Program-made: the position numbers and the translations under genes | Notes under the pieces: generated by a model | Databases searched by the model: none | What the model was told of the DNA's origin: nothing | Seen by the model: the letters and a program-made list of their open reading frames with translations, nothing else | In this document: one piece after another, positions 1-64,000 of the stretch | Layout: each line of letters begins with the position of its first letter | Position numbering within the stretch: the stretch's first letter is position 1 | IMG/VR virus record: IMGVR_UViG_3300027804_000039 | Span: 96,001-160,000 of that record | Reading direction: 5' to 3' (one strand) | Source: a virus | Length of the DNA stretch: 64,000 nucleotides

Positions 1-249
1 TTTTTCATTGGCTACTACCTTAGGATCGTTGTGTCCTATCTTAGTTACCAAACTTTTACGAATCATACCCTCGATTGTGAATTGATCGTGTTCACCCAAC
101 GAGCTGAGTTTAACTGGAGTTTTTAATCTTTTAAGCAACTTTGCTTCTTCGTTGGTTGTGTAGATTTGAAAGCTGCTGATCATCTCGGCCATGTTATCGC
201 GAGATTTGCCAACTGGGCTAGAATATCCTAATAGTTCGTGTATTTTCAT
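1..249 (-). CDS. hypothetical protein, runs off left edge
   Basis: Hand-translated, not in ORF track: ATG 249, MKIHELLGYSSPVGK..., open to position 1. Confidence 0.75.
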   Translation of the reverse strand, partial: MKIHELLGYSSPVGKSRDNMAEMISSFQIYTTNEEAKLLKRLKTPVKLSSLGEHDQFTIEGMIRKSLVTKIGHNDPKVVANEK

Positions 250-806
250 AGCCCGCTTAACTTTCGAATATCCGCCAAGGACTCTGCTACTTTAACATCC
301 ATGCCTGGAATTATCTTTGGCATTTGCATTTGTAGTGTGTTGCCCGTACCTGGTGTTAACTGTGTTGCAGTTACAGTTTTTACTCCCGTTGGCGTTGCAA
401 TATCTACTGAACCATCGGGTTTGACCTGCGAAACTTTGCCTACCATTTGTCCTGGCATTTCTTCTTGTACTGATTTTCCAGAATATTTTTGAACTAACAT
501 TTTATATTGTTGCATTACTGCAGCGTTGTGCTTTTGTGCGTCTGGCAAAATACCGCGAACTAGCGATAGTTTCTTTGCTTGAAGCTCTGCTGCAAACTGT
601 GGATTAGATTGTTTCAATGCATTTACTTGTGCCATTATCGCCGCATCTTCTGGAGCTTCGTTAATTTTAACAGGCTTCAACTTAGCATCGTTCTTGTCAG
701 GACCGTATAATGGAACTGGGCCTTGAGCTTTGGTAGTAGCTTTCTTATTATAGATGTGAGCTCTAACACCTTTCTTGTGTTCGCTTACGATTTGTTTAAC
801 TTTCAT
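246..806 (-). CDS. hypothetical, probable virion protein
   Basis: ORF track; likely start MKVKQIVSE at 806. Confidence 0.7.
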   Translation of the reverse strand: MKVKQIVSEHKKGVRAHIYNKKATTKAQGPVPLYGPDKNDAKLKPVKINEAPEDAAIMAQVNALKQSNPQFAAELQAKKLSLVRGILPDAQKHNAAVMQQYKMLVQKYSGKSVQEEMPGQMVGKVSQVKPDGSVDIATPTGVKTVTATQLTPGTGNTLQMQMPKIIPGMDVKVAESLADIRKLSGL

Positions 807-1497
807 TATGTTCTCCAATGCTAAGACTAGCACTTTCTAATTTATCTATATATTTACGCAATTTATCAATTTGGCCGCGGGCTCTTAGCAACTTAAATGC
901 TAGGTTTTCTACGCTGTGTTCGCCGCCTGCTTCTAGTCCAGCTTGACGTAATTTTCTAAGGCCAGCCATGGCTGATTTAGCAGTATCTAATTCGTCAGAC
1001 TTAAGAGCTTGATTGATCTTTGCTGAATAGTTTCGTGCTTTGCTTTTAACTTCTTGAGCTGTTGCTTTAGGTGCGCCTGGTTTGGGTTCGCTGATCCATT
1101 GGTCGTTTAGTATACTGTATATGCCTGATGAGTGATGTTTTTGTCGTGCATCCTGTACATATAATTCTACATCAATATCTTTGATTGTAATATTGTATCT
1201 AGAGTTATATACATTCTTTTTAGCATCGTACAGTTCAGCTTTTTCTGGAGTGTCAACTACAGCTACTAAGTGTAAGTCTAAGTCACTGCTGTCACTGTAG
1301 CCAAAGCTGGCGTTTGATCCGCTGATGGTTATATCCTTTAGGTTAAGTCTTTCAACGTTTAAATATTCAGCAAAGTGTTTGGCAATAATCAACAGTTGTC
1401 GTCTTACTTCAGGAATAAGACGATCATCCGCCCATAGCTTAGGGTTAAGCTGGTCGTTGTGCGTGATTGGATCTGGGGATAGCTCTTGAACTTTCAT
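796..1497 (-). CDS. Pol-beta superfamily nucleotidyltransferase
   Basis: GS...DxD motif (SGSNASFGYSDSSDLDLHLV) plus DVELYVQD. Confidence 0.75.
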   Translation of the reverse strand: MKVQELSPDPITHNDQLNPKLWADDRLIPEVRRQLLIIAKHFAEYLNVERLNLKDITISGSNASFGYSDSSDLDLHLVAVVDTPEKAELYDAKKNVYNSRYNITIKDIDVELYVQDARQKHHSSGIYSILNDQWISEPKPGAPKATAQEVKSKARNYSAKINQALKSDELDTAKSAMAGLRKLRQAGLEAGGEHSVENLAFKLLRARGQIDKLRKYIDKLESASLSIGEHNES

Positions 1498-1513
1498 TCT
1501 GTATTTAACAGAA

Positions 1514-1915
1514 TTAGAGTCCTAAGAACTTAAGAATGTGTGGAAAGTTTACTGCGTTTAGCCAACCAGTGCCAGCTGCAAAAGCAAGAGCAACCATAGC
1601 GTACATAGTCCACTTGTTTTTAACTTTTTCTAGTTCGTTAATTTTACTAGCAAGAGCGTTGTGTTGCTCTGTTTGTTCAAGGTTTAGCTTATCGGCGTGT
1701 GCATAAAACTGAGTTCTGCTCGATCTATACTCATCTAGCATACTATCTAGTTTTAGATCTAGTTGATCTCTAGTACGATCTAAACAGTCGTGCATGTCTT
1801 TAACATCAGTTTTAAGATCGACTAACTTGTCGTTAATATTTTCAACTTTTGTTTCTAGTACGCTTACACGTTCAGGTAGCGTAGCCAGTTGTGCAACTGC
1901 TTCTTTTGTGGCCAT
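1514..1915 (-). CDS. coiled-coil protein with C-terminal TM segment
   Basis: Heptad-rich N-terminus, hydrophobic WTMYAMVALAFAAGTGWL. Confidence 0.7.
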   Translation of the reverse strand: MATKEAVAQLATLPERVSVLETKVENINDKLVDLKTDVKDMHDCLDRTRDQLDLKLDSMLDEYRSSRTQFYAHADKLNLEQTEQHNALASKINELEKVKNKWTMYAMVALAFAAGTGWLNAVNFPHILKFLGL

Positions 1916-2006
1916 CGTCGGCGGTTCCTTTAATTAATGTGTCCAAATACGGTATTTGGTGTATGATTAATTTGCCTGAATTGATGTGCCTTTACAGATA
2001 TATTTA

Positions 2007-2408
2007 TTATTTTTTTACAAAGATTATGTTTCGAGCAACACCGTCTGTAACAAATACGTTGTAGTTTTGTTCCATGCATTCATCTAAGCCGCTAATATAT
2101 GGAATTCCTTCAAAGTCTTCTATCATTAGGCCAATAGGATTGTTATCTTTTTCAAATAAAAATTCTCGTTCGGTATTAAAATCAAAGCGCCAAACACGGA
2201 CGATTTCATCTGTATTAAATCCTACTAGACTTCCTCGCATCTCACTAACTACTGGTTTTTCTGTAAAGCTAACATTAGCTCTAATACCCAGTGTTTGCAG
2301 TATAGTTTGAAAGTTTTGTTCTTTCCAACGTAAGTGTTCTTTGCCTGGCTCAGTACGGTACTGACCGGTGTTGGTAATGTCAACTGTGGTATAGAGTTTA
2401 TATTGCAT
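2007..2408 (-). CDS. hypothetical protein
   Basis: 133 aa ORF, TAAATA 5 nt upstream of ATG. Confidence 0.75.
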   Translation of the reverse strand: MQYKLYTTVDITNTGQYRTEPGKEHLRWKEQNFQTILQTLGIRANVSFTEKPVVSEMRGSLVGFNTDEIVRVWRFDFNTEREFLFEKDNNPIGLMIEDFEGIPYISGLDECMEQNYNVFVTDGVARNIIFVKK

Positions 2409-2427
2409 GGCTATATTTAACAGCCAT

Positions 2428-2453
2428 AAAAAAAGGCCTAGTTAAACTAGGCC
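2428..2453 (-). terminator. intrinsic terminator
   Basis: GGCCTAGT/ACTAGGCC stem followed by T run on minus strand. Confidence 0.75.
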
Positions 2454-2478
2454 CTTCCTTCCCATCCCTAGGAATTAA

Positions 2479-2880
2479 TTAAGCACGAGCTGCTACGAAA
2501 CCTGCTGGCTTAGTAACTGTTGCTGCTGTACCGCCATTACCTGCTGCGATTGCTGTTTCTAGAACACCGTAACCACCGTTACCTGCTGCACCGCCAGTTG
2601 TACCTTGAGCGGCTGTGTCGCCGTCCCATTGTGTATCTGTTGCGATGATTGCGTGGAAGTAATCAGTTGAGTCATCAATTGGTGTGAAAACTGCGTATAC
2701 TTCGGCTGTTTGTTGTAAAGCACGAACTGACTTGCTGAACAAGCTGTTTGCGTCTGCGTAGCTGACATAAACACCGTCGATAGCTACTTTGATAACTTCT
2801 AAGTGACGTGTGCCAAATTGGCTTGATGGAGCAGCTTTTAAATAATTGGCTGCTACTGTTTCTCCGACTAATGATGGCAT
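2479..2880 (-). CDS. probable virion structural protein, paralog of 12917-13366
   Basis: Ala/Gly/Thr-rich; shares PSSxxGT and AxQQxxEVY; GGAGA RBS. Confidence 0.65.
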   Translation of the reverse strand: MPSLVGETVAANYLKAAPSSQFGTRHLEVIKVAIDGVYVSYADANSLFSKSVRALQQTAEVYAVFTPIDDSTDYFHAIIATDTQWDGDTAAQGTTGGAAGNGGYGVLETAIAAGNGGTAATVTKPAGFVAARA

Positions 2881-2965
2881 AATAATTCTCCTCTAATATG
2901 CGTTTCATAACTCACTACTCTGTGAGCTTTGTATATGTATTTAGTTCGGTTAGAAAAAAATGGGC

Positions 2966-3751
2966 TTATACGCCTATTTTCTTATAGATGTTTTTGAACC
3001 AGTCTAGACTGTTTTCTTGTACTGGCGCACGGCCTTTTTCAACCCAGTTCTTGTCTTGTTGTACATGGGCCAATAATGCTTGAGCTTGATCTGATGGCAG
3101 GCTCTTCATAATAGCTTCAACGCTTCCTAAGTTTTCACCGGTTGCTTTAGGACCCAATAACACCTTCGCTATGTCGTCCCAGTCATCCGCAACTAACTCG
3201 CCTTTTTTGTTTTCAGGAGTACGGGCATACAATCCTTCCCATGCACTATAAACATAACCTTTTTGTTTTGCTAGACTAGCAATCATAAGTTGTTTGCTTA
3301 CGCCTTTGTATGGGCTACCGCGTGGGATTCTATGTTGGTGGTAACGCTGAACTTTACCTACTTTACGAATACACTCTAAGTCTACTTGGTGTGCATTAGG
3401 ACCATATGGTAAACGAACAAATACATTTACTCCTGCTTGGCTTGTTTGCAACCCTAACTGCTGTATAGCATCTGACAATGCTCTGCGAGCTGCTTTTTCA
3501 ACAGTATCTTTTTTATCTGCTGGATTTGGTTCTACATTGAGCTTCTGTATAATATCGTCTAAATCGACCATGTTGTCTAAATCACTGGCCATCTCTTCTG
3601 GGTCACGATCTGGATCGCTAGTTGAACCTACAGGCACACATTCTAAACCTAGCTTGGCTAGGTATTTGTTCATTTTATCTCTAAGCTCGTCCGCATACTT
3701 CTTTTGAAAAGGAACGGTATCTGGGAATATCTTACTGCCCTTTTCAGCCAT
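2966..3751 (-). CDS. putative nucleotidyltransferase-fold protein
   Basis: VGSTS...SDLDNMVD resembles GS/DxD; likely start MAEKGS at 3751. Confidence 0.55.
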   Translation of the reverse strand: MAEKGSKIFPDTVPFQKKYADELRDKMNKYLAKLGLECVPVGSTSDPDRDPEEMASDLDNMVDLDDIIQKLNVEPNPADKKDTVEKAARRALSDAIQQLGLQTSQAGVNVFVRLPYGPNAHQVDLECIRKVGKVQRYHQHRIPRGSPYKGVSKQLMIASLAKQKGYVYSAWEGLYARTPENKKGELVADDWDDIAKVLLGPKATGENLGSVEAIMKSLPSDQAQALLAHVQQDKNWVEKGRAPVQENSLDWFKNIYKKIGV

Positions 3752-4001
3752 TGTCTTTACCTTCTTGAATACGCTTGATGCCGCGTTTGAATTTTGTAGC
3801 ATCTCCTGCTTTGATACTGTTGATAAAGCGACGCTCTAGCTCTGCGGCTGTTTCTATATCGTAGTTTTCTTTAATCAAAGTCAGTAAATTGATCGCACTT
3901 TGAATCAAGTTCGACCCCCTGCTTTCTATAACTAAATCGGTATCTCTGCTGATACCTAAGTCCGAAAGTTCTTGTAATATTGATCTAGTACTCTTACGCA
4001 T
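3744..4001 (-). CDS. hypothetical protein
   Basis: ORF track; start MRKSTRS; TAAATA at 4021-4026. Confidence 0.7.
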   Translation of the reverse strand: MRKSTRSILQELSDLGISRDTDLVIESRGSNLIQSAINLLTLIKENYDIETAAELERRFINSIKAGDATKFKRGIKRIQEGKDNG

Positions 4002-4131
4002 AATTGTTATTTTCCACATGTATTTATGGCATATTACAATATTGTTTTAATAAAATCAAGTCCTAGCTTGGTCGGTATAAATACTCAGTAGAAACCATGA
4101 GTTGCTACACACACTTACAGAGGAAAGTAAA

Positions 4132-4314
4132 ATGCAAACCCTATCAAGGAACATGCTAGCCATTTTAGAGCGACTAGCAGAGATGTTCCCATCAAGCTCT
4201 TATCAAACTCGCTTAGACGAATATCTACGCACCAAAGGCATTACCGATGCCGCACAGTTAGAAAGCTATATCCAGCAGTTCAACTACAATTCTCACAAGG
4301 AAAATTTAATATGA
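4132..4314 (+). CDS. small protein resembling DUF3563-type proteins
   Basis: GAGGAA RBS; LERLAEMF...RLDEYL...DAAQLE pattern, family call from memory. Confidence 0.5.
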   Translation: MQTLSRNMLAILERLAEMFPSSSYQTRLDEYLRTKGITDAAQLESYIQQFNYNSHKENLI

Positions 4315-4433
4315 AATCATTTATCACTAGTTTTTTCTCTTTTTTTGAAGGCATTGGAAAAGCCAAAGCCGCAGCAACATTCGCTCGCATGGGCAGACAT
4401 GACTTAGCTAAAGAAATAATGCTTAGAGATTAA
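4311..4433 (+). CDS. 40 aa hypothetical peptide
   Basis: Hand-translated MKSFITSFFSFFEGIGKAKAAATFARMGRHDLAKEIMLRD; ATGA overlap with upstream stop. Confidence 0.65.
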   Translation: MKSFITSFFSFFEGIGKAKAAATFARMGRHDLAKEIMLRD

Positions 4434-4518
4434 TTGGCAACATTAAACCATGTTAACTCTTGATTTTTATCCTTTAGGGATATATAATAACACATACACT
4501 AACACACAAGGAGAAGTT

Positions 4519-4740
4519 ATGTTTTCACCACACTTTTATATCGACTCATTCCAGTCAACTAAGAAGATCATTACTGATCAGATTTTTAAAGATCCTGCTT
4601 TAAACAAAGCAGCACACGCATATATTGATGCACAAACACAATTTGCCAAAATGGCAGTTAATAACACCATTGATATGGCTAAGTATTCCGTAGATTCAGT
4701 ATCCAAAGTATTGTTTCCGCAGAAGGAAGGTACCGCCTAA
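4519..4740 (+). CDS. phasin-like amphipathic helical protein
   Basis: AAGGAGAA RBS; AAHAYIDAQTQFAKMAV amphipathic pattern. Confidence 0.5.
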   Translation: MFSPHFYIDSFQSTKKIITDQIFKDPALNKAAHAYIDAQTQFAKMAVNNTIDMAKYSVDSVSKVLFPQKEGTA

Positions 4741-4773
4741 GGTACAAGACATACACACACAAAGGAGAATATT

Positions 4774-5043
4774 ATGTCACAATTTGAAACACCAAAACTA
4801 CCAGAAGTTAAATTTAATAAAAACGGCTACGAAATCCGTGCAGACATTCTAGCACTTGCCAAGGATCATGTTAACAACGAATTCCAAGTTAAGTTTGCAG
4901 GTTGGCAACTATCTGCCGCTAAAGACGAAAAGACTGGACAACTTGTTAGCACAGTATCAATGCCTGAATATCCAGGAATGGACAAGGTATTGGAAGCTGC
5001 TGAAAAAATGTACTCATTTGTTAATGCCGGCGCTAAGAAGTAA
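4774..5043 (+). CDS. hypothetical protein
   Basis: AAAGGAGAA RBS, 89 aa ORF. Confidence 0.75.
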   Translation: MSQFETPKLPEVKFNKNGYEIRADILALAKDHVNNEFQVKFAGWQLSAAKDEKTGQLVSTVSMPEYPGMDKVLEAAEKMYSFVNAGAKK

Positions 5044-5140
5044 TATTGATATTAATACCTAAAAGGTTTATTATCGCCCATTGGGCATGAGTAGATTGAT
5101 ACTATAAAAATAAGAAAAGCACCTTAGGGTGCTTTTTCTT

Positions 5141-5545
5141 TTATGTGATTGACTGTTTGTCAAACAAGTCAGGATGCTTTTTGCCCCAGTTACGCATAAT
5201 GACAGCCGCTTCAGCATTGGCTTCATTTTCTTGTGGACTACCTGTTGCACCTGGATCGTCACCGTCCAGTTCGTGATTTAGATCTTGTTTGTAATGGACA
5301 AGTTCATGTGCCAATGTACGGCACACATCCATAATATGGCGATTGACTACTGTGATATTAATGTGCTCACTACCATATCCGCCAAAGCTGTGATGTTCTA
5401 CACTACGACTTGTGTCAAACTTAAAATCAAACTTAGGGAGGCTGTCTAGCTCTAAATGCTCTGCGGCAAACTTAATGAAGTCAAGTAGAACTGTGTAAGT
5501 GTCCTTACGTGTCATTCCTTCAGTTAGTATTTCTTTGACTTTCAT
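5141..5545 (-). CDS. zincin-like metallopeptidase
   Basis: RTLAHELVHYKQ (HExxH) and downstream ENEAN. Confidence 0.75.
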   Translation of the reverse strand: MKVKEILTEGMTRKDTYTVLLDFIKFAAEHLELDSLPKFDFKFDTSRSVEHHSFGGYGSEHINITVVNRHIMDVCRTLAHELVHYKQDLNHELDGDDPGATGSPQENEANAEAAVIMRNWGKKHPDLFDKQSIT

Positions 5546-6186
5546 TTCTTCTTTTTACCTTGACAATGAGCACGTTGACTAAACCCTTTTGGATTACTAC
5601 AGTTAATGCTGTTCTTATATTTCTTGCTCCATGCTTCAGTTAATTCTTGCGGAGCAAAACCAATGTAACTGTCACCGTTCTCGTCTCCGGCCTGCACAAC
5701 AAATGCACCGCCTTCTTCTGATTCTAACTCGCCAATTTCCCAACCCATACGGGCTAAGATTTTTTCAACTTGCTCTTGTACACGTTCATTACCAGTGTAC
5801 CACATACGGGCATACTTACGTAGACTATCTTCTTCGCTGTCTCCGCCGTCGCTAGGAGCAAACTCACTAATGTTTTTATCAATGCCTCTACTAGCAACTC
5901 CGCCTTTCTTACGTTTTGCGGCTAGTTCACTGATGCCGTGACGAATCTGTTCTAAGTTTTGCTCAAGGCCCATGAACAACCCACCCTTGGCATCACGACA
6001 AATACTTTGCCATACTGCCAAATCGTTTGATTCTGCACGTTCCGCTAGATCTTTTAACTGAGCACGAGCCTGCATAATGCGTCCTTTAAGACTCATTGGG
6101 TTGGCTTTAGCATGTCCGTAGATCATAGGATCATTAGGGTCGCCGGTGGGTTCTAAAGGAGTTTCTAACAGTTGATGCATTTTCAT
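5542..6186 (-). CDS. modular hypothetical protein, possible head-internal protein
   Basis: Acidic modules plus basic Cys-containing tail AWSKKYKNSINCSNPKGFSQRAHC. Confidence 0.65.
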   Translation of the reverse strand: MKMHQLLETPLEPTGDPNDPMIYGHAKANPMSLKGRIMQARAQLKDLAERAESNDLAVWQSICRDAKGGLFMGLEQNLEQIRHGISELAAKRKKGGVASRGIDKNISEFAPSDGGDSEEDSLRKYARMWYTGNERVQEQVEKILARMGWEIGELESEEGGAFVVQAGDENGDSYIGFAPQELTEAWSKKYKNSINCSNPKGFSQRAHCQGKKKK

Positions 6187-6201
6187 AATAATACTTATCT
6201 T

Positions 6202-8046
6202 TTAATAAATCTCACGCCATTGTATAGCACAGGCTACATCTGCGGTTAACTGATTGCCGGCAAATATAGTGCTGACAATAACTACAAACACTTCACTGCT
6301 GGTACTGTCGATATTTTGGCTGATAATATTTTTCTTTGCCGCAGTAAGCGGACCTGTGGCCACTGGACTTAGACTGTTTTGGCTTGAACCGCTGGGTACA
6401 TATCCAGAAGCAAATCTATCAACATCAGCCGCAGTAAATCCTGTGGCATTGACGCAGTACTCAACTCCGCTGTTATCGTTGGCGCTAGTCCATACTAGTC
6501 CGCCAGGTGCTGTGGTACTTAGGCTAGCCACACTAGGCAGTTTAACAACTTCATAGACAATGGGTTCCGTTTTGGCAAACAAGCCAAGACTCAATGGACG
6601 CACACTTAATCTGTTAGGATAGCTTTGGAAAGTGTTTTTCAATCTAATAGCAATCAAAGGAAATCGTGTCTGTCCTGGAGTGGGAGTAGCACGGTTTGTA
6701 CTGTAGACACTCCAATCAATGCCCGACTCTACATATCCGCCTTCGCTCATCACTGAAGAACAGATCTGATCAAATGCTCCGCCGGGTGTTGTACCAGTAT
6801 TGCGTATTTCACAGCGTACAGGCAAGTTAGGATTGCTCATATAAACTGTGGGTAAGACATTGCTGTGATAGTATTCGTGTGCTGTTATCAATGCTCCGTT
6901 GTGAACGAATCCACAACGAACACGGCCCACGCCTAACCATTGAAAATCTATCCAGGCTAGATGTGTTTTGGTAATGTCTAATTTAAAACCACTTGGGCCT
7001 GTACCATCGCAAGGGTCTACGTTCCATTCACTCTGCGGCACACGGCGCTTGTATGTATAAGCCAACCCATTGACAGTTGTGTTGAATGTTGCTTCGCTGG
7101 GGCTACCGCCTACATAAGTTCTTATGACCCAGTTTAGTGTTTGTGTACTAGTGCTTACCGTTGTACCATCTGCTGTGTCACTGCCTACTTGTTCAAAGTA
7201 GATACCATCTCTATCATCAAAGTATCCTGTGCGTTTGGTAACATTGCGATGTGGAGCACGAAAGTTTACTGAACTATAGATCAGTTGACTCTTACCTGGT
7301 TGGTAGTGATGATAAAACTTAGTCTGATGTATGGCATAACTGCCTGTGTTAGAAGAAGTAGCCAACACGGCTGCGGCTTGATCCAAATTAAATGTCACTG
7401 TACCACCATTAGCAGTGCTGTCAAGAAAGTTTGGATCTATAGCGTAGATGTGCTTGTAGTCGCCAAGTGTAAACAGTTCGCTAACACGTTGACGACCAAA
7501 TGCGTCTGGGTTCATTTCAGCAACAGATACATCACCGGATATTGTAGCATTAATATTACCAGTTACTGTCCAAGGATTAGTGCCTTGATTAACTGTGATT
7601 GTTTCTAACGCGGTTAATGTTGTAGTACCTAATTCTACTGTGCCCGTTGTGTTAACAAATATACGATTAGTGTCGCTGTTGGCATTAGTGTCTTTGCTGA
7701 TGGCAAGATAGTCGTTGCTTATCTGTGCGAGCACACCATCCGCAATGTTACCACGCATACGGTCCCAAGTGCTTCCATTGAACACCATGTTGTGGTTTTC
7801 CGTAGGTAACACTACTGTTGGAGATGCTTCACCATCATTGACTGTTGAATCAAAGAACAGATCGTTAGTACCGTCCCACAGTTTAACTCTTTCTACAATG
7901 ACATCACCCTCGAGGCTGATACCGTCAACGTGTACACGCACCTGCGGTTGACCTGCGTTATTATACTGCATCGAATTGTGCAAGTCTAAAAGATTAGGCT
8001 CGTTAGGATGCTGGTAGTTGGTTGAATTAGGTTGTTGAACGCCCAT
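6202..8046 (-). CDS. virion structural protein (beta-rich, tail/baseplate-like)
   Basis: 614 aa, Thr/Gly/Asn-rich. Confidence 0.6.
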   Translation of the reverse strand: MGVQQPNSTNYQHPNEPNLLDLHNSMQYNNAGQPQVRVHVDGISLEGDVIVERVKLWDGTNDLFFDSTVNDGEASPTVVLPTENHNMVFNGSTWDRMRGNIADGVLAQISNDYLAISKDTNANSDTNRIFVNTTGTVELGTTTLTALETITVNQGTNPWTVTGNINATISGDVSVAEMNPDAFGRQRVSELFTLGDYKHIYAIDPNFLDSTANGGTVTFNLDQAAAVLATSSNTGSYAIHQTKFYHHYQPGKSQLIYSSVNFRAPHRNVTKRTGYFDDRDGIYFEQVGSDTADGTTVSTSTQTLNWVIRTYVGGSPSEATFNTTVNGLAYTYKRRVPQSEWNVDPCDGTGPSGFKLDITKTHLAWIDFQWLGVGRVRCGFVHNGALITAHEYYHSNVLPTVYMSNPNLPVRCEIRNTGTTPGGAFDQICSSVMSEGGYVESGIDWSVYSTNRATPTPGQTRFPLIAIRLKNTFQSYPNRLSVRPLSLGLFAKTEPIVYEVVKLPSVASLSTTAPGGLVWTSANDNSGVEYCVNATGFTAADVDRFASGYVPSGSSQNSLSPVATGPLTAAKKNIISQNIDSTSSEVFVVIVSTIFAGNQLTADVACAIQWREIY

Positions 8047-8048
8047 TG

Positions 8049-8729
8049 TTAGAACCCGCCAGTGGCAGTATTGTAATATAGTTTGCCGGCCCAGCTGGCA
8101 TTGCCACCACTGCCACTGTTCCAGTTCAATGCCATTTGCCCAACTCCAGGGTTGTTACCATATATTACACGCATTGGATAGTAAGTATCAGCTATTACTG
8201 TTTTAGTAAAACTGAACGAAGCGCCAACAGTAGCTAGGTCTGCTTTGCCGTCTGCGTTAGCCCAAGTGTATCCAGTTAATGCTGTTGGACCAATCCAAAC
8301 AGCACAACTGTCATCAATACCCGAAGTGTAAATAGTCCAAGTGCCTGTAGTGTTTGGCTTAAAATAGCCTGTCCACATATAACTTGTTTGTGATGTTCCT
8401 GCAAAGGCAAACCCGTTAGTGGCCGTGCCTGCTGTTGCTGTTTTTCCATCAAACCAAGTAGGATCTATTGCCCAATAACCTGTATAAGTTCTGCGATATA
8501 ATCCTGCGCCGTCTACTGTTGGTGCAACTGTCCACGGACGACCAACAACTAGTCCCCCTACGTTTGGATTATCAATAATGCCGTTGTCGTCATACTGTGT
8601 AGGCAACTGTGTAATATCGTAGTAGACCCTAGTCTCACCATCAGCAAATCTATCTTGTTGAGCTAACGCTAGTTTAGCTTTTTGTCTTAATTCTTTTGTT
8701 GCAAGAGTACTAATTCCATTTGCTGACAT
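8049..8729 (-). CDS. PA14-like domain virion protein
   Basis: WTGYFKP...GIDDSCAVWIG...YYPMRVIY pattern. Confidence 0.65.
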   Translation of the reverse strand: MSANGISTLATKELRQKAKLALAQQDRFADGETRVYYDITQLPTQYDDNGIIDNPNVGGLVVGRPWTVAPTVDGAGLYRRTYTGYWAIDPTWFDGKTATAGTATNGFAFAGTSQTSYMWTGYFKPNTTGTWTIYTSGIDDSCAVWIGPTALTGYTWANADGKADLATVGASFSFTKTVIADTYYPMRVIYGNNPGVGQMALNWNSGSGGNASWAGKLYYNTATGGF

Positions 8730-8730
8730 A

Positions 8731-9093
8731 TTACTCTCCTATCTGGTGTTGATGACCAGGATACATACTTGGGTGTTGTACACGAATGTCTGCTGGATGT
8801 TTAGGTGCTTGCATTCCGCCGCCTGCATCACAGGTTACACTATCAATACTGGCATATTTTTCTTTTGGTGTGTTGCCGTAAGGTTCAACACCATCATTGT
8901 CTGCTAGGTCCACAATCTGTTTAAATCTGCGGATATCGTCTCCTGCGTGAGTTAACGGACTAGCATCTTCTGGTTCGTCTATTGTTGCTGTAGGATGCGC
9001 TACAATAACTGTAGTCACTTGCTCTGGTTCTGGCGGACGTTCTTGTTGGTCCACCATGTTAATAAAACTGCGTATGATATCCTGAATTCTCAT
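8731..9093 (-). CDS. hypothetical protein
   Basis: 120 aa ORF, TAAATA at 9113-9118. Confidence 0.7.
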
Positions 9094-9135
9094 GATTTTT
9101 TCCTGTATCCAGTATTTAGTGTTAAATACGTCACT

Positions 9136-10338
9136 ATGATAAACAAAGAACCTTTTGAAAAACTAATTTCAGATCTTAAAGAATCGGGCAAATATCGTGT
9201 GTTTAATGATATTGTGCGCGAAAACGGCAAATTCCCACAGGCTATTTGGTACGGTCCCTACAATATTAAGAACATTGTAAACTGGTGTAGTAACGATTAC
9301 TTGGGCATGGGCCAGCATAAAGTTGTGCTAGATGCCATGCACACCGCATTGGACCACACAGGCAGTGGATCTGGTGGTACACGTAATATTGGCGGAACCA
9401 GTCACTATCATGTGGCACTAGAACATGAACTCGCTCTGTTACACAAAAAAGAAAAAGCAATACTATTTTCAAGTGCCTATGTAGCTAACGAATGGACACT
9501 GATTGCCTTAGCTAAGATTATTCCTAATATTGAATACATCAGCGATGAGAACAATCACAACAGTATCATTGTTGGTATTAGTCATAGCAAAGCACCCAAA
9601 GTTGTCTTTAAACACAACGACTTAGAAGATCTAGAACAAAAACTTAAAATTAGTTTTGCCAAAGGCAATACACCATGTGTTGTATTTGAAAGTGTGTACA
9701 GTATGGATGGCGATGTTGGACACATTAAAGAAATTGCTAAGTTAGCAGAGAAGTATAAAGCCATAACTTACATTGATGAAGTGCATGCCGTAGGACTTTA
9801 CGGTGAGACAGGTGCAGGTAAAGTTGAAGAACTTAGAGCAGAGAGTAAGATTGATATTATTAACGGTACACTAGGTAAAGCCTATGGAGTACAGGGCGGC
9901 TATATTGCCTGCGATAAAATTGTAGGCGATGCTATTCGTAGTGTTGCCGCTGGATTTATCTTTACAACATCAATGAGTCCAGTTACCTGTGCAGGTGCAT
10001 TAGCAGCCATCAAATGGTTAAAGGCTCATCCAGAAGTACGCGAAAAGCATCAGGAACGTGCTCGTAAGTTAAAGCACAGATTAAAGGCAGCAGGTATTCC
10101 TGTGATGGATTGCAGTACCAGTCACATTGTTCCTGTGCTAGTAGGCGATGCTAAGAAAGCCAAAGCTATGAGTGATTACTTGCTTAATGAACATGGAATC
10201 TATGTTCAGGCTATCAACTATCCTACAGTAGATGTAGGAACGGAGCGGTTGCGATTTGCACCTACTCCGTTTCACGATGATGGAATGATAGAGGATCTAG
10301 TAAATGCTCTTAAACAAGCATTTGAGCAATTTGAGTAA
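9136..10338 (+). CDS. hemA: 5-aminolevulinate synthase (PLP-dependent, C4 pathway)
   Basis: [40 protein letters not shown] motifs; likely start 9136. Confidence 0.9.
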
Positions 10339-10546
10339 CACCAAATACCAGCATTGAACGAGCTTCGGCGTTAGTTGCTTCTTCGTTTAACTTATCTGTA
10401 TTAACTAAATCTTCCAATAATGCACGAGCTTCGTCTGCACTAATCTCGCCATTGCGGTTTGCTTCAGCAATTTGTAGTGCCATTTGAGCACGAGTCTCTG
10501 CCCAAGGTAAACCACATCCTGCTAACTGAAATAAACTATCTGACAT
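10310..10546 (-). CDS. hypothetical protein
   Basis: 78 aa ORF abutting the lipoprotein gene. Confidence 0.65.
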
Positions 10547-10930
10547 TTAGAATCTCCCTTGTACTGTATGAGCAATCATATCAGCCTGTTGAATTAATAT
10601 CTTCTTTTTGATTTCACAGTATGTAGGACTTACTGGTCCTTTGGCTGTGCGATCTACCATTTCTTTTACAGAGTCTTGCATTTTACCCACTGGCACAATT
10701 ACATCGCGTGTTGGTTTGCTTTTTGCATATATGTCAAACCATTCAATCTTTTGTGATAGGTCTTTTGACTGTTGTGCAATGTCGCCTTTACAATCAAAGT
10801 TACGAGTTGTTTGTTGTATTGATGTTATTGACTGGCTTTGGTTTGCATCCCAGCGAACTGGAATCCAATCTTTGATTGTGCTACAACCAGTTAAACTAAA
10901 AACTGCAAGAATTACTAATAGTTTCTTCAT
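10547..10930 (-). CDS. lipoprotein
   Basis: Signal peptide II with lipobox MKKLLVILAVFSLTGC. Confidence 0.75.
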   Translation of the reverse strand: MKKLLVILAVFSLTGCSTIKDWIPVRWDANQSQSITSIQQTTRNFDCKGDIAQQSKDLSQKIEWFDIYAKSKPTRDVIVPVGKMQDSVKEMVDRTAKGPVSPTYCEIKKKILIQQADMIAHTVQGRF

Positions 10931-12165
10931 TTCTTTTTTGCCCTCCCGGCTTTCATGTTAGCTAACCAATGTGCTAATTGTCCTTTGCGGCCGCCTTGCT
11001 TGGCAGTCTTGCGTAAACTGCTTACGCTGGCTTTGGTATTGATACCGTGACGTTTAGCATCTCCTTTGTCTTGTGGATTACGGCCATCTGCAAAGTTTTC
11101 TTTTAGATGTAAAAATGTATCAGCAAACTCTTTACACATATCTCTTATGGAACTATTTTCAGTTTCCATAATATTAAAATCTCTGTGTTCTTCTTCTTGT
11201 GTTGGATCCATATAACCTGCATAAACTTTCTTAACACCATGCTGGTTAATTAGTTCTGTACAGTCTTCACCATAACGTTCGTCCATGTGTTCGCTACATG
11301 GACTGCAAGTGGTAATAATAATACTGCCTGCTGGAATGTCTCCGTACTGTTCTACATATCTGTCAATGGCTACACGTTCTGCGTGTCTACGTTTGCCGTT
11401 GGGTGCTGGAAGATTAATACCTTGTACAAGATTGTTGTCGTTATCCAATACTGCGGCTGCTACCATTCCATATTTGTCAGCATCTTTCTTTTGCCCTTTT
11501 ATTACTAAATCTGCAAGTTCAGAAAGAATGTTGTCTAACTTTTCATAATTATGTATTTCGTAGTCGTCTTGGTTTTCAATAACTTGTGTACTGCCGGTTG
11601 GTCCAACATATAAAGCACGGAAATCAACTTGTGGGTATTCTTTTTTAAGATCTTTAAAGACTTTTAAGTTGCTCATTGAATCATCGTACAAACGAACATG
11701 CCCGTACTGTCTTGTGTTTAAGTATTTGCGAACCCATACAGCTTTTTTATAAGCAGGAGCTTCGTTGCCTGGCAAGTTACCAGCACGATGTACATGGACA
11801 CGACTCATGTCAATGCCTAGGTCTTGGAATGTTTGCAGAAACGTTTCTTTGTCATCAAAGTCTGCACGAGCAGTAAGCATGATAACTTTAGCATTACCCG
11901 CATGACTTAGTATGGTTTTTAGTTTTCGTATCATTGGAGCAATTGGTTTGCTTTCTTGACGAAACTTTTCAGCATTTCTAAATTCACCAAAGTCAAATTC
12001 TTCGCCAGGAGCAAGTTTATAGTTATTAAACTCTTGATTAGTTAGTGTTCTAACTACTTGTCCATTTTGCACAACTTTAATTTTTGCAGTCGTATGCAAC
12101 AACGTATCATCTATATCAAAGATGATTAAGTCTCTGTTACCAGGTGTAAATTCATTTGCTCTCAT
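10927..12165 (-). CDS. HAD-family hydrolase fused to zinc-dependent deaminase domain
   Basis: FDIDDTL and LYDDS (HAD); RHAE and CSPC (deaminase); likely start MRANEF at 12165. Confidence 0.75.
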   Translation of the reverse strand: MRANEFTPGNRDLIIFDIDDTLLHTTAKIKVVQNGQVVRTLTNQEFNNYKLAPGEEFDFGEFRNAEKFRQESKPIAPMIRKLKTILSHAGNAKVIMLTARADFDDKETFLQTFQDLGIDMSRVHVHRAGNLPGNEAPAYKKAVWVRKYLNTRQYGHVRLYDDSMSNLKVFKDLKKEYPQVDFRALYVGPTGSTQVIENQDDYEIHNYEKLDNILSELADLVIKGQKKDADKYGMVAAAVLDNDNNLVQGINLPAPNGKRRHAERVAIDRYVEQYGDIPAGSIIITTCSPCSEHMDERYGEDCTELINQHGVKKVYAGYMDPTQEEEHRDFNIMETENSSIRDMCKEFADTFLHLKENFADGRNPQDKGDAKRHGINTKASVSSLRKTAKQGGRKGQLAHWLANMKAGRAKKK

Positions 12166-12322
12166 TTGGTGTCTCTGGTGGGCAACAGAATCTAGGATCG
12201 CACCAATCGCTATAGTCTTGGCCAGCATAGCCGCCATAAGCAAGACTCATGCTGATACTGTACATAACAAGTCCTGCTACAAAATTTTTAGTGAGGGCTG
12301 TAAGGGTTTCTTGGACGGTCAT
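12152..12322 (-). CDS. 56 aa membrane or secreted peptide with Cys-rich tail
   Basis: Hand-translated MTVQETLTALTKNFVAGLVMYSISMSLAYGG...WCDPRFCCPPE; GGAGG RBS. Confidence 0.55.
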   Translation of the reverse strand: MTVQETLTALTKNFVAGLVMYSISMSLAYGGYAGQDYSDWCDPRFCCPPETPNESK

Positions 12323-12365
12323 AGCCATCATCCTCCGGGTAAACTGGATAATCGTTTGGGTTCAT
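12288..12365 (-). CDS. 25 aa peptide
   Basis: Hand-translated MNPNDYPVYPEDDGYDRPRNPYSPH; start overlaps thermonuclease stop. Confidence 0.4.
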   Translation of the reverse strand: MNPNDYPVYPEDDGYDRPRNPYSPH

Positions 12366-12811
12366 TACTGGCACCAGCTTTGTTTTGCATCGCCGTAATA
12401 TTCGCGAGCAAAGCCGTTGGCAATTAGTGCTGCACGTAAACTCTGTCCGTTAACTAAAATGTCCCCAAGAACACGACCACCAAACTTGTCCCATCCGTAG
12501 AGTGTAGCTTGAAATTTACCGCCACTGGCTGCGGCTTGGGCGATTGCATTTTTAGTAAAAGCAGATGCGGCTTCTCCTCGTTGTGCTTCGCTAGGGCATT
12601 GTGCTCTGTGCCCTTTTTCTGGTGTGTCAACTCCGTAGACTCTAACAGCAAGTTCTGGCTTAAGAGGTGGTGGTAAAAAGGGAGCGGCGATAACAACTGT
12701 ATCGCCATCGCTCACTCTTAGTATTTGTGCGTCATATGTAACGCCTTTGGGTGCTTTTTGTGCTAATGCTAGTGTTGGAACTAGCAATAAAAGTGTTAGA
12801 AACTTTTTCAT
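12365..12811 (-). CDS. secreted thermonuclease (SNase-like)
   Basis: Signal peptide; VSDGDT, VRVYGVDTPE, DKFGGRVLG motifs. Confidence 0.85.
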   Translation of the reverse strand: MKKFLTLLLLVPTLALAQKAPKGVTYDAQILRVSDGDTVVIAAPFLPPPLKPELAVRVYGVDTPEKGHRAQCPSEAQRGEAASAFTKNAIAQAAASGGKFQATLYGWDKFGGRVLGDILVNGQSLRAALIANGFAREYYGDAKQSWCQ

Positions 12812-12867
12812 TATGAAATCCTATATTAACAGCTAATATTTATCGTTGTGTTTGAATATCATTTGAT

Positions 12868-12894
12868 AAAAAAGCCCACTGTAAAAGTGGGCTT
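12868..12894 (-). terminator. intrinsic terminator
   Basis: AAGCCCAC/GTGGGCTT stem plus T run on minus strand. Confidence 0.75.
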
Positions 12895-12916
12895 GGTATC
12901 GGATTAATAACTGCTA

Positions 12917-13366
12917 TTAACCGTCTGTGTCGCTGTCGCCGATCTGACCAATCAACAAGAGTATTTCTGCACCGCCTAGGGCAGTACGTACTGCATCTCG
13001 TAGTATAGTAATAGTACTGCCTTCGTTGAGGAAAGTAGTACCCGCATCGTAAGGGATACTTGAATCTCTACACATTATAGTTAAACGATTGCTGTCACTG
13101 GTACAGCCTACTTCATAGACTTCGCAGTACTGTTGCACTGCCTGTACTGCTAGGAATACATCGCTGTTCTGTGACTGGAAGTCACTGGTAATGCTGTAGT
13201 TGTCTGCGTTAGTGCTGTCGTTAGGTGCCCATGCAGTATTACCGCTAGGTAATGTTTCCCCGTTGGTATTTAAAATTATGGGCGTAATTTTGGGTGTTCC
13301 TAGTTCACTACTAGGAATAACTCTCCTAGTGTTTTGACCTAGGTCTGAATTGTATAAATCTGGCAT
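12917..13366 (-). CDS. probable virion structural protein, paralog of 2479-2880
   Basis: PSSELGT and AVQQYCEVY; AGGAGAG RBS. Confidence 0.65.
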   Translation of the reverse strand: MPDLYNSDLGQNTRRVIPSSELGTPKITPIILNTNGETLPSGNTAWAPNDSTNADNYSITSDFQSQNSDVFLAVQAVQQYCEVYEVGCTSDSNRLTIMCRDSSIPYDAGTTFLNEGSTITILRDAVRTALGGAEILLLIGQIGDSDTDG

Positions 13367-13409
13367 AATACTCTCCTATATGCATATTTGTAAAGTATTT
13401 AGCCGTATT

Positions 13410-13844
13410 TTAAATATAATTGTTGAACCAGCCTATCTTACGACCTTCTTCAATGCGTCGATCATGTTCGGCAACAGAGGAAGGATAACGCCAAGCCCAA
13501 ATGGCAACAAGGGCCATAAAAATACCAGTATATACCAATCCACGGGTAGGAACTCCTGTAAAATACATTATCAAAAGACTGGTACTCATCATGGCCAACA
13601 TGAAGTATTTCATCTTTTGTGGGAATACTCGCTTCTCGCCCCAATTGGTAAGAAACGGGCCAAATAGTTTATGATTGTACAGCCAGGCATGCATACGGGG
13701 ACTGCCTTTGGCAAAGCAATATGCTGCAAATACCACAAAGGGACTATAGGGTATGCCGGGTGTTACCACACCGACATACGCTAGACCTAGGCTACAAAAG
13801 CCTAGGATTTTCCAAAACCACTGTTTTAAATATATTGTAACCAT
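13410..13844 (-). CDS. ybaN: YbaN/DUF454 inner-membrane protein
   Basis: GVVTPGIPYSPFVVFAAYCFAKGSPRMHAWLYNHKLFGP signature. Confidence 0.8.
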   Translation of the reverse strand: MVTIYLKQWFWKILGFCSLGLAYVGVVTPGIPYSPFVVFAAYCFAKGSPRMHAWLYNHKLFGPFLTNWGEKRVFPQKMKYFMLAMMSTSLLIMYFTGVPTRGLVYTGIFMALVAIWAWRYPSSVAEHDRRIEEGRKIGWFNNYI

Positions 13845-14338
13845 TCATCGAACCTCACGTTGAAGCCTTGCTTCTTACGCTTATTTACAAGTTCGAAGTA
13901 CTCTGGCTTGTAAGGTTTGATTTTAGGTTTGTGGGTATGGGTCTTATCAGCTTTATCAGCATTACATGGACCGCAGGCCGTTACACAGTTTTCCCAAACA
14001 GTCTTACCACCTTTTGAGATTGGATGTACGTGGTCCAGAGTAGAATCTTTACGCTCTACTTCGATACCACAGTACTGGCATGCGCCGCCATCTCGTAGGT
14101 ATACATTACCGCGGCTAAAACGAACGGCATGTTTTGGTTTCATATAATCTCTTAGCATGATAACGCTAGGAACTTGGGTTTCCCAACGGGCAGATCTCAC
14201 GATCCAATTCTCATGCCAAGACAGTACATTGGCCTTATCTAAGACCATGTAACGGATTGCTTCCTGCCAATTGATAGTGCTCAAAGGCAAGTAGCTAACT
14301 GGTTGTCCATCAGCGTTCAAGACTAGAGTGTCTGACAT
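13826..14338 (-). CDS. HNH endonuclease
   Basis: CQYC, TLDHVHP.SKGG...WEN.VTACGPCN. Confidence 0.85.
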   Translation of the reverse strand: MSDTLVLNADGQPVSYLPLSTINWQEAIRYMVLDKANVLSWHENWIVRSARWETQVPSVIMLRDYMKPKHAVRFSRGNVYLRDGGACQYCGIEVERKDSTLDHVHPISKGGKTVWENCVTACGPCNADKADKTHTHKPKIKPYKPEYFELVNKRKKQGFNVRFDEWLQYI

Positions 14339-14383
14339 GTTATTTCCTTTTCAGATGTGTTACAGACCCATCCTAAGAGCTTA

Positions 14384-14412
14384 ATTATAAGCTCATATTG
14401 TACTTATGTCAA
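14384..14412 (-). promoter_or_regulatory. sigma70 promoter for HNH gene
   Basis: TTGACA-17-TATAAT on minus strand. Confidence 0.8.
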
Positions 14413-14417
14413 CTGGT

Positions 14418-14966
14418 TTAAGCGAATAGATTTTGGGCAAATTCTAGTCCAGAACGATCAAGGGCTTTGCACCATTGATCCTTTTCGTCCGAACCAAAAA
14501 CCATTTCTTCGTCTGCACTGGCAATGCACCAACTGTGTTGTTCATTCCAGGGCGGAGTTCCTTTGATTTCTGCTGCTAATTGTCCGGGTGCCCAACCGGA
14601 TAATCCTAAAAACATTCTCCACTGCTCAGGAGCATCTCCCATGGCCAATCTTGGAAGAATATCGTCTGCGGAACTTAAACAAAACGTGTCGTCTATTTGT
14701 AAAGTGTTTTTACTAATCCAATCGTTTGTGTGTAATAAGCACAAACTCTTAGTGTTGACAGGTCCGCCTACATAAACAAAACCTGGTACATCAATAGCGA
14801 AGCCTAGTTGGTCTGCAAACTCAACTACGCTTAGATTACTTCTTCTGTTCAGTACTAGACCAACACTACCTTTATTATGATGTTCAGTTATCATGATAAC
14901 TGCTTTGTGCCAGAAGTTTCCCTTTAATGCAGGGGGTGCAATTAAAATGTTGCCGGTTAAGTTCAT
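14418..14966 (-). CDS. yqgE: YqgE/AlgH family protein
   Basis: GSVGLVLNR, YVGGPV, FLGLSGWAPGQL motifs; start MNLTG at 14966. Confidence 0.85.
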   Translation of the reverse strand: MNLTGNILIAPPALKGNFWHKAVIMITEHHNKGSVGLVLNRRSNLSVVEFADQLGFAIDVPGFVYVGGPVNTKSLCLLHTNDWISKNTLQIDDTFCLSSADDILPRLAMGDAPEQWRMFLGLSGWAPGQLAAEIKGTPPWNEQHSWCIASADEEMVFGSDEKDQWCKALDRSGLEFAQNLFA

Positions 14967-14979
14967 GAAATATTTATTT

Positions 14980-15666
14980 TTACTTGCTATAGAGGTGAGC
15001 TTCTTTGGCACGTTGTCTTGCTTTGTTCTCTGCATCTCTTGGACGTTCAAAATGTTTACAGAACCAGTAAGTTGCTTCTTCTGGTGAATTAAATTTCATA
15101 GCTGCGAATGCAGGACCTTTTCCTATTGAAGACGATAGTGCAAAGTCTATCTGTCCCTTCCAGTTGGTTTGCCACTTGCCTGGCCCACCACAAGCTTCTA
15201 CCATTGAACTAAAAAATCCTTTGCCGCTAAAGGTTGCATCATGAAACATAAACAACCCGCCACTAGGACCTTGACTGGCATCACTGTGTACCCAACGCCC
15301 TGGTTGCCAACCACTTTCCCATTTGCAGTTTACTACCATAGCAACAGCATGATTAAAACTTAATTTGCTTGCGATGTAAGAACGCATCTCTCGCCAATCA
15401 ATCTTATCTTTAGAGCTAGGACCGTATTGTTTCATTTGTGCAGGTGTTGCTCCAACAGGTGTATATCCGTTTGAAACAGTTGACGATGACTTGTTTATCG
15501 TAGCATCACCTGGTTTGTTTGTTGGCTTGTTTGTTGGCTCACTGTTTGTTTTATCGTCTGATGTTGGAAGTTTTGGAAGGCCAAGCGATGCCAGGCCGCC
15601 TTTGTCAGTACCAATCAACATTTTTACGAATGTATCAAAGTTTTCGTTAAACTCGTTAAATCTCAT
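14980..15666 (-). CDS. phage tail lysozyme-like muramidase domain protein
   Basis: N...ESG, GGLF, QIDF, FCKHFERP pattern. Confidence 0.65.
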   Translation of the reverse strand: MRFNEFNENFDTFVKMLIGTDKGGLASLGLPKLPTSDDKTNSEPTNKPTNKPGDATINKSSSTVSNGYTPVGATPAQMKQYGPSSKDKIDWREMRSYIASKLSFNHAVAMVVNCKWESGWQPGRWVHSDASQGPSGGLFMFHDATFSGKGFFSSMVEACGGPGKWQTNWKGQIDFALSSSIGKGPAFAAMKFNSPEEATYWFCKHFERPRDAENKARQRAKEAHLYSK

Positions 15667-15669
15667 AAT

Positions 15670-16218
15670 TTATCCAACATTTTTCATAGGGTCAACGGGT
15701 TTACCCGCAATATACTTTGACCAGTGTAAGTGTGGACCTGTGCTGTATCCTGTGTTGCCACTTAGACCAACTACTTGTCCTTTCTTAACTTTTTCTCCAG
15801 GCTTTACTTTAACTTGACTTAGGTGCATTAACTTGTGTTGAGCGTTGCTAGAATTGATAGCAACCATGATGCCTGCATCACCACCCCAACCTGCTTGCCA
15901 CACAACTCCATCGTCTGGAGCAACGACAGGAGTCCCGATAGGAACAGCAAAGTCTGTACCGTAATGCATGCCACTAGCTCTTCTACCAAAGCCACTGCTT
16001 ATAGGACCTTTAACTGGTAATCCACTTTTTATATCTGTTCTAATTTGCGGTGTAGTTTTACTGTCAGGATTAAACGGATTATTATCAAACTCAGTAGACT
16101 GAGGTTGTGTTGGTTTATCTACAGGTGCAAACGCACCAAAGCCAACTTTTCCATTTCCAATCAAGGCCTGAACAAAGCTGTCGTAATTTTCTGCAATTGA
16201 AAATTCTTTAAAGCGCAT
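15670..16218 (-). CDS. M23 family peptidase
   Basis: HYGTD, HL and STGPHLH zinc motifs. Confidence 0.9.
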   Translation of the reverse strand: MRFKEFSIAENYDSFVQALIGNGKVGFGAFAPVDKPTQPQSTEFDNNPFNPDSKTTPQIRTDIKSGLPVKGPISSGFGRRASGMHYGTDFAVPIGTPVVAPDDGVVWQAGWGGDAGIMVAINSSNAQHKLMHLSQVKVKPGEKVKKGQVVGLSGNTGYSTGPHLHWSKYIAGKPVDPMKNVG

Positions 16219-17060
16219 TATTGTCCCTTGCGTGTTCCGTAGTCTGGAAGTGGACCACCGTACTTACGTCCCTTAATACGCTTGCCGCCAACTTTAATTC
16301 GAACCTTTCTCTCACCCGCTGTAATCAAATGACTCTTCTCACCGTCACGAGCACGTAGTCCCTGGCTCTTACACGATGCCAAGTTACTTGCTCCTAAATC
16401 CTCGTCTGGTGTTGAACTTTTGCAAAGTTGTCGACTGGCCTTTTCTAAAACTGTTTCCATTTCGGCAATATCCATCATCTTGCCTTTGTGCTTTGTATCG
16501 CCTTGCTTGGCAGCTTTCTTTTTATCTTTGTGTGCGCCTGCACCTGTATTGATAGCATTCTTAGCTACAAAGTTACGTGGCTTAGGTGCTTCTTGTTTTT
16601 GTGTTTTGCTTTCTTCTACACTTTCATTTGGCACACAGTTACGCACGGTCTTACCATTCTTGCCCTTCTTAGTGCCGGCAGCATGATATCCAGACCAGCA
16701 CTTGGTAAAACCGTTACTGTCCTTCTGGCCTTTCTTGATTTCGTCTAACTGCTGTTCTAACTGTTGAATATCCTCTTCACAGTTCCAACGGCGTAGTGCT
16801 TTTGCTTTAGGAGTTGGGCGGCCTTTTTCGTCCTTCATAGGGCCTTTATTGCCTGACATACGAGCACAGAAGCTCTTGCGGCGTTTGGCGGCTTTACTAC
16901 CTTTCTTCAGCTTACTTGGTTTAGTAGTAACCGCTGTTTGTAGTTTACTGCCAGGGTTTTCGCGACGGTATGCATTTACAGCTTTTTGGCTTAGTCCGTC
17001 TGTTTTATCTTTTTTGTTGACCTTGTTCCAGTCTTCGTTTAGGATATCTTTTGCTCTCAT
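16218..17060 (-). CDS. basic modular protein, possible head-internal protein
   Basis: Lys-rich modules RRKSFCARM, KCWSGY...RNCVP, NLASCKSQG. Confidence 0.65.
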   Translation of the reverse strand: MRAKDILNEDWNKVNKKDKTDGLSQKAVNAYRRENPGSKLQTAVTTKPSKLKKGSKAAKRRKSFCARMSGNKGPMKDEKGRPTPKAKALRRWNCEEDIQQLEQQLDEIKKGQKDSNGFTKCWSGYHAAGTKKGKNGKTVRNCVPNESVEESKTQKQEAPKPRNFVAKNAINTGAGAHKDKKKAAKQGDTKHKGKMMDIAEMETVLEKASRQLCKSSTPDEDLGASNLASCKSQGLRARDGEKSHLITAGERKVRIKVGGKRIKGRKYGGPLPDYGTRKGQ

Positions 17061-17093
17061 AGTACTGCCCAGTTAATACTATATTTATTAGTA

Positions 17094-17912
17094 TTACTGA
17101 GCAAGGTACTCAAATACATTGAGCCATTTACGTTTGCCTATGGTAGCTTTTAAATTAGTCAAATCTGCTTTAGTTTTGTGTCTAAAGCGGTTTTTCTCTT
17201 CGTCTGGGACGGGTACGAACTCAATAGGTACACCTTCTTGTTCTGCTATCTCTTCAGCAATATCTAAGAAGCTGTGGGCAAGGCCGCTACCAACATTCCA
17301 TATTCCAGACCCATTAACTTGTTTAATGAAGTCAATGTGTAGACGGCAAATATCACCAGCGTAAGTCCAATCACGGTAAACATGTTCTGCGTTCTCCCAT
17401 ACGGTTATCTTACCTTCTTTGCGAGCTTGTGTGCGCCACTTGTGTATAGCATTTGCTCTACGTCCTCTGAGATGCATCCAGCGTCCGTAGGCGTTAAAAT
17501 AACGGAACCCTTGCACCATTATAGTAAATTTTTGTTGAAACACCCAACGATCAAATAGATACTTGCTCCAAGCATAAGGAGTCTGTGGATGACAAGCAGC
17601 ATGTTCACTAAAGTTGTTGGTGTCTCCGTAGACTGAGCTTGAACTTGCGTATTGTAAATGTGTTCCATGATGATTGCACTCGTTGAACAACCACTGACTA
17701 AACTCGTAGTTCTGTTTCATAACTAGATCTACATCTGTTTCAGTCATGTCAGCAATAGCACCTAGGTGTATTACCCATTGGTACTTAGAAACGTCTGGCA
17801 AGTCGTTAGGATCGTATTCCCATCCTTCGACTTGCCATCCTTCCTCTTGGTTAAGCCACGTAGTCATGTTCCTGCCCAGGAACCCTTCGTGACCAGTTAC
17901 TAGGACTTTCAT
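17094..17912 (-). CDS. rfaD: ADP-L-glycero-D-manno-heptose 6-epimerase-like SDR
   Basis: TGHEGFLG, HLGA, YASSSSVYG, YAWSK, FRYFNAYG. Confidence 0.75.
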   Translation of the reverse strand: MKVLVTGHEGFLGRNMTTWLNQEEGWQVEGWEYDPNDLPDVSKYQWVIHLGAIADMTETDVDLVMKQNYEFSQWLFNECNHHGTHLQYASSSSVYGDTNNFSEHAACHPQTPYAWSKYLFDRWVFQQKFTIMVQGFRYFNAYGRWMHLRGRRANAIHKWRTQARKEGKITVWENAEHVYRDWTYAGDICRLHIDFIKQVNGSGIWNVGSGLAHSFLDIAEEIAEQEGVPIEFVPVPDEEKNRFRHKTKADLTNLKATIGKRKWLNVFEYLAQ

Positions 17913-17920
17913 GTAACTAT

Positions 17921-18340
17921 TTACTTCCGATAGTCCTCATTAATGATAGTTTTCTTAGCATGACAAACAAAGCACAAACTGCGGACGTTTTCTTTAGAAT
18001 CGTCTCCACCGTCTGCTTGCCTGTGTTGGTGATCTCCATGCATAAGAACCCGGGCTACTCTGCGTTTCACCATTTCGTCTTCAATATCTGCTAGACGAGG
18101 ATCTTCTAACGCATTGTAACCGCACTCGTCACATACCCAGTTCCTATGGAATGTATGCGGACGATCAATTCGACCCATGCCTCCATATTCACGTTGCATG
18201 ATTTGGTGCTCTCTACATAGCACATCGCTACCAGGACCCTCAAATTGACTGACGGGCTCTCCGCAGACTTTACAGACTTTGCCTAAGTCGCGTTTCATTT
18301 GAGCAGGATTTTTAACTACATCGAATTTATAGTCTCTCAT
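17921..18340 (-). CDS. HNH-like zinc-binding nuclease
   Basis: Several CxxC pairs; GDH...ADGG...NVRSLCFVCH. Confidence 0.65.
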   Translation of the reverse strand: MRDYKFDVVKNPAQMKRDLGKVCKVCGEPVSQFEGPGSDVLCREHQIMQREYGGMGRIDRPHTFHRNWVCDECGYNALEDPRLADIEDEMVKRRVARVLMHGDHQHRQADGGDDSKENVRSLCFVCHAKKTIINEDYRK

Positions 18341-18343
18341 AGT

Positions 18344-19501
18344 TTACTCCAAATCCGAAGCCATTGGTCTATAAGGGCTATTGCTATCTGATGTAGGAAC
18401 AGCTTTAGTCATACTCTTCTTGAGTTGTGCAACCATGTAAGGGAAACCATGCACTGGCTCTTTCTTAAACTTGCCTGGATAGACAGAACTAGAAAAGTTG
18501 TTATGCCAGTTATGATATGCTCGACTTGCTTTAATCCAGAATGTGCCGTTAGGATCAAACTCGCATTTCCAATGCTTATTAATTGTGTTATACAATTCTT
18601 TCACATAAGCATCGTCGATTTGAACATTGCACAGACGAGCACGTTCAAAGAAGTGTGCCATCATCACAAGTTCTTTTTCCTCTACAGGACGTTGTAGTTG
18701 TGTTGCCAACATCAGATACTTTGACAACCACTTAACGCTTTCTGGCATGAGCTTGTTAATTTCATTCAAACGACTAATTGCACCTGGTTCTTCATGGTCG
18801 TTGAACTTTTTAGCAGTGACGAACAAGCCGTATTGTTCTATGTAGCGTTGCTTTTCTTCTGTGGCAATCCATGCAGGATTCTTTGCGCCATCGATGCGTA
18901 CACCAAAAATCATTTGTTGCCACAAGTCAATGGCCTCGAGCATCTTTTTGCCTTCTTTACTGTTAAGACTAATAAAGTTAGCTCGCATTTCGGCTTTAAG
19001 GTTACTATGGTATAGGTTTACCGGAACGTAAATCTTATCAAAGTCTTCTTCAAATAATTGGGTAGCAATGAGCCAAAGTAATACTATAGTATGCTGCCCG
19101 TCCCAAGCTAGATATTCTTCTTTTTGGGCGTCTGGACGATACACTTGAATTGGCACAACCATAGTGCTGGCAAATTGATTAAGAAGTTTTAGTACCCAAA
19201 AAATATCCAATTGACGTTGCATTGTACCGTCAATCTTAATACAACTCATAATGACCATTTTGGCTTCTGCCAAATTCAAGTCTTTCCAAGTTTTATAATG
19301 GGGATTGCGTCGACGGAATTCTGCTTTTGCTTGTTCAAGCAAATTGTCGACAATTTCTTTGTTATACGCTGACAGGTCTTTGTATGTTTCGTCCCATCGT
19401 TGTTTGATAGAACGAACATGACTCTTAGTGCTAGAGTATTGTGCGTTTTTAATTGCGGCGGCAGTCTTCACAGCCGTATTGAGGGTTTGTAAATTCATCA
19501 T
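18344..19501 (-). CDS. hypothetical protein with possible ParB-like N-terminal domain
   Basis: IDGTMQR and WDGQHT motifs. Confidence 0.5.
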   Translation of the reverse strand: MMNLQTLNTAVKTAAAIKNAQYSSTKSHVRSIKQRWDETYKDLSAYNKEIVDNLLEQAKAEFRRRNPHYKTWKDLNLAEAKMVIMSCIKIDGTMQRQLDIFWVLKLLNQFASTMVVPIQVYRPDAQKEEYLAWDGQHTIVLLWLIATQLFEEDFDKIYVPVNLYHSNLKAEMRANFISLNSKEGKKMLEAIDLWQQMIFGVRIDGAKNPAWIATEEKQRYIEQYGLFVTAKKFNDHEEPGAISRLNEINKLMPESVKWLSKYLMLATQLQRPVEEKELVMMAHFFERARLCNVQIDDAYVKELYNTINKHWKCEFDPNGTFWIKASRAYHNWHNNFSSSVYPGKFKKEPVHGFPYMVAQLKKSMTKAVPTSDSNSPYRPMASDLE

Positions 19502-19564
19502 TATATGTCCTTTCTAAACGGTTTGATGATTAATCCGTTCGACGCATTGTCGTCCGGTATGCTA

Positions 19565-19593
19565 ATTGTATTGCCGAAGCAATCGAGTGTCAA
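19565..19593 (-). promoter_or_regulatory. sigma70 promoter
   Basis: TTGACA-17-TACAAT on minus strand. Confidence 0.75.
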
Positions 19594-20738
19594 GTCTTTT
19601 TAAAGATATAGATGCCTTCAAACTTTTCGACTTTGTCCATTTTGCCGTTACCTACGCCGGGGCGTGTGTTCAGCATCATTTGTACTGTTTCTTTGTATTC
19701 AAATCCGCACTTCTTAGACAGCTCTAGCCAACGTTCTACAATTTGGAACTGTGTTTTGTTTACACGATAGTCGGCTATGTTTACAGCATATAATCCGTCT
19801 TGTGCTAGGCCTTTGTGTAACATTTTAAGTGTTGGCTCTACATATAATTCAAACCACGCATCTACATTGTCACACTTATTCATACATTGTGTAGGTTCGT
19901 CACAATATGTTTCTAAGTTAAAGTAAGGAGGGCTACTAAATGCAGCATCATATGCACCTGCTTCAGGATCAAAGTCTTCTGATACAGTATGGTGCATTTC
20001 ATACGTTGTACCAATAGTATCGTTAATTAAATCGCCTAGAGCAACTAACCCGTTATATGTTTTGGTATTTGGATCTATACCTGTGTAGTGATATCGCATG
20101 TTGCTAGTCATAGCACCAATCATGCGGCCACCATATCCACTACTAAAGTCTAGCACACGGCCCCACATGGTAGGACAAATATATTCCCAAATGGCTTTGG
20201 CATTTAATGGTTTGAAGTTTTGTATTGTGCCACCATTGGTCAATTCCAATGCACGGCGTATATTTTGTGGAATAACTGCTTTGTCGCCTTCATCCCTGTG
20301 CTGGTAACAAATCTTAATAGCACGTTTGAGCTTTGAGTCGTTATGGAAACGACTGTCCAAACTTACATTTCTTGCACCTAGTGTATAGGCTTCCTGCATA
20401 TTAGGAAACCAAAAGCGGCAGAAACTTAATCCGCCTGTAGCACCTACACTGATGCGTCCGTTCCTAACTTCTGTGTGTTGTTGATTGACTGTGCGAATCT
20501 CTTGTTCGCATCCTTGTTCATTAAAATAGAATATTGGAAGTATGTCTTTTGCTCTATAGATATCAAATACTTCTTGTTCTAATTGTTTGCGGCCTAGTTC
20601 GTCTCTAGATAGCCATTCTTGTTTTGAACAGCTAATAAGTTTATCCATAACATCTTCGTATCCAGTTGAAGATGCGTCAGTTGAATTGAAGTTCCAACTG
20701 TTTGAAAGGTAGTTATGGTAACTCTTCCAACTAGTCAT
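19590..20738 (-). CDS. DNA amino-methyltransferase (SPPY type)
   Basis: LDFSSGYGGR (SAM binding) and FSSPPYFNLE. Confidence 0.8.
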   Translation of the reverse strand: MTSWKSYHNYLSNSWNFNSTDASSTGYEDVMDKLISCSKQEWLSRDELGRKQLEQEVFDIYRAKDILPIFYFNEQGCEQEIRTVNQQHTEVRNGRISVGATGGLSFCRFWFPNMQEAYTLGARNVSLDSRFHNDSKLKRAIKICYQHRDEGDKAVIPQNIRRALELTNGGTIQNFKPLNAKAIWEYICPTMWGRVLDFSSGYGGRMIGAMTSNMRYHYTGIDPNTKTYNGLVALGDLINDTIGTTYEMHHTVSEDFDPEAGAYDAAFSSPPYFNLETYCDEPTQCMNKCDNVDAWFELYVEPTLKMLHKGLAQDGLYAVNIADYRVNKTQFQIVERWLELSKKCGFEYKETVQMMLNTRPGVGNGKMDKVEKFEGIYIFKKT

Positions 20739-20920
20739 TATCTAGATTCTGGTAGTTGTCTAAATCTAGATAAGAAGGCTTCTTGTCTACAAGAGTGCTC
20801 TTGTAATGTACGTGTGTTGATGTATTCTACCCAAGGATCGTTTTCGTCATTCTTATTGAAAATAGCCTTGATTTTAAAAACAGTGCCTTCATTTCCGCTG
20901 TACAAATCATTTAATTTCAT
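20738..20920 (-). CDS. hypothetical protein
   Basis: 60 aa, coupled to both neighbours. Confidence 0.65.
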   Translation of the reverse strand: MKLNDLYSGNEGTVFKIKAIFNKNDENDPWVEYINTRTLQEHSCRQEAFLSRFRQLPESR

Positions 20921-21207
20921 TATAACATCCTAATCAAACCAATAGTGTCAATGGTTGTCAACAAGAGGTAGTTAGCCAGCATGCCAAACGATTTCCTAGT
21001 ATAAGCAGCCCAGCCGTACATGGCACAGCCAGCAATCCAAATAGGATAGAGTACCAAAAGTGGTGGATTGGGTACCGTAGCGGCCATAGTGATGCTACAA
21101 CCGATGCTGATAGCCCAAGCAAGCAGCTCAACAACAAAACGAAAAGGACTACTGCGCCAGTCATCTTTTATCCAATCTAATGTGGGTTTAAAAATTGTAT
21201 CGATCAT
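20920..21207 (-). CDS. small three-TM membrane protein
   Basis: Three hydrophobic segments. Confidence 0.7.
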   Translation of the reverse strand: MIDTIFKPTLDWIKDDWRSSPFRFVVELLAWAISIGCSITMAATVPNPPLLVLYPIWIAGCAMYGWAAYTRKSFGMLANYLLLTTIDTIGLIRML

Positions 21208-21221
21208 AGTGTAGTTATTAA

Positions 21222-21248
21222 AAAAGCCCCAACCTGTGGGGCTTTTTG
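21222..21248. terminator. bidirectional-looking terminator
   Basis: AAAAAGCCCCA...TGGGGCTTTTT. Confidence 0.7.
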
Positions 21249-21275
21249 ACTTTGGGATAGGCCTACCCTCTTCAA

Positions 21276-21548
21276 TTAAAGAGTGATACCCATTGCCTTT
21301 GCTTTGTAGCCTAATGCTACGATTTCACGTGAAGGCTTACCCATAACATACTCAGTTACTGTAACACCGTTACCTGCTGTGCGGCTGTTGGTGTAAACTG
21401 CATAACCGTTTGAACGGATGCGGCTTGCTTCAGCAGCTAGGTTCTTTACACCGAAACGCTTTGCGGCTTGTGCGGCAGTTAGCTTTTCGCCATTGTAAAG
21501 TGCGGTAAAAACTTTGTATGTCTTAGTCTCTGGGTTAAAATATTTCAT
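21276..21548 (-). CDS. winged-helix-like DNA-binding protein
   Basis: LTAAQAAKRFGVKNLAAEASRIRSNGY helix-turn-helix pattern. Confidence 0.55.
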   Translation of the reverse strand: MKYFNPETKTYKVFTALYNGEKLTAAQAAKRFGVKNLAAEASRIRSNGYAVYTNSRTAGNGVTVTEYVMGKPSREIVALGYKAKAMGITL

Positions 21549-21617
21549 TTTATTATTTCCTCTTTTAGTTTATGCTGAAATCTATCAGCTAAAAATAGTA
21601 TATAATAACTAGGAATA

Positions 21618-21977
21618 TTAAACAAGTTCTTTGGCAGGATCGCCGTGAGGAATTAAGCCAAAAAACTTCTTACCAGGAAATCGTTTTTGGGCTTGTTCCA
21701 ATAACTCTGGGAGGGATTTGCCTTGTGCAACAAATTGGTCTGTGTCTTTGATGAACGCATAAAGTTCGTCACCGTGTCTTTCAATTTGAAGTTCGGTACC
21801 GTTTTTCTGTTCGTCAATTTCTGATTCTTCTTTTTTATTAATATTCTTAATTTCTTGCAGAAGTTTAATAAAATGGTCTGGGTCGTTGCCTAGTCTGGAT
21901 AGGATAGTAACACCACGTGAAATCCAACCAGCCCAAAAGCCCAGTGCAATGATAACCAAAGTAGTCAAAAGTTCCAT
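21618..21977 (-). CDS. membrane-anchored hypothetical protein
   Basis: N-terminal TM segment. Confidence 0.7.
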   Translation of the reverse strand: MELLTTLVIIALGFWAGWISRGVTILSRLGNDPDHFIKLLQEIKNINKKEESEIDEQKNGTELQIERHGDELYAFIKDTDQFVAQGKSLPELLEQAQKRFPGKKFFGLIPHGDPAKELV

Positions 21978-22002
21978 AAGGATTCTCCTTGTGTACGTTA
22001 GA

Positions 22003-22332
22003 TTATTTAATCAATTCCAAGTTCAAAATCTTTGCTACTCTAGCACCCACATCTTCTCCGCTAGGAATAACATACGTTTGGCTATCGTGTCTGTCTGTAC
22101 GAGTGTCATATCTGCGTACATTAAGAATTCGTCCGCCTACTGCTGTAGACAACTCAAAAGTAATACGATCCTCGCCCTCGGCGCGGCCCTTTTCGATTGC
22201 CATTGCTGTTCCCACTTGTAATCCCCTATGTGCTTTCGTTTTGTTAATGTAAATGTCTTCTTCGTATTTTTGGCTATTGTCCCACATATTACGAACTTTG
22301 CCGTATAGCCAACGATCAAACCACTTCATCAT
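22003..22332 (-). CDS. hypothetical protein
   Basis: 109 aa ORF in operon. Confidence 0.7.
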   Translation of the reverse strand: MMKWFDRWLYGKVRNMWDNSQKYEEDIYINKTKAHRGLQVGTAMAIEKGRAEGEDRITFELSTAVGGRILNVRRYDTRTDRHDSQTYVIPSGEDVGARVAKILNLELIK

Positions 22333-22522
22333 CGGGCTCTCCTACAGGCTTTTCAATTCCAATTTTGCCTCGGCCCATGGCAATGTTAGCAAGGATTTGT
22401 GTCTTGCCTTCAATCCATTGTTGTTCAGTTAGTGAATGTAAACCGATACACTTACCTGTTGGACTGCGGCCACATCCGCATTTACCAAATTCCTCTGTAT
22501 TCTCAGTTGCTCTTACTTGCAT
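22316..22522 (-). CDS. CDGSH-like Fe-S/Zn-binding small protein
   Basis: CGCGRSPTGKCIGLH resembles the CDGSH motif. Confidence 0.55.
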   Translation of the reverse strand: MQVRATENTEEFGKCGCGRSPTGKCIGLHSLTEQQWIEGKTQILANIAMGRGKIGIEKPVGEPDDEVV

Positions 22523-22781
22523 TATCTGCCTCCTTAATAGTGTTGAACAAATTTGCTTTTTGTTCTTTAAACTTCTTCCAACTTGCCCTAATTGAATCTA
22601 TAAGAAACCATTTGGTCATATAAAGAAACGGAACCATAATTGTAAAGATAAAAATATATCTCGAAACTTCATCTGTCCTTGCGGCGGTGAAGCCCATTAA
22701 GAAAAAGTTCACAATAAAAATCTTTTGCCAAAACTCTAGTTTTGAATACTGCCATTTAACAAACAACCAAACGTCTTTCAT
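22503..22781 (-). CDS. two-TM membrane protein
   Basis: Two hydrophobic segments. Confidence 0.7.
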   Translation of the reverse strand: MKDVWLFVKWQYSKLEFWQKIFIVNFFLMGFTAARTDEVSRYIFIFTIMVPFLYMTKWFLIDSIRASWKKFKEQKANLFNTIKEADNASKSN

Positions 22782-23245
22782 TTATGTTCCTTTGTAAGTT
22801 CACAGATCATAAGAAACTTTTCAAAGCTCTTACGAACTGTAGGGTTAGACAACAATTTATCTGCTTCTTCCATCATGGCTTTTACACCTGCTTCAGCAGC
22901 TTCCCTGTATGAGCAGTATTCTAGTGCATAGACTTCCTTGCCCATGGCCTTGCTAAAGTTTTCCCAAGCCAATCGCTGTTCGTCTGTTAGCTGTTTACGG
23001 TCACGCTCTGGAACACGAAGCTTACTGGTTTCCATGATGTGTTTACTAATCGCATCTTCAGCGACATGTCCTGCGGCTATAAGAGCCGCATAGTTCGGAT
23101 CAATATTGAACTTACGGCTTGAAACCCCAGGTCGTACAATAACCAAATGAGCACCACCAGGGAAGCTATCCAAATACTCGTTATCATATTCCGCGATAGG
23201 AACATAACGGCGTCCTTTTTTCTCGTAGAAGATTTTTTTAGTCAT
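22778..23245 (-). CDS. hypothetical protein
   Basis: 155 aa, directly after a sigma70 promoter. Confidence 0.75.
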   Translation of the reverse strand: MTKKIFYEKKGRRYVPIAEYDNEYLDSFPGGAHLVIVRPGVSSRKFNIDPNYAALIAAGHVAEDAISKHIMETSKLRVPERDRKQLTDEQRLAWENFSKAMGKEVYALEYCSYREAAEAGVKAMMEEADKLLSNPTVRKSFEKFLMICELTKEHK

Positions 23246-23250
23246 AGCGT

Positions 23251-23279
23251 ATTATAACATCGTAATGAAAGAACGTCAA
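23251..23279 (-). promoter_or_regulatory. sigma70 promoter, leaderless transcript
   Basis: TTGACG-17-TATAAT, ATG 5 nt downstream. Confidence 0.75.
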
Positions 23280-23650
23280 CCAGTGTACCAACCTCTCAAT
23301 ACATATTCTGTCCATCTTTTGGGCGTTATATGTGCTGTAATCATAACTTGGTAACCATACGAAATTGGATCGGCATTGATATGATATTGGGGATCGCGTC
23401 CATTTGCCATTACCCATTTTCCATGATCTGTTTGTTGCCATTCGTAAATTGGGTGGGCCATGTATATCTCTGGATCTTCTACATCGCCCAAAACAAATTT
23501 GTGGACAACCCTACGTTCGTACACATGATCATCATATACTTGGTACTTCTGGGTTTTCTTTTCAGAGTCCATTCCTACCTGTTTACTGACCTGTTTACGC
23601 AACTCTTCATTTAAATTAGGCCAACCTTTGCCCATGTTCGCTATCGCCAT
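23276..23650 (-). CDS. hypothetical protein (distant Trp-rich family member)
   Basis: YEWQQT...WVM...TEYVLRGW. Confidence 0.65.
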   Translation of the reverse strand: MAIANMGKGWPNLNEELRKQVSKQVGMDSEKKTQKYQVYDDHVYERRVVHKFVLGDVEDPEIYMAHPIYEWQQTDHGKWVMANGRDPQYHINADPISYGYQVMITAHITPKRWTEYVLRGWYTG

Positions 23651-24137
23651 TAAAGATTTCCTCTAGCCAGGGTTTACATTTTTCCCAGCTTCTATATTCG
23701 TGTGCTAGTCCGCCAGCACTACGCCATTCGCTACAGTTACTATGTCTATCATCAATTAGGATGTCGCCGGGTTGGCAATGTCTCCACTTGTCATGACTAA
23801 ACGGGCCTATGAATACTGGAATGCCTGGAAAATATTGATTAGCCCACCAAACTTTATCATTTGCCGCATATGGCATTGAATAGTCGTGTGGGAGTGCTGT
23901 AAGGAAGAACAACTCTTCAGCTTTACTTTCTGCAACTAATTCTCGACAGTAGTGTACTAGTTCCATTGCGCCGGGCTTTAAAGGTAGATTCAAATAAAAC
24001 CTGCTCCAGTTCTTTATCTTATTCCATTCGTCTTGCGGAATTCGTTCGCCGTACTGGTCCCAACGTCTCTTTAAAAAGACTTGTGCTGCTTCGTGCCAAT
24101 CAGCAACAACGTCATCCATGTCTAAATATATCTTCAT
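23616..24137 (-). CDS. 5'(3')-deoxyribonucleotidase (HAD family)
   Basis: YLDMDDVVADW, FLTA, ILIDDR. Confidence 0.8.
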   Translation of the reverse strand: MKIYLDMDDVVADWHEAAQVFLKRRWDQYGERIPQDEWNKIKNWSRFYLNLPLKPGAMELVHYCRELVAESKAEELFFLTALPHDYSMPYAANDKVWWANQYFPGIPVFIGPFSHDKWRHCQPGDILIDDRHSNCSEWRSAGGLAHEYRSWEKCKPWLEEIFNGDSEHGQRLA

Positions 24138-24400
24138 TTTGTTTCCGTTATCAAATCAAATGCCGTAGCATATTGCACTTCTGGTTCCATATGAAACCCT
24201 GTGCCCCACACTAACCATACCTTGCGTTTATATAATTTTTTCCACCAGACCATCTTTCCAGTTATGGTTTTAACTGGTAACCATGCAAAAGTTTCCATCC
24301 AAGGATAACAATCGCATCCATCAGTAATGATTTGTGTAACTTCCATTGGTTTCCATTCGTATCCCGGTGGCGCAGGTATTTTAAAATCTCTCATTGCCAA
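24134..24400 (-). CDS. hypothetical protein
   Basis: Trp-rich 88 aa ORF. Confidence 0.65.
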   Translation of the reverse strand: MAMRDFKIPAPPGYEWKPMEVTQIITDGCDCYPWMETFAWLPVKTITGKMVWWKKLYKRKVWLVWGTGFHMEPEVQYATAFDLITETK

Positions 24401-24660
24401 TACTTAATTTGAAATAACATAAACTTCTTAGGATCCTTCACAGTATATTCAGCAGTATAGTTTCCTGTACCATCTAATGCCATAGCAAATCCATATTTTT
24501 GTTCTGCCCAAAAATGTACAGTAGGCCTAGCAGTTAAGTCGTACACACCTTTATGTTCATTTAAATATTCCTGACGCATTCTGCGAATAGCATCAAAGTA
24601 TCTATCACGTTCTGCTTTGTCCTGCATGTGCCACGCCTTATTTTCGTATAACATTCCCAT
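24391..24660 (-). CDS. Trp-rich paralog family member
   Basis: C-terminal VKDPKKFMLFQIKYW. Confidence 0.7.
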   Translation of the reverse strand: MGMLYENKAWHMQDKAERDRYFDAIRRMRQEYLNEHKGVYDLTARPTVHFWAEQKYGFAMALDGTGNYTAEYTVKDPKKFMLFQIKYWQ

Positions 24661-24896
24661 TAAGCATCACTCCACCTTAAAGTAAACATCATGGCATCTT
24701 TAGATGATTTGAAATAGTAAACATTTTCGGTATCTGTCCAACCGTACCGCCACCTGTATTTTTTACTGCGGCCGCCTGGACCAAAATGTTTAGTACACCA
24801 GTCTCGTAGTTCGCAATGTTCGTCATCTATCCTTGCAGGACTAAATCTGACCACGTGCTTATATTTGCTTTTACGTTCTTGAGTAATCATGACCAT
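24660..24896 (-). CDS. Trp-rich paralog family member
   Basis: WCTKHFG...FKSSKDAMMFTLRWS. Confidence 0.75.
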   Translation of the reverse strand: MVMITQERKSKYKHVVRFSPARIDDEHCELRDWCTKHFGPGGRSKKYRWRYGWTDTENVYYFKSSKDAMMFTLRWSDA

Positions 24897-25150
24897 TTTA
24901 ATACAAACATGTTATGATATTTTTCGTCGTCCCACCGCAAGTACCAGCCTTGTGTACTAGTTTTAATTAGTTTACCGTGAGGCTTGAGCTCATAATTAGC
25001 GACTGTGATAGTTTTCCAATCATGTTCAATAGCCCGGTCCCGACAGGCAGACCAAAAATTATCAAAATATTTAGGCCAAGGTGCTTGCCATTGTCCAGGT
25101 AGTTCAACACGAAACTTATCAGACATTAAGACCACCTCATTACAAACCAC
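24887..25150 (-). CDS. Trp-rich paralog family member
   Basis: WDDEKYHNMFVLKWS. Confidence 0.7.
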   Translation of the reverse strand: MVCNEVVLMSDKFRVELPGQWQAPWPKYFDNFWSACRDRAIEHDWKTITVANYELKPHGKLIKTSTQGWYLRWDDEKYHNMFVLKWS

Positions 25151-25320
25151 ATGGCTTTCTTTTCGTCGTTAAAGTTTAAAGTTGTATCTCCTGTATGAGA
25201 TATAACATCATATTCCTGTTCAAGCCAATCATAAATGTTGTCAATGTTCTTTTCCCATTTTACATTATCGTAAAAATGGTCAACTAACTTATCCCAATAA
25301 GGCTTCTTATCGACTATCAA
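25126..25320 (-). CDS. Trp-rich paralog family member
   Basis: FNDEKKAMWFVMRWS; probable TTG start overlapping upstream stop. Confidence 0.65.
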   Translation of the reverse strand: MIVDKKPYWDKLVDHFYDNVKWEKNIDNIYDWLEQEYDVISHTGDTTLNFNDEKKAMWFVMRWS

Positions 25321-25730
25321 GAGCGCCACCTGATAATAAACCAATCACGATCCTTTTCTTCACGGAACCAAAACTTACGATTGTTGGCATACCAGCGTTG
25401 TAAGGGCTCCGGTGTTAGGTTTTTCGTTTCATTCCAAATGTTTCCTGTGCTACCAAACACGTCATAACACCACGCTTCCATTTCTAACCAGTGACCGCCT
25501 ACGGGCTCAACACAATAATATCTAGCACCATAAACAGTTCCTTCAGATAGTACTAGATCCTCTATAGGCTGTCTGTTCAAATCGTCCATCAATCTTTTTA
25601 TAGCCGCATTAGTCCAATGGCTCTTACCAGCGTTGCGTCCGGTTATCTGCACAATGCCGCGGCCTTTGTATTTCGTAATAGTATCTAAGGCACGTTGTTG
25701 CCACGGTTCTAATTCTGCTGATTCACTCAT
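25317..25730 (-). CDS. Trp-rich paralog family member
   Basis: WCYDVFG...FREEKDRDWFIIRWRS. Confidence 0.75.
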   Translation of the reverse strand: MSESAELEPWQQRALDTITKYKGRGIVQITGRNAGKSHWTNAAIKRLMDDLNRQPIEDLVLSEGTVYGARYYCVEPVGGHWLEMEAWCYDVFGSTGNIWNETKNLTPEPLQRWYANNRKFWFREEKDRDWFIIRWRS

Positions 25731-26020
25731 CCTAACCACCTTAATTTAAACCACATGGCATCATCATCATTTTCAAATAAAAAATCATTTCTGCTTCTTT
25801 GATAGCCGCCTTTGGTATTTTTATCAACCCAAGTGTGTATTTCTTTTAATGTGTCCATAGTCACAGGCCATGGTAACATCACACGACTCCATCCAATCTC
25901 TTGCAACATTCCCCACAGCACTTCCCTGTCTATTTCCTGCATGAGCATTTTTGATTGCTCTTCTTGGATACGTTCGACTAAGTCGCCTGATCGGTCAGTT
26001 AATAATTTCTTTTTGAGCAT
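25727..26020 (-). CDS. Trp-rich paralog family member
   Basis: FENDDDAMWFKLRWL. Confidence 0.75.
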   Translation of the reverse strand: MLKKKLLTDRSGDLVERIQEEQSKMLMQEIDREVLWGMLQEIGWSRVMLPWPVTMDTLKEIHTWVDKNTKGGYQRSRNDFLFENDDDAMWFKLRWLG

Positions 26021-26021
26021 G

Positions 26022-26303
26022 TTAAGGTTTAATGTTTAGTTTACCAAAAAGAGTTTTAACTTCATCGCTAAAGTCTTCTTCCAGCTTTAATTCTTCCTTC
26101 TTAGGAATGCTGTCACTCCAACGAAGAATAAACCATTCGCGATGTGCTTCCTTTTTAAAACTCCATAGTCGTTCAGTCATGCTCATACCAACACCTTCGG
26201 CTTGTGCCCAAGCAATCATTTCTTCGTTTAGCTCAGGAGGAAGCTCACCTTTATCAAAAGCGATCCCCGGCAAGCGAAATGGTCCTACTTCACAATTTTC
26301 CAT
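26022..26303 (-). CDS. Trp-rich paralog family member
   Basis: FKKEAHREWFILRWS. Confidence 0.75.
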   Translation of the reverse strand: MENCEVGPFRLPGIAFDKGELPPELNEEMIAWAQAEGVGMSMTERLWSFKKEAHREWFILRWSDSIPKKEELKLEEDFSDEVKTLFGKLNIKP

Positions 26304-26577
26304 CGTGTCCTCCTATTACTTCACTAAACTTCATCAAAAACATTGTACGCTTGTTCTGGCTAAAAAAATCTAAATGTATTTCAAATCTATAAAAGCCAGC
26401 TGTGTATTCGTCGCCTTTGATTTCCTCTTCACCTATCCATCGTTTGTGTTCACGCACAGTGAATCCTAACACCTTTTTCATTTTATCTCTAATCATGAAT
26501 ACAGTCTTAGGATGCTCCTCCTGTAATTGTTTGCGTATTCGCTTCCACTGATCAACGGTCAGTATTACGGGTCGCAT
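26290..26577 (-). CDS. Trp-rich paralog family member
   Basis: FFSQNKRTMFLMKFS. Confidence 0.7.
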   Translation of the reverse strand: MRPVILTVDQWKRIRKQLQEEHPKTVFMIRDKMKKVLGFTVREHKRWIGEEEIKGDEYTAGFYRFEIHLDFFSQNKRTMFLMKFSEVIGGHDGKL

Positions 26578-26974
26578 TGGCTAACTCTTTGTATCCGGCC
26601 CAGCTAGGATGGATTGCATCCTTTTGTAGCCTGTTGGTTGAAATGATTGTGTCACCGCGACTGTTGGCAATAATTTTTACAACATCGTTGACATCAGGTT
26701 TGCAAAACTTATCATTGCAAGGAGGCAAGATCCAGTAGACATGTTGTGCTGTTACGTTGGCTCGCATACGAGACAGCTCTTTGAATGTGTGTACACCTTT
26801 ATGGTCGTTTGTGCCAAGACTGATAATGACAGCAGGCGCGGCTAATACTTTGTTGTCGTACTTTTTATTCCACTGCCAAGTATTTAGGCCGCCTGTGCTG
26901 TAACTCACACATTCAGGACGTTGTTGTGCTACTCCTACGGCAATACTATCGCCTAAGATTAAACATTCTAACAT
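26552..26974 (-). CDS. SGNH/GDSL hydrolase
   Basis: GDSIA, SLGTND, DAIHP catalytic blocks. Confidence 0.85.
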   Translation of the reverse strand: MLECLILGDSIAVGVAQQRPECVSYSTGGLNTWQWNKKYDNKVLAAPAVIISLGTNDHKGVHTFKELSRMRANVTAQHVYWILPPCNDKFCKPDVNDVVKIIANSRGDTIISTNRLQKDAIHPSWAGYKELANATRNTDR

Positions 26975-27276
26975 TAATGTTCTCCTAATTCTTCACTGTA
27001 TTTGTAATAACGGCCTGCTTCGTAATTCCAATGACGGTTGTCATATAGATTAAAATGTAGACAATATCCAAGAAAGCCTAGATCAATGTCCAAGCCTGCA
27101 TGACTTTGCCTAATGGTCCAACTAAAGTTAAAAGACAAAAATGAGCTGTCTCGATACACTTCTAGTTCAGCGTATTTGTTTGTGTAAACATACCACATCT
27201 TGTTCCACAAGTTCTTAAACTGTTGGCTGTAAGGGTTGCGAATATTAAAACTAAAACTAATCATACAACACTCCAA
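26974..27276 (-). CDS. hypothetical protein
   Basis: ORF in operon. Confidence 0.65.
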   Translation of the reverse strand: MECCMISFSFNIRNPYSQQFKNLWNKMWYVYTNKYAELEVYRDSSFLSFNFSWTIRQSHAGLDIDLGFLGYCLHFNLYDNRHWNYEAGRYYKYSEELGEH

Positions 27277-27629
27277 ACAATAAACAGATAAGTTAGGTTA
27301 TGGGCCAACTGATCAGCGCCTAGCCATTGCCAAAACTTTGGATTCTCTACAGTATAATTGTTTTGTTTATTGATATTAATCTTAGCCCAGTCAATGTGAT
27401 AATGTACGACAAAGTCAATAGCACCCAACAATAGGCTCATTTCAAGGTTTAAATTTGTTACAATAAACAAAATTAAAAAGGTTGCAACACCGTGTTTAAG
27501 ACTGTGCTTGACTCCACGCCAGTCTAGGTATGTGCCTTTCCAAGCCACTTCTTCATTGCTTTGATTGACAAAGTCAACATACCAATGCTTGATGAACAAC
27601 AGGGCAAGTATGATAAATGCAAAGTCCAT
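27261..27629 (-). CDS. DUF3307-like membrane protein
   Basis: KHWYVDF, HSLKH, HYHID.AK, DQLAH motifs. Confidence 0.7.
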   Translation of the reverse strand: MDFAFIILALLFIKHWYVDFVNQSNEEVAWKGTYLDWRGVKHSLKHGVATFLILFIVTNLNLEMSLLLGAIDFVVHYHIDWAKININKQNNYTVENPKFWQWLGADQLAHNLTYLFIVWSVV

Positions 27630-27841
27630 TATTTGTTTCCTTTTTGGTGCAGGTATTCTCGTTTGAGCCAGTATTTGTATTTTCTAAAGTATTCTGCAAG
27701 ATCTGATTCTGGAATAGGCATGTGCAAGTCCGAGTATTCGTCCTTGTGTTGCATCCATATTTCCTGCAACCAATTTCTAAAGCCAGTTACTTTGTAAGAC
27801 TTTCCCATGTCAGTTCCTTTCCTTGAACATGTGCTACACAT
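27629..27841 (-). CDS. hypothetical protein
   Basis: Likely start MGKSYK. Confidence 0.65.
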   Translation of the reverse strand: MCSTCSRKGTDMGKSYKVTGFRNWLQEIWMQHKDEYSDLHMPIPESDLAEYFRKYKYWLKREYLHQKGNK

Positions 27842-28023
27842 TTTACATATCCCGATGCTACGGCTGTGTTGACAGCATCTCTAAGGTAGCCGGGGCATTC
27901 TGGCAAGATATGAATCATTGCTCGCGGATACAATATCAGTCCGTCACTGAGCATGAAGTTGGGCTCGTCTTGACGGATTGTTCGAATATCGTGTTTAGAT
28001 TGAAAATCTGAAACTGTAAACAT
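27787..28023 (-). CDS. hypothetical protein
   Basis: 78 aa downstream of a sigma70 promoter. Confidence 0.65.
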   Translation of the reverse strand: MFTVSDFQSKHDIRTIRQDEPNFMLSDGLILYPRAMIHILPECPGYLRDAVNTAVASGYVKCVAHVQGKELTWESLTK

Positions 28024-28056
28024 GAACTACCTTACCATATAGTATTAGATAGTCAC

Positions 28057-28085
28057 ATTATATTAGTTTCTGTTATCTTTGTCAA
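28057..28085 (-). promoter_or_regulatory. sigma70 promoter
   Basis: TTGACA-17-TATAAT on minus strand. Confidence 0.8.
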
Positions 28086-28410
28086 CTGACTCGAGTATGA
28101 TGTCGGCCCAGCGCAGGCCAAATAGTGTGCAATGTTTTGGACTTCGGATATTTACAGTCCACCATTTATCGTATTTTCCGCCTTCGTGTACAAACCAATC
28201 GCGGTATTTTTCGCCCATATATTCAGAGCACCATTGGTAAAGTTGTTCACGAACAGCATGATCTTTTCGAACGCGATAGTAGGAAAAGTTACTAAGGTAT
28301 TCGTGAACTATGCGAGCAAAGTCTGGATCAACTTCACCAGGTAACTTTACCGTACCTTCATTATGGGCTGGCTTGTACTTGTCCAGATTCTGCATCGTCG
28401 TTTTCCACAA
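28063..28410 (-). CDS. Trp-rich paralog family member
   Basis: QWCSEYMG...IRSPKHCTLFGLRW. Confidence 0.7.
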   Translation of the reverse strand: MWKTTMQNLDKYKPAHNEGTVKLPGEVDPDFARIVHEYLSNFSYYRVRKDHAVREQLYQWCSEYMGEKYRDWFVHEGGKYDKWWTVNIRSPKHCTLFGLRWADIILESVDKDNRN

Positions 28411-28753
28411 ACTTCTCTAAGATATCAAAGTTTGCTTCTGCTCGCTGTATTGCTTCCCAGGCCTTTTGTAGTGCTGGGTTGTTCTTGATAAGTCGTTCGC
28501 GTTTGAATTGACGCTCGCGTTCTTGTCTAGCCCAATCCAACAATGACTCGGCTTCAAAGTTAAGTCCTACGCTGGCATAACCCATTTGTAACTGTTGCCA
28601 GTTGTTGCCGTCAAACACTTCCATATTTTGATTGCTGGTGTTAAAACGCAAGTTGCCCACACCCTGAGCACCTGAATAGTTATTCACATAGTTTGAGACA
28701 CTGCCACCTTGCACCTGCATATATTTGCCTTGTGGGTTGATACCTTTAATCAT
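28361..28753 (-). CDS. hypothetical protein
   Basis: 130 aa; AGGAGCGAC RBS (early-type tag). Confidence 0.75.
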   Translation of the reverse strand: MIKGINPQGKYMQVQGGSVSNYVNNYSGAQGVGNLRFNTSNQNMEVFDGNNWQQLQMGYASVGLNFEAESLLDWARQERERQFKRERLIKNNPALQKAWEAIQRAEANFDILEKFVENDDAESGQVQASP

Positions 28754-28842
28754 TGTCGCTCCTAAAGCATTTTACCATTAGGGCTACAAATAGGGCTATT
28801 AAAAACAGTCCGCCCAAGACTACATCTAGTTCTATATCCATA

Positions 28843-29202
28843 TTATCTCCTGGCCAGCTCTAACAGCATTTGGTATTTGCGCCATGCCGTTTCTACTGCT
28901 GGGTTATTTTTGCGTACAACTTCATCTTGTACCTGTTGATTGACTACACTGGTTGCATAGTCGTGATGACGCGACATTTCGGTATAATACCTATCACGTT
29001 CTACTAACTCTTGGAATCTATGTTTGGGTATGTACATCTCTACATAGGGCTCACGTTCCACAAATGAGTGGTATTCGTGATAGTCTATGGCAGAGTGGTG
29101 GTAGTCACGAACACTCATAGGTTTATAGCGGGCATATTGTCTGCGTTCACTCAGGCCCGCTTGTGCTTCGTATTTTTTAAGAAAATTATCTACATCAACC
29201 AT
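28843..29202 (-). CDS. hypothetical protein
   Basis: 119 aa ORF. Confidence 0.7.
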   Translation of the reverse strand: MVDVDNFLKKYEAQAGLSERRQYARYKPMSVRDYHHSAIDYHEYHSFVEREPYVEMYIPKHRFQELVERDRYYTEMSRHHDYATSVVNQQVQDEVVRKNNPAVETAWRKYQMLLELARR

Positions 29203-29443
29203 TCTTTAACATAAACCACGTCATATCAGTTGCTTCAAGCCTTACAACATCCTCTGGGTATTTGTTGTAATCTGATCTGGCTTTGGGCAAGCTCAAGACT
29301 TTGACCATTTTAGGGTTCAGCTTGGTAATCTTGCCCACGTAGAGTGCATTGCTCTGTGGAAAGGCCACAAAGTCGCCTATGGCTATCGTTCTGCCCAGCT
29401 TGTCCTTGTGCTCGGGTATTTCCTTGGTCACTTGCCACTCCAT
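29195..29443 (-). CDS. SH3/KOW-like small protein
   Basis: DKLGRTIAIGDFVAF...GKITKLNPKMVKV. Confidence 0.55.
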   Translation of the reverse strand: MEWQVTKEIPEHKDKLGRTIAIGDFVAFPQSNALYVGKITKLNPKMVKVLSLPKARSDYNKYPEDVVRLEATDMTWFMLKNG

Positions 29444-29895
29444 TCAACTAGTGTAACAGAACCTCCGCAACGTTCAACCTTATTGGCAAACTGCTCAATC
29501 ATGGGTAGGATACGTTCGGGGTCGCCGCCAGCCAAGCCCATGCCAATCAAGGGTAGGCCAATGCGCCACTTACCAACACGCAGGGCAATCTTATCCAGGA
29601 CCCGTTGGAATGCTGTGTACTCAAACACGTCATCCTTAGGGCCTGTGGATGTTCTGAACTGTGTGTAGCAGTTGAGGATAACCAAGCGTCCATGCATGCC
29701 TACAGTATAGGTACCCAGCTTGCCAGGGTCACCCCTTACTGTTTCGTCGTCGGCCAGCTTGGCGTCGGGAAACTGTTCGGCTATTTGTAGTGCAACGCCC
29801 GCACCCATAATGCCAAAGCAATTACAGCCGTGCATGATAATATCAAATTCATTCTCCTTGCCCATCTTCAGCAAGTCACCTTTAACTGTTTTCAT
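29428..29895 (-). CDS. macro domain (ADP-ribose) protein
   Basis: KGDLL, HGCNCF..MGAGVA, LPLIGMGLAGG. Confidence 0.85.
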   Translation of the reverse strand: MKTVKGDLLKMGKENEFDIIMHGCNCFGIMGAGVALQIAEQFPDAKLADDETVRGDPGKLGTYTVGMHGRLVILNCYTQFRTSTGPKDDVFEYTAFQRVLDKIALRVGKWRIGLPLIGMGLAGGDPERILPMIEQFANKVERCGGSVTLVEWSGK

Positions 29896-30056
29896 TCAGA
29901 TTCTCCAATTGTGAATAGTGTTTGGTCATACAGTTCCAACAAATCAATGTCAGACAATCCAGCAACTTCCTGTTGGGAAAGCTGGAACCTAGCTAGAAGT
30001 TCATCCTCGTCAAAGGCAAATAGAATCAGCTCGGTCATCATTTCACGCAAGGTCAT
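29892..30056 (-). CDS. small acidic hypothetical protein
   Basis: Likely start MTLREMM. Confidence 0.55.
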   Translation of the reverse strand: MTLREMMTELILFAFDEDELLARFQLSQQEVAGLSDIDLLELYDQTLFTIGESE

Positions 30057-30155
30057 ACATGATTCTCCATTTAGTGGCAGTAAATTTATACATTCCAAAA
30101 CGCTTGCCGCTGGGAAATCTTTTACCATCAAACAAATAATACAATAATTTAGGTT

Positions 30156-30347
30156 TCATTCTTCAACTCCAAAATGTTCTCTAATTTCCTCGTAAATGTC
30201 CAATGCCTCGTGATCAGCAGCAACATTAGCACATTCCCGAACAATCAACTCAGCATACTTTTCCATAAACCTAGTTTGTCCTGCCCAACTAGGATCAGAT
30301 TCCAATTTACTTGCTTGGTCCCACAAATCTTTATATCGCTGGTTCAT
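30156..30347 (-). CDS. hypothetical protein
   Basis: EKYAELIVREC...IREHFGV. Confidence 0.7.
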   Translation of the reverse strand: MNQRYKDLWDQASKLESDPSWAGQTRFMEKYAELIVRECANVAADHEALDIYEEIREHFGVEE

Positions 30348-30706
30348 ACCTGCTCCACATGCTTACATTTACCACGGAATGTATAGCCTGGGCAAGTACA
30401 GGACCGGTCCCGGGTGTTAACCAAGTAAACAACTCCCTCTTTGGACCCCGCTACTTCAACGACATCAGACTCCCGGGGTTCGATTAAATTCATAAACAGC
30501 CCACCCAGACTTTCTTCAAAAGGCCTAGCATCTACCCGCTGAAACTTGCGTCCACTACGCGAAATGCTGATAGGAGCCCGAAACCAAAAAGGATCCCGAG
30601 TGCCGTGGCGAATATAAGCCAGCATACGATCACCTTCCAAGTAATAAGTGTGATTACAACCCTTGACATCTGCCCATTGAGTTGTTTCAAGATATGCTTC
30701 AGCCAT
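30344..30706 (-). CDS. SWIM zinc-finger protein
   Basis: CTCPGYTFRGKCKH; likely start MAEAY with AGGAGTCG RBS. Confidence 0.75.
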   Translation of the reverse strand: MAEAYLETTQWADVKGCNHTYYLEGDRMLAYIRHGTRDPFWFRAPISISRSGRKFQRVDARPFEESLGGLFMNLIEPRESDVVEVAGSKEGVVYLVNTRDRSCTCPGYTFRGKCKHVEQV

Positions 30707-30732
30707 AGCGACTCCTGTCAGCGAATGTGTGT

Positions 30733-30761
30733 ATTGTAACACAGACAACAGGGTTAGTCAA
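30733..30761 (-). promoter_or_regulatory. sigma70 promoter
   Basis: TTGACT-17-TACAAT on minus strand. Confidence 0.7.
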
Positions 30762-30776
30762 CGCCGCTTGGGCTAG

Positions 30777-31688
30777 TTATTTGATTGGTTGTACTTGATT
30801 GCTTAATTGGACTGAGGCTATAGTTTGCAACCATGCATCTTGCCCACCCTGAGCCCAAACTTGCTCTGGACCAAAGAATGTAGTATCAACAATGGCCAGG
30901 CCGGCACCATCTTGTGTTTTGAAAGCTACCTTTTGGGCAGCACCAGCAAAATGCCAGGACTGTGACCCACGTGATAAAGCTACGCTGGAACACAGTACAT
31001 TACCTAGGCGGTTATTTTTAGTAAACGAGTCTGCACCGCGAACTGAATAGCCCACAGATTTAAAATACCTAGCCCAATCATTACCACCAACAGCACTGGC
31101 CAATTGGGTAATGTCGTCCCATTTTTCGCCCTGTCCACCTTCTGGACGATACCAAAGTGTAATGGTTGCGCCTCGGTATTCCCAACTATTGGCCAGTCGC
31201 ATGTCACGTCCTAGTCCTTGTTGTATGCGATCAATTTCCGTGGTTGAACCGCCTCTAGACAAGCCTGGATCTGCTTGAACAGGCACTACATCAATCTTTT
31301 TATAAGTGCCGCGCTTCATACCATGCTGATCTGTGTTATAGCGATCAAACCACCCAGGCTGTAGCATAGGGCTGTCTTTGGTCAATTGATAGCCTGTTTC
31401 CTTTCTGAACACCATGCCCTTATACACATACAGGTCGTTGGGATTGCCTGGATGTGGAGTTGCTCCAGGAGGCATTTCACCGGGCGGCATTCTATTGCTT
31501 TTGGTCATAGAATAGTCGCCAGGACCGGGGGTATACTGGTCAATGCCCGGAATACGTCCTGTTGGAGTGTCTTGACTCATAAGTGCTTCGGATAAACTGA
31601 CTGCACGAACACAATCATAACCGGGCTGTACTAGCCCTGCTTCTAAATAAGTTAATTGATCAATAAGTTGTCTTAGGTTCTGTTCCAT
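30777..31688 (-). CDS. hypothetical protein
   Basis: Likely start MEQNLRQLID; TAAATA upstream. Confidence 0.7.
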   Translation of the reverse strand: MEQNLRQLIDQLTYLEAGLVQPGYDCVRAVSLSEALMSQDTPTGRIPGIDQYTPGPGDYSMTKSNRMPPGEMPPGATPHPGNPNDLYVYKGMVFRKETGYQLTKDSPMLQPGWFDRYNTDQHGMKRGTYKKIDVVPVQADPGLSRGGSTTEIDRIQQGLGRDMRLANSWEYRGATITLWYRPEGGQGEKWDDITQLASAVGGNDWARYFKSVGYSVRGADSFTKNNRLGNVLCSSVALSRGSQSWHFAGAAQKVAFKTQDGAGLAIVDTTFFGPEQVWAQGGQDAWLQTIASVQLSNQVQPIK

Positions 31689-31891
31689 GGTGCATCCTAG
31701 CAATTAGGTATTTATCGCGAAGCGCTGGCGCGGTAGATATCCTAGCCGCAAAGCGGTGCGCGAAAATTTTTGATGCGCCTCAGTAGTCCAGTCCCAGTTC
31801 ATTTCATTCACCGGTTGGCCATTCGTTTAGTCCAGAGACAGCGGCCCCGGACTAAACTCTGGGTGATAAATATACAAAAGAGGATACCGCC

Positions 31892-32116
31892 GTGAAACAA
31901 ATACCCGAATACATTGTAAAAGCGCACAGCAGAAAGTTAAACATGACCCAGCGTGAACTTAATCTTATGAGTGCTCACCCTCGATCAGCAGCTGACGCAC
32001 AACGTTGGGCAGACAGTTTTGCCGCTAGACTGAACGAACAACAGTTCCTACGCACAACAGATTGGCAAGGACAAATTGAGCAAGTTGACCCAAACAATCA
32101 CGCTCGTACAAGATAA
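31892..32116 (+). CDS. hypothetical protein
   Basis: GAGGA RBS, GTG start, TAAATA upstream. Confidence 0.7.
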   Translation: MKQIPEYIVKAHSRKLNMTQRELNLMSAHPRSAADAQRWADSFAARLNEQQFLRTTDWQGQIEQVDPNNHARTR

Positions 32117-32119
32117 GCC

Positions 32120-32317
32120 ATGACACACGACGACTGGACACGATGGGTTAGAAATCAACTAGTCCAAGTGGCTAGCGACAAATATCCCAACAACATACAG
32201 CAACAAATGATATATCAAATTGGCTTTTTAGAAAGTCAATTGGCTGGTGCAATCCGTACTGACAGTAGAGTATATGATAATTTCAAAAGAAGTGTTCAAA
32301 GAGCTAGTAGACGATAA
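32120..32317 (+). CDS. hypothetical protein
   Basis: 65 aa, in operon with previous gene. Confidence 0.65.
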   Translation: MTHDDWTRWVRNQLVQVASDKYPNNIQQQMIYQIGFLESQLAGAIRTDSRVYDNFKRSVQRASRR

Positions 32318-32376
32318 CTTATACTATGTAATAGCTTTGACTATTATATGTGTAACCAGCTTTAATTTGGGCTTGC

Positions 32377-32577
32377 TTATTGGTTTTCTAATAGTGCTAT
32401 AGCTCGCTTGAACTCAGCAATAGTGGGTTCAGTCATACGCATTACAGTATGTTCAGTATGAGTGTCATATACACATATATGTACACTATCACCATCAAAG
32501 TTCTTGACTAGTAACAGTTGCTTTGAGCCCTGTTCTAGTATCTTATATACAGTATAAGAAGTCATAATTTTTTCCAT
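32377..32577 (-). CDS. hypothetical protein
   Basis: 66 aa ORF. Confidence 0.5.
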   Translation of the reverse strand: MEKIMTSYTVYKILEQGSKQLLLVKNFDGDSVHICVYDTHTEHTVMRMTEPTIAEFKRAIALLENQ

Positions 32578-32691
32578 TGAGTCAACACAACTGCCATTGC
32601 TACTTATACAGAGCGACTAGAGTGCAAACACAATAGCTATACTATACAGTCAGGTTATGGGCGGAACCTAAAGTTTTGAGCATATATGCAT

Positions 32692-32990
32692 GAGACCCCG
32701 CTGCTGTGTATATACACTAATCTATATAGTCCAAATGACTGTAGCGTTCTAGTTGGGGATCTATCAAGTACAGTAAGTAAGCACGGTCCTCAGCTACAAA
32801 GTAGTCCACACAGTCATTGCGTATACTGAACCAACCATGCAAACGCTGTGTAAGGAAACCCAAACTATCCTGTATAGTCCAGGATGAACGACTGCGTAGA
32901 CATATGATAAGCATACGTGTATATAGTTGACTAGAGACCCCGCTGCTGTAGACTAGGGTAGAAGCTGTATATAGGGAAGGCCCCGCTGCT
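32692..32990. repeat. three CCCCGCTGCT direct repeats
   Basis: 32696, 32938, 32981; first two extend to 16-nt GAGACCCCGCTGCTGT. Confidence 0.8.
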
Positions 32991-33049
32991 ATGCGTATGC
33001 GTAGGGGATGATTGGGGGAATGGGGGGTAACCATTTTAACTATGCCCAT
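32717..33049 (-). CDS. hypothetical protein (true start probably internal)
   Basis: C-terminal half looks protein-like; N-terminal half overlaps repeats. Confidence 0.45.
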   Translation of the reverse strand: MGIVKMVTPHSPNHPLRIRIAAGPSLYTASTLVYSSGVSSQLYTRMLIICLRSRSSWTIQDSLGFLTQRLHGWFSIRNDCVDYFVAEDRAYLLYLIDPQLERYSHLDYID

Positions 33050-33306
33050 TTTGACCTCGAGTCAAGAAATTTTTTCTACCATATCTGCGGCACCATAGCC
33101 TAGATTGTGGCTTGAAATCGTGAATCTGTCACACTTTTCAACACTTTTCAACACTTTTTTGCACTTTTCTAATTCTTGGCCTTGCGTATAGACATCATAG
33201 CGCATGGTGCCATGATCTAGATCACACTTTACTTGCACTTTTTCACACAGTATATACACGGTGTCAATTCTGCTAACCACACATAGAATATCAAACCGTT
33301 AAATAC

Positions 33307-33525
33307 ATGATGAAGCAGTATAATATAGTTCCTCTAGCACATATACACGTTAAGGACACAGACTATAATGTCTATATCAGTATGTGCATTGACACACGAC
33401 AAATGCATATATTCAAATATAATGATACATGTTGTGATTATGAAGTCTTTGGCACTGAGGGAGAAGCTTGTAGATTTATAGAGCAACCCATGCCTGGAAC
33501 TCATTCAAAAAATCGACGCAGATAA
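33307..33525 (+). CDS. hypothetical protein
   Basis: TAAATA 1 nt before ATG. Confidence 0.6.
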   Translation: MMKQYNIVPLAHIHVKDTDYNVYISMCIDTRQMHIFKYNDTCCDYEVFGTEGEACRFIEQPMPGTHSKNRRR

Positions 33526-33705
33526 AGGCCTGGGGCCTGTTTGGGCTTTCAGCAAAACCTTCAAGCCCAAACCATTTTTCGTTTTCTTAATAACCCGTTT
33601 GTCAACCTGGTCGTTGTTTTAAAGCAACGGTTAGTTGGCGCTTACCAACTTAAAAGGTGCTGCGCACCCTCCACGTCCATCCCCTGTATAGCAGTTCGAA
33701 CCTAT
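33520..33705 (-). ncRNA. putative structured small RNA 1
   Basis: Follows TTGACA-17-TATAAT (33740-33712); G-rich core plus several hairpins. Confidence 0.5.
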
Positions 33706-33807
33706 GCCCAAATTATATGCGATTTTGGGCAAAGTGTCAAATTGGGCTAAAGACCCTACTGTCATCATGGACTTGACAGTTTGGGTTCAAAATGCTATAA
33801 TTTGGAC

Positions 33808-34128
33808 ATGACGAAAAGAACTGCTCGTAAAGACTCAAACTATGTTATCTACGCTGCTATACATGAAGGCAATGTATACGTGGGCTTGACCCGTAAAGGC
33901 TCTACTACAGTGGCAAAGGCTGTAAAGGAGCGGTGGCGTAAGCATATTTCGCGGGCACGGCACGAAGACAGACAGTGGGTGATTTATCAGTACATCAAGG
34001 GCGGAGCATGGACTGACTGGGAACATGAGGTTTTGGCTGTGATACGCGGGCGAGCTGAGGCTTATGCATGGGAGCGCGAGTACGTCAAGCAGCATCAGCC
34101 CACACTCAACGATCAGTACATTGGTTGA
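33808..34128 (+). CDS. small GIY-YIG-like endonuclease
   Basis: VIY...YVGLT...R..H...E...LN; ATG 6 nt after -10 (leaderless). Confidence 0.7.
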   Translation: MTKRTARKDSNYVIYAAIHEGNVYVGLTRKGSTTVAKAVKERWRKHISRARHEDRQWVIYQYIKGGAWTDWEHEVLAVIRGRAEAYAWEREYVKQHQPTLNDQYIG

Positions 34129-34184
34129 CAGGGTTGTTCAATCCTGTTATAATATAGGCTACAGTAAACGAAAAGGAGCGAACT

Positions 34185-34886
34185 TTGAAATTACTTTCCA
34201 CAGCAAATCCCAAAATCCAAAAGGGTACGAAGCTTGGTTACTTGAGCTTTATCCTGCACCTCGCACCTGCTACACTCAGTGGCAAAGAGACTTGCCCTAA
34301 GCGCACCGCTGGTTGTACTAGTGCATGTCTTAACACCGCAGGGCGTGGTGGCATGTTCCGCAAGGGCGAAAACACCAACGTGATCCAGCAGGCTCGCATT
34401 CGCAAGACTAAAATGTTCTTTGAGCAGCGCGATGCATTTATGGCCCAGCTGGAGAAAGACATTAAATTGGGCATTAAGCAGGCTGCGAAGCTGGGCCTTA
34501 CTCCTGTATTCCGTTTGAATGGTACTAGCGACTTGACTTGGGAGAAGTATGGCATTATTGAAAAGTTCCCCCAAGTACAGTTCTATGACTATACTAAGGT
34601 CTTGGGCCGTAAGGTTGCACACCTGCAGAACTACCACTTGACCTTTAGCGCAGCTGATGGCAACGACGCTGATGTGGCAAAGGCTGTGGCGCAGGGCATG
34701 AATGTGGCTGCGGTGTTTGACAAGCTGCCCAGCGAGTACATGGGCAAGACTGTAATTAATGCAGACGAGCACGATTTGCGCTTTTTGGACCCTAAGGGCG
34801 TGATTGCTGGCTTGAAGGCTAAGGGCAAGGCCAAAAAGGACACTAGCGGATTCGTGCGCCGTGTGATTGACATCCAGGCAGTTTGA
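34185..34886 (+). CDS. GP88-like Cys-cluster protein
   Basis: CPKRTAGCTSACL, RLNGTSD, FYDYTK, YHLTFS; TTG start. Confidence 0.7.
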   Translation: MKLLSTANPKIQKGTKLGYLSFILHLAPATLSGKETCPKRTAGCTSACLNTAGRGGMFRKGENTNVIQQARIRKTKMFFEQRDAFMAQLEKDIKLGIKQAAKLGLTPVFRLNGTSDLTWEKYGIIEKFPQVQFYDYTKVLGRKVAHLQNYHLTFSAADGNDADVAKAVAQGMNVAAVFDKLPSEYMGKTVINADEHDLRFLDPKGVIAGLKAKGKAKKDTSGFVRRVIDIQAV

Positions 34887-34926
34887 GCTTATAATATACA
34901 CTTCAACAATGCAAATAGGAGCGACT

Positions 34927-35205
34927 ATGAACATTCAGGAAATCAACCGTGCTATCATTTCGGGTACATTCACTGCCCAAGAACTTGAAAGCATTCAGGA
35001 CGCTGTCAAGTTCGCAAGAGCCAAGACTGCCCGTGTTAACTCTGTGACCTTCCACGCAGGTGATACTGTAAAAATTACCCATGCCAAGCTGGGCGGTACT
35101 GTAGTAGGCACCATCCGTAAGATTAAGATTAAAAAGGCTGACGTGTTCATTCCCGGCAAGAACGTCACTTACAATGTTCCCCTTTCTATGTTGGAGGCTG
35201 TATGA
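34927..35205 (+). CDS. hypothetical early protein
   Basis: Own promoter and GGAGCG RBS. Confidence 0.8.
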   Translation: MNIQEINRAIISGTFTAQELESIQDAVKFARAKTARVNSVTFHAGDTVKITHAKLGGTVVGTIRKIKIKKADVFIPGKNVTYNVPLSMLEAV

Positions 35206-35429
35206 AATCAATCAAAGAAATCTTCCCTGGCATTATGATCCTGGACAAAGAGCCAGTTGAAGTACAAAACCCATTCTCGGGCGAGTGCGCGGTCTTGGAC
35301 CCTGAAGAGGTTGCTGTCTACGACTACATCAAAGGCTGTGAGCTCATGGGCGACTACACGGGTGTTCGCAAGGGCTTGGATTGGTTTAGCCGTAAGAACC
35401 CTGAAGCCTACATGACCCTGCTTGATTGA
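35202..35429 (+). CDS. hypothetical early protein
   Basis: ATGA coupling. Confidence 0.75.
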   Translation: MKSIKEIFPGIMILDKEPVEVQNPFSGECAVLDPEEVAVYDYIKGCELMGDYTGVRKGLDWFSRKNPEAYMTLLD

Positions 35430-35479
35430 CAGACTAGCCCAAACCTGTTATACTGTAGTCATAGTGAAAGGAGCGACAT

Positions 35480-35758
35480 ATGATGTTCACGCTAGAAGTA
35501 TATAAAAAGGATGCTCGTACTAAAAAGGGCGAGCGATTGGTACATAAGGCAGACCATGACATTAGCAATAGTGGCCCTGCTCTGAATATGTTCGAGCATA
35601 CTGTCAAGCATACATGGCGAGCTGGGCAGGGTTATCGTTATGAAATCCATGTGACTTATGTAACGAAAAAGAACATGATGACGGGTAATGAGTTTGTCGA
35701 GCGTTACGATACGCCTTACTACTGCTCGCCCAGTTCTGAAACCTACTGGAGCATGTAA
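35480..35758 (+). CDS. hypothetical early protein
   Basis: Own promoter and GGAGCG RBS. Confidence 0.8.
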   Translation: MMFTLEVYKKDARTKKGERLVHKADHDISNSGPALNMFEHTVKHTWRAGQGYRYEIHVTYVTKKNMMTGNEFVERYDTPYYCSPSSETYWSM

Positions 35759-35847
35759 AACAAAACCCGGCTGTCAACCGGGTTTTTCATTTGATCAGGG
35801 TTTAGATTCGACGCCCAGCCTCCACGTCCACCCCCCTTTGTTCGACA
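35756..35847 (-). ncRNA. putative small RNA 2
   Basis: TTGACT-17-TATACT (35881-35853), G-rich core, terminator AACCCGG/CCGGGTT plus T run. Confidence 0.55.
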
Positions 35848-35987
35848 TTGTTAGTATAACAAAACCCGCCCAATCAGTCAACCAAAAGAACAATACCCGA
35901 GTAAACCCTAAGGTCTTTAGCACCAAAAGGTTGACGTTTTGGGCGGACGGCGCTATAATTGCAGCATAAGTTAACAAGGAGCGCAAT

Positions 35988-36230
35988 ATGCAAACAAACT
36001 GCCTAGCCCGTGCAACGCTTGTAAAAAGCCGCAAGCTGCAAAACACACAATTCTACAAACTCAAAGTCGCGTTTAATGTAACGCAAGTTAACCCTGCTAC
36101 AGGCAAGTTTATTTTCCCTGTACAAAAACAATGCGCTTATGTAAGCGGGGACATACAAATTGACGAGCTAGGGCGTGTGCTTGTAAACGTGCAGCAAGTT
36201 ATACGCAGCAAAAACATAGAACTTGTGTAA
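35988..36230 (+). CDS. hypothetical early protein
   Basis: Own promoter and GGAGCG RBS. Confidence 0.75.
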   Translation: MQTNCLARATLVKSRKLQNTQFYKLKVAFNVTQVNPATGKFIFPVQKQCAYVSGDIQIDELGRVLVNVQQVIRSKNIELV

Positions 36231-36308
36231 GCTGTAGGGTCTTTATAGCGCACACTTGACATTTTGGGCAGGGTGCGCTATAATACAAACACTTAGAAGG
36301 AGCGTAAG

Positions 36309-36473
36309 ATGACTGTTAAAGAGCAACTGTTTGCTAAAATTGCAGAGCTGGAAAACCTGCTGTTGGAAGCTGAGTGCGACGGTGTACAGCTGGCAGAAGG
36401 TGACGATGTGCTGGGCGAGCTGACTAGCACACTAAACAGGCTTGCTGACGAGATTGACTACTACGTGGATTAA
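36309..36473 (+). CDS. 54 aa acidic early protein
   Basis: Hand-translated MTVKEQLFAKIAELENLL...DYYVD; own promoter and GGAGCG RBS. Confidence 0.75.
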   Translation: MTVKEQLFAKIAELENLLLEAECDGVQLAEGDDVLGELTSTLNRLADEIDYYVD

Positions 36474-36503
36474 TGCTATAATTGTTTTTTGAAGGAGCGA
36501 TAG

Positions 36504-36866
36504 ATGAGTAAAGTACTTTTTAGCACTAGTGGCGACGGCTACTGGAGCAACGTGCAAAAAACTGTAGAGATTACAGACATGAAGCTGGGCTATGTTAGCG
36601 ACGAGGGCGACTTTGGCGAGTTGCGAGTGTACTTTAACACTGACACTTGGGACGTTAATACAGACGGCTTAATTTACACAGACGGCCTGTTTAAACAGGA
36701 GCTGATGGCGTTTATTAAAGAGCATGGGCTTGTGGTAGACTTGTGCTACAGCGAGCAAGGTATGCAAGGCGATGACTATGTGTCGCTGGACGTGGGCAAA
36801 GACTTTTTGGACAGCTGGGCTGCTAAGTTTGGCGTAGACAGCATTAAGGAGGCTATGTATGCTTAA
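36504..36866 (+). CDS. hypothetical early protein
   Basis: Own promoter and GGAGCG RBS. Confidence 0.8.
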   Translation: MSKVLFSTSGDGYWSNVQKTVEITDMKLGYVSDEGDFGELRVYFNTDTWDVNTDGLIYTDGLFKQELMAFIKEHGLVVDLCYSEQGMQGDDYVSLDVGKDFLDSWAAKFGVDSIKEAMYA

Positions 36867-37053
36867 CGACAAACAAAACAAACTGTTACTTGAAGCTGTA
36901 GACTTACTGCACCGCGCGGATGCATTAATGCAGCAAGGGTGGGGCAAGGAAGAAGGCGAAGAGTTGTACTGTATACACAATGCCATTGAGTGCGCAGCTG
37001 ACGACATATTGGATTACATACAGGCAAACAACCCAGAGGACATGGATGCTTAA
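36859..37053 (+). CDS. small acidic protein
   Basis: Coupled ORF. Confidence 0.7.
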   Translation: MLNDKQNKLLLEAVDLLHRADALMQQGWGKEEGEELYCIHNAIECAADDILDYIQANNPEDMDA

Positions 37054-37270
37054 CAATACACTACAGTGGGCAGGCACTGTATGTCTGCTCACTATGTATG
37101 TCCTAATGAGCTTTTACCCACACCTCCACCCTTGGAACATTGCGGCTGGAGTACTTGGAGGCATTTGCTACTTGGCTTGGACTGTGCGGGTGCGGAATAC
37201 TCCACAATTAATTGTCAATGCAGTTGCAATAACCATTGGGCTTGCAGGGTTATTCAAGGCATGGGGTTGA
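37046..37270 (+). CDS. small three-TM membrane protein
   Basis: Start MLNNTLQW; three hydrophobic segments. Confidence 0.7.
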   Translation: MLNNTLQWAGTVCLLTMYVLMSFYPHLHPWNIAAGVLGGICYLAWTVRVRNTPQLIVNAVAITIGLAGLFKAWG

Positions 37271-37321
37271 CAGTTTGGGCAAGCTCTGCTATACTATAGG
37301 CTAAGTTAACAAGGAGCGAAC

Positions 37322-37594
37322 ATGTTAAACATTTCTAAAATTGTCAAAACCTACTCAGGCAAAATGGGTGGTTGTATGTGCGGGTGCCGGGGCAAGTATT
37401 CCTACACCGCAGACGGAGCTGCTAACCACGGCCCGGGCTACAATGTAGAGGACAGCGTCAACGAACGCTCTGTACGCATTATCGCTAAGAAGGTGCTAGC
37501 CAATCCCAACTGCAAGTGGGAGGACAACATTGCCTACGTCGAGGACAAGGTTAAAGGCCGCATCCAAGTAATCTTTTTTAAGGAAGCCCTGTGA
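37322..37594 (+). CDS. hypothetical early protein
   Basis: GCMCGCRGKY; own promoter and RBS. Confidence 0.8.
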   Translation: MLNISKIVKTYSGKMGGCMCGCRGKYSYTADGAANHGPGYNVEDSVNERSVRIIAKKVLANPNCKWEDNIAYVEDKVKGRIQVIFFKEAL

Positions 37595-37839
37595 TTACTG
37601 CTGAAGCACTTCAAACCCTCATCAACTACCGTGCCCCTGAACTGACACGCTTGGTCAAGGAGGGCGGGTACAAAGGCCCTGCGTTCAGCTCATGCCGCTT
37701 CCTGGGCATTACTAACGGCGGGCAACTGTGCTACCTTGCTGTCTTCTTAGTGGAGGGTGGCACTGACAGCGCAAAGGTGTTTGTTACCCACAGAGCTGGT
37801 AGGGTTTCTGCAGAGGTTGACAGGAACTCAGTTTGGTAA
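37591..37839 (+). CDS. hypothetical early protein
   Basis: GTGA coupling. Confidence 0.7.
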   Translation: MITAEALQTLINYRAPELTRLVKEGGYKGPAFSSCRFLGITNGGQLCYLAVFLVEGGTDSAKVFVTHRAGRVSAEVDRNSVW

Positions 37840-37871
37840 TATAATATACACATACTAACAAGGAGCGAACC

Positions 37872-38108
37872 ATGCGAGTAGAAGACCTTATTGCAGAACT
37901 GCAACTCATGCCACAGGACGCAGAAGTCCACTTCCAATACAATTACGGAGACCACTGGCGCACCCAGGTTGCTCCTACTGTCGACAGCGTAGAGATGGGT
38001 CTTGTCAAGTACAGTGACTACCACCGTATGCCCAAAGTCGTAGAACCCGACTGGGACGAAGAGGACGCTGACCAAGTTGACGGCAAACAAGTTGTCTTAA
38101 TTGGTTGA
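37872..38108 (+). CDS. hypothetical early protein
   Basis: MRVEDLIAELQLMPQDAEV; own promoter and RBS. Confidence 0.8.
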   Translation: MRVEDLIAELQLMPQDAEVHFQYNYGDHWRTQVAPTVDSVEMGLVKYSDYHRMPKVVEPDWDEEDADQVDGKQVVLIG

Positions 38109-38168
38109 CAACTAACCCAAATCCAGTTATAATACACACATCAACAGCAACTTAGGAGCGAAACTAAA

Positions 38169-38636
38169 ATGGCTACACGTTCAACTATTGCCCTGGAATA
38201 CGCAGACGGTACAGTGGACAAGATTTACTGTCACTGGGACGGCTACTTGGATAACAACGGCAAACTCCTGTTTGACAACTATAAGGACCCGTTCAAAGTG
38301 CAACGCCTTATGGACTTGGGTGACGTAAGCTCACTGGGCCCTAACATTGGCGACAAGCACGACTTCGACTGCCCTTTCCCTTACGGTACTCCTGAGTATG
38401 TTAAGTGGACTGACGACAAGCGCGAAGTGACTACGTTCTACGGACGCGACCGTGGCGAAACTGGTACGGGTGCCCAGCGTTATAAGGACTATGCGGACTA
38501 TCGTGCCAACGCACAGTTTGAGGAATACAACTACATCCTCCGCAAAGACGGCAACTGGTATGTGGAGTTTTACGGTGACTTTGACGGCTTGCTGTCTGAG
38601 GCATTTGAATTTCAGCGAGCACAGGAGGAAGCATGA
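38169..38636 (+). CDS. hypothetical early protein
   Basis: MATRSTI...YCHWDGY; own promoter and RBS. Confidence 0.8.
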   Translation: MATRSTIALEYADGTVDKIYCHWDGYLDNNGKLLFDNYKDPFKVQRLMDLGDVSSLGPNIGDKHDFDCPFPYGTPEYVKWTDDKREVTTFYGRDRGETGTGAQRYKDYADYRANAQFEEYNYILRKDGNWYVEFYGDFDGLLSEAFEFQRAQEEA

Positions 38637-38821
38637 CAGGCTTTCAAAGCAAAAGGGCTTCGGCCCTTGACAAGCTCAACACAGAATGGATTGACTTGCG
38701 TGAACGAGTGCTAGAACAAATCGTCAAAGATGTTAACGACGGCGACTTGACTGCCATCGAAGAACTGTTGGTCTACTGCGACGAAGAAGCTATGAAACAA
38801 TTTCTACCGGAGGAAGCATGA
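38633..38821 (+). CDS. small acidic protein
   Basis: ATGA coupling. Confidence 0.7.
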   Translation: MTGFQSKRASALDKLNTEWIDLRERVLEQIVKDVNDGDLTAIEELLVYCDEEAMKQFLPEEA

Positions 38822-38997
38822 GTAAACTAGCAGAGCTGGCCTACGACATTGAGCAACTGTACATTGAAGGCCTGCACCCTACGAAGATTGCTCGCGAACT
38901 GAACTGTCCTTTGAGTATAGTATACGATTGGCTTGAAGCGCAGAGCCTAGACGAAGGTACAGAAGAAGCCAGCCCGTTCAACACTATTAACAGCTAG
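38818..38997 (+). CDS. 59 aa helix-turn-helix-like protein
   Basis: Hand-translated, not in ORF track: GLHPTKIARELNCPLSIVYDWL. Confidence 0.7.
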   Translation: MSKLAELAYDIEQLYIEGLHPTKIARELNCPLSIVYDWLEAQSLDEGTEEASPFNTINS

Positions 38998-39048
38998 TTC
39001 GCTCCTAGCAACCCTGAGGGGGCCCAGGGCATTGGCCCCCATTCTTTT
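38993..39048 (+). terminator. anti-RBS hairpin followed by switchable terminator
   Basis: GCTAG-TTCGCTC-CTAGC, then GGGGGCC/GGCCCCC plus ATTCTTTT, with competing CCCTG/CAGGG stem. Confidence 0.65.
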
Positions 39049-39102
39049 GGTTGACAACAACTTCTTTTGGTGCTATAATATACACATACTAAGGAGAGCG
39101 AC

Positions 39103-39336
39103 ATGGCAACTATCCAGATTGACGGACTAAACAAGACCCAGCGAGCCCTAGCAGACATCATGTGGGGCATGGACAGCAAGGATCAGGTAACTGCATTCAT
39201 CAGCAGCCTACGTGGACAGCAACAGCGTGATGCCCAAACCGTCCTGGAATTGATGCTGTTGGCCATTTGGGACGAGTGCGAAGATACCCTGGAAGCCAGC
39301 CAGGTTATTGGTCAGTTCCGGTTGACTGGTATCTAA
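39103..39336 (+). CDS. hypothetical early protein
   Basis: Own promoter; AAGGAGAGCGAC RBS variant. Confidence 0.8.
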   Translation: MATIQIDGLNKTQRALADIMWGMDSKDQVTAFISSLRGQQQRDAQTVLELMLLAIWDECEDTLEASQVIGQFRLTGI

Positions 39337-39379
39337 TTTGGTGCTATACTATAGGCTAAGTTAAACAAAAGGAGCGACA
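39337..39379 (+). repeat. 43-nt promoter-leader repeat, copy 1
   Basis: Identical to 41647-41689. Confidence 0.9.
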
Positions 39380-39380
39380 G

Positions 39381-39644
39381 ATGAACATTGCAACTATTGA
39401 GCAGTATGTGGATGGTAAAAACAAGTGGGGCGCCCTGTTTGGCAACAAACCTCTGAGCCTGCTGGATGCAGCAGACCGCCAGAAGATTGCAGACAGCATT
39501 GACGCAGACCTCAGCCCTGAGAACTTGACCTGCGATGGCGAACTGCCTCGCTCACAAGTTCAGCAACGCTACCAGTTCCTGACTCGTTGTGCCCAGGAGT
39601 TGAAGAGCATTGATCCTAATGTAACCTTTTACGAATATGGCTGA
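39381..39644 (+). CDS. hypothetical early protein
   Basis: Own promoter and RBS. Confidence 0.8.
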   Translation: MNIATIEQYVDGKNKWGALFGNKPLSLLDAADRQKIADSIDADLSPENLTCDGELPRSQVQQRYQFLTRCAQELKSIDPNVTFYEYG

Positions 39645-39729
39645 ACTTATCACTTACATCCTGCTCCGCATCATCCAGGTAGGTATCTTGGTGTTTGCGG
39701 TAGCAGTATTCATCAACGGTTTTTTCTAA
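39637..39729 (+). CDS. 30 aa single-TM peptide
   Basis: Hand-translated MAELITYILLRIIQVGILVFAVAVFINGFF. Confidence 0.5.
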   Translation: MAELITYILLRIIQVGILVFAVAVFINGFF

Positions 39730-39738
39730 GGAGCGAAT

Positions 39739-40341
39739 ATGCCTAATTGGTGCAATAACACAGTAGAAGTATATCATCCGGACCCATCCAAGCTCAAGGC
39801 TTTGGTAGAGGCGTTTAACGAAGGTAAGTTCTGTAATCATATCATTCCAGTGCCCAAAGAGCTCACTGAGACTGTAGCAGGACATTGCGGCGAGGGTTAT
39901 GCTCAGGACTTGAATCAGTTCAAGATGGAACTGAACCTAAAATACTTTGGTGCCAAAGACTGGTATGACTTCTGTGTTGCACGATGGGGCACTAAATGGG
40001 ATGTAGGCGGCGACAATGCCTACAGCGATCCTGTAGAGCTCAAAGAAGGCCAGAATGATGTGACCTTGGGCTTTGATAGTGCATGGAGCCCTCCTGTTGG
40101 TGTATATGAGGCTATGGTTGAGCAAGGCTTCAGCGTTCGTGCATACTACTATGAGCCTGGCATGGCATTTGCTGGTGTATGGTGGGACGGTGATGATAAT
40201 TACTTTGAATACGGTGGCTTGACCAGCGAGCAGATCAAAGAGGAACTGCCCAGCGATTTGGACGAGTGCTTTGGCATCAGTGAGTCAGTCGCAGAATGGG
40301 AAGCAGAAAACGAAGAAGAGGAAGAACATGACAGCAAGTAA
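39739..40341 (+). CDS. DUF1281/YubB-like ferredoxin-fold protein
   Basis: MPNWCNN, WYDF...WGTKW, FDSAWSPP, YEPGMAFAG. Confidence 0.75.
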   Translation: MPNWCNNTVEVYHPDPSKLKALVEAFNEGKFCNHIIPVPKELTETVAGHCGEGYAQDLNQFKMELNLKYFGAKDWYDFCVARWGTKWDVGGDNAYSDPVELKEGQNDVTLGFDSAWSPPVGVYEAMVEQGFSVRAYYYEPGMAFAGVWWDGDDNYFEYGGLTSEQIKEELPSDLDECFGISESVAEWEAENEEEEEHDSK

Positions 40342-40391
40342 AGAAGCAATGGATCAACTAGACGCTATCATAGCTCGATGGATTAAGGATC

Positions 40392-40667
40392 GTGAGTAAG
40401 CTCGAATTCTACTGTAGACCATTGGTTGCCTTTGATCCTAACAACAAGGATCATAGGCGCTGGTACTACCAATTCATTGAATATGGCGGCTGGGGCAAGT
40501 GCCCGGTTAGGTTCATTTGCCCTGAGGATTCGGGCTCAGACTTGACCATTATGATCCGCAACCAATTGATTGATTTCTATGTCCGAAAGGAGTTCGAACG
40601 AGCAAACAAGAAAACGGTTGTCCAAAATGTAAAGAAAACGGTTGACAAGCAACCAAAAAAGCGTTAA
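40392..40667 (+). CDS. hypothetical early protein
   Basis: 91 aa ORF. Confidence 0.7.
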   Translation: MSKLEFYCRPLVAFDPNNKDHRRWYYQFIEYGGWGKCPVRFICPEDSGSDLTIMIRNQLIDFYVRKEFERANKKTVVQNVKKTVDKQPKKR

Positions 40668-40727
40668 AATACGAACATGCTAAGGAAACTGGCATATAAC
40701 TTAAACCACAGAAAGAGAGATACACAC

Positions 40728-41096
40728 ATGGCTACAGATAAACTTTTTACCGTTTGCGGCGTTTCAAAACATCCCGACCTGGGCTATAAGGTTCGATTTG
40801 CTACCGACATCATGCGAATCAAGAACCTCGCCAAGTCAGGTCATGAGGACATTCGTCTTGCTGAGCTGGACACTGCTGTCACCAAGTATGAAGCAGTTAC
40901 ACAGATCAAGGGCATGGACGAGTTTCAAGATGCCGCAGCACAGTCTGCAATCGCTGAGTACCTTGAGGACAATGCTCCTAAGGCACCTAAGGCTAAGGCA
41001 GCTCCTAAAGCTAAGACCGTCCCTGCTGCTAAGGCTCCTAAGGCCAAGGCTGCTGCTAAGACTGTTGACGCAGACCTCGAAGACGCTCCATTCTAA
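40728..41096 (+). CDS. protein with Lys/Ala/Pro-rich (H1-like) tail
   Basis: APKAPKAKAAPKAK...; likely start MATDK. Confidence 0.7.
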   Translation: MATDKLFTVCGVSKHPDLGYKVRFATDIMRIKNLAKSGHEDIRLAELDTAVTKYEAVTQIKGMDEFQDAAAQSAIAEYLEDNAPKAPKAKAAPKAKTVPAAKAPKAKAAAKTVDADLEDAPF

Positions 41097-41099
41097 GCA

Positions 41100-41303
41100 A
41101 TGCGGTACGGGTGCTCTCTAAGTGACGATTACACACCTAACCGTGTGGTCATCCGTGACTTTGAGAGTTCACCCAAAGGCCGCGTTCTATGCGTCATTGC
41201 TAGGGACAACCTGCACGAAGCGAACCAAATAGCACAGAATCTTTGTGACCTTTTAAACCATCAATACCAAAATGAGCTGGACTCAATACGAAGTATGGGC
41301 TGA
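41100..41303 (+). CDS. hypothetical protein
   Basis: 67 aa ORF. Confidence 0.6.
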   Translation: MRYGCSLSDDYTPNRVVIRDFESSPKGRVLCVIARDNLHEANQIAQNLCDLLNHQYQNELDSIRSMG

Positions 41304-41460
41304 ACTAGACGGCCATCAGGAACTTCTTGAAACTACACACAGTAAGAAAGAAGCTATTCAGATAGCAGAGAAACACTTTAATGACGGGTGCGACTTTGTT
41401 GAAGTATTTGAAGAAACCGCAGATGGCGACTACTCATCCATCAAACAGCTAAGTAGATAA
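41272..41460 (+). CDS. small acidic protein
   Basis: 62 aa ORF. Confidence 0.65.
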   Translation: MSWTQYEVWAELDGHQELLETTHSKKEAIQIAEKHFNDGCDFVEVFEETADGDYSSIKQLSR

Positions 41461-41466
41461 CACTTA

Positions 41467-41544
<78 letters not shown>

Positions 41545-41547
41545 ATT

Positions 41548-41624
41548 CTGCCCGTAGCTCAACTGGATAGAGCAACAGCCTTCTAAGCTGTAGGTCGGGG
41601 GTTCGAGTCCCTCCGGGCAGGCCA
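41548..41624 (+). tRNA. tRNA-Arg(TCT)
   Basis: Acceptor CTGCCCG/CGGGCAG, arm ACAGC-CTTCTAA-GCTGT, GTTCGA, encoded CCA. Confidence 0.93.
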
Positions 41625-41646
41625 CTTTCGGTTGACACACTCCTTG

Positions 41647-41689
41647 TTTGGTGCTATACTATAGGCTAAGTTAAACAAAAGGAGCGACA
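41647..41689 (+). repeat. 43-nt promoter-leader repeat, copy 2
   Basis: Identical to 39337-39379; near copies at 41945 and 37288. Confidence 0.9.
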
Positions 41690-41691
41690 CA

Positions 41692-41919
41692 ATGGCATTC
41701 ACCCTAGAATCTCGAGACAACTACGATACCCGTCACGGCGGCCCTTTTGACCGTGGATCAGCTGACAGTTACTATGGGCGTGGTCGTAACCCTCACTACT
41801 ATGTTGGTGGCACTGGCACCAGCGAGCGAGTAGAGACCCTAACACCCGCAGAAGTCCAGGCCTACCTAGCAGGCTACCAGTACAACGAGCAGTTTGGCGA
41901 TAAGAAAGACTGGGGCTAA
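41692..41919 (+). CDS. hypothetical early protein
   Basis: HGGPFDRGSADSYYGR; own promoter and RBS. Confidence 0.8.
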   Translation: MAFTLESRDNYDTRHGGPFDRGSADSYYGRGRNPHYYVGGTGTSERVETLTPAEVQAYLAGYQYNEQFGDKKDWG

Positions 41920-41984
41920 ACGGTTGACAACTTCTGCCCAATTTGCTATACTGTAGGCTAAGTTAAACAAAAGGAGCGAACCTT

Positions 41985-42380
41985 ATGATGCTAGTAATCG
42001 ACACGCAGTACATGGAAAACTACGGCGCCCACGATTGGGACGGCAAGGGCGAGTGCCCACAGTACTGGAAAGCCAAGGGCGGCAGTGAGTTCAAGGTTAC
42101 TGGCATTCCCCGCAACGTCGATGTAGACCATGTGCTGTTCATGCTGGGCCAGGAAGTTCAGTGGAGTGACAACGGTTCAACCAGCACCGTTATTGGCACA
42201 CACATCGAGGAGGATGACTACCTCAGCTGGTTTGAGAAGTCACAGATGGAGTACGATGGTCGTGTGGTGTTCGCAGAGCCCAGCATCAGCTATGCAGACC
42301 TTTGCATTGAAGAGCAGGCACGTCAGCAAGAATACGCTGAAATTGCCGCAGACCTTGACGCAATCTACTACGGAGCTTAA
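41985..42380 (+). CDS. hypothetical early protein
   Basis: ENYGAHDWDGKGECPQYWKAKGG; own promoter and RBS. Confidence 0.8.
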   Translation: MMLVIDTQYMENYGAHDWDGKGECPQYWKAKGGSEFKVTGIPRNVDVDHVLFMLGQEVQWSDNGSTSTVIGTHIEEDDYLSWFEKSQMEYDGRVVFAEPSISYADLCIEEQARQQEYAEIAADLDAIYYGA

Positions 42381-42381
42381 T

Positions 42382-42570
42382 ATGAAATCAGCAGGCTTTT
42401 TGTTGGCAGTTGGATTCCTACTTACCTTTGGTGCTGTAGGCGGTATTGAAAACGATGGTCCACTGGTGGACTGTTTGATTGTAGCAGTCCTGGGCCTGGC
42501 CATCATGGGCTGTGGATCTTTGATGTTGCACAAGGCCAAGCGCCCGGTTGACAACCCCACGCTTTGGTAA
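42382..42570 (+). CDS. two-TM membrane protein
   Basis: Likely start MKSAGF. Confidence 0.7.
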   Translation: MKSAGFLLAVGFLLTFGAVGGIENDGPLVDCLIVAVLGLAIMGCGSLMLHKAKRPVDNPTLW

Positions 42571-42608
42571 TATAATACATACTTCAACAACGCAAACAGG
42601 AGCGAAAC

Positions 42609-42959
42609 ATGTCTGCACTCAACTACACCAAAGAGCAAGTCGAGCAAATCGTCAAAGAAGCACAGACTGCTGCATACAAGGCCGCAATGGAGTTCTTCTA
42701 CGATAAGTTGGGCGGCAAGGACCAATATGCTTGTGGCTTTGCTTGGGTTAACATTTACAAAGTCCGAGGCAACACCAAAGTTGGCATGGCTCTGAAAGCT
42801 GCAGGCATTCGTCCCAGCTATCAAGGCGGCCTGCAGATGTGGAACCCAAGTGGCATGGGTGTGCAGAATGTGGACACTCTGGAAGCGGGTGCAGAAGCAG
42901 CAGCGGCAGTGTTTACCAAGTATGGTTTTGAAGCCTACGCAGGTAGCCGACTAGATTGA
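42609..42959 (+). CDS. hypothetical early protein
   Basis: CGFAWV...EAGAEAAAAV; own promoter and RBS. Confidence 0.8.
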   Translation: MSALNYTKEQVEQIVKEAQTAAYKAAMEFFYDKLGGKDQYACGFAWVNIYKVRGNTKVGMALKAAGIRPSYQGGLQMWNPSGMGVQNVDTLEAGAEAAAAVFTKYGFEAYAGSRLD

Positions 42960-43014
42960 CACAAGAGCCGCAAGGCTCTATAATTAATGTTTTAAACACA
43001 CAGGAGCGCAATAA

Positions 43015-43908
43015 ATGGGACGACCCGCTGGTAGCAAGAACAAGGTTATGACTCTGGAAAGCCTTAAGAGCATGGCTGTAGAATCTAAGAGCCTAGAGCA
43101 GGCCAAGATTGAAAAGGACCTCAGCAAAGAGTCTGACGAAAGCATTATGGCACGTTTGGGCCAACGTTTTGAAATCCTTGAAGACATGACTCGCGCTGTA
43201 AAGAAAGGCGACGTTCGTGCAATGATTGTAACTGGTCCTCCAGGCGTTGGCAAGAGCTTTGGTGTTGAAAAGGTTCTGGGCAAGCATGATGTGTTTGCTG
43301 ATGTAGCCAATGACTCAAAGCTGAAAAAGTACGAAGTAGTCAAGGGCGCCATGTCAGCCATTGGCTTGTACAAGAAGCTGTATGAGTTTAGTGATAAGAA
43401 GTGTATCCTAGTGTTTGATGACTGTGACAGTGTGCTATTGGACGACTTGAGCCTTAACATTCTAAAGGCTGCACTAGACTCTAGCAAGAAGCGTACCATT
43501 CACTGGAACACTGACAGCAGACTGTTACGTCAAGAAGGTGTGCCCAATAGCTTTGAGTTCAAGGGCGGTGCTATCTTTATCAGTAACATCAAGTTCGATC
43601 ACGTTAAGAGCAAGAAGCTGCGTGACCATTTAGAAGCATTGGAAAGCCGTTGCCACTACTTGGACTTGACTATTGATACTGTACGTGAGAAGCTGCTGCG
43701 TATACGTCAAGTGGTACGTGACTGTGGCATGCTGGATGACTATGCATTTGATGATAGTACTAAGACAGAAGTAGTAGAGTTTATAGCTGCCAACGCTGCT
43801 CGTATGCGTGAGCTGAGCCTGCGTATGGTGCTAAAGGTAGCGGACCTGCGTAAGAGTATGCCCACTAACTGGCAGGCCGTTGCTGAAGTAACTTGTATGA
43901 GGCACTAA
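43015..43908 (+). CDS. AAA+ family ATPase
   Basis: Walker A GPPGVGKS, Walker B LVFDDCD, ALESR arginine finger. Confidence 0.85.
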   Translation: MGRPAGSKNKVMTLESLKSMAVESKSLEQAKIEKDLSKESDESIMARLGQRFEILEDMTRAVKKGDVRAMIVTGPPGVGKSFGVEKVLGKHDVFADVANDSKLKKYEVVKGAMSAIGLYKKLYEFSDKKCILVFDDCDSVLLDDLSLNILKAALDSSKKRTIHWNTDSRLLRQEGVPNSFEFKGGAIFISNIKFDHVKSKKLRDHLEALESRCHYLDLTIDTVREKLLRIRQVVRDCGMLDDYAFDDSTKTEVVEFIAANAARMRELSLRMVLKVADLRKSMPTNWQAVAEVTCMRH

Positions 43909-43922
43909 GACCTCAGCAAGGT

Positions 43923-44009
43923 GGCCACTGACCCGATTCGCTCCCGGTGATGTGGTCGAGTTGTGCCCCAGGATATCCGATTCGCTCCCGGTGTCCTGGG
44001 GATTTTTTT
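43923..44009 (+). ncRNA. two-hairpin RNA element with ATTCGCTCC loops; second hairpin is a terminator
   Basis: 17-nt direct repeat CCGATTCGCTCCCGGTG (43933, 43977); 13-bp stem plus T7. Confidence 0.7.
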
Positions 44010-44204
44010 GATTGAATGATCGAAAAAAGATTTCGAAATGGTGAGGGGGGTCGGGGTATATATTATATTTTTGTTGTTTTTTACAACAGCGCAAGCCTAA
44101 ATTTTCACCCCATATAGGTGTAAAATCACCACCCTGAGAGGAAATAGTAGCTATTTTAAATTTTTCGCGCACCAATTTTTTTAGGCTACAGGACCCATTC
44201 TGGA

Positions 44205-44858
44205 CTAAACGTCCGCGCCCAGTCTACGCAACATTGTATAAGCATTCTTCTTAAATGCTTCAAATCCTGCGCTATGTGCCACTGGAGCCAGTCCTTGATT
44301 GATGTCTGCAATAGCAAACTTTCCCACTCCAATTTCTCTAACATCATTTAGCTGTGTTCTAATATCGCCTATGGTTGCGTCCAGGCGTTCAGCAGTACGT
44401 TTTAAGTTGGGCATACCATAGTACTTGCTGATACCGTTTTCTGTACCTTTGTTAATCCATCCATCCGGACCAATGCCAAATATAGGATACCACTTGCCAG
44501 CTGCTACACCTTTTTTACCTGCATCTCCAGTACTCAAATAAAATGGTACACGCACACCGTCCACTGGCACTATTACTATAGCTCGCCCGTCATAGTTAAC
44601 CACTGGTACCGCACGTTCCACAAAAGTATTCTTTGACTTGTCCCATATTTTAGTTGCCATGGGCTCTAGCTTGACTCCAGCTTGACTGGCTCTTGATGCT
44701 ATTTGATCAGCTAATATAGCCACCTTTGGTGCTGCAGTTGCTGCTGCATTGCCCATTTTAGGCACAACCTTTGTGGCTGTGTCAGCAGTCTTTTGTGCAA
44801 ATGTCTTCATTAGAGCATTTACCATAGCTGCGTTTTCAATGATTTCTTTGACTTTCAT
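44205..44858 (-). CDS. hypothetical protein, possible head-internal protein
   Basis: Likely start MKVKEIIEN at 44858. Confidence 0.7.
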   Translation of the reverse strand: MKVKEIIENAAMVNALMKTFAQKTADTATKVVPKMGNAAATAAPKVAILADQIASRASQAGVKLEPMATKIWDKSKNTFVERAVPVVNYDGRAIVIVPVDGVRVPFYLSTGDAGKKGVAAGKWYPIFGIGPDGWINKGTENGISKYYGMPNLKRTAERLDATIGDIRTQLNDVREIGVGKFAIADINQGLAPVAHSAGFEAFKKNAYTMLRRLGADV

Positions 44859-44861
44859 GGT

Positions 44862-44871
44862 TAAATATTTA
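44862..44871. promoter_or_regulatory. palindromic bidirectional late-type promoter
   Basis: TAAATATTTA between divergent ATGs at 44858 and 44873. Confidence 0.7.
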
Positions 44872-44872
44872 T

Positions 44873-45115
44873 ATGCAACAATACTATGTACTAACTTTAG
44901 AACCCAGATGTGGCGAAGTGTTTCGCTGGATAGAGTCACATCAACTGGACTACGAAGTACACTTGAATCGTACACGCTTTTGGATACCCAAAGATAGTCT
45001 GTTACAAACAGAGTTTTTACTGCGTTTTAGTGAATGCTGTGGTACTGTGGATGAATCATTAGATACACTTACTGGCATGCCCAAAGTTGGTGTGCTAGAT
45101 TCTAGGCCCAAGTAA
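44873..45115 (+). CDS. Trp-rich paralog family member (distant)
   Basis: RWIESH...RFWI...TEFLLRFS. Confidence 0.65.
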   Translation: MQQYYVLTLEPRCGEVFRWIESHQLDYEVHLNRTRFWIPKDSLLQTEFLLRFSECCGTVDESLDTLTGMPKVGVLDSRPK

Positions 45116-45353
45116 GCAAAAATAGCGTACGGTGTTTTTCCCATTTGAAGGCTACGCAGGCTTCCCATGAGTTATGATCTCTTTGTGTAGCCCATGCCCA
45201 GCGAGTCCAGTGGCCGCCCACATATTGATTTAACCATTGTTCCATGGTGAGATAACCTTGTATCCAATCCATTTGGATCTGTGGTTGAGGCCAGGGTGCA
45301 GTGGCTATGTAGTCAAAGTCATGATACTCTGGCAAATAGTAGCTGGTAGGCAT
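45102..45353 (-). CDS. Trp-rich paralog family member
   Basis: QWLNQYVG...FKWEKHRTLFLLTW; likely start MPTSYY. Confidence 0.7.
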   Translation of the reverse strand: MPTSYYLPEYHDFDYIATAPWPQPQIQMDWIQGYLTMEQWLNQYVGGHWTRWAWATQRDHNSWEACVAFKWEKHRTLFLLTWA

Positions 45354-45405
45354 ACAAATATTTATGGCTGAGCTAACAGAACACACCAACTTGTGCGTAC
45401 CGTTA

Positions 45406-45493
45406 CCGCTTCGCGGCTTGTTAGCTTTTAGCCGGCGCTTCGCGGGTGCGAATTTTTTGCTGAGCTTCGCTGTAAAAAAGCGCGGAGCTTCGC
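45406..45493. repeat. four GCTTCGC mini-palindromes
   Basis: 45408, 45437, 45464, 45487 in a non-coding gap. Confidence 0.75.
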
Positions 45494-47269
45494 TTAGGCT
45501 GTTACACCTTTAAGCACAAAGAAGCTGATTTGTGGAGCATCTGATACTGTAATAGCTACTGGAACATACACACTGATACGGAAACTGCCGTTGGTTACTT
45601 GTGTTACTTGTGGTATGTACACGTTGGCAGCGTTGGTACCAGTTACTTTGTTTACTATGATTTGGTCGTCTGTAGTAACCAATGTGTTGTTGACTGTAAA
45701 GCTGAATGTACCTGCTGATGCTGTGGTGTTGAACAAGGTAATACGTCCTGACAACTTGTTCAAACTAACTGCTGTGGTTCTGTTGGTGCCTTGTGTTACT
45801 GTACCGCCTTGACCTGTAGCATAACCCATGCCGCCGGTGTTGTTTACTCTCAACTGTGTAGTCAATGTGCCCACGCTGACAATATTGGTTGATCCTGCCC
45901 AAGTGCTGATGGCTGTGTTTTCCACGTTGCCCAGACCTACTGATGATTTTGATACGCCGCTTACTGTGCCTGTAAACGTTGGGTTTTCAAACATTGTGGC
46001 TTTGCTTTCATTGGTTACATTACCCAAGCCAACCATTGCAGCTGTGATGCCCGATACTGTGCCAGTAAATGTTGGGCTGGCGCTGGCAACCAATACTCCG
46101 CCTGTGCCTGTAAATCCTGTTATACCTCTAGACAATAGTGTAACTGTAGTACCAGTGAAAGTTGGATCTGTAAACATGGTAGCCTTGCTTTCGTTGGTCA
46201 CTTGATCTAGTCCTACCATGGCGGCAGTGATGCCTGTAACTGTGCCGGTAAATGCAGGGCTTTCTATTGTGGCATAGATATTCAAAGGCGGTGTGTTGGT
46301 AAAGTTTGTATAGTCTAGGTAGTATACACCATCGTTACCGTCTAGTGTGTCGGCATCCACGTTAGAACCGCCCGCCGCAATATCAGCTGCAGGTTTCCAA
46401 GCTGTACCGTCCCATTTTAACACCTGCCCTGTTGTGGGCGGTGTGCTGGCTGTGTCTACGTCGCTCAATGCGTTAATACTTGCACCAATAACACCCGTCA
46501 CAGTCAAGTTACCTGAAATGCTGGTGCTCTTGCCCAGAGTAATTGTGCTAACACTGGTACTGATAGTTGAGCCACTGAATGTAATCAAACCTGTAGTAGC
46601 CACAGCTGATCCGCCAATAGTAGATCCTGCTGGTAAGTTAACAGTACCCGAGCCTAGGTTTACAGTTCCTGTAAACGTAGGATTGTTAAACATTGTGGCT
46701 TTGCTTTCGTTGGTTACGTTGCCTAACCCTAAACTAGTGGCAGTTATACTAGTAGGGCGCCAACGACTGGCTGCTGTGTCCCAACGTAGTACTTGATTAT
46801 TGGTAGGTGCATAAGCACCGCTGGCATCCACATCAGCCACATCATCTAAACTGTTGATGCTGGTTCCGCCTGCACTACTGATAACTCCGTTAGTGATAGT
46901 AATGGTTGTTCCGTCAACTTTTACCAATCCCAGTGTGCTGGTAGTAGCTGTGCCTATAACAGGCTTGTCAGTTAGGTCGTTGTAACTGCCAGAAAAGATA
47001 GTTGGGCGGTTGGTTAGATCCAAGTAACTGCCTGAAACTGCCACAGGACTGAATACTGGAATAGTGGGTTTGTTCTGTATGTTGGCCCAGTCTAGTTGAG
47101 TAGCTACCCAATCTCTACTGGCCAAGGTAGTTCCGCCCTTGTCAGCGCCGTTGAATATTCTCAGCGTTTCTCTATTGCGGTCGTAGAACAGTTCTCCTAG
47201 ACTGCCACCAATGGCATCTAGACTTTGTTGTGTTTTGGCTTGTAATCTTAGACTACGTAATACGGACAT
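45494..47269 (-). CDS. tail-fibre-like virion protein with internal repeats
   Basis: Three copies of GLxxVTNESKATMFxxPTFTGT and two of L.DV...PT..QVL.WD. Confidence 0.7.
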   Translation of the reverse strand: MSVLRSLRLQAKTQQSLDAIGGSLGELFYDRNRETLRIFNGADKGGTTLASRDWVATQLDWANIQNKPTIPVFSPVAVSGSYLDLTNRPTIFSGSYNDLTDKPVIGTATTSTLGLVKVDGTTITITNGVISSAGGTSINSLDDVADVDASGAYAPTNNQVLRWDTAASRWRPTSITATSLGLGNVTNESKATMFNNPTFTGTVNLGSGTVNLPAGSTIGGSAVATTGLITFSGSTISTSVSTITLGKSTSISGNLTVTGVIGASINALSDVDTASTPPTTGQVLKWDGTAWKPAADIAAGGSNVDADTLDGNDGVYYLDYTNFTNTPPLNIYATIESPAFTGTVTGITAAMVGLDQVTNESKATMFTDPTFTGTTVTLLSRGITGFTGTGGVLVASASPTFTGTVSGITAAMVGLGNVTNESKATMFENPTFTGTVSGVSKSSVGLGNVENTAISTWAGSTNIVSVGTLTTQLRVNNTGGMGYATGQGGTVTQGTNRTTAVSLNKLSGRITLFNTTASAGTFSFTVNNTLVTTDDQIIVNKVTGTNAANVYIPQVTQVTNGSFRISVYVPVAITVSDAPQISFFVLKGVTA

Positions 47270-47311
47270 GGTAAATTCCTAGTTTAACTAGTATATTTAC
47301 CCAAACTTTGG

Positions 47312-47755
47312 CTAGTCTTTTGAATAGTATTCGTAGTTAACGCTAGTAGGGTTTTCTCTACGAATTGTTGCACCGTTCTTTAGATGAAAACGTTTGGCCA
47401 TTTCTGTTTGTGGACTGAGGGTTACGATGTTTTTAATATCCTTGTACTCAGTTTTCAGCCATTCAGCAGCCGCCTTGATCAACTGTTGTCCTGCGCCAGG
47501 TGCATAACTCCAAATAGTGTAGAATACCGCAACATCGTGTGTTTCCGCCAGTTCTTTGAGATCATCTTCATCTTCGGGAATATCTCTCAGCCATTGCATA
47601 CAAGTAGCCGCCAGGACTTCCTCTCCTGCTTTAAGAATCAAGATTTCAGCAAGGTCATTGACTCGCTGTTCAAGAGGAATGTGTGGACGAACTGGGTCGT
47701 CCTTGATGACTTTTACGAATGGATCATTTAGATCCTTGATGTGATGCAACTCCAT
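47312..47755 (-). CDS. GNAT-fold protein resembling malonyl-CoA decarboxylase core
   Basis: AVFYTI, GAGQQLIK, IVTLSP. Confidence 0.55.
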   Translation of the reverse strand: MELHHIKDLNDPFVKVIKDDPVRPHIPLEQRVNDLAEILILKAGEEVLAATCMQWLRDIPEDEDDLKELAETHDVAVFYTIWSYAPGAGQQLIKAAAEWLKTEYKDIKNIVTLSPQTEMAKRFHLKNGATIRRENPTSVNYEYYSKD

Positions 47756-47820
47756 GGCGTTCTCCGGCGGTATTATATGCGTATTTATTATAACACCAAG
47801 AAAACTGCATTACAAGTAGA

Positions 47821-49254
47821 TTACACCAAGTCGTCACCGGGTAAGTTGTTCAAAAGTTCTCTCAGTTTGCTGCTTTCAACATTGGCTTTGACTTTTGGAG
47901 CACCGCCTAAACTGTTAGGATCTACTTCACCTGTTTGCGGATCTACTACAGTTTGCCTTTGTTTAATTTGATTAAGCAAACTAGATCCTGCGCTAGGAGC
48001 ACCATTTCCATAACTATCTTCTTCTGCCAAGTCAGTAATACGCAGACTGTCAATGTTGAACTCCAAGTCAATCTTTTGTCCAACACCGCTTGAACTACGA
48101 GTTTTCATCAGCTGTAATTGATATCTACCACGTTCACGCATCGCTCTGCTTGTAAAGATACCAAACACGTTGTCTGCTGTTTGAATCTTAGAAAGTCCAC
48201 CCGAAATATGACTGTGGTCAAATTCAACTTCTTCTACCGCACCTCGATTTAACTGTGCCGCCGTTACACAAATACATTGTTTTTCCATTGCCAAGTTACG
48301 CAATTCTTCACTGACATATTTGTCTTTAACGAACAAGTTCTCTGCAGATATCTTTTTGCCAATAGGCATTAACAAGTCCAAGTAGTCTACTAATAGTACA
48401 TCTACTTTACGTTCCATTTTGATTTCATACTCTTTCATATAGGAACGTATGTCATTTACGGTCTTCCCAGACGGCATATACTTGACTTGAAACTGCCCTG
48501 ATTTTTTACCAATCATACGAACTTTCATCTCAACATCGTCGATGTTCTTAAACACTTCCTTTGTTGGCATTCCAGTTAACATGGCATCCATACGCATACT
48601 AACCAACTCTTCGCTAAGTTCAAGACTTAGATATACAACATTTAAACCTTGTAGTGCCCAGTTCAAGCCAAGGTTAGCAAGAAAGAGGGACTTACCTGCA
48701 CCAGAACCACCGGCAAAAATGTTAAGTTCTCCACGGTTCATACCTCCAAACAATTTGTCATCTATAGCTTTCCAACCAGTACTGATCTGGCCGTTTTTAT
48801 CTTTAATACGCAGCAGACGAGCACGAGGATCTAGAAAGTAATCTGTACCCATGTCTTTTTGTAGACCAATTTGCACAGCCTTTTTAATCTTTTCTTCTAC
48901 TGATCCATACTCACCTTTTTCCAACATGTCTGCCGATTCAAGAATAGCTCTTTCGAGACCTTTGTGTCTAGTAAATGTTTCGAAGTCGTTCATTAGCCAG
49001 TCAAAGTGTTCTTCACGCAAGTCGCTAGGAACTTTGAAATCTGCGCCTGTGGCTGCATTAACAATAGTTTCTGTTGGAACTACACTATGTTCTTTAACAT
49101 AGTTATTGATAAAATCTGCAGCTGTTTGTAATTTTCTATCAAACAATGTGTGGTCAAAAATTGCCTGACAACGACTAAACGTTGCCGCATCTGCCAGCAT
49201 CATTTCTAAATAAACTTTTTGTATTTCGTAACCGTAATCAGTATTCTGTTTCAT
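47821..49254 (-). CDS. gp41: replicative DNA helicase (gp41/DnaB-like)
   Basis: AGGSGAGKS, LLVDYLDL, TAAQLNR, MKTR. Confidence 0.9.
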   Translation of the reverse strand: MKQNTDYGYEIQKVYLEMMLADAATFSRCQAIFDHTLFDRKLQTAADFINNYVKEHSVVPTETIVNAATGADFKVPSDLREEHFDWLMNDFETFTRHKGLERAILESADMLEKGEYGSVEEKIKKAVQIGLQKDMGTDYFLDPRARLLRIKDKNGQISTGWKAIDDKLFGGMNRGELNIFAGGSGAGKSLFLANLGLNWALQGLNVVYLSLELSEELVSMRMDAMLTGMPTKEVFKNIDDVEMKVRMIGKKSGQFQVKYMPSGKTVNDIRSYMKEYEIKMERKVDVLLVDYLDLLMPIGKKISAENLFVKDKYVSEELRNLAMEKQCICVTAAQLNRGAVEEVEFDHSHISGGLSKIQTADNVFGIFTSRAMRERGRYQLQLMKTRSSSGVGQKIDLEFNIDSLRITDLAEEDSYGNGAPSAGSSLLNQIKQRQTVVDPQTGEVDPNSLGGAPKVKANVESSKLRELLNNLPGDDLV

Positions 49255-49270
49255 CTAATGATTATACACT

Positions 49271-50758
49271 TTAATTAAAAACTTTTACACCGTATTGAGC
49301 TTCAAAGTTTCGGGCATCAGCAAAGTCATTTACTATTGGTTGTCCTTTGATGTTTAAACTAGTGTTAAGAAGCATTGGACAACCAGTACGCTCATACCAT
49401 TGTTCTAACAGTTGTCTGAATGGACTTCCGTCTTTAGGCACAGACTGTACACGACTAGTCCCGTCCCTATGAACGATAGCAGGATATAAGTCAGGGCGCC
49501 TACAACGAGCGACGACTTGCATATACCGGCTGTTACGCCAACCACTAGGCATAGCAAAATAGTCAGGAAGTAATTCCTCCAAAATTGCTGGCGCAAACGG
49601 TCTGAATTCTTGTCTTTGTTTAATTGCATTTACACGATCCTTGATATCCGATCCTCTAGGATCAGCTAATAAACTTCTATTACCCAGAGCACGTGGGCCA
49701 AACTCTGCACGACCTCTAGCTAATCCGCATATCTTGTGGTCAACTAGGTAATCGACAATATCTTTGTTGCTGGTCTTGCTTCCTAAGTCTAAACCTAAGA
49801 AAGGATTAGTCCAATCGGTATATTCTCTCCAATGCGGTTTCTTTGCTAGTACTGCACCTATAGCACTACCAGCATCTCCTGGTTCAGTATATATCCAAGT
49901 GTTTTTAAAAAACTTACCCGTTAGTCTATTAGCTACACAATTTAAGGCACAGCCTCCCATAAGCACAAGGTTATCACTAGGATTCAAACTATATGCATAG
50001 TGTAATGTTCTTAAAAATAAATCTTCGTAGACTGCTTGAGTTGATGCTGCTATTTCAAAACTATCTTTTACTGTAAGGTCAGGTCGCCAATGCTGGCATC
50101 CTCTATGTAAATTTTGTTTGAAACTAACCAGGCCACCCATGTCCCAGGTTGGAATGTGAACAAAGTCTTGGAACATTTTAGCATATAATTTATTTGGATC
50201 ACCATATGCAGCCATACCCATGAGTATGTATTCATCTTCGTTGGGCTTTAATCCAACACGCTGAGTCATTGCGCTGTAAAATAATCCAATGCTATGTGGA
50301 TAACTTACATTGAATAATTTTTTAAGTTTAGTACCAGTGGCTTGCCATATCGTCAGTGTTTCGAATTCACCAATAGCATCGATAACTACCACCGTGGCAT
50401 TATCAAACGGACTACTGTAATATCCAAGGGCAGCATGTGTGTGATGGTGTGAACTATAACTTATTGGTGCATTGATCCCGTACTTGGATAGATACTTTTT
50501 AATATTATTATCACTCCATTTCCAGCCTTGCCCAGCACTTAATTGCCTAAAAGTTTTAAGCAAAGGACGCTCATACCAATAAACCCTATCAGGTTCGCCC
50601 CACTGTCTTTTTGCAAATTCTACTAAGTTATGATTTAAATCTCTGTCATTCTTGATCTTACTGAAACGTTCAGCATGACTGGCAAACACAAGTTTTTCAT
50701 CACAGAACACAGCCAATGCAGCATCGTGACTATTTGCAGAAATTCCCCATGATATCAT
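49271..50758 (-). CDS. carbamoyltransferase (NodU/CmcH/TobZ family)
   Basis: HDAA, HHHTHA, IDAIGE, GGCALN, EFGPRALGNRS, KQRQEFRPFAP, LLNTSLN. Confidence 0.9.
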   Translation of the reverse strand: MISWGISANSHDAALAVFCDEKLVFASHAERFSKIKNDRDLNHNLVEFAKRQWGEPDRVYWYERPLLKTFRQLSAGQGWKWSDNNIKKYLSKYGINAPISYSSHHHTHAALGYYSSPFDNATVVVIDAIGEFETLTIWQATGTKLKKLFNVSYPHSIGLFYSAMTQRVGLKPNEDEYILMGMAAYGDPNKLYAKMFQDFVHIPTWDMGGLVSFKQNLHRGCQHWRPDLTVKDSFEIAASTQAVYEDLFLRTLHYAYSLNPSDNLVLMGGCALNCVANRLTGKFFKNTWIYTEPGDAGSAIGAVLAKKPHWREYTDWTNPFLGLDLGSKTSNKDIVDYLVDHKICGLARGRAEFGPRALGNRSLLADPRGSDIKDRVNAIKQRQEFRPFAPAILEELLPDYFAMPSGWRNSRYMQVVARCRRPDLYPAIVHRDGTSRVQSVPKDGSPFRQLLEQWYERTGCPMLLNTSLNIKGQPIVNDFADARNFEAQYGVKVFN

Positions 50759-50868
50759 TTGTATATAAACGGATCTCGTTTCCTAAGTTCGTCCATGCGT
50801 TTTTTAAATGCTCGTCGCGCCCTGTACCACTCTAACGGCATTTTCAATATTTCAATTATTCGTTTCAT
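50755..50868 (-). CDS. 37 aa basic peptide ending DPFIYK
   Basis: Hand-translated; stop overlaps carbamoyltransferase ATG. Confidence 0.65.
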   Translation of the reverse strand: MKRIIEILKMPLEWYRARRAFKKRMDELRKRDPFIYK

Positions 50869-51859
50869 CATTCTTAAACCACTTTTTTGCTCTTAGTTGA
50901 ATTTTAAGACTGTTAGACTCTTTGGCATTAATAATCATCCAAAAAGCGGTTAATCTTCCTAGTTTGACCACAGCATCGTTGACATCTTTAATACCTTCTG
51001 GCCAATCTGGCATACTGACACTCCAACCGTATTCTATTGCTTGTTCTACTGTCCTTGGGCCTTCGTGATCTTTGTCTGGTACTAGGATAATTTCCTTGCC
51101 CAGTTGTTTCAACAACCAATTCTGACTGTCTTTTATTTCTGCGCCAAGTAAAGCACATCCATCAATACTTAGTGCATCAAACGGTCCTTCCATAACAATC
51201 ACGAACTCACGCTCGTACGTTTGTCTATCTAAGTTAAACACATACCCTGGTTGTTGCTCACTAATAAATTTAGGTTTAGCATCATTTGTAGCACGGGCAG
51301 TATATCCTACGACTTTACCATCCTTATAAAAAGGAATAATAATACGATTTTTAAAACCAATTTTATTTGTCCAGTAAAACGGATAACTGTAGGGATTTAT
51401 GCCTCTGATATTTCTTAGATAGCAAAATGCATTGATTAGTTCTTGATCAGTATTTTCCCAACCTTGCAATTCAATCCAAGTGCTCCACTCTTCTAAACTC
51501 TTTGCATCCATAGGCAAAGCACGTTCGTCAAAAGTTGGAACTACTTGTCTTACTTGTGCATTTTCGTTTTGATTAAGACGTAACGCTTCTAATCTTAATT
51601 GGTTAATAACATCATCGGGCATGTTTAAATCCCGCATGAGTTTATTCATCTTGGCACTTATAGTTCTGCCCGGTTGCCAACTTGCTTTGAATCCGCAGTT
51701 AAAGCAATGGTAACTAACTGCATCGCCGGCATTCATAATGAACCCGCCACGCTGACGTTTGTCATCGCAACAGGGCGCATTGAAACTTATCCAACCGCTT
51801 GGTGTTGTTTTACGCTTTGCAGGTAAGAAAGTTAGTAGTGTATCGGCTATGAGACTCAT
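50852..51859 (-). CDS. gp61: DNA primase (gp61-like)
   Basis: Zn domain APCC...HCFNC; TOPRIM VMEGPFDA, PDKD. Confidence 0.85.
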   Translation of the reverse strand: MSLIADTLLTFLPAKRKTTPSGWISFNAPCCDDKRQRGGFIMNAGDAVSYHCFNCGFKASWQPGRTISAKMNKLMRDLNMPDDVINQLRLEALRLNQNENAQVRQVVPTFDERALPMDAKSLEEWSTWIELQGWENTDQELINAFCYLRNIRGINPYSYPFYWTNKIGFKNRIIIPFYKDGKVVGYTARATNDAKPKFISEQQPGYVFNLDRQTYEREFVIVMEGPFDALSIDGCALLGAEIKDSQNWLLKQLGKEIILVPDKDHEGPRTVEQAIEYGWSVSMPDWPEGIKDVNDAVVKLGRLTAFWMIINAKESNSLKIQLRAKKWFKNDETNN

Positions 51860-51872
51860 AGCACTATTATAC

Positions 51873-52958
51873 TTAACTAACCGTTATTTTGTCAACGGTT
51901 CCGGTGATATTTGTTCCGGTTACAATGTAGGTTGCTGAACCATTTGCGGCAGTACCAGATACCGATACTGAAGAAATCGAACTAACGCTATAACTAGACG
52001 GATAGTTTGCACTAACACCGTCGACACCAGTTACAGTCAAAATCAAATCGTTTATACCATCGACACCGCCCAAAACGCTTCCTAATACTTTAATTTGGCT
52101 ACCAACAGCATATCCGGTTCCACCAGCACGTAAAGTTACATTATAAGTATTGCTATCTAATGCTACACTAAAACTAGCACCAACACCATTTGCTCTTGGA
52201 GTTGTATAACTAATTCTAAAATATTTGTAGTCACCGATTGTTTGATTAGGTACAGACCATGTGCCGGTAAAATCTTCAAATGTATACGAGCTTAGGTAAG
52301 CGGCTCCCTTCCATGCTTCGGTTCTGATGGTACTTTCTGTTGTTCCTTCTAACCAAACACTTCCAGTAAAGCCAGATAGATTTACATCAAAATCTAACGT
52401 TTCAGTCTTTTCAGCTTCATAGAATGTAGCTGGTATTGCTGGGCTATGATAAGTCGGATGTCCTTTTAAATCTATCTCTGCTGTGAATGTTTTATATACA
52501 CGGTCTTCTTTAAAAACTGGCAATGCTGTGCCTACTAGTTCAATTGTACCAACAGCACCAAATCTACTATCAGCATACAGTATAACATCGTCACCGTCTT
52601 TGGCCGCAGTAACACTATATCTCAAAAACTGATCGCTTAACGCAGCTAAATCTTCTTGTGGTATCGTTACTGATGCTAACCCTTTTAATGTTGTTTGATT
52701 TAAAGGAGTTACTGTATAAGGACTGTTGGCTAACGCTTGTCCAGACAAATCCATAACGTTTAATTCTATGTTAGATAAAGTGCTAAGATCAATGCGTTTT
52801 TGATCTGCGTTCTTAATATCAAACTCTAGGGTATTATCTATACCATTGTAAATTTTAACTGTTCTCTGATACACGTTAGTCCACTCCGTAGGAAAGCCTG
52901 CCAAATCAGCGAGTAGTTCAATTCTATTCGGATATAAATAACTTGAAATTTTTTGCAT
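51873..52958 (-). CDS. probable baseplate/structural protein
   Basis: 361 aa beta-rich, Gly/Thr-rich C-terminus. Confidence 0.55.
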   Translation of the reverse strand: MQKISSYLYPNRIELLADLAGFPTEWTNVYQRTVKIYNGIDNTLEFDIKNADQKRIDLSTLSNIELNVMDLSGQALANSPYTVTPLNQTTLKGLASVTIPQEDLAALSDQFLRYSVTAAKDGDDVILYADSRFGAVGTIELVGTALPVFKEDRVYKTFTAEIDLKGHPTYHSPAIPATFYEAEKTETLDFDVNLSGFTGSVWLEGTTESTIRTEAWKGAAYLSSYTFEDFTGTWSVPNQTIGDYKYFRISYTTPRANGVGASFSVALDSNTYNVTLRAGGTGYAVGSQIKVLGSVLGGVDGINDLILTVTGVDGVSANYPSSYSVSSISSVSVSGTAANGSATYIVTGTNITGTVDKITVS

Positions 52959-52983
52959 TTGGACAAACCTTTATTTTATATTT

Positions 52984-53358
52984 ATGGCAAAATTAAGAGA
53001 TAACATAGAACAAAATTTGCCCTTTATTAGTGTGCTAAACTACGGTGAAGAAGAGTACGTTGGCATTATAATAAATCAAGATCAATTTGTTACCAGTTTT
53101 TACGACCTCAACTCTATAAAGAGCTTGGAGGAACGTGCAGTTTTCCTAGAAATAGGAGAAACTTGGTGGTGGGAAAGCAACAGGCAGTTTCCAATAAGCA
53201 TTATATGTAGAGATCAAATAAAGCCCTTTGCTTATGCAATAAAAACATTTAATAGCAAAGATGTTAGGATAATACTAGGTCCTGTTGTAAACCTTATGAA
53301 CCTAACAATGAAGCGAGTTAAACGCAAAAGTGTTCAACTTGTAAGAAAAACCCGTTAA
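52984..53358 (+). CDS. hypothetical protein
   Basis: Lone plus-strand ORF, 124 aa. Confidence 0.7.
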   Translation: MAKLRDNIEQNLPFISVLNYGEEEYVGIIINQDQFVTSFYDLNSIKSLEERAVFLEIGETWWWESNRQFPISIICRDQIKPFAYAIKTFNSKDVRIILGPVVNLMNLTMKRVKRKSVQLVRKTR

Positions 53359-53933
53359 CTATAACCATAACTAAGTTCTTCGCAGATTAAGTTCATCTGC
53401 ACTACAATTACATGAGCATACGCAATGGCATGTGCTTTCTTAAAGTAGTATTCACCGTTCTCCGGTTTCGTCCAAATCGTCTGCCCAATCTCTGTCCATG
53501 TCTTCCCAATCAAGTGTCTCTTCGCTGGGCGAATCAAAGCGATACACATTGCCAACTCTTCTATACTTCGTGGCTTCATCTGTTTCATTAATCCACTGTG
53601 CCCATTTACGTGGAACAATAAACCCGCGAAATCCTGTTGCTCTAGTAGATCCCATAGTGGCTCTGTCTCCATTAATTGTTTGAGATGCTCTCGACTTTTT
53701 ACCTTCTCATATACACTAACGTTCAAGAAATCAATCTTGAAATAACCTCTATCTTCTGCTTCTTTATAATCTATTGTACTTAGCCCAGTAAAAGGATTGT
53801 ACGGTACAGATGTACAATATATTCCTGTATTGTGCTTTTTAAAAGTACTATCTTCTTTAATAGCCGCACCAACATGTTTAAAATGTTCAAGTGCCTTTGC
53901 TCTATCTGCAAAATCAATATCAATGTCCGGCAT
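53355..53933 (-). CDS. miniature DNA polymerase III alpha (DnaE)-like protein
   Basis: MPDIDIDF, KHNTG, YFKIDFL, IALIRP, FKKAHAIAY in 192 aa. Confidence 0.8.
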   Translation of the reverse strand: MPDIDIDFADRAKALEHFKHVGAAIKEDSTFKKHNTGIYCTSVPYNPFTGLSTIDYKEAEDRGYFKIDFLNVSVYEKVKSREHLKQLMETEPLWDLLEQQDFAGLLFHVNGHSGLMKQMKPRSIEELAMCIALIRPAKRHLIGKTWTEIGQTIWTKPENGEYYFKKAHAIAYAHVIVVQMNLICEELSYGYS

Positions 53934-54105
53934 TTTTTATTTTCCTCCAGCTTGAATTTCCAATGGTTGGATAACCTATGTACTCTTCACCTGTTTCCAT
54001 GTCAATGAGTTTATATTTTTCTGGACATCGTGTGTAGACAGTTAAAGTGACAGGAAGTTCCAGTTCTTTAACTTCTAATCCGTCTTGCAATTTTCTTTTA
54101 TTCAT
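53920..54105 (-). CDS. hypothetical protein
   Basis: 61 aa coupled ORF. Confidence 0.65.
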   Translation of the reverse strand: MNKRKLQDGLEVKELELPVTLTVYTRCPEKYKLIDMETGEEYIGYPTIGNSSWRKIKNAGH

Positions 54106-54302
54106 TAATGCTTTGTTCCTGATTCAAACAACAATAGTGGTAAAGTTTCTGTCAAGTATGTAGCATAGTCGTCTGCTTCTTCTATAGTATCAAAACCTAT
54201 AAATTTTACATACACAGAGTTATCTTCTTCAGATACAATAACTTCTAAGTCTAAATGCAGCGCATCTGGATTTCCGCTAACATGATTTGTTGGTGTTGTC
54301 AT
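54105..54302 (-). CDS. small acidic protein
   Basis: 65 aa coupled ORF. Confidence 0.65.
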   Translation of the reverse strand: MTTPTNHVSGNPDALHLDLEVIVSEEDNSVYVKFIGFDTIEEADDYATYLTETLPLLLFESGTKH

Positions 54303-54991
54303 ATGTTTGATTCCTTAACGACTTGTCGAACTAGCTCTGCATCTGCTGGAAGTTTTTTAAATTTACTAACCCAGAATTGAGGATCGATAATATTACTTAT
54401 TGCCGAGAGTTGTTCATCGTTTAGAGTTTTTAATAATTTTTTACCGTTATTGCTGTTTAATACTAGCCAAGGACTAATTTTTCCGTCTTTAACATCAAAC
54501 ATAAATCTACTAGGGCTAACATATAAAAAGTAATGATTCCAAACACTTTTATGTGTGTCGGCCCACTCCATCATGTGTTTAATACTGCGCTCTAGTGCCA
54601 CTTCTACTGGTTCTGTTTTTATTAATTCGACAACATATTTGTCATATAATTCGTCTCTGCACCAGTGGTCTAGCTTGACGCCAGATTTGATTACATAGTC
54701 GATGAACTTGTCAAAGTACAACGGGTTTACATTTGAAACAAAACTACCAAATTTAATAAATGCGTTGTAGTAAGGGCTCCGAGCAAATTCTTCGTAAGTT
54801 TTATCTGCTTTAGAATTTTGTGTTAATTTATAAAAACGATTATAAGTGTCGTAACCAAGAACCACATGACGTTCGCTTTTTGCCAATGCTCTTCTTTTTT
54901 GTTCACACACGTGAACAGCCAAAGTCTTTTCCTTAGAAAACTTAGTACTGCAATATTGACAAGTATATGGCTGACTTGCAAGATTCATCAT
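54299..54991 (-). CDS. C2H2-like zinc-finger protein
   Basis: YTCQYCSTKF....TLAVHVC. Confidence 0.65.
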   Translation of the reverse strand: MMNLASQPYTCQYCSTKFSKEKTLAVHVCEQKRRALAKSERHVVLGYDTYNRFYKLTQNSKADKTYEEFARSPYYNAFIKFGSFVSNVNPLYFDKFIDYVIKSGVKLDHWCRDELYDKYVVELIKTEPVEVALERSIKHMMEWADTHKSVWNHYFLYVSPSRFMFDVKDGKISPWLVLNSNNGKKLLKTLNDEQLSAISNIIDPQFWVSKFKKLPADAELVRQVVKESNI

Positions 54992-55467
54992 TTAAATTTC
55001 TTTGCGATTGTTGGTTCGTCCATTCCGTACTTGCGAGCGAGGTCTTTAATTTCTTTGTCTGTGACTAGTTTTGCCAATAACTCAATTTCATCAATCTTTT
55101 TATTAGGATACAGGTCTGTTAAAAACTTAACCTTCTTGCTGTCACTGCCAGTTTTCTTTTTATTGCCAATCCATTCATGATAGAATTGTGTTTTGCCGTC
55201 ATAACTGCACATACACAATAACAACCATAATAGCTTTGGATGTTTCTGAAGTACGTTCCAGTTCTTATTAAAGTATTCATTAACAGTCAAAACAAAATGC
55301 TGTTGTACTTCTTTGTTAGTTGACCTAGCATTGCTAATATATCTGTTTAAAATAAAAAATTCTGATTTCAAAGATTTTTGCTGGTCAGTATCCATGGCAT
55401 CCCACAATTCACGAATATTTTCGTCGACCGCTGCAATTTTTTCTTTTAGTTCAACTTTTTCACTCAT
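54988..55467 (-). CDS. hypothetical protein, possibly clamp-loader small subunit-like
   Basis: Helical protein in replication cluster; homology not established. Confidence 0.45.
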   Translation of the reverse strand: MSEKVELKEKIAAVDENIRELWDAMDTDQQKSLKSEFFILNRYISNARSTNKEVQQHFVLTVNEYFNKNWNVLQKHPKLLWLLLCMCSYDGKTQFYHEWIGNKKKTGSDSKKVKFLTDLYPNKKIDEIELLAKLVTDKEIKDLARKYGMDEPTIAKKFK

Positions 55468-56086
55468 CTTTAGGCCTTAGTACAGCATCAAATGCCATCA
55501 CAGTTCTATGTCCAACACCTTTCCACGGATATACTGTATGTGGAAGATGACTTGGGAATAATATCACAGCACCTTGTTGCGGTGTAAATTTCCAAGTATC
55601 GTTCATTATAAACTTTGTAATGTCCTTTGACTGCGACATTCTAAATAAAACTTGCCCATCACTAGGAAGACTGCCTGCTTCTAACTCAGGAACTTGAATG
55701 TACATATTCCCACTTAGGTTTCCAGCAGGATGACTGTGCATCTCTTGATACTGCCCCGGCCCTTGACGTATGGTCCATATACTATTAACTACAGGTTTAC
55801 AATGTTTAAGTTCAGGTGCACCACTTTGTGCAGTAACTAACTCCATATAGCCCACACATAGCTCTTCAAGATATTTTACTAGCCAAGATACATCTAATCC
55901 AAGTTCGTTTGGATAAACTTGAATTTGCTGGCCTCCTCTAATGCTAATTGTTGGATTACCAGAGTCATTAAGTTCAGGATGGCTGTGTAATGTTTCTGCT
56001 AGATTATAAATCTGGCTAAATGTACCTGGCGGAATTTCATCTATAGCCATAATTGTTGGAGCAAAATACGCAACTTTTAAACTCAT
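55460..56086 (-). CDS. 2OG-Fe(II) oxygenase
   Basis: HSH, LSGNMYIQVP, LFPSHLPH, R.VMAFD; likely start MSLKV. Confidence 0.8.
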   Translation of the reverse strand: MSLKVAYFAPTIMAIDEIPPGTFSQIYNLAETLHSHPELNDSGNPTISIRGGQQIQVYPNELGLDVSWLVKYLEELCVGYMELVTAQSGAPELKHCKPVVNSIWTIRQGPGQYQEMHSHPAGNLSGNMYIQVPELEAGSLPSDGQVLFRMSQSKDITKFIMNDTWKFTPQQGAVILFPSHLPHTVYPWKGVGHRTVMAFDAVLRPKDE

Positions 56087-56331
56087 TCTAATCTTTCCTT
56101 GCTCAATTTGTATAACATTATAACACGATCCACCGCCTTTTGTAAAGTAGGATTGGACTCTGCTTCTCTCAAAACTTGTCCCCAAAATTTAGCATTATAA
56201 TGATTGGCGTCGTCTTTATAATCCCAACCTATTGGAAAACGAGTACTAGGATCCGAACCAAGTTCTCTGCAATAGGTTATACCGTCGGCTTTTTCATAGA
56301 TATAAGTAGCACCTGGTTTAAGACTTCCCAT
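56083..56331 (-). CDS. hypothetical protein
   Basis: 82 aa coupled ORF. Confidence 0.7.
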   Translation of the reverse strand: MGSLKPGATYIYEKADGITYCRELGSDPSTRFPIGWDYKDDANHYNAKFWGQVLREAESNPTLQKAVDRVIMLYKLSKERLE

Positions 56332-56458
56332 CTTTTTTCTCCTGTACTATGCCGTATTGTTTGTATATCCAATGTATGAATTTTTCAATTTCAACGCTAG
56401 GATACGGATATGCTCTATATGCTATAACAATTCTTTCTAACCAATCTTTATCAATCAT
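56318..56458 (-). CDS. 46 aa hypothetical protein
   Basis: Hand-translated MIDKDWLERIVIAY... Confidence 0.55.
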   Translation of the reverse strand: MIDKDWLERIVIAYRAYPYPSVEIEKFIHWIYKQYGIVQEKKDGKS

Positions 56459-56961
56459 AATATCTTATCTAACTGAATAATTTCGCTTTGTCTGCTAATC
56501 TCTTTGACAAAGTAAGCACAATCTGGTTTGTCTCTAAATCTAGTTGGGACGGCCAACAGTTGCCCGTTTTTCATTTTAGGAAAGTACCATTTTACGTCGT
56601 TATAAAAGTTTACAATCTCAATCTTTTTAAATTCTAACCTAAAACTACTGAGCGGATTGAAAATCATAGCTTCAAATCCTCTGTCGTTTAAACTAGTTAA
56701 TGGCAAAATTTCTATATCATTGCTACTGCTACTATCACCAACTGCAATACTCCAATCTATCGGCATAGTAACTTCATCTTCTCCGATACGTAGTACCATT
56801 GCTGGGCTATTAAAACTTTCTAAAAATATTAACGGCATAAAGAAAAAATCTGGCTCACTTGGTGTGCTGTTATCTAATACAGCAAACCTCGTGCTGTCGT
56901 CTACTTCATCCGGTAAATTGTTTAAACTAAATGTTTGGTTATCTAATGTTAATATCTGCAT
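56455..56961 (-). CDS. hypothetical protein
   Basis: Likely start MQILTLD at 56961. Confidence 0.7.
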   Translation of the reverse strand: MQILTLDNQTFSLNNLPDEVDDSTRFAVLDNSTPSEPDFFFMPLIFLESFNSPAMVLRIGEDEVTMPIDWSIAVGDSSSSNDIEILPLTSLNDRGFEAMIFNPLSSFRLEFKKIEIVNFYNDVKWYFPKMKNGQLLAVPTRFRDKPDCAYFVKEISRQSEIIQLDKIL

Positions 56962-56966
56962 AATCC

Positions 56967-58436
56967 TTATTTTTGCCAGTCCGTCTTCTCCAAAGTAAAC
57001 GGATACTTGGCTTCCTTGTAAAATTTCTTCCTTGCGGTAAGGTGGCGCTTGGCGTATTTGCAGGTACTTGTAATGTCCCATATTTGGACAAAGTCTTTGT
57101 CTTCGGCTTTCCTAATGCCTCGTCCAATACTTTGTATAACGCGGACAAAGCTCTTTCCGGGTTCAAGAAGAACCAAATTAAAAATCCTTGGAATATTAAT
57201 ACCCACAGCGGCCACACCGTAAGTCGCCACAGTAATCTTGTTATCTGAAATCGCATGTTCTTTGTATTCCTCTTTTCTGTCTTTGCCTTTGACTTCGCCT
57301 GATATAAATGCAGCACCAGGTATTAGTTCTGTTAAAAATTTGCCTGTATCAATTCTGTTTACTAACACAAGTGTGTTGCCTGACTCGGATATGCCTTCTA
57401 TTAATTTACTAATGTATGTTACTCTATCTTTATTAGTGACAAGATACTTTAATTCTTCTGCGTATGACTTGAATTCTGGTAAGTCTATCATTTGCACTAC
57501 GTTTACATGGCAGGCAGATAATATTCCCATCTCTTGCAGCTCGTGTGCTTTAATTCCGCCAACAACTGGTCCAATACTTGCAAATATAGGAGCAGATTCA
57601 AAGTCATCTTTAGGAACAGTCCCAGTTAATCCCCATCGTATAGGTGTACCTGAGAAATTATGTGTAAGCAAATTCTTAAGAACATCTGCTTTAGCCATAT
57701 GTACTTCGTCAACTATAACTGTTTGAACACCGTGTAAAAATTCTGCTAAAGATAGCGCCTCTTCCAAGTCCCAGTTCTTAGATTTCTTGTCTAGAACGTT
57801 TAACGACTGCCATGTACAAATTGTATGTGTATGGCCGATCATTTTACGATCACCAAAGTAAACGCCAACATCTAAACCAACATTAACAAAGTCTTCTTCT
57901 GTTTGTGTTACAAGGTCTTTGTTAGGAACAATAGTAACAGTGCGTCCATATTTCTCAGCACAATGAGCAAGTGTAGCAGTCATAATTGTTTTACCAGCGC
58001 CTGTTGCTACTTCTTGCAATGATTGAGTATTAACAAAGAATCGGTTTACAATTTCGACTTGATCATCGCGTAGTGTAATAGGTTGGCCTTCAAATCGGTG
58101 ACCTTGCGGCCACACTTTTCCCATATCTGCCCAATAATTATTTGTGATAGGTTGAAACTCAATTTTTCCCGAAGTACGTAAATCTTCTAACTCGTCGATT
58201 TCAATACCCATGTTTCCAAGTACTTCAAAACACTTTTCTAACTGGTTCAAATAACCGTTGCCGCCTAACCCAAACAAACTTACACTACCGTCCCAACGCC
58301 CTAGTTTGTAAGCAGGGCGATATCGAGCTGTTGGATCTTCATACTTAAAAGTTGAGACAAGTTTTTTTCGAGCATCTAACGAAAGATTCTCAAATTTAAT
58401 GTTTACTTCATCTCGAATTACTAATTTTACTCCCAT
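56967..58436 (-). CDS. uvsW: UvsW-like SF2 helicase
   Basis: ATGAGKT, IVDEVH, GLTGT, VGINIP, QSIGRGIR. Confidence 0.9.
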   Translation of the reverse strand: MGVKLVIRDEVNIKFENLSLDARKKLVSTFKYEDPTARYRPAYKLGRWDGSVSLFGLGGNGYLNQLEKCFEVLGNMGIEIDELEDLRTSGKIEFQPITNNYWADMGKVWPQGHRFEGQPITLRDDQVEIVNRFFVNTQSLQEVATGAGKTIMTATLAHCAEKYGRTVTIVPNKDLVTQTEEDFVNVGLDVGVYFGDRKMIGHTHTICTWQSLNVLDKKSKNWDLEEALSLAEFLHGVQTVIVDEVHMAKADVLKNLLTHNFSGTPIRWGLTGTVPKDDFESAPIFASIGPVVGGIKAHELQEMGILSACHVNVVQMIDLPEFKSYAEELKYLVTNKDRVTYISKLIEGISESGNTLVLVNRIDTGKFLTELIPGAAFISGEVKGKDRKEEYKEHAISDNKITVATYGVAAVGINIPRIFNLVLLEPGKSFVRVIQSIGRGIRKAEDKDFVQIWDITSTCKYAKRHLTARKKFYKEAKYPFTLEKTDWQK

Positions 58437-59614
58437 AACACCCTGTTCTCAATGATTGGTTCTTGTTCTGTATAAGAAATAATTAAGTCACAGCAATTTG
58501 CATACGCCGCTGTTTTAGTTTGTTTGAGCGGAGAACCTATACTAATTACACTCATGGGCTTCCATTCGTTTTTTAGGAAAAATTTTGGTATTTTTCCGTT
58601 CTGCACACCAACTATTTGCGTTGTTTCGTCTAGTTGTGAATTATATTTTTTTTCTGCAATCAGTTTATTAAAATTTGAACCGTGCTCGTCGTTGTTAAGT
58701 CTAAAGTAGATTCCGACATTTTCTAAAATTTCATTTTTTTCCAGATTTTTGCTGAGATTTACCAGATCTTCATAACATCTACGATTGTCGTTGTGGTCAA
58801 AAATTACTAGTGTTGGCAGTCGATTTAATTCTTTCAAAGATTTGAAAATTTCTTCTAATGAATAGGTTGAGCGGTTGACCCAAATTTTTGTATTTTTTCT
58901 ATAGGCCAGTTTTTTTGTCAAATTTTCGGTATTTTTTTCAGTTTTTTTGTCATCACTTAATGAGTAGTGATAACGCATACTTCGGTCAACGATGATGTCG
59001 TCTGACACCGGTGTGTCAAGACCTAAATCTTGTGTTATTGCTTTTTGAAAATTTGCATGGCTGATATTTTCTAGTAAAAATTGACCTCGAATTTCGCTTT
59101 CTGACCATGATTTTATGGTTTTGTAAAAATCTATGATTTTTTCTTCGATATCAAATTCATATGGGGTAAAGGTCTCGACTAATAGGACAATATTTTTTTC
59201 AGTTAGTTCAATATTGTAAATTTTACCGCCCGAGTCTTGCGAAATATTTCCAAGATTTTTCCAAATTCCTTGGAGAACTTTACGTAATGATGTTGAAAAT
59301 GCAAATTCGACAATAATTTCAGAATTAGCTGATGACAAATATATTTTTTTAGTTCTGTCCAACGGTCTAAAAACTCTAGACCACGAAGGCGACAATAACG
59401 ATGATAAAACTTCATCATTGAGATCACCAAAATTTTTGGAATTTTCACCTAAAATCTTTGATAATAGTTTTCCTTGATTTTCTGTGATAAAATTTTGTGA
59501 TGCCACGAGCTTTCCTAAATTTTTAAGAATTTTCATTTCTCGTGTAGGTATACTTGCCAACGTTTCGTGAGGCAAATTTAAAATTTTAAGTAAAATTCTA
59601 TCTATTTGTGTCAT
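58427..59614 (-). CDS. hypothetical protein
   Basis: 395 aa; TTGACT-17-TATTAT (59649-59621) 6 nt upstream. Confidence 0.75.
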   Translation of the reverse strand: MTQIDRILLKILNLPHETLASIPTREMKILKNLGKLVASQNFITENQGKLLSKILGENSKNFGDLNDEVLSSLLSPSWSRVFRPLDRTKKIYLSSANSEIIVEFAFSTSLRKVLQGIWKNLGNISQDSGGKIYNIELTEKNIVLLVETFTPYEFDIEEKIIDFYKTIKSWSESEIRGQFLLENISHANFQKAITQDLGLDTPVSDDIIVDRSMRYHYSLSDDKKTEKNTENLTKKLAYRKNTKIWVNRSTYSLEEIFKSLKELNRLPTLVIFDHNDNRRCYEDLVNLSKNLEKNEILENVGIYFRLNNDEHGSNFNKLIAEKKYNSQLDETTQIVGVQNGKIPKFFLKNEWKPMSVISIGSPLKQTKTAAYANCCDLIISYTEQEPIIENRVLWE

Positions 59615-59714
59615 ACTACTATAATAAACAAGTTGTTAACAAAAGTCAATACCTGCAGAAAAAAATAGGCCTATAAATATTTAAGGCCTATGGAGGGGTT
59701 TTTGGACAAATTAG

Positions 59715-60170
59715 TTATAGCGATGCATCTTCCATACCAGCAACACGTAATTTAACAATATTTGTTATTTGCCATTGTTTTTGGTCTAATGCCTTTGTGA
59801 TGCCTAACCATTTATTGCGTAAGAGAGCAAACTCGTTGATGATTTTTTCAAAGTCAACTACATCTGCTTCCCCTTCCACAAATTTTTCACAATCTCGACT
59901 ACTAAGAGCACGTTGGTAATTTTCTAAATACTTACGAAAGTGCTGACTTTTTAATCTTCTAAGCTCGATATTCAAATATTCCAAAATTGCTTCAATTTCT
60001 TGAAGCTGACTAAATCGTTGTTCCACGATGCCTGGCATTCCAGCCGCGGCTCTTTCAATATTTCCCGTTATACGGCATTCAACTTTTGCGGCTTCCAATT
60101 CTGCCTTATAGAATTCCACAGCATCGGGGATATTCGATATGTCTTTTGAAATTTTTGCGTACCAACCCAT
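59715..60170 (-). CDS. uvsY: recombination mediator UvsY
   Basis: ALSSRD.EKFVEGE...QWQITNIVKLR; lies between uvsX and uvsW. Confidence 0.8.
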   Translation of the reverse strand: MGWYAKISKDISNIPDAVEFYKAELEAAKVECRITGNIERAAAGMPGIVEQRFSQLQEIEAILEYLNIELRRLKSQHFRKYLENYQRALSSRDCEKFVEGEADVVDFEKIINEFALLRNKWLGITKALDQKQWQITNIVKLRVAGMEDASL

Positions 60171-60412
60171 TAAAAATCCAATTCTTTGTAGTCGTCGTCT
60201 TCTTGGTCTTCTTCGTCTAGGTAGTATTCAATAGCTTGATCTAGCGTATGGTCTACACCCATTGCACCTTGTAGTGTTCTATCACCGACACCATAGTCTG
60301 CAAGCAGATCGATGTATCTTTCGGCTGCAACTTCTAATTGTTTTTTATCAATGTAGTCGGCGAACACTAACCAGATGTCACCAATTTGGCTTTCATTCAA
60401 CATGCTCTTCAT
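60170..60412 (-). CDS. small acidic protein
   Basis: 80 aa coupled ORF. Confidence 0.7.
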   Translation of the reverse strand: MKSMLNESQIGDIWLVFADYIDKKQLEVAAERYIDLLADYGVGDRTLQGAMGVDHTLDQAIEYYLDEEDQEDDDYKELDF

Positions 60413-61457
60413 TCTCCTCGGGAACAGTAGTTGTTTTAGTAGGGCTGATATGGAATTTTTCCATTATCATATCTAATTTATCATCTTTCCATTCTTTTCG
60501 GTAGAATTTGAACTCTTCTCCAGTTTCTGGGTCAACCCATTTAAGTCTGTTGCCTTCTTGCTTGAGCAAACCTTCTTTTTCAAACAAGTCAACAACACCA
60601 CTATAGGGATTCATACCTGTTTCATAAGGAATCTTGACCTGCACACCTTCAAAAGGTTTAGCATATCGTGTTTTCATAATTTTACAAGCAGCACGAATAC
60701 CGTTTACTTCTGAAACCTTGTTGCCGTCTTCGTCTTCTTTAAGTTTTAACTTCTTCATGGCAACCACAATAGAACTTGCGTAAATGAAGCCTTGTCCGCC
60801 TGAAATTTTATCGTCAGGATCGAACATATCTTGCGATGCGTATGTATGATTAGTTGCAACAAGTCCAATATTTAAACTCCCAAACATGTTTACACAATTA
60901 CGAACAAGTGCTGTCAGTGCTTTAGGCTTACGGCCCATGTCACCTTTCAAATCACCTGCTTCAAACTGATTAACGTCAGTTGGTGTTAGCAACATGCCCA
61001 GACTATCAACCACAAAAAGTACTTTTGGTCTAGTTTCTTCCGGCATTTCTTTATATTCTTTGATGAATTCGTTGATAGTTTTAGCAACGTCGTCGATCAT
61101 AGCCATATTAAGTTTTAACAACTTGTCTTCGCTAGTATCTACACCAAGTGCGTGTAACCATGCTTCGTCCAAAGCATTTTCGCTGTCGATTAGTACAACA
61201 TAAATGCCTTGTGCTTGAGCATTTTTGACAATATTGCCTGAGCAAATATAAGACTTGCCTGCGCCAGACTCACCAGCAAACACAGTAACCTTGCCTAGTG
61301 GAATTCCGCGATGAAAGTCACCACTGATGAGATAGTTAAGGGCGTAATTCCCTGTACTGACCCAATCTGTTGGATCAGTAAAGCCAACACTTAGTCCGTC
61401 AATAGACTTAGTCAGCGTTTTTCTAAATTTTGATAAATCGAATGCTTTAGTGGCCAT
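60393..61457 (-). CDS. uvsX: RecA-like recombinase UvsX
   Basis: AGESGAGKS, IDSENA, VVDSLG, NHTY, GGQG; likely start MATKAF. Confidence 0.92.
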   Translation of the reverse strand: MATKAFDLSKFRKTLTKSIDGLSVGFTDPTDWVSTGNYALNYLISGDFHRGIPLGKVTVFAGESGAGKSYICSGNIVKNAQAQGIYVVLIDSENALDEAWLHALGVDTSEDKLLKLNMAMIDDVAKTINEFIKEYKEMPEETRPKVLFVVDSLGMLLTPTDVNQFEAGDLKGDMGRKPKALTALVRNCVNMFGSLNIGLVATNHTYASQDMFDPDDKISGGQGFIYASSIVVAMKKLKLKEDEDGNKVSEVNGIRAACKIMKTRYAKPFEGVQVKIPYETGMNPYSGVVDLFEKEGLLKQEGNRLKWVDPETGEEFKFYRKEWKDDKLDMIMEKFHISPTKTTTVPEENEEHVE

Positions 61458-61459
61458 AA

Positions 61460-61651
61460 TTATTGATCCAATGGTAATGAATTCCACTCTTTAATTAGAG
61501 CGATTACTTCTTCTTCTGAATTACAAAGAGTCTTGGTGTTAGTCCAATCTTCTTTTTTATTGCGTCCACCAATTTCAACCATCCAACCGTTATCATAACG
61601 ATTGATGCTGATGTTTTCGTTTACCTTAGCTAATTTTGCTAATTTACTCAT
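61460..61651 (-). CDS. hypothetical protein
   Basis: Likely start MSKLAK; AGGAGAA RBS. Confidence 0.7.
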   Translation of the reverse strand: MSKLAKLAKVNENISINRYDNGWMVEIGGRNKKEDWTNTKTLCNSEEEVIALIKEWNSLPLDQ

Positions 61652-61719
61652 AATCATTCTCCTAATAGATGTGAGAGCACGGGCGTACAACTAAGTTGCA
61701 GAGGCCCACGCCGTGTTTA

Positions 61720-62700
61720 TTACTTCTGACGGTTACGAATCATTGCCAAGATGTCTTGGGCACGTGAATCGCCGCTACTTGCAGGTGCTTCTGTTTTTGT
61801 TTCAGTTGCTGATGCAGGTACTGCCTTTGCTACTGGAGCAGGCTCGTCGTCATAGTTGTCGTCTGCTGGTGCAGATGCTTTAGGAGTTGATTTTACAGGA
61901 TCGCCAGTTGCTTGGCCCATGCCTGCTGGTTTGAAATACTGACCCCAACGTTCCATGTCAAATGGTTCTCCATCAACAGACGCTTCAAACATTTCCTTCA
62001 TAACCTTAACTTCAATTTCAGTTGGTTTCTTAGGTAGGAAATCTGTTAGATTGAACAAGCCATGTGCTTTGATAGCAGCTTGCTCGTCGTCACCTAGTGG
62101 GCGTTCACGGCGGGCCCATGAACTTGTTGAGTAGTCAGCGTAGCCTCCCTTGCTACCTTTCTTCATACGGAAATCTAGTCCGTGTACAAAGTCAGTTGGC
62201 AAGTCTTCCAACTCTGGATCTACAAGAGCAGAACGAATTAGTTGGAAAATTTGAGGTCCGATAATAAATCGGCGAATTGGGTTTTCAGGTTTTTGTTCTT
62301 CCTTCAAACCGTCTTCAGCAACAAAACCTTGGAAAATGTAAGAACGCTTTTTCCAATACTTACGACCCATGTCCTCAAGTGCTGGATCTTTAAACCAACC
62401 GCGAACCTCAGTTAGAATGGGGCAAGATTCCCCATACATTTCCATGCATGGTACTTGTACGATTGTTTGTTTGGATTCTGCTTCACCTTTGATTCCGGCG
62501 AATGGCAATTTAATCATTGCACGTTCAACCCAGAAAAAAGTGTTGTCTTGATTACCGTCGGGTAAGAAACGAAGTACGGATTCACCGCCTTCTTTTAGGT
62601 TCCAGAACGGGTAAATTGAATTATCACCGCCTGTACGTTCTCCTGAACCTTTTTGTTCAGATGCCTTAAGTTTTGCTCTAATTTCAGCCAAAGTTGCCAT
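61720..62700 (-). CDS. gp32: single-stranded DNA-binding protein
   Basis: LRFLP, CPI, YWKKRSY, IGPQIF, GYADY.TS, acidic linker; AAAGGAGA RBS. Confidence 0.88.
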   Translation of the reverse strand: MATLAEIRAKLKASEQKGSGERTGGDNSIYPFWNLKEGGESVLRFLPDGNQDNTFFWVERAMIKLPFAGIKGEAESKQTIVQVPCMEMYGESCPILTEVRGWFKDPALEDMGRKYWKKRSYIFQGFVAEDGLKEEQKPENPIRRFIIGPQIFQLIRSALVDPELEDLPTDFVHGLDFRMKKGSKGGYADYSTSSWARRERPLGDDEQAAIKAHGLFNLTDFLPKKPTEIEVKVMKEMFEASVDGEPFDMERWGQYFKPAGMGQATGDPVKSTPKASAPADDNYDDEPAPVAKAVPASATETKTEAPASSGDSRAQDILAMIRNRQK

Positions 62701-62762
62701 AATATTTCTCCTTTAATATGCCTTTGTTTTTGCCTTATATTGTTTGATAACTTTACCAAACA

Positions 62763-62794
62763 AAAAACGCATACATATTATTGTATGCGTTTTT
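62763..62794. terminator. 13-bp perfect inverted repeat upstream of gp32
   Basis: AAAAACGCATACA / TGTATGCGTTTTT. Confidence 0.65.
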
Positions 62795-62821
62795 ATTTAG
62801 CAAAGCAAGAGTTTTCTTGCT

Positions 62822-63649
62822 CTAAATGTGGAATTTTTCACCAAAAAGATTTGTAGAAAGTCCTTTTTTATTCAGCCAACTAGATACAAATAATTGGTTT
62901 TCATAATCATAGTTGTATATCAATGAACGGTGTAAGCCGGCTACTTTTACATGCTCTTTATCAAAGAAGTGCGGCAGTAGCTGATCTGCCTTCATATTAA
63001 AATCTTTAGACAGCATGTAGAATTTTGATTTTTTTTCAAATTGAGTTGGAAATTTATCCAGCTTATGTAATAGCATGGAATAAAGAAGGAACTCGCTTTC
63101 AATCACTGTTTGATCGGCAAAGTCTTCCAAAAACTTTTGATAATCTGTGATTGTTTCTAACACACTTTTATGAAAAACAAAGGGTGTTAAAATTGATAAA
63201 TGTTGGAATGTTACGGGTATATCGAAGTATTTTGCATACTCTACGATGGTATTGCGCCAGTTATTGTCGTCAGTGAAATTGGCACTTGTTCCGTTTCCTA
63301 CTACAAGATCCCATTCATTTATATCAGTTTTTTTGATAAAAAAGTTCTTAGAATCTAAAGTTAAATAATCGTCTTTTATATACCTAAAAGCATCTAATTT
63401 GTAGTATTGTTGTCTTGACCAACCACCTTTGCTATTATAAACTGATGGTATAATGTCAGCTCCGTTTACAACTTTCAAAGTATGATTCGAATAGTAAGGA
63501 GATAACAAAGAATACCACTCGTCCACAGAAACAGCCGTGTCATCAACAACAACCCAATGCGTACAAGGACTAAGAAATTTTTGTATGCTTTCTGCCTGCA
63601 ATAACATTTGTAACTTGTCGTGACTACAAGTTATTGTAAGTAGATCCAT
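62822..63649 (-). CDS. glycosyltransferase-like protein (GT-A-like)
   Basis: GW..QQ..KL.A, YLTLDSKNFF, TPF. Confidence 0.55.
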   Translation of the reverse strand: MDLLTITCSHDKLQMLLQAESIQKFLSPCTHWVVVDDTAVSVDEWYSLLSPYYSNHTLKVVNGADIIPSVYNSKGGWSRQQYYKLDAFRYIKDDYLTLDSKNFFIKKTDINEWDLVVGNGTSANFTDDNNWRNTIVEYAKYFDIPVTFQHLSILTPFVFHKSVLETITDYQKFLEDFADQTVIESEFLLYSMLLHKLDKFPTQFEKKSKFYMLSKDFNMKADQLLPHFFDKEHVKVAGLHRSLIYNYDYENQLFVSSWLNKKGLSTNLFGEKFHI

Positions 63650-63652
63650 AAG

Positions 63653-64000
63653 TTATCTGTGATGTACTAAACTAACCAAACGTTGTACTTCGTCATAGCC
63701 TGTTGATTCGTGGAACGCTGGAGCCATAGATTGAACTTGAGTTTCTAAAGCGCCAATATCGTGCGATGGTCCAGCATGTCTAGTAGTAACGTCTGGTGTG
63801 CTTGATCCGCTAGGATCTTTCATATCAATGAATTTTAACACCTTAATTAAATCTTCTTCTGTTGCGCCTTCAAACATTCCGTCTTCAAATGCTTTCTTCA
63901 ATTTAATTTTGATACGCATTCCACCTAAAGGAAAGTTTCCAGTTTCTTTATTGTAAAAACCACTGACAAATTTTAGCATACCTTCTAAGCCGCCTTCAAC
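63653..64000 (-). CDS. C-terminal part of a protein starting beyond the window
   Basis: Frame stays open to the right edge. Confidence 0.65.
   Translation of the reverse strand, partial: VEGGLEGMLKFVSGFYNKETGNFPLGGMRIKIKLKKAFEDGMFEGATEEDLIKVLKFIDMKDPSGSSTPDVTTRHAGPSHDIGALETQVQSMAPAFHESTGYDEVQRLVSLVHHR

Follow-up and report, generated by a model that had tools for sequence, protein, structure and literature searches.

A putative family of hairpins with loops complementary to early ribosome-binding sites at transcript ends of uncultured giant phages

Introduction

In architecture, the nearest described relatives of the hairpins reported here are the cuckoo RNAs of Alphaproteobacteria (RSs0680a-d/CcsR, ar14 and SmelA075/A099). 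They have two to four adjacent hairpins, each with CCUCCUCCC in its loop, are co-transcribed with the upstream gene, and carry a terminator-like hairpin at the end (PMC4615179). Like the phage hairpins they are modular, with variable stems presenting one common anti-SD-like loop motif. The nearest in logic are OppZ and CarZ of Vibrio cholerae, which are 3'UTR-derived sRNAs that repress their own operons in an RNase E- and Hfq-dependent manner (PMC7398697). The likeness here is in the position of the seed, in the 3' UTR directly ahead of the intrinsic terminator of the operon, and in its pairing with initiation regions of the same operon. A further case is the icaR mRNA of Staphylococcus aureus, in which the 3'UTR sequence UCCCCUG pairs with the SD region of the same mRNA and blocks translation (PMC3868564). 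This anti-SD pairing of a 3' UTR with an RBS is the cis version of what we discuss below.

How large lytic phages close their early programme is understood only in part. A review of T4 describes the shut-down of early promoters as "not completely understood", and the phage protein RegB adds mRNA inactivation at GGAG sites (PMC3014915). RegB can be regarded as a functional analog of the system considered here, in that a feature of the early SD lets the phage inactivate the whole early class (PMC3014915). T4-type phages also contain PeSL cassettes, recombination modules that consist of a stem-loop, a near-consensus sigma-70 early promoter, an SD and a start codon (PMC2839356, PMC4122927).

Here we analyse a small hairpin from the early region of an uncultured phage, the loop of which is complementary to early RBSs.

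Results

The phage and its early gene block

The DNA analysed, here called the window, is a stretch of 64,000 nucleotides corresponding to bases 96001-160000 of a 191 kb IMG/VR virus record (IMGVR_UViG_3300027804_000039), for which CheckV gives a completeness of about 50%. Complete related records are 364-383 kb long, and the window therefore belongs to an uncultured giant phage.

A block of small genes on the + strand occupies 33.7-44.0 kb of the window. Two tRNA genes and at least 17 near-consensus sigma-70 promoters lie in it, and nine of the promoters match TTGACA-17-TATAAT perfectly. Nucleotide searches with the region 37800-40400 gave zero similarity to cultured phages. At the protein level, the last gene of the block encodes a 297-aa AAA ATPase whose closest cultured relative, at 46% identity, is found in the Pseudomonas jumbo phage PA5oct. 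The motif described below is absent from PA5oct, where one forward and no reverse copies were counted, which is the control level.

Anatomy of the locus

The operon that ends at the hairpin starts from a consensus sigma-70 promoter at 38105-38133 (+ strand; TTGACA-17-TATAAT, 12 matches out of 12). Its first gene, a 155-aa ORF at 38169-38636, is preceded by the RBS sequence AGGAGCGAAA (38154-38163, + strand), nine of whose ten bases are complementary to the hairpin. A 62-aa ORF (38633-38821) follows, and then a 59-aa HTH-like gene (38818-38997, + strand), whose start overlaps the stop of the 62-aa ORF in the sequence ATGA, which points to translational coupling. The 59-aa ORF scores 24.2 bits against the Pfam family HTH_23, where the cut-off is 24.6, and homologs of it occur in over 80 phage contigs. 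By these three signs, namely the coupling, the near-threshold score and the homologs, it is a real gene.

The hairpin consists of GCTAG (38993-38997), a loop TTCGCTC (38998-39004) and CTAGC (39005-39009) on the + strand, giving a 5-bp stem and a 7-nt loop. It has a predicted energy of -5.6 kcal/mol, and the stem GCUAG/CUAGC has a predicted pair probability of 0.97-0.99. The initial annotation placed it over the stop codon of an unannotated 59-aa HTH gene, and this is correct: the TAG at 38995-38997 lies within the 5' arm.

Downstream there is a second stem-loop (39018-39048, + strand) with the arms GGGGGCC (39018-39024) and GGCCCCC (39034-39040), which form seven G-C pairs around a 9-nt loop. 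The tail ATTCTTTT (39041-39048) is transcribed as AUUCUUUU, with five U in eight positions, and the stem at 39018-39040 has a predicted energy of -15.8 kcal/mol. The transcribed strand thus carries the G+C-rich stem-loop followed by a U-rich tract that identifies an intrinsic terminator; a consensus terminator scan missed it because of the 9-nt loop. In the related contig L297 there is a compensatory change in the stem (GGGGCCC/GGGCCCC). By its sequence, this stem-loop is an ordinary intrinsic terminator that closes the operon begun at 38105. The next early promoter follows at 39051-39079 (+ strand; a perfect TTGACA-17-TATAAT with an extended -10 TG), with its RBS at 39091 and ATG at 39103. 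A terminator-like site on the + strand of the same block, at 35765-35790, has no such hairpin.

The loop is complementary to a tag on early RBSs

Positions 38997-39006 (GTTCGCTCCT) are a 10-nt complement of AGGAGCGAAC. Seven of the ten complementary bases are in the loop and three in the stem, and GTTCGCTCCT occurs only this once on the + strand of the window. The claim that its complement is found at four early RBSs also holds, with exact copies of AGGAGCGAAC at 34174, 37312, 37861 and 41972, each directly before a start codon. Copies with one mismatch are found at 38154, 39729 and 42598. Allowing up to one mismatch, there are 10 matches compared to 2.16 expected, a number reached in 0 of 100 shuffles; for the 8-mer TTCGCTCC there are also 10, compared to 1.06 expected. 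The two strands behave quite differently. There are only three + strand copies of TTCGCTCC in the whole 191-kb record (38998, 43937 and 43981), all of them hairpin loops at or beside terminators of the early block, while the seven - strand copies in the window are all RBSs.

The RBSs concerned form a class. Between 34174 and 43011 on the + strand, GGAGCG is found at 34175, 34918, 35470, 35978, 36299, 36494, 37313, 37862, 38155, 39371, 39730, 41681, 41973, 42599 and 43003, mostly 20-30 nt after a consensus -10 box. This means that 15 of the 23 GGAG-type RBSs of the early block have it, compared to 4/112 elsewhere in the genome (Fisher p = 5e-11). Across the clade, 356 distinct promoter-proximal RBSs give conservation values of.91 for A, followed by GGAG, then.92 for C,.81 for G,.73 for A and.68 for the next A, after which the value falls to about.4. 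The tag GGAGCGA is also used by four genes outside the early class, three of which seem to be late and are on the opposite strand. The bases that follow GGAG in the tag do not extend the complement of the canonical 16S 3' end, so ordinary SD pairing does not account for them.

Interaction predictions give a mean net pairing gain for the 60-nt tail of the transcript of -8.9 kcal/mol with early RBS regions, compared to -4.5 kcal/mol with 50 other RBSs from the window; this difference is expected by construction, and what the prediction adds is that the loop can open the interaction.

A family of hairpins with an invariant loop

Two sister copies lie after the 297-aa AAA ATPase gene (43015-43908). 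The first (43933-43947, + strand) is CCG-AUUCGCUCC-CGG within a longer, variable outer stem. The second is again CCG-AUUCGCUCC-CGG (43977-43991), here in the loop of a terminator stem formed by CCCCAGGA and UCCUGGGG with a U7 tail (43966-44009, + strand). The hairpin at 38993-39009 is the third copy in the window, and its stem is unlike those of its two sisters. A search of Rfam over 33000-45000, with E values up to 10, found no family for any of the three; the sole weak match in that interval was to the unrelated BjrC68, with 16.2 bits against a gathering score of 39.

By homology to the AAA gene, 80 loci were found in related phages, and the early blocks of three complete or large relatives were read through. 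A common layout recurs, with a run of units that each consist of a promoter, a short leader, GGAGCGAA(C) and an ATG. One or two hairpins are at times found in the middle of the block, and a pair of hairpins nearly always follows the AAA gene, the second member being inside the terminator loop. The core is found no more than 300 nt downstream of the AAA stop codon in 55 of 56 unique loci with AAA homologs of at least 69% identity, and 46 of them have at least two copies.

In total, 116 distinct contexts of TTCGCTCC were collected from the early-gene strand of related phage contigs. Exact-pattern scans of IMG/VR (with a 15-mer and a 14-mer) mix true relatives with contigs that have no GGAGCGA tag, and on a rough estimate of the collection size chance matches are expected in them; they were used for contexts and not for prevalence. 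In alignment A1, 92.5% of inner-stem cells are paired; double changes number 36, compared to 4.3 in shuffles, and when the partner is slid along the sequence pairing is at most 54% of cells, so that the register of the stem is fixed. The stems include CCG/CGG, GUG/CAC, UUG/CAA, CUG/CAG, GCG/CGC, CUAG/CUAG and CCUAGG/CCUAGG, and the outer stems differ at nearly every locus. The core is predicted to be open, with a mean unpaired probability of 0.85 compared to 0.25 for the flanks; the values for the copies in the window are 0.84 (for the one at 38993-39009), 0.89 and 0.96.

The loop itself hardly changes. A covariance model found only three loop variants on the + strand, all of them AAUCGCUCC (L028, L030 and L043), and in the L297 ortholog of the 38993-39009 hairpin the loop reads AGUCGCUC. 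These variants keep UCGCUCC, and the base that changes faces the least conserved position of the tag. The suggestion in the initial annotation that the loop is under selection is thus supported by its conservation in homologous loci, where only an edge base varies, and by the presence of the same core on so many different covarying stems.

The copy at 38993-39009 matches the family model R1 with 25.0 bits (E 5e-4), a match that is partly by construction since this copy was in the seed alignment. It has the features of the family: the core UCGCUCC (usually within UUCGCUCC, 38998-39005) on the early-gene strand, unpaired on a short covarying stem, and a loop that is the reverse complement of the early tag of its own phage. 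We conclude from the sequence comparisons that the hairpin looks functional and belongs to a conserved family of anti-RBS loops, and that it is not just part of the terminator.

Two other descriptions of the hairpin were considered and rejected. A 5-bp stem with a 7-nt loop that starts UUCG and is closed by a G-C pair could be a mimic of a tRNA T-arm. However, the loops of the other copies have 9 nt, and position 58 of the tRNA T-loop is a conserved A, where the hairpin has C. The palindrome could also be a symmetric DNA operator for an HTH protein, but the arms vary and the asymmetric centre is invariant, which is the reverse of a dimer operator.

The copy after the HTH gene is facultative

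Only about 3 of 61 distinct contexts downstream of HTH-gene homologs contain the hairpin, and many of these contexts run directly into the next promoter, the TGA stop codon being part of TTGACA. Even HTH homologs with no more than 53-58% identity (L096, L104/L110 and L114) can be followed by the hairpin, as can genes that are not HTH genes (L103 and L105). In the same region, the relative G003 has CCUAGG-AUUCGCUCC-CCUAGG together with one CCG/CGG copy. This recurrence, behind diverged homologs and other genes and on the stems seen in G003, implies that the module moves or is rebuilt with its loop retained.

The loop and the tag change together

The clade that includes the window, which we call clade A, has the RBS tag GGAGCGA(A) and the loop (T)TCGCTCC. 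Using the AAA protein of contig L076 as query, a sister clade of 23 unique loci was reached, in which the early RBS tag is GAGGGC(A) and the loop is (T)GCCCTC. In the 340 nt after the AAA gene each of these loci has two to four hairpins, and the loop GCCCUC is the exact reverse complement of the tag; the clade A core TCGCTCC has zero copies in the same 340 nt of the 23 loci. There are 57 distinct contexts of GCCCUC, with variable stems and a predicted unpaired probability of 0.88 for the core. A third state is found in the single contig L394, with the tag GGAGCAA at eight RBSs and three hairpins with the loop UUGCUCC; a search for relatives of L394 returned only clade A.

An unbiased screen of 122 unique loci ranked, at each locus, the 7-mers found downstream by how often their reverse complements occur in RBS windows, and kept the best one. 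Two pairs recurred in more than one locus, the GGAGCGA type (87 loci) and GAGGGCA (18 loci), and no others did; GGAGCAA came up in one locus. The best count averaged 3.9, compared to 1.56 for a control region inside the gene.

More distant relatives reached by means of the 155-aa gene (G006-G009) have AGGAGCA-type tags, with no complementary hairpin in the 20-kb pieces examined. In G007, G009 and G010 the AAA gene abuts the next gene directly. A tag of this type in relatives that lack the hairpin means that the conserved C after GGAG does not by itself need a hairpin partner.

Three different sequences, each accompanied by its own complement, are hard to explain other than by pairing between RNAs. 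We therefore think it very probable, from this co-variation, that the loop pairs with the early RBS tag as RNA. We put it no higher because the co-variation amounts to three clade-level states, one of them from a single contig, and thus to few independent events.

Discussion

Comparison with described systems

The phage hairpins resemble several known systems without coinciding with any of them. The cuckoo loop is CCUCCUCCC, whereas the phage loop is UUCGCUCC, or GCCCUC or UUGCUCC in the other clades, so that the phage hairpins lack the defining cuckoo sequence. In contrast to the cuckoo loops, the phage loop matches a private tag on one temporal class of genes and varies in step with it. Unlike the cuckoo arrays, moreover, the copy at 38993-39009 is a single hairpin, which overlaps a stop codon.

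The seed of a 3'UTR-derived sRNA lies between the last stop codon and the terminator of its own transcript, and this is where the hairpin is found, with its 5' arm overlapping the stop. OppZ and CarZ have one target site each in their own operon, however, whereas the phage target is common to about 15 genes from many transcription units. A search for Hfq encoded by the phage found none. The icaR pairing involves a single gene and a generic SD; in the phage the complementarity extends 4-5 nt past GGAG into a private tag shared by a class. T4 RegB differs in being a protein nuclease, while the candidate effector in the phage is an RNA loop.

The segment that follows the hairpin has the layout of a PeSL cassette, with the terminator at 39018-39048, promoter at 39051-79, RBS at 39091 and ATG at 39103. 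PeSL stem-loops are defined by the sequence of their stems and no conserved anti-RBS loop has been reported for them, and the hairpin at 38993-39009 lies outside the cassette. The novelty appears to lie in a phage that marks one temporal class of its genes with a private tag specific to its clade and has matching loops at transcript ends. In a limited search of the literature no published description of such a phage tag/loop system was found, and searching with the literal motif gave primers and unrelated matches.

Alternative explanations

The initial annotation coupled the hairpin to a terminator/antiterminator switch. On this proposal, pairing of the loop, either in cis with the RBS at 38155 or in trans, would select between the terminator stem and an alternative stem, CCCTG (39012-39016)/CAGGG (39025-39029) on the + strand, and so gate read-through into the next operon. 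The two stems do exist and exclude each other, sharing 39018-39024 and 39025-39029. Until the 3' arm of the terminator has been transcribed, the alternative stem (39012-39029) is what the nascent RNA is predicted to fold into, and the close ortholog L297 retains it. We nevertheless regard the switch as highly improbable, and no function is supported for the alternative stem. At -7.9 kcal/mol it is half as stable as the terminator stem at -15.8 kcal/mol, and of the two structures that were supposed to compete only one forms at equilibrium, with a predicted probability of about 0.99 for the terminator pairs and 0.0 for the alternative stem. The hairpin (38993-39009) and the alternative stem have no nucleotide in common, so that pairing of the loop cannot be passed on to the choice of stem. 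The alternative stem is kept only in L297; it is missing from L102, L098, L103 and L105, in which the same hairpin is followed by stem-loops unrelated to this one, and from the twin copies at 43933-44009. Even L297, which is near-identical, compensates in the terminator stem and not in the alternative stem. Finally, a perfect promoter of its own, at 39051, serves the next gene, so that control of read-through would have little to regulate. The alternative stem may form briefly during transcription, as at many terminators.

If the hairpin were a protein-binding site in the nascent RNA, of the boxB/nut type or the operator of a phage RNA-binding protein, its complementarity to the RBSs would be incidental. 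Hairpins that proteins recognise would likewise combine an invariant loop with variable stems and lie directly before or within terminators, and the order of small HTH gene, hairpin and terminator presumably recalls cro-nutR-tR1 of lambda. We consider this very unlikely, since it leaves unexplained how three groups with three different sequences each come to have a loop that is the tag's exact reverse complement; in addition, most homologs of the HTH gene have no hairpin. That sporadic occurrence could equally be cited for the view that there is no RNA function at all, the hairpin being a chance palindrome or a by-product of PeSL-like recombination beside an ordinary terminator; 39018-39105 is indeed laid out as a PeSL cassette, which in T4-type phages is a substrate for recombination (PMC4122927). 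We attach almost no weight to this view, against which stand the invariance of the core in 116 distinct contexts whose stems and flanks vary with compensatory changes, the strand-specific enrichment, and the way in which loop and tag differ together from clade to clade. A different question is whether the pairing has the opposite sign, with the loop protecting early RBSs, for example from a RegB-like GGAG nuclease, or stabilising or sorting early mRNAs. All the evidence for pairing applies equally here. T4 RegB inactivates early mRNAs by cuts within the GGAG of the early SD, where the 3' context of the tag matters (PMC3014915), and in B. subtilis an interaction between the 5' and 3' UTRs of hbs controls the action of ribonucleases on the mRNA (PMC5737220). 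Protection is nonetheless unlikely in our judgement: a duplex of 8-10 bp over the SD also blocks the ribosome, so that protection would cost translation, and the RegB profile PF10715 gave no match, in a search where its control likewise matched nowhere.

A possible mechanism

We consider it probable overall that the hairpin at 38993-39009 belongs to a conserved RNA module at the 3' ends of early transcripts, which pairs with early RBSs, and that there is no terminator/antiterminator switch. The short variable stem is predicted to hold open the loop core UCGCUCC (at 38993-39009, UUCGCUC closed by G-C), which is the Watson-Crick complement of A-GGAGCGAA-C, the private extension of the early Shine-Dalgarno region. 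Transcription that begins at the 38105 promoter, or at promoters upstream of it, would pass through three small genes before it reaches the hairpin and the terminator. Hairpin and terminator together, as a tail, might then either remain on the mRNA or be freed as a putative fragment of about 55-60 nt, which the terminator stem-loop would probably shield from exonucleases. By analogy, the anatomy of this tail is that of a 3'UTR-derived sRNA, with the seed in a loop, a G+C stem and a U tract. The start of the loop, UUCG, also fits the YUNR U-turn motif, which Franch et al. reportedly described in 1999 for fast-pairing antisense loops.

The loop would pair with GGAGCGA(A) at early RBSs, in trans or on its own transcript, and such pairing would compete with binding of the 30S subunit. 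The synthesis of early proteins would thus drop as early transcripts build up, giving an RNA-based feedback or shut-off. We infer repression as opposed to protection, and likewise the stable 3' fragment and the timing.

A more far-reaching version of this proposal is that these phages have a private translation code for one temporal class of genes, made only of RNA, in which accumulating early RNA shuts off early translation, with no protein factor, by means of clade-specific SD extensions and complementary 3'-end loops. At 38993-39009, terminating ribosomes would melt or cover the 5' arm that bears the stop codon, and the loop would then act only once translation of the transcript, or of a released fragment, has ceased. 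This is speculative, and we think it rather doubtful.

Implications

For annotation, the analysis implies that the hairpin should be described as distinct from the terminator, and that the speculative riboswitch-like reading should be removed. If the reading of the hairpin as a 3'-end module is true, a conserved module that reads a class-specific RBS tag would correspond to RegB at the RNA level. Tag and anti-tag would, in addition, be an orthogonal pair found in nature that evolves in step, and the three natural tag/loop pairs might be put to use as orthogonal repressors of translation.

Further occurrences of the early-gene tag

The sequence GGAGCGAA, which is of the same type as the tag complementary to the loop of the anti-RBS hairpin, also serves as the ribosome binding site (RBS) of three minus-strand genes of the phage's own genome, beyond the early block and outside the window (window coordinates -23667, -25437 and -27217; about 72333, 70563 and 68783 of G000:C1). 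At -23667 the RBS is CCGGGAGCGAATC, the exact reverse complement of GATTCGCTCCCGG, the core of the twin hairpins that follow the AAA ATPase gene. At -27217 it is CCGGGAGCGAAATCGG, immediately preceded on the 5' side by a TAAATA box; this RBS can form a hairpin of its own, in which CCG...CGG makes the stem and the tag lies in the loop. The same arrangement is found in a related genome, G003 (L148, 1547–1572). Judged from sequence, these minus-strand sites are candidates that could act as special targets for kissing-loop pairing.

Neighbouring elements and the region behind the HTH gene

Within the early block, the stem-loop ACCCGG-CTGTCAA-CCGGGT (35762–35790) has T-runs on both strands and is likely to be a bidirectional terminator; no anti-RBS hairpin accompanies it. 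The block also holds genes for tRNA-Met (CAT) and tRNA-Arg (TCT) at 41467–41624, with a promoter directly 3' of the pair, at 41632.

In many homologs of the 59-residue HTH gene (loci L278, L279, L288, L292, L299, L336, L340, L354 and others), the TGA stop codon lies within the TTGACA -35 box of the next promoter, so that the end of the gene overlaps that promoter and there is no terminator in between. In three further loci (L096, L104 and L110), a hairpin with a CTAG stem behind the HTH gene is followed not by a terminator but by a longer conserved structured stretch, of about 100 nt, which includes GGGCTAGCC-ATA-GGTTAGC.

In the more distant relatives G009 and G007 (L154 and L155, respectively), the early RBS extension is different but again conserved, as AAGGAGCA(C/G), and their 20-kb pieces contain no hairpin complementary to it. 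On the evidence of these pieces, the C after GGAG is kept more widely than the hairpin system.

Follow-up and report, generated by a model that had tools for sequence, protein, structure and literature searches.

Two adjacent RNA hairpins encoded directly behind the last early gene of an uncultured freshwater giant phage present in their loops a nine-nucleotide sequence that is complementary to an extended Shine-Dalgarno sequence, here called the tag, in front of many early genes of the same phage. Among related phages, tag and loop have switched together or have been lost together. Because two separately conserved short sequences thereby stay complementary through changes, functional RNA-RNA complementarity of loop and tag is very probably the best explanation for the element.

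The twin hairpins behind the early genes

The window, i.e. the whole stretch of 64,000 nucleotides that was analysed, comprises bases 96001-160000 of one 191,095-bp IMG/VR phage record (39.9% G+C), the completeness of which was estimated at about 50%. The source phage is an uncultured freshwater giant phage of about 380 kb with complete relatives of 364-383 kb, and the DNA runs containing the stretch are freshwater and wetland metagenomes. A megablast search with positions 42000-46000 gave no match among isolated phages. The nearest isolates are Pseudomonas phage PA5oct and its kin, which show 46% protein identity in the ATPase encoded beside the hairpins. The gene neighbourhood is that of a typical large lytic phage and includes genes for a virion protein, a DnaB-like helicase and further helicases. 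The hairpin features of the window are the following:

43923-43957, plus strand: hairpin 1, apex CCCG-ATTCGCTCC-CGG, no U-run; from the RNA fold, with homologues in relatives that have covarying stems
43936-43944, plus strand: anti-tag of loop 1, ATTCGCTCC, the reverse complement of GGAGCGAAT
43966-44001, plus strand: hairpin 2, 13 pairs, one U bulged; forms the stem-loop of the intrinsic terminator that closes the early array; from the RNA fold
43980-43988, plus strand: anti-tag of loop 2, ATTCGCTCC
44003-44009, plus strand: T7 run of the terminator, with one A between hairpin 2 and the run
38993-39009, plus strand: third anti-tag hairpin, a weak 4-bp hairpin GCTA-GTTCGCTCC-TAGC (anti-tag at 38998-39005), directly 3' of the stop codon of the ORF 38818-38997

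The initial annotation of this DNA had described two hairpins after the last early gene that display ATTCGCTCC in their loops, the second of them with a 13-bp stem and a run of seven T residues. Both were recovered at these positions, and both loops are unpaired in the predicted fold of 43905-44015, which has a free energy of -39.0 kcal/mol for the plus strand and -31.9 kcal/mol for the minus strand. The twin-hairpin fold is modestly better than that of shuffled sequences (z = -1.7). The two hairpins have a 17-nt direct repeat, CCGATTCGCTCCCGGTG, in common. ATTCGCTCC itself occurs three times in the window versus 0.29 times expected, namely at 43936 and 43980 on the plus strand and, on the other strand, at the ribosome binding site at 39730. 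The proposal that G-U pairs favour folding of the plus-strand RNA agrees with the energies in the window; it did not extend to the family of 114 hairpins described below, in which the strand fold energies of -14.92 versus -14.88 kcal/mol do not differ.

Hairpin 2, being rich in G+C and followed by a U-run, is an intrinsic terminator, and hairpin 1, which is without a U-run, is not. No strong terminator is present on the plus strand of the array before position 43966. Since hairpin 2 is the only strong plus-strand terminator of the array, most early mRNAs are predicted to end in both hairpins. Behind the third anti-tag hairpin come a further hairpin and a promoter, and the same element is found in the related loci L011 and L007.

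Rfam returned only two tRNAs at the gathering threshold, and nothing meaningful was obtained at E-values up to 10 over 43850-44250. Resemblance to known loop motifs was also considered. A U-turn (YUNR) was rejected, as UUCG in the loop fits this motif and the loops of the other two lineages described below do not. A T-loop was likewise rejected: the tRNAs of the phage itself have GGTTCGATCCC, one mismatch from the motif, and the hairpin is without equivalents of A58 and the G53-C61 pair. Likeness to the 3' tail of 16S rRNA (GAU...CUCC) is partial.

On the 3' side of the terminator (44010-44060), the window contains the palindrome TCGAAAAAAGATTTCGA and the G-rich string GGTGAGGGGGGTCGGGGTATATATTATA. 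Strings similar to these, 'cgaaaaa..tttcga' and 'GGTCGGGGT-TAT', lie 3' of the terminator in the related loci L012, L013, L059-L063, L066 and L068, and this palindrome and G-rich feature is conserved. Assembled contigs from two freshwater metatranscriptomes cover parts of the region from 34.4 to 44.2 kb, one of them ending at 43935; being assemblies, these contigs are uninformative on RNA ends, strand, level and small RNAs, and the missing cover past 44208 does not count as evidence.

The tagged promoter-proximal genes of the early array

The early array is predicted to be transcribed from about 17 sigma-70-type promoters that match the consensus at 11-12 of 12 positions. Downstream of them lie the tagged ribosome binding sites and, as the last gene of the array, an ATPase gene that served as an anchor in the comparison with relatives. 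The features of the array, together with the one tagged site of the window outside it, are:

33773-42984, plus strand: array of about 17 near-consensus promoters TTGACA-17-TATAAT/TATACT, located 20-25 nt 5' of the tagged ribosome binding sites
34175-34181, plus strand: tagged site GGAGCGA(A), gene 34185-34886 (Pfam GP88)
34918-34924, plus strand: tagged site GGAGCGA
35470-35476, plus strand: tagged site GGAGCGA
35978-35983, plus strand: tagged site GGAGCG(C)
36299-36304, plus strand: tagged site GGAGCG(T)
36494-36500, plus strand: tagged site GGAGCGA
37313-37319, plus strand: tagged site GGAGCGA(A)
37862-37868, plus strand: tagged site GGAGCGA(A)
38155-38161, plus strand: tagged site GGAGCGA(A)
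39371-39377, plus strand: tagged site GGAGCGA
39730-39738, plus strand: tagged site GGAGCGAAT, all 9 nt complementary to the loop; the sole tagged early site without a -10 box
41681-41687, plus strand: tagged site GGAGCGA
41973-41979, plus strand: tagged site GGAGCGA(A)
42599-42605, plus strand: tagged site GGAGCGA(A)
43003-43008, plus strand: tagged site GGAGCG(C), last early gene
43015-43908, plus strand: last early gene, AAA-type ATPase (nrdC.10-like); anti-tag hairpins lie behind it in all relatives
28756-28762, minus strand: tagged site GGAGCGA outside the early array, 130-aa gene

The fifteen GGAGCG sites described before, twelve of which read GGAGCGA and seven GGAGCGAA, were all located between 34175 and 43003 on the plus strand, each with a start codon 5-10 nt further 3' and an ORF of 54-297 aa, and the seven GGAGA sites cited for late and core genes are also real. 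GGAGCGA is found 16 times in the window versus 2.9 times expected, a number reached in none of 100 shuffled sequences. A count over the whole record, as had been proposed for the tag, bore out its enrichment: CG follows the GGAG-type sites at 14 of 21 positions within the early array versus 3 of 70 elsewhere (Fisher p = 6e-9).

The tag marks the promoter-proximal cistron of the early cassettes. A -10 box lies upstream of 13 of the 14 tagged window sites and is absent at 6 of the 7 untagged early sites. Across relatives, the tag is tied to promoter-proximal leaders with an odds ratio of 14 (p = 3e-32, 457 distinct leaders). Its position is about +15 to +22 from the predicted transcript start. 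The stretch from the -10 box to the tag differs between cassettes and GGAGCGA is unchanged, which argues for separate selection on the three extra bases.

Two parts of the earlier description had to be narrowed. The tag does not span the whole early regulon, since it is restricted to promoter-proximal cistrons and to 14 of the 21 GGAG-type sites, and it is not confined to early genes either, as it is also found at genes for CsgF, a curlin-repeat protein and a 1164-aa protein and at 28762 on the minus strand of the window. The first three belong to a curli-like phage module at 64800-72600 of the related genome L378, outside the window, which also encodes CsgG and a FecR-domain protein; the 1164-aa protein has an F5/8 type C domain. 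Three genes of this module carry the GGAGCGAA tag together with a flanking CCG that lengthens the match to the hairpin apex; for the CsgF leader the match reaches 13 nt and -21.6 kcal/mol.

Pfam searches with ten proteins (eight of the early array, the ATPase and the product of one adjacent opposite-strand gene) assigned two of them, GP88 for the first tagged early gene at 34185-34886 (E = 5e-42) and the AAA ATPase. No RNA-binding domain was detected among these ten proteins, most of which are ORFans. The early array also contains genes for tRNA-Met(CAT) and tRNA-Arg(TCT) at 41467-41624; within the metatranscriptome contigs, depth peaks at these two genes, probably through cross-mapping from other organisms.

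Conservation and co-variation in related phages

With the ATPase gene as query, 80 related IMG/VR loci with 61-88% protein identity were retrieved, and a second query with the ATPase of the most divergent of these loci yielded a sister group of 41 loci. Exact-pattern scans of viral and prokaryote collections had also been tried. They gave at least 119 and at least 120 matches, respectively, which is about the chance level for 14-15-mers at that collection size. The prokaryote matches were spread over unrelated high-GC taxa, and the scans were discarded as of no use for host or distribution.

The 3' flank of the ATPase gene in loci L001-L070 contains between one and three hairpins whose loop reads (G)ATTCGCTCC(C). 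Altogether, 114 distinct hairpins were collected from about 70 related contigs, and their loop is invariant and their stems differ. Twenty-four of them, aligned free of gaps and termed class A, show compensatory changes in all seven outer pairs. In this alignment 96.5% of the cells are paired, compared to 13-41% with slid partners, and the covariation score was matched by none of 500 shuffles. The orientation of the element is also strict, with TCGCTCC occurring 107 times in 57 distinct 3' flanks and GGAGCGA once. A run of at least five T residues lies 3' of 47 family hairpins and a run of at least five A residues lies 5' of only one. This ratio of 47:1 argues that the element is read on the early-gene strand.

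The class-A apex is invariant over 21 nt, CCAACG-ATTCGCTCC-CGG-YAA, including a 4x4 internal loop. This exceeds what pairing with the tag needs, and thus the apex may additionally be constrained by its structure or by binding of a protein. Furthermore, in L001-L070 and L338-L377 the first anti-tag frequently lies across the ATPase stop codon or directly next to it, reading gTGATTCGCTCCCac in one lineage and TAATGCCCTC or TAGCCCTC in the other. With an anti-tag at this position, a terminating ribosome would mask it.

In the sister group, the promoter-proximal leaders read GAGGGCA(A), and the flank after the ATPase stop codon contains the reverse complement, (T)GCCCTC. When the loci are sorted by the sequence of their leaders, the anti-tags in the flanks separate accordingly:

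Leader GGAGCG: 62 loci, CGCTCC in the flank 118, GCCCTC in the flank 0
Leader GAGGGC: 20 loci, CGCTCC in the flank 1, GCCCTC in the flank 53

One long-branch locus, L374, provides a further pair, with 22 leaders reading GGAGCAA and three loops reading TTGCTCC. Three tag/loop pairs are therefore found across the lineages, GGAGCGA/UCGCUCC, GAGGGCA/UGCCCUC and GGAGCAA/UUGCUCC. In unconstrained folds, 56 of 65 anti-tags of the GAGGGC and GGAGCA lineages, taken together and with L374 included, lie in hairpin loops. A chance match of the three extension bases would be expected once in 64 per lineage.

Placed on a tree of the ATPase, which was inferred by a quick maximum-likelihood method, tag and loop are of matched types in 74 of 87 rows, most of the remaining rows being short loci whose few leaders do not allow scoring, and both elements are absent in two sub-clades. 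In all, there are at least two switches to a new matched pair, along with two joint losses of tag and loop. In the loci with mixed tags (L350-L352 and L058), no second type of anti-tag was found within the sequence examined. The initial annotation had proposed that the loops pair with the tag and had listed missing conservation of the loops or missing covariation with the tag in relatives among the findings that would refute it. The comparison supports the proposal on each count: the loop is invariant within the family, the stems change in a compensatory manner, and tag and loop switch or disappear together.

Proposed mechanism, alternatives and known systems

In the mechanism that we propose, the roughly 17 strong sigma-70-type promoters would fire into one array, and the early transcripts would share the hairpin 3' end. 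The 9-nt loop AUUCGCUCC on each hairpin would recognize GGAGCGA(A)(U), in which the Shine-Dalgarno core is lengthened by a private 3-5 nt and which is found at the promoter-proximal cistron of almost all early promoter cassettes. Loop and tag could base-pair within one mRNA, between its 3' end and its 5' leader, or in trans. The trans route would make use of terminator fragments that are stable and persist longer than the bodies of the mRNAs, and the delay so produced would lead to early shut-off. The duplex would cover the ribosome binding site, and its predicted stability exceeds that of the pairing of the ribosomal anti-Shine-Dalgarno sequence with the tag. With the accumulation of early RNA, translation of the tagged cistrons would be lowered or stopped, and untagged messages of the GGAGA type would be spared.

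The predicted energies are in line with this mechanism. The loop-leader duplex amounts on average to -13.9 kcal/mol for tagged leaders versus -7.8 kcal/mol for untagged ones. Pairing with the anti-Shine-Dalgarno sequence gives -8.1 and -8.7 kcal/mol, respectively, calculated with the canonical 16S sequence, which may not be that of the host. As the predicted duplex lies over the Shine-Dalgarno sequence and is stronger than canonical anti-Shine-Dalgarno pairing, translational repression or shut-off of the tagged cistrons would be the likeliest outcome, and we regard it as probable. Two qualifications follow from the arrangement of the elements. Only promoter-proximal cistrons are tagged, and thus the shut-off would not be regulon-wide. 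Moreover, the RNA comes from the very transcripts it is proposed to repress, which calls for the assumption of some timing mechanism.

Pairing of loop and tag might be real and yet serve another purpose, such as the 5'-3' protection of early mRNAs, e.g. against a GGAG-directed nuclease, or the silencing of a superinfecting phage with the same tag, in which case the tag diversity would reflect escape. We consider this rather unlikely, although it draws on the same co-variation data as the repression reading. At least three orthogonal tag/loop pairs in related lineages are what antagonistic diversification would lead one to expect, the tag is near the 5' end of the transcript, at about +15 to +22 from the predicted start, and the c4 RNAs of phages P1 and P7 reportedly set heteroimmunity in a similar way. 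Pairing across the Shine-Dalgarno sequence, however, would block initiation regardless of any such purpose, and the sequence gives no pointer to superinfection. Searches for RegB (PF10715) and RegA (PF01818) gave no match in the 191-kb record, which is about 50% complete, and control genomes gave none either, so that these searches are uninformative as to such a nuclease; the analogy to T4 RegB drawn in the initial annotation found no support in the record. In a specific form of this idea, the tag/loop pairs act as orthogonal 'address codes', each phage lineage labelling its immediate-early messages with its own Shine-Dalgarno extension and producing an RNA that recognises this address alone; besides self-regulation, a resident infection would silence the early genes of superinfecting phages of the same address, and the tags would diversify antagonistically. 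This form appears unlikely to us. It would resemble P1/P7 heteroimmunity, but for a whole gene class.

It is very unlikely that tag and anti-tag are instead a double-stranded DNA site for a phage DNA-binding protein, situated at +15 to +22 of the early promoters and a second time at the terminator. On DNA, a sequence and its reverse complement amount to one site, and a shift in the specificity of the protein would change both, so that co-variation is predicted here as well; the conservation of the class-A apex beyond the loop would also fit. This explanation leaves the strict 107:1 orientation at sites other than ribosome binding sites unaccounted for. Furthermore, the motif sits in the loop of hairpins with covarying stems, and in all three lineages it holds a Shine-Dalgarno core (GGAG or GAGG) at ribosome-binding-site distance from the ATG.

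Recognition of the hairpins by a phage or host RNA-binding protein, with the complementarity of loop and tag being incidental, is to our judgement highly improbable. The invariant 21-nt apex with its conserved internal loop is indeed typical of protein-recognised hairpins. Incidental complementarity cannot, however, account for three matched pairs and two joint losses, and none of the ten proteins tested, most of them ORFans, has an RNA-binding domain. Finally, an ordinary tandem terminator next to promoter-Shine-Dalgarno cassettes homogenised by recombination, the match being the remnant of an inverted cassette, is extremely improbable: hairpin 2 is a terminator, the early array resembles the PeSL cassettes discussed below in its strong sigma-70 promoters and its Shine-Dalgarno sequence at the cassette end, and contigs of relatives in the DNA run break at tagged sites, but the leader from the -10 box to the tag varies with the tag constant, the loops are invariant over more than 100 different stems, and tag and loop changed together in other lineages.

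If the pairing of loop and tag works as proposed, widespread uncultured aquatic giant phages control a temporal gene class via a private Shine-Dalgarno extension, and the conserved bases of early ribosome binding sites that are unable to pair with 16S rRNA would be accounted for. The reader of the extension would be an RNA built into the operon's own terminator, a job for which T4 uses proteins, and a phage example would join the regulators borne by 3'UTRs. The three natural orthogonal tag/loop pairs may also be possible parts for orthogonal translational control. A literature search found no published description of the element. The promoters and the Shine-Dalgarno cores are canonical. What is new is that such an element occurs in a phage, that a private lengthening of the Shine-Dalgarno sequence delimits a promoter-linked class of genes, that the element is part of the terminator of the operon itself, and that orthogonal variants exist in nature.

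The closest counterpart of the early array itself are the PeSL cassettes of T4-type phages, in which strong sigma-70 early promoters are repeated, with a Shine-Dalgarno sequence at the cassette end and small ORFans (PMC2839356, PMC4122927). The array shares with them the repeated strong promoters with a tagged Shine-Dalgarno sequence and a start codon at the cassette end. It also shares breakpoints, as contigs of relatives in the DNA run have joints from deletion or replacement precisely at tagged sites, linking 35468 to 42015, 37312 to 39049, 39370 to 42621 and 41679 to 42621. These joins at tagged cassettes indicate PeSL-like modular shuffling of early ORFans. With respect to stem-loops, the array contains few terminator-like hairpins on the plus strand, one stem-loop pair preceding the promoter at 39051. 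PeSL cassettes are described as promoter-terminator recombination modules, and unlike in the phage studied here, no loop complementary to the cassette Shine-Dalgarno sequence has been reported for them. The T4 protein RegB is an endoribonuclease acting on the GGAG of early mRNAs. It shares with the element the class-wide silencing of early messages via their ribosome binding sites, which is proposed here, and differs in being a protein nuclease rather than an RNA.

The design of the loops is closest to that of the 3' hairpins of RNAIII and of RsaE-type sRNAs, the C-rich loops of which, including that of a terminator hairpin, bind the Shine-Dalgarno regions of several mRNAs (PMC2837412, PMC2790875). 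Those RNAs, however, are stand-alone bacterial sRNAs directed against generic G-rich Shine-Dalgarno sequences, with neither a class tag nor co-varying variants. In the cuckoo or CcsR RNAs of Alphaproteobacteria, two to four adjacent hairpins share a C-rich loop motif that resembles the anti-Shine-Dalgarno sequence, and their stems are very variable (PMC4615179). The phage element likewise has adjacent hairpins, one shared loop motif and variable stems. The cuckoo/CcsR loop CCUCCUCCC is a general anti-Shine-Dalgarno look-alike in chromosomal bacterial RNAs, whereas the phage loop is AUUCGCUCC, with no match to the Rfam models of that family at E-values up to 10, its targets can be recognised as a promoter-linked class of genes, and between lineages the loop changes along with the tag.

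In the icaR mRNA of Staphylococcus aureus, a UCCCC motif in the 3'UTR pairs with the Shine-Dalgarno sequence of its own 5'UTR, which results in translational repression (PMC3868564); RNase III cleavage has also been demonstrated there, and the case serves as a precedent for pairing in cis. In the phage, too, an anti-Shine-Dalgarno motif in the 3'UTR would complement the Shine-Dalgarno sequence of the same mRNA, as judged here by sequence only from their location on the same strand and the absence of a strong terminator in between. The icaR case concerns a single gene and a generic Shine-Dalgarno sequence, in contrast to the many nested transcripts with a common 3' end, the private tag and the tandem hairpin loops of the phage.

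For phages P1 and P7, Citron and Schuster are said to have described in Cell in 1990 the c4 antisense RNA, the exposed loops of which pair with the ribosome binding site region of icd-ant. The c4 RNA lies upstream of icd-ant, its single target, in the same transcription unit, has a different loop for each of two sites and is excised by RNase P. Like c4, the phage hairpins have loops that complement the ribosome binding site region of their targets, with matched changes of loop and target between related phages (three pairs). They differ from c4 in lying downstream of all tagged genes, in their identical loops and in a tag that is carried by a dozen or more genes. Overall, the architecture of the element is closest to that of the cuckoo/CcsR RNAs, and its logic is closest to that of the icaR 3'UTR and the P1/P7 c4 RNA.
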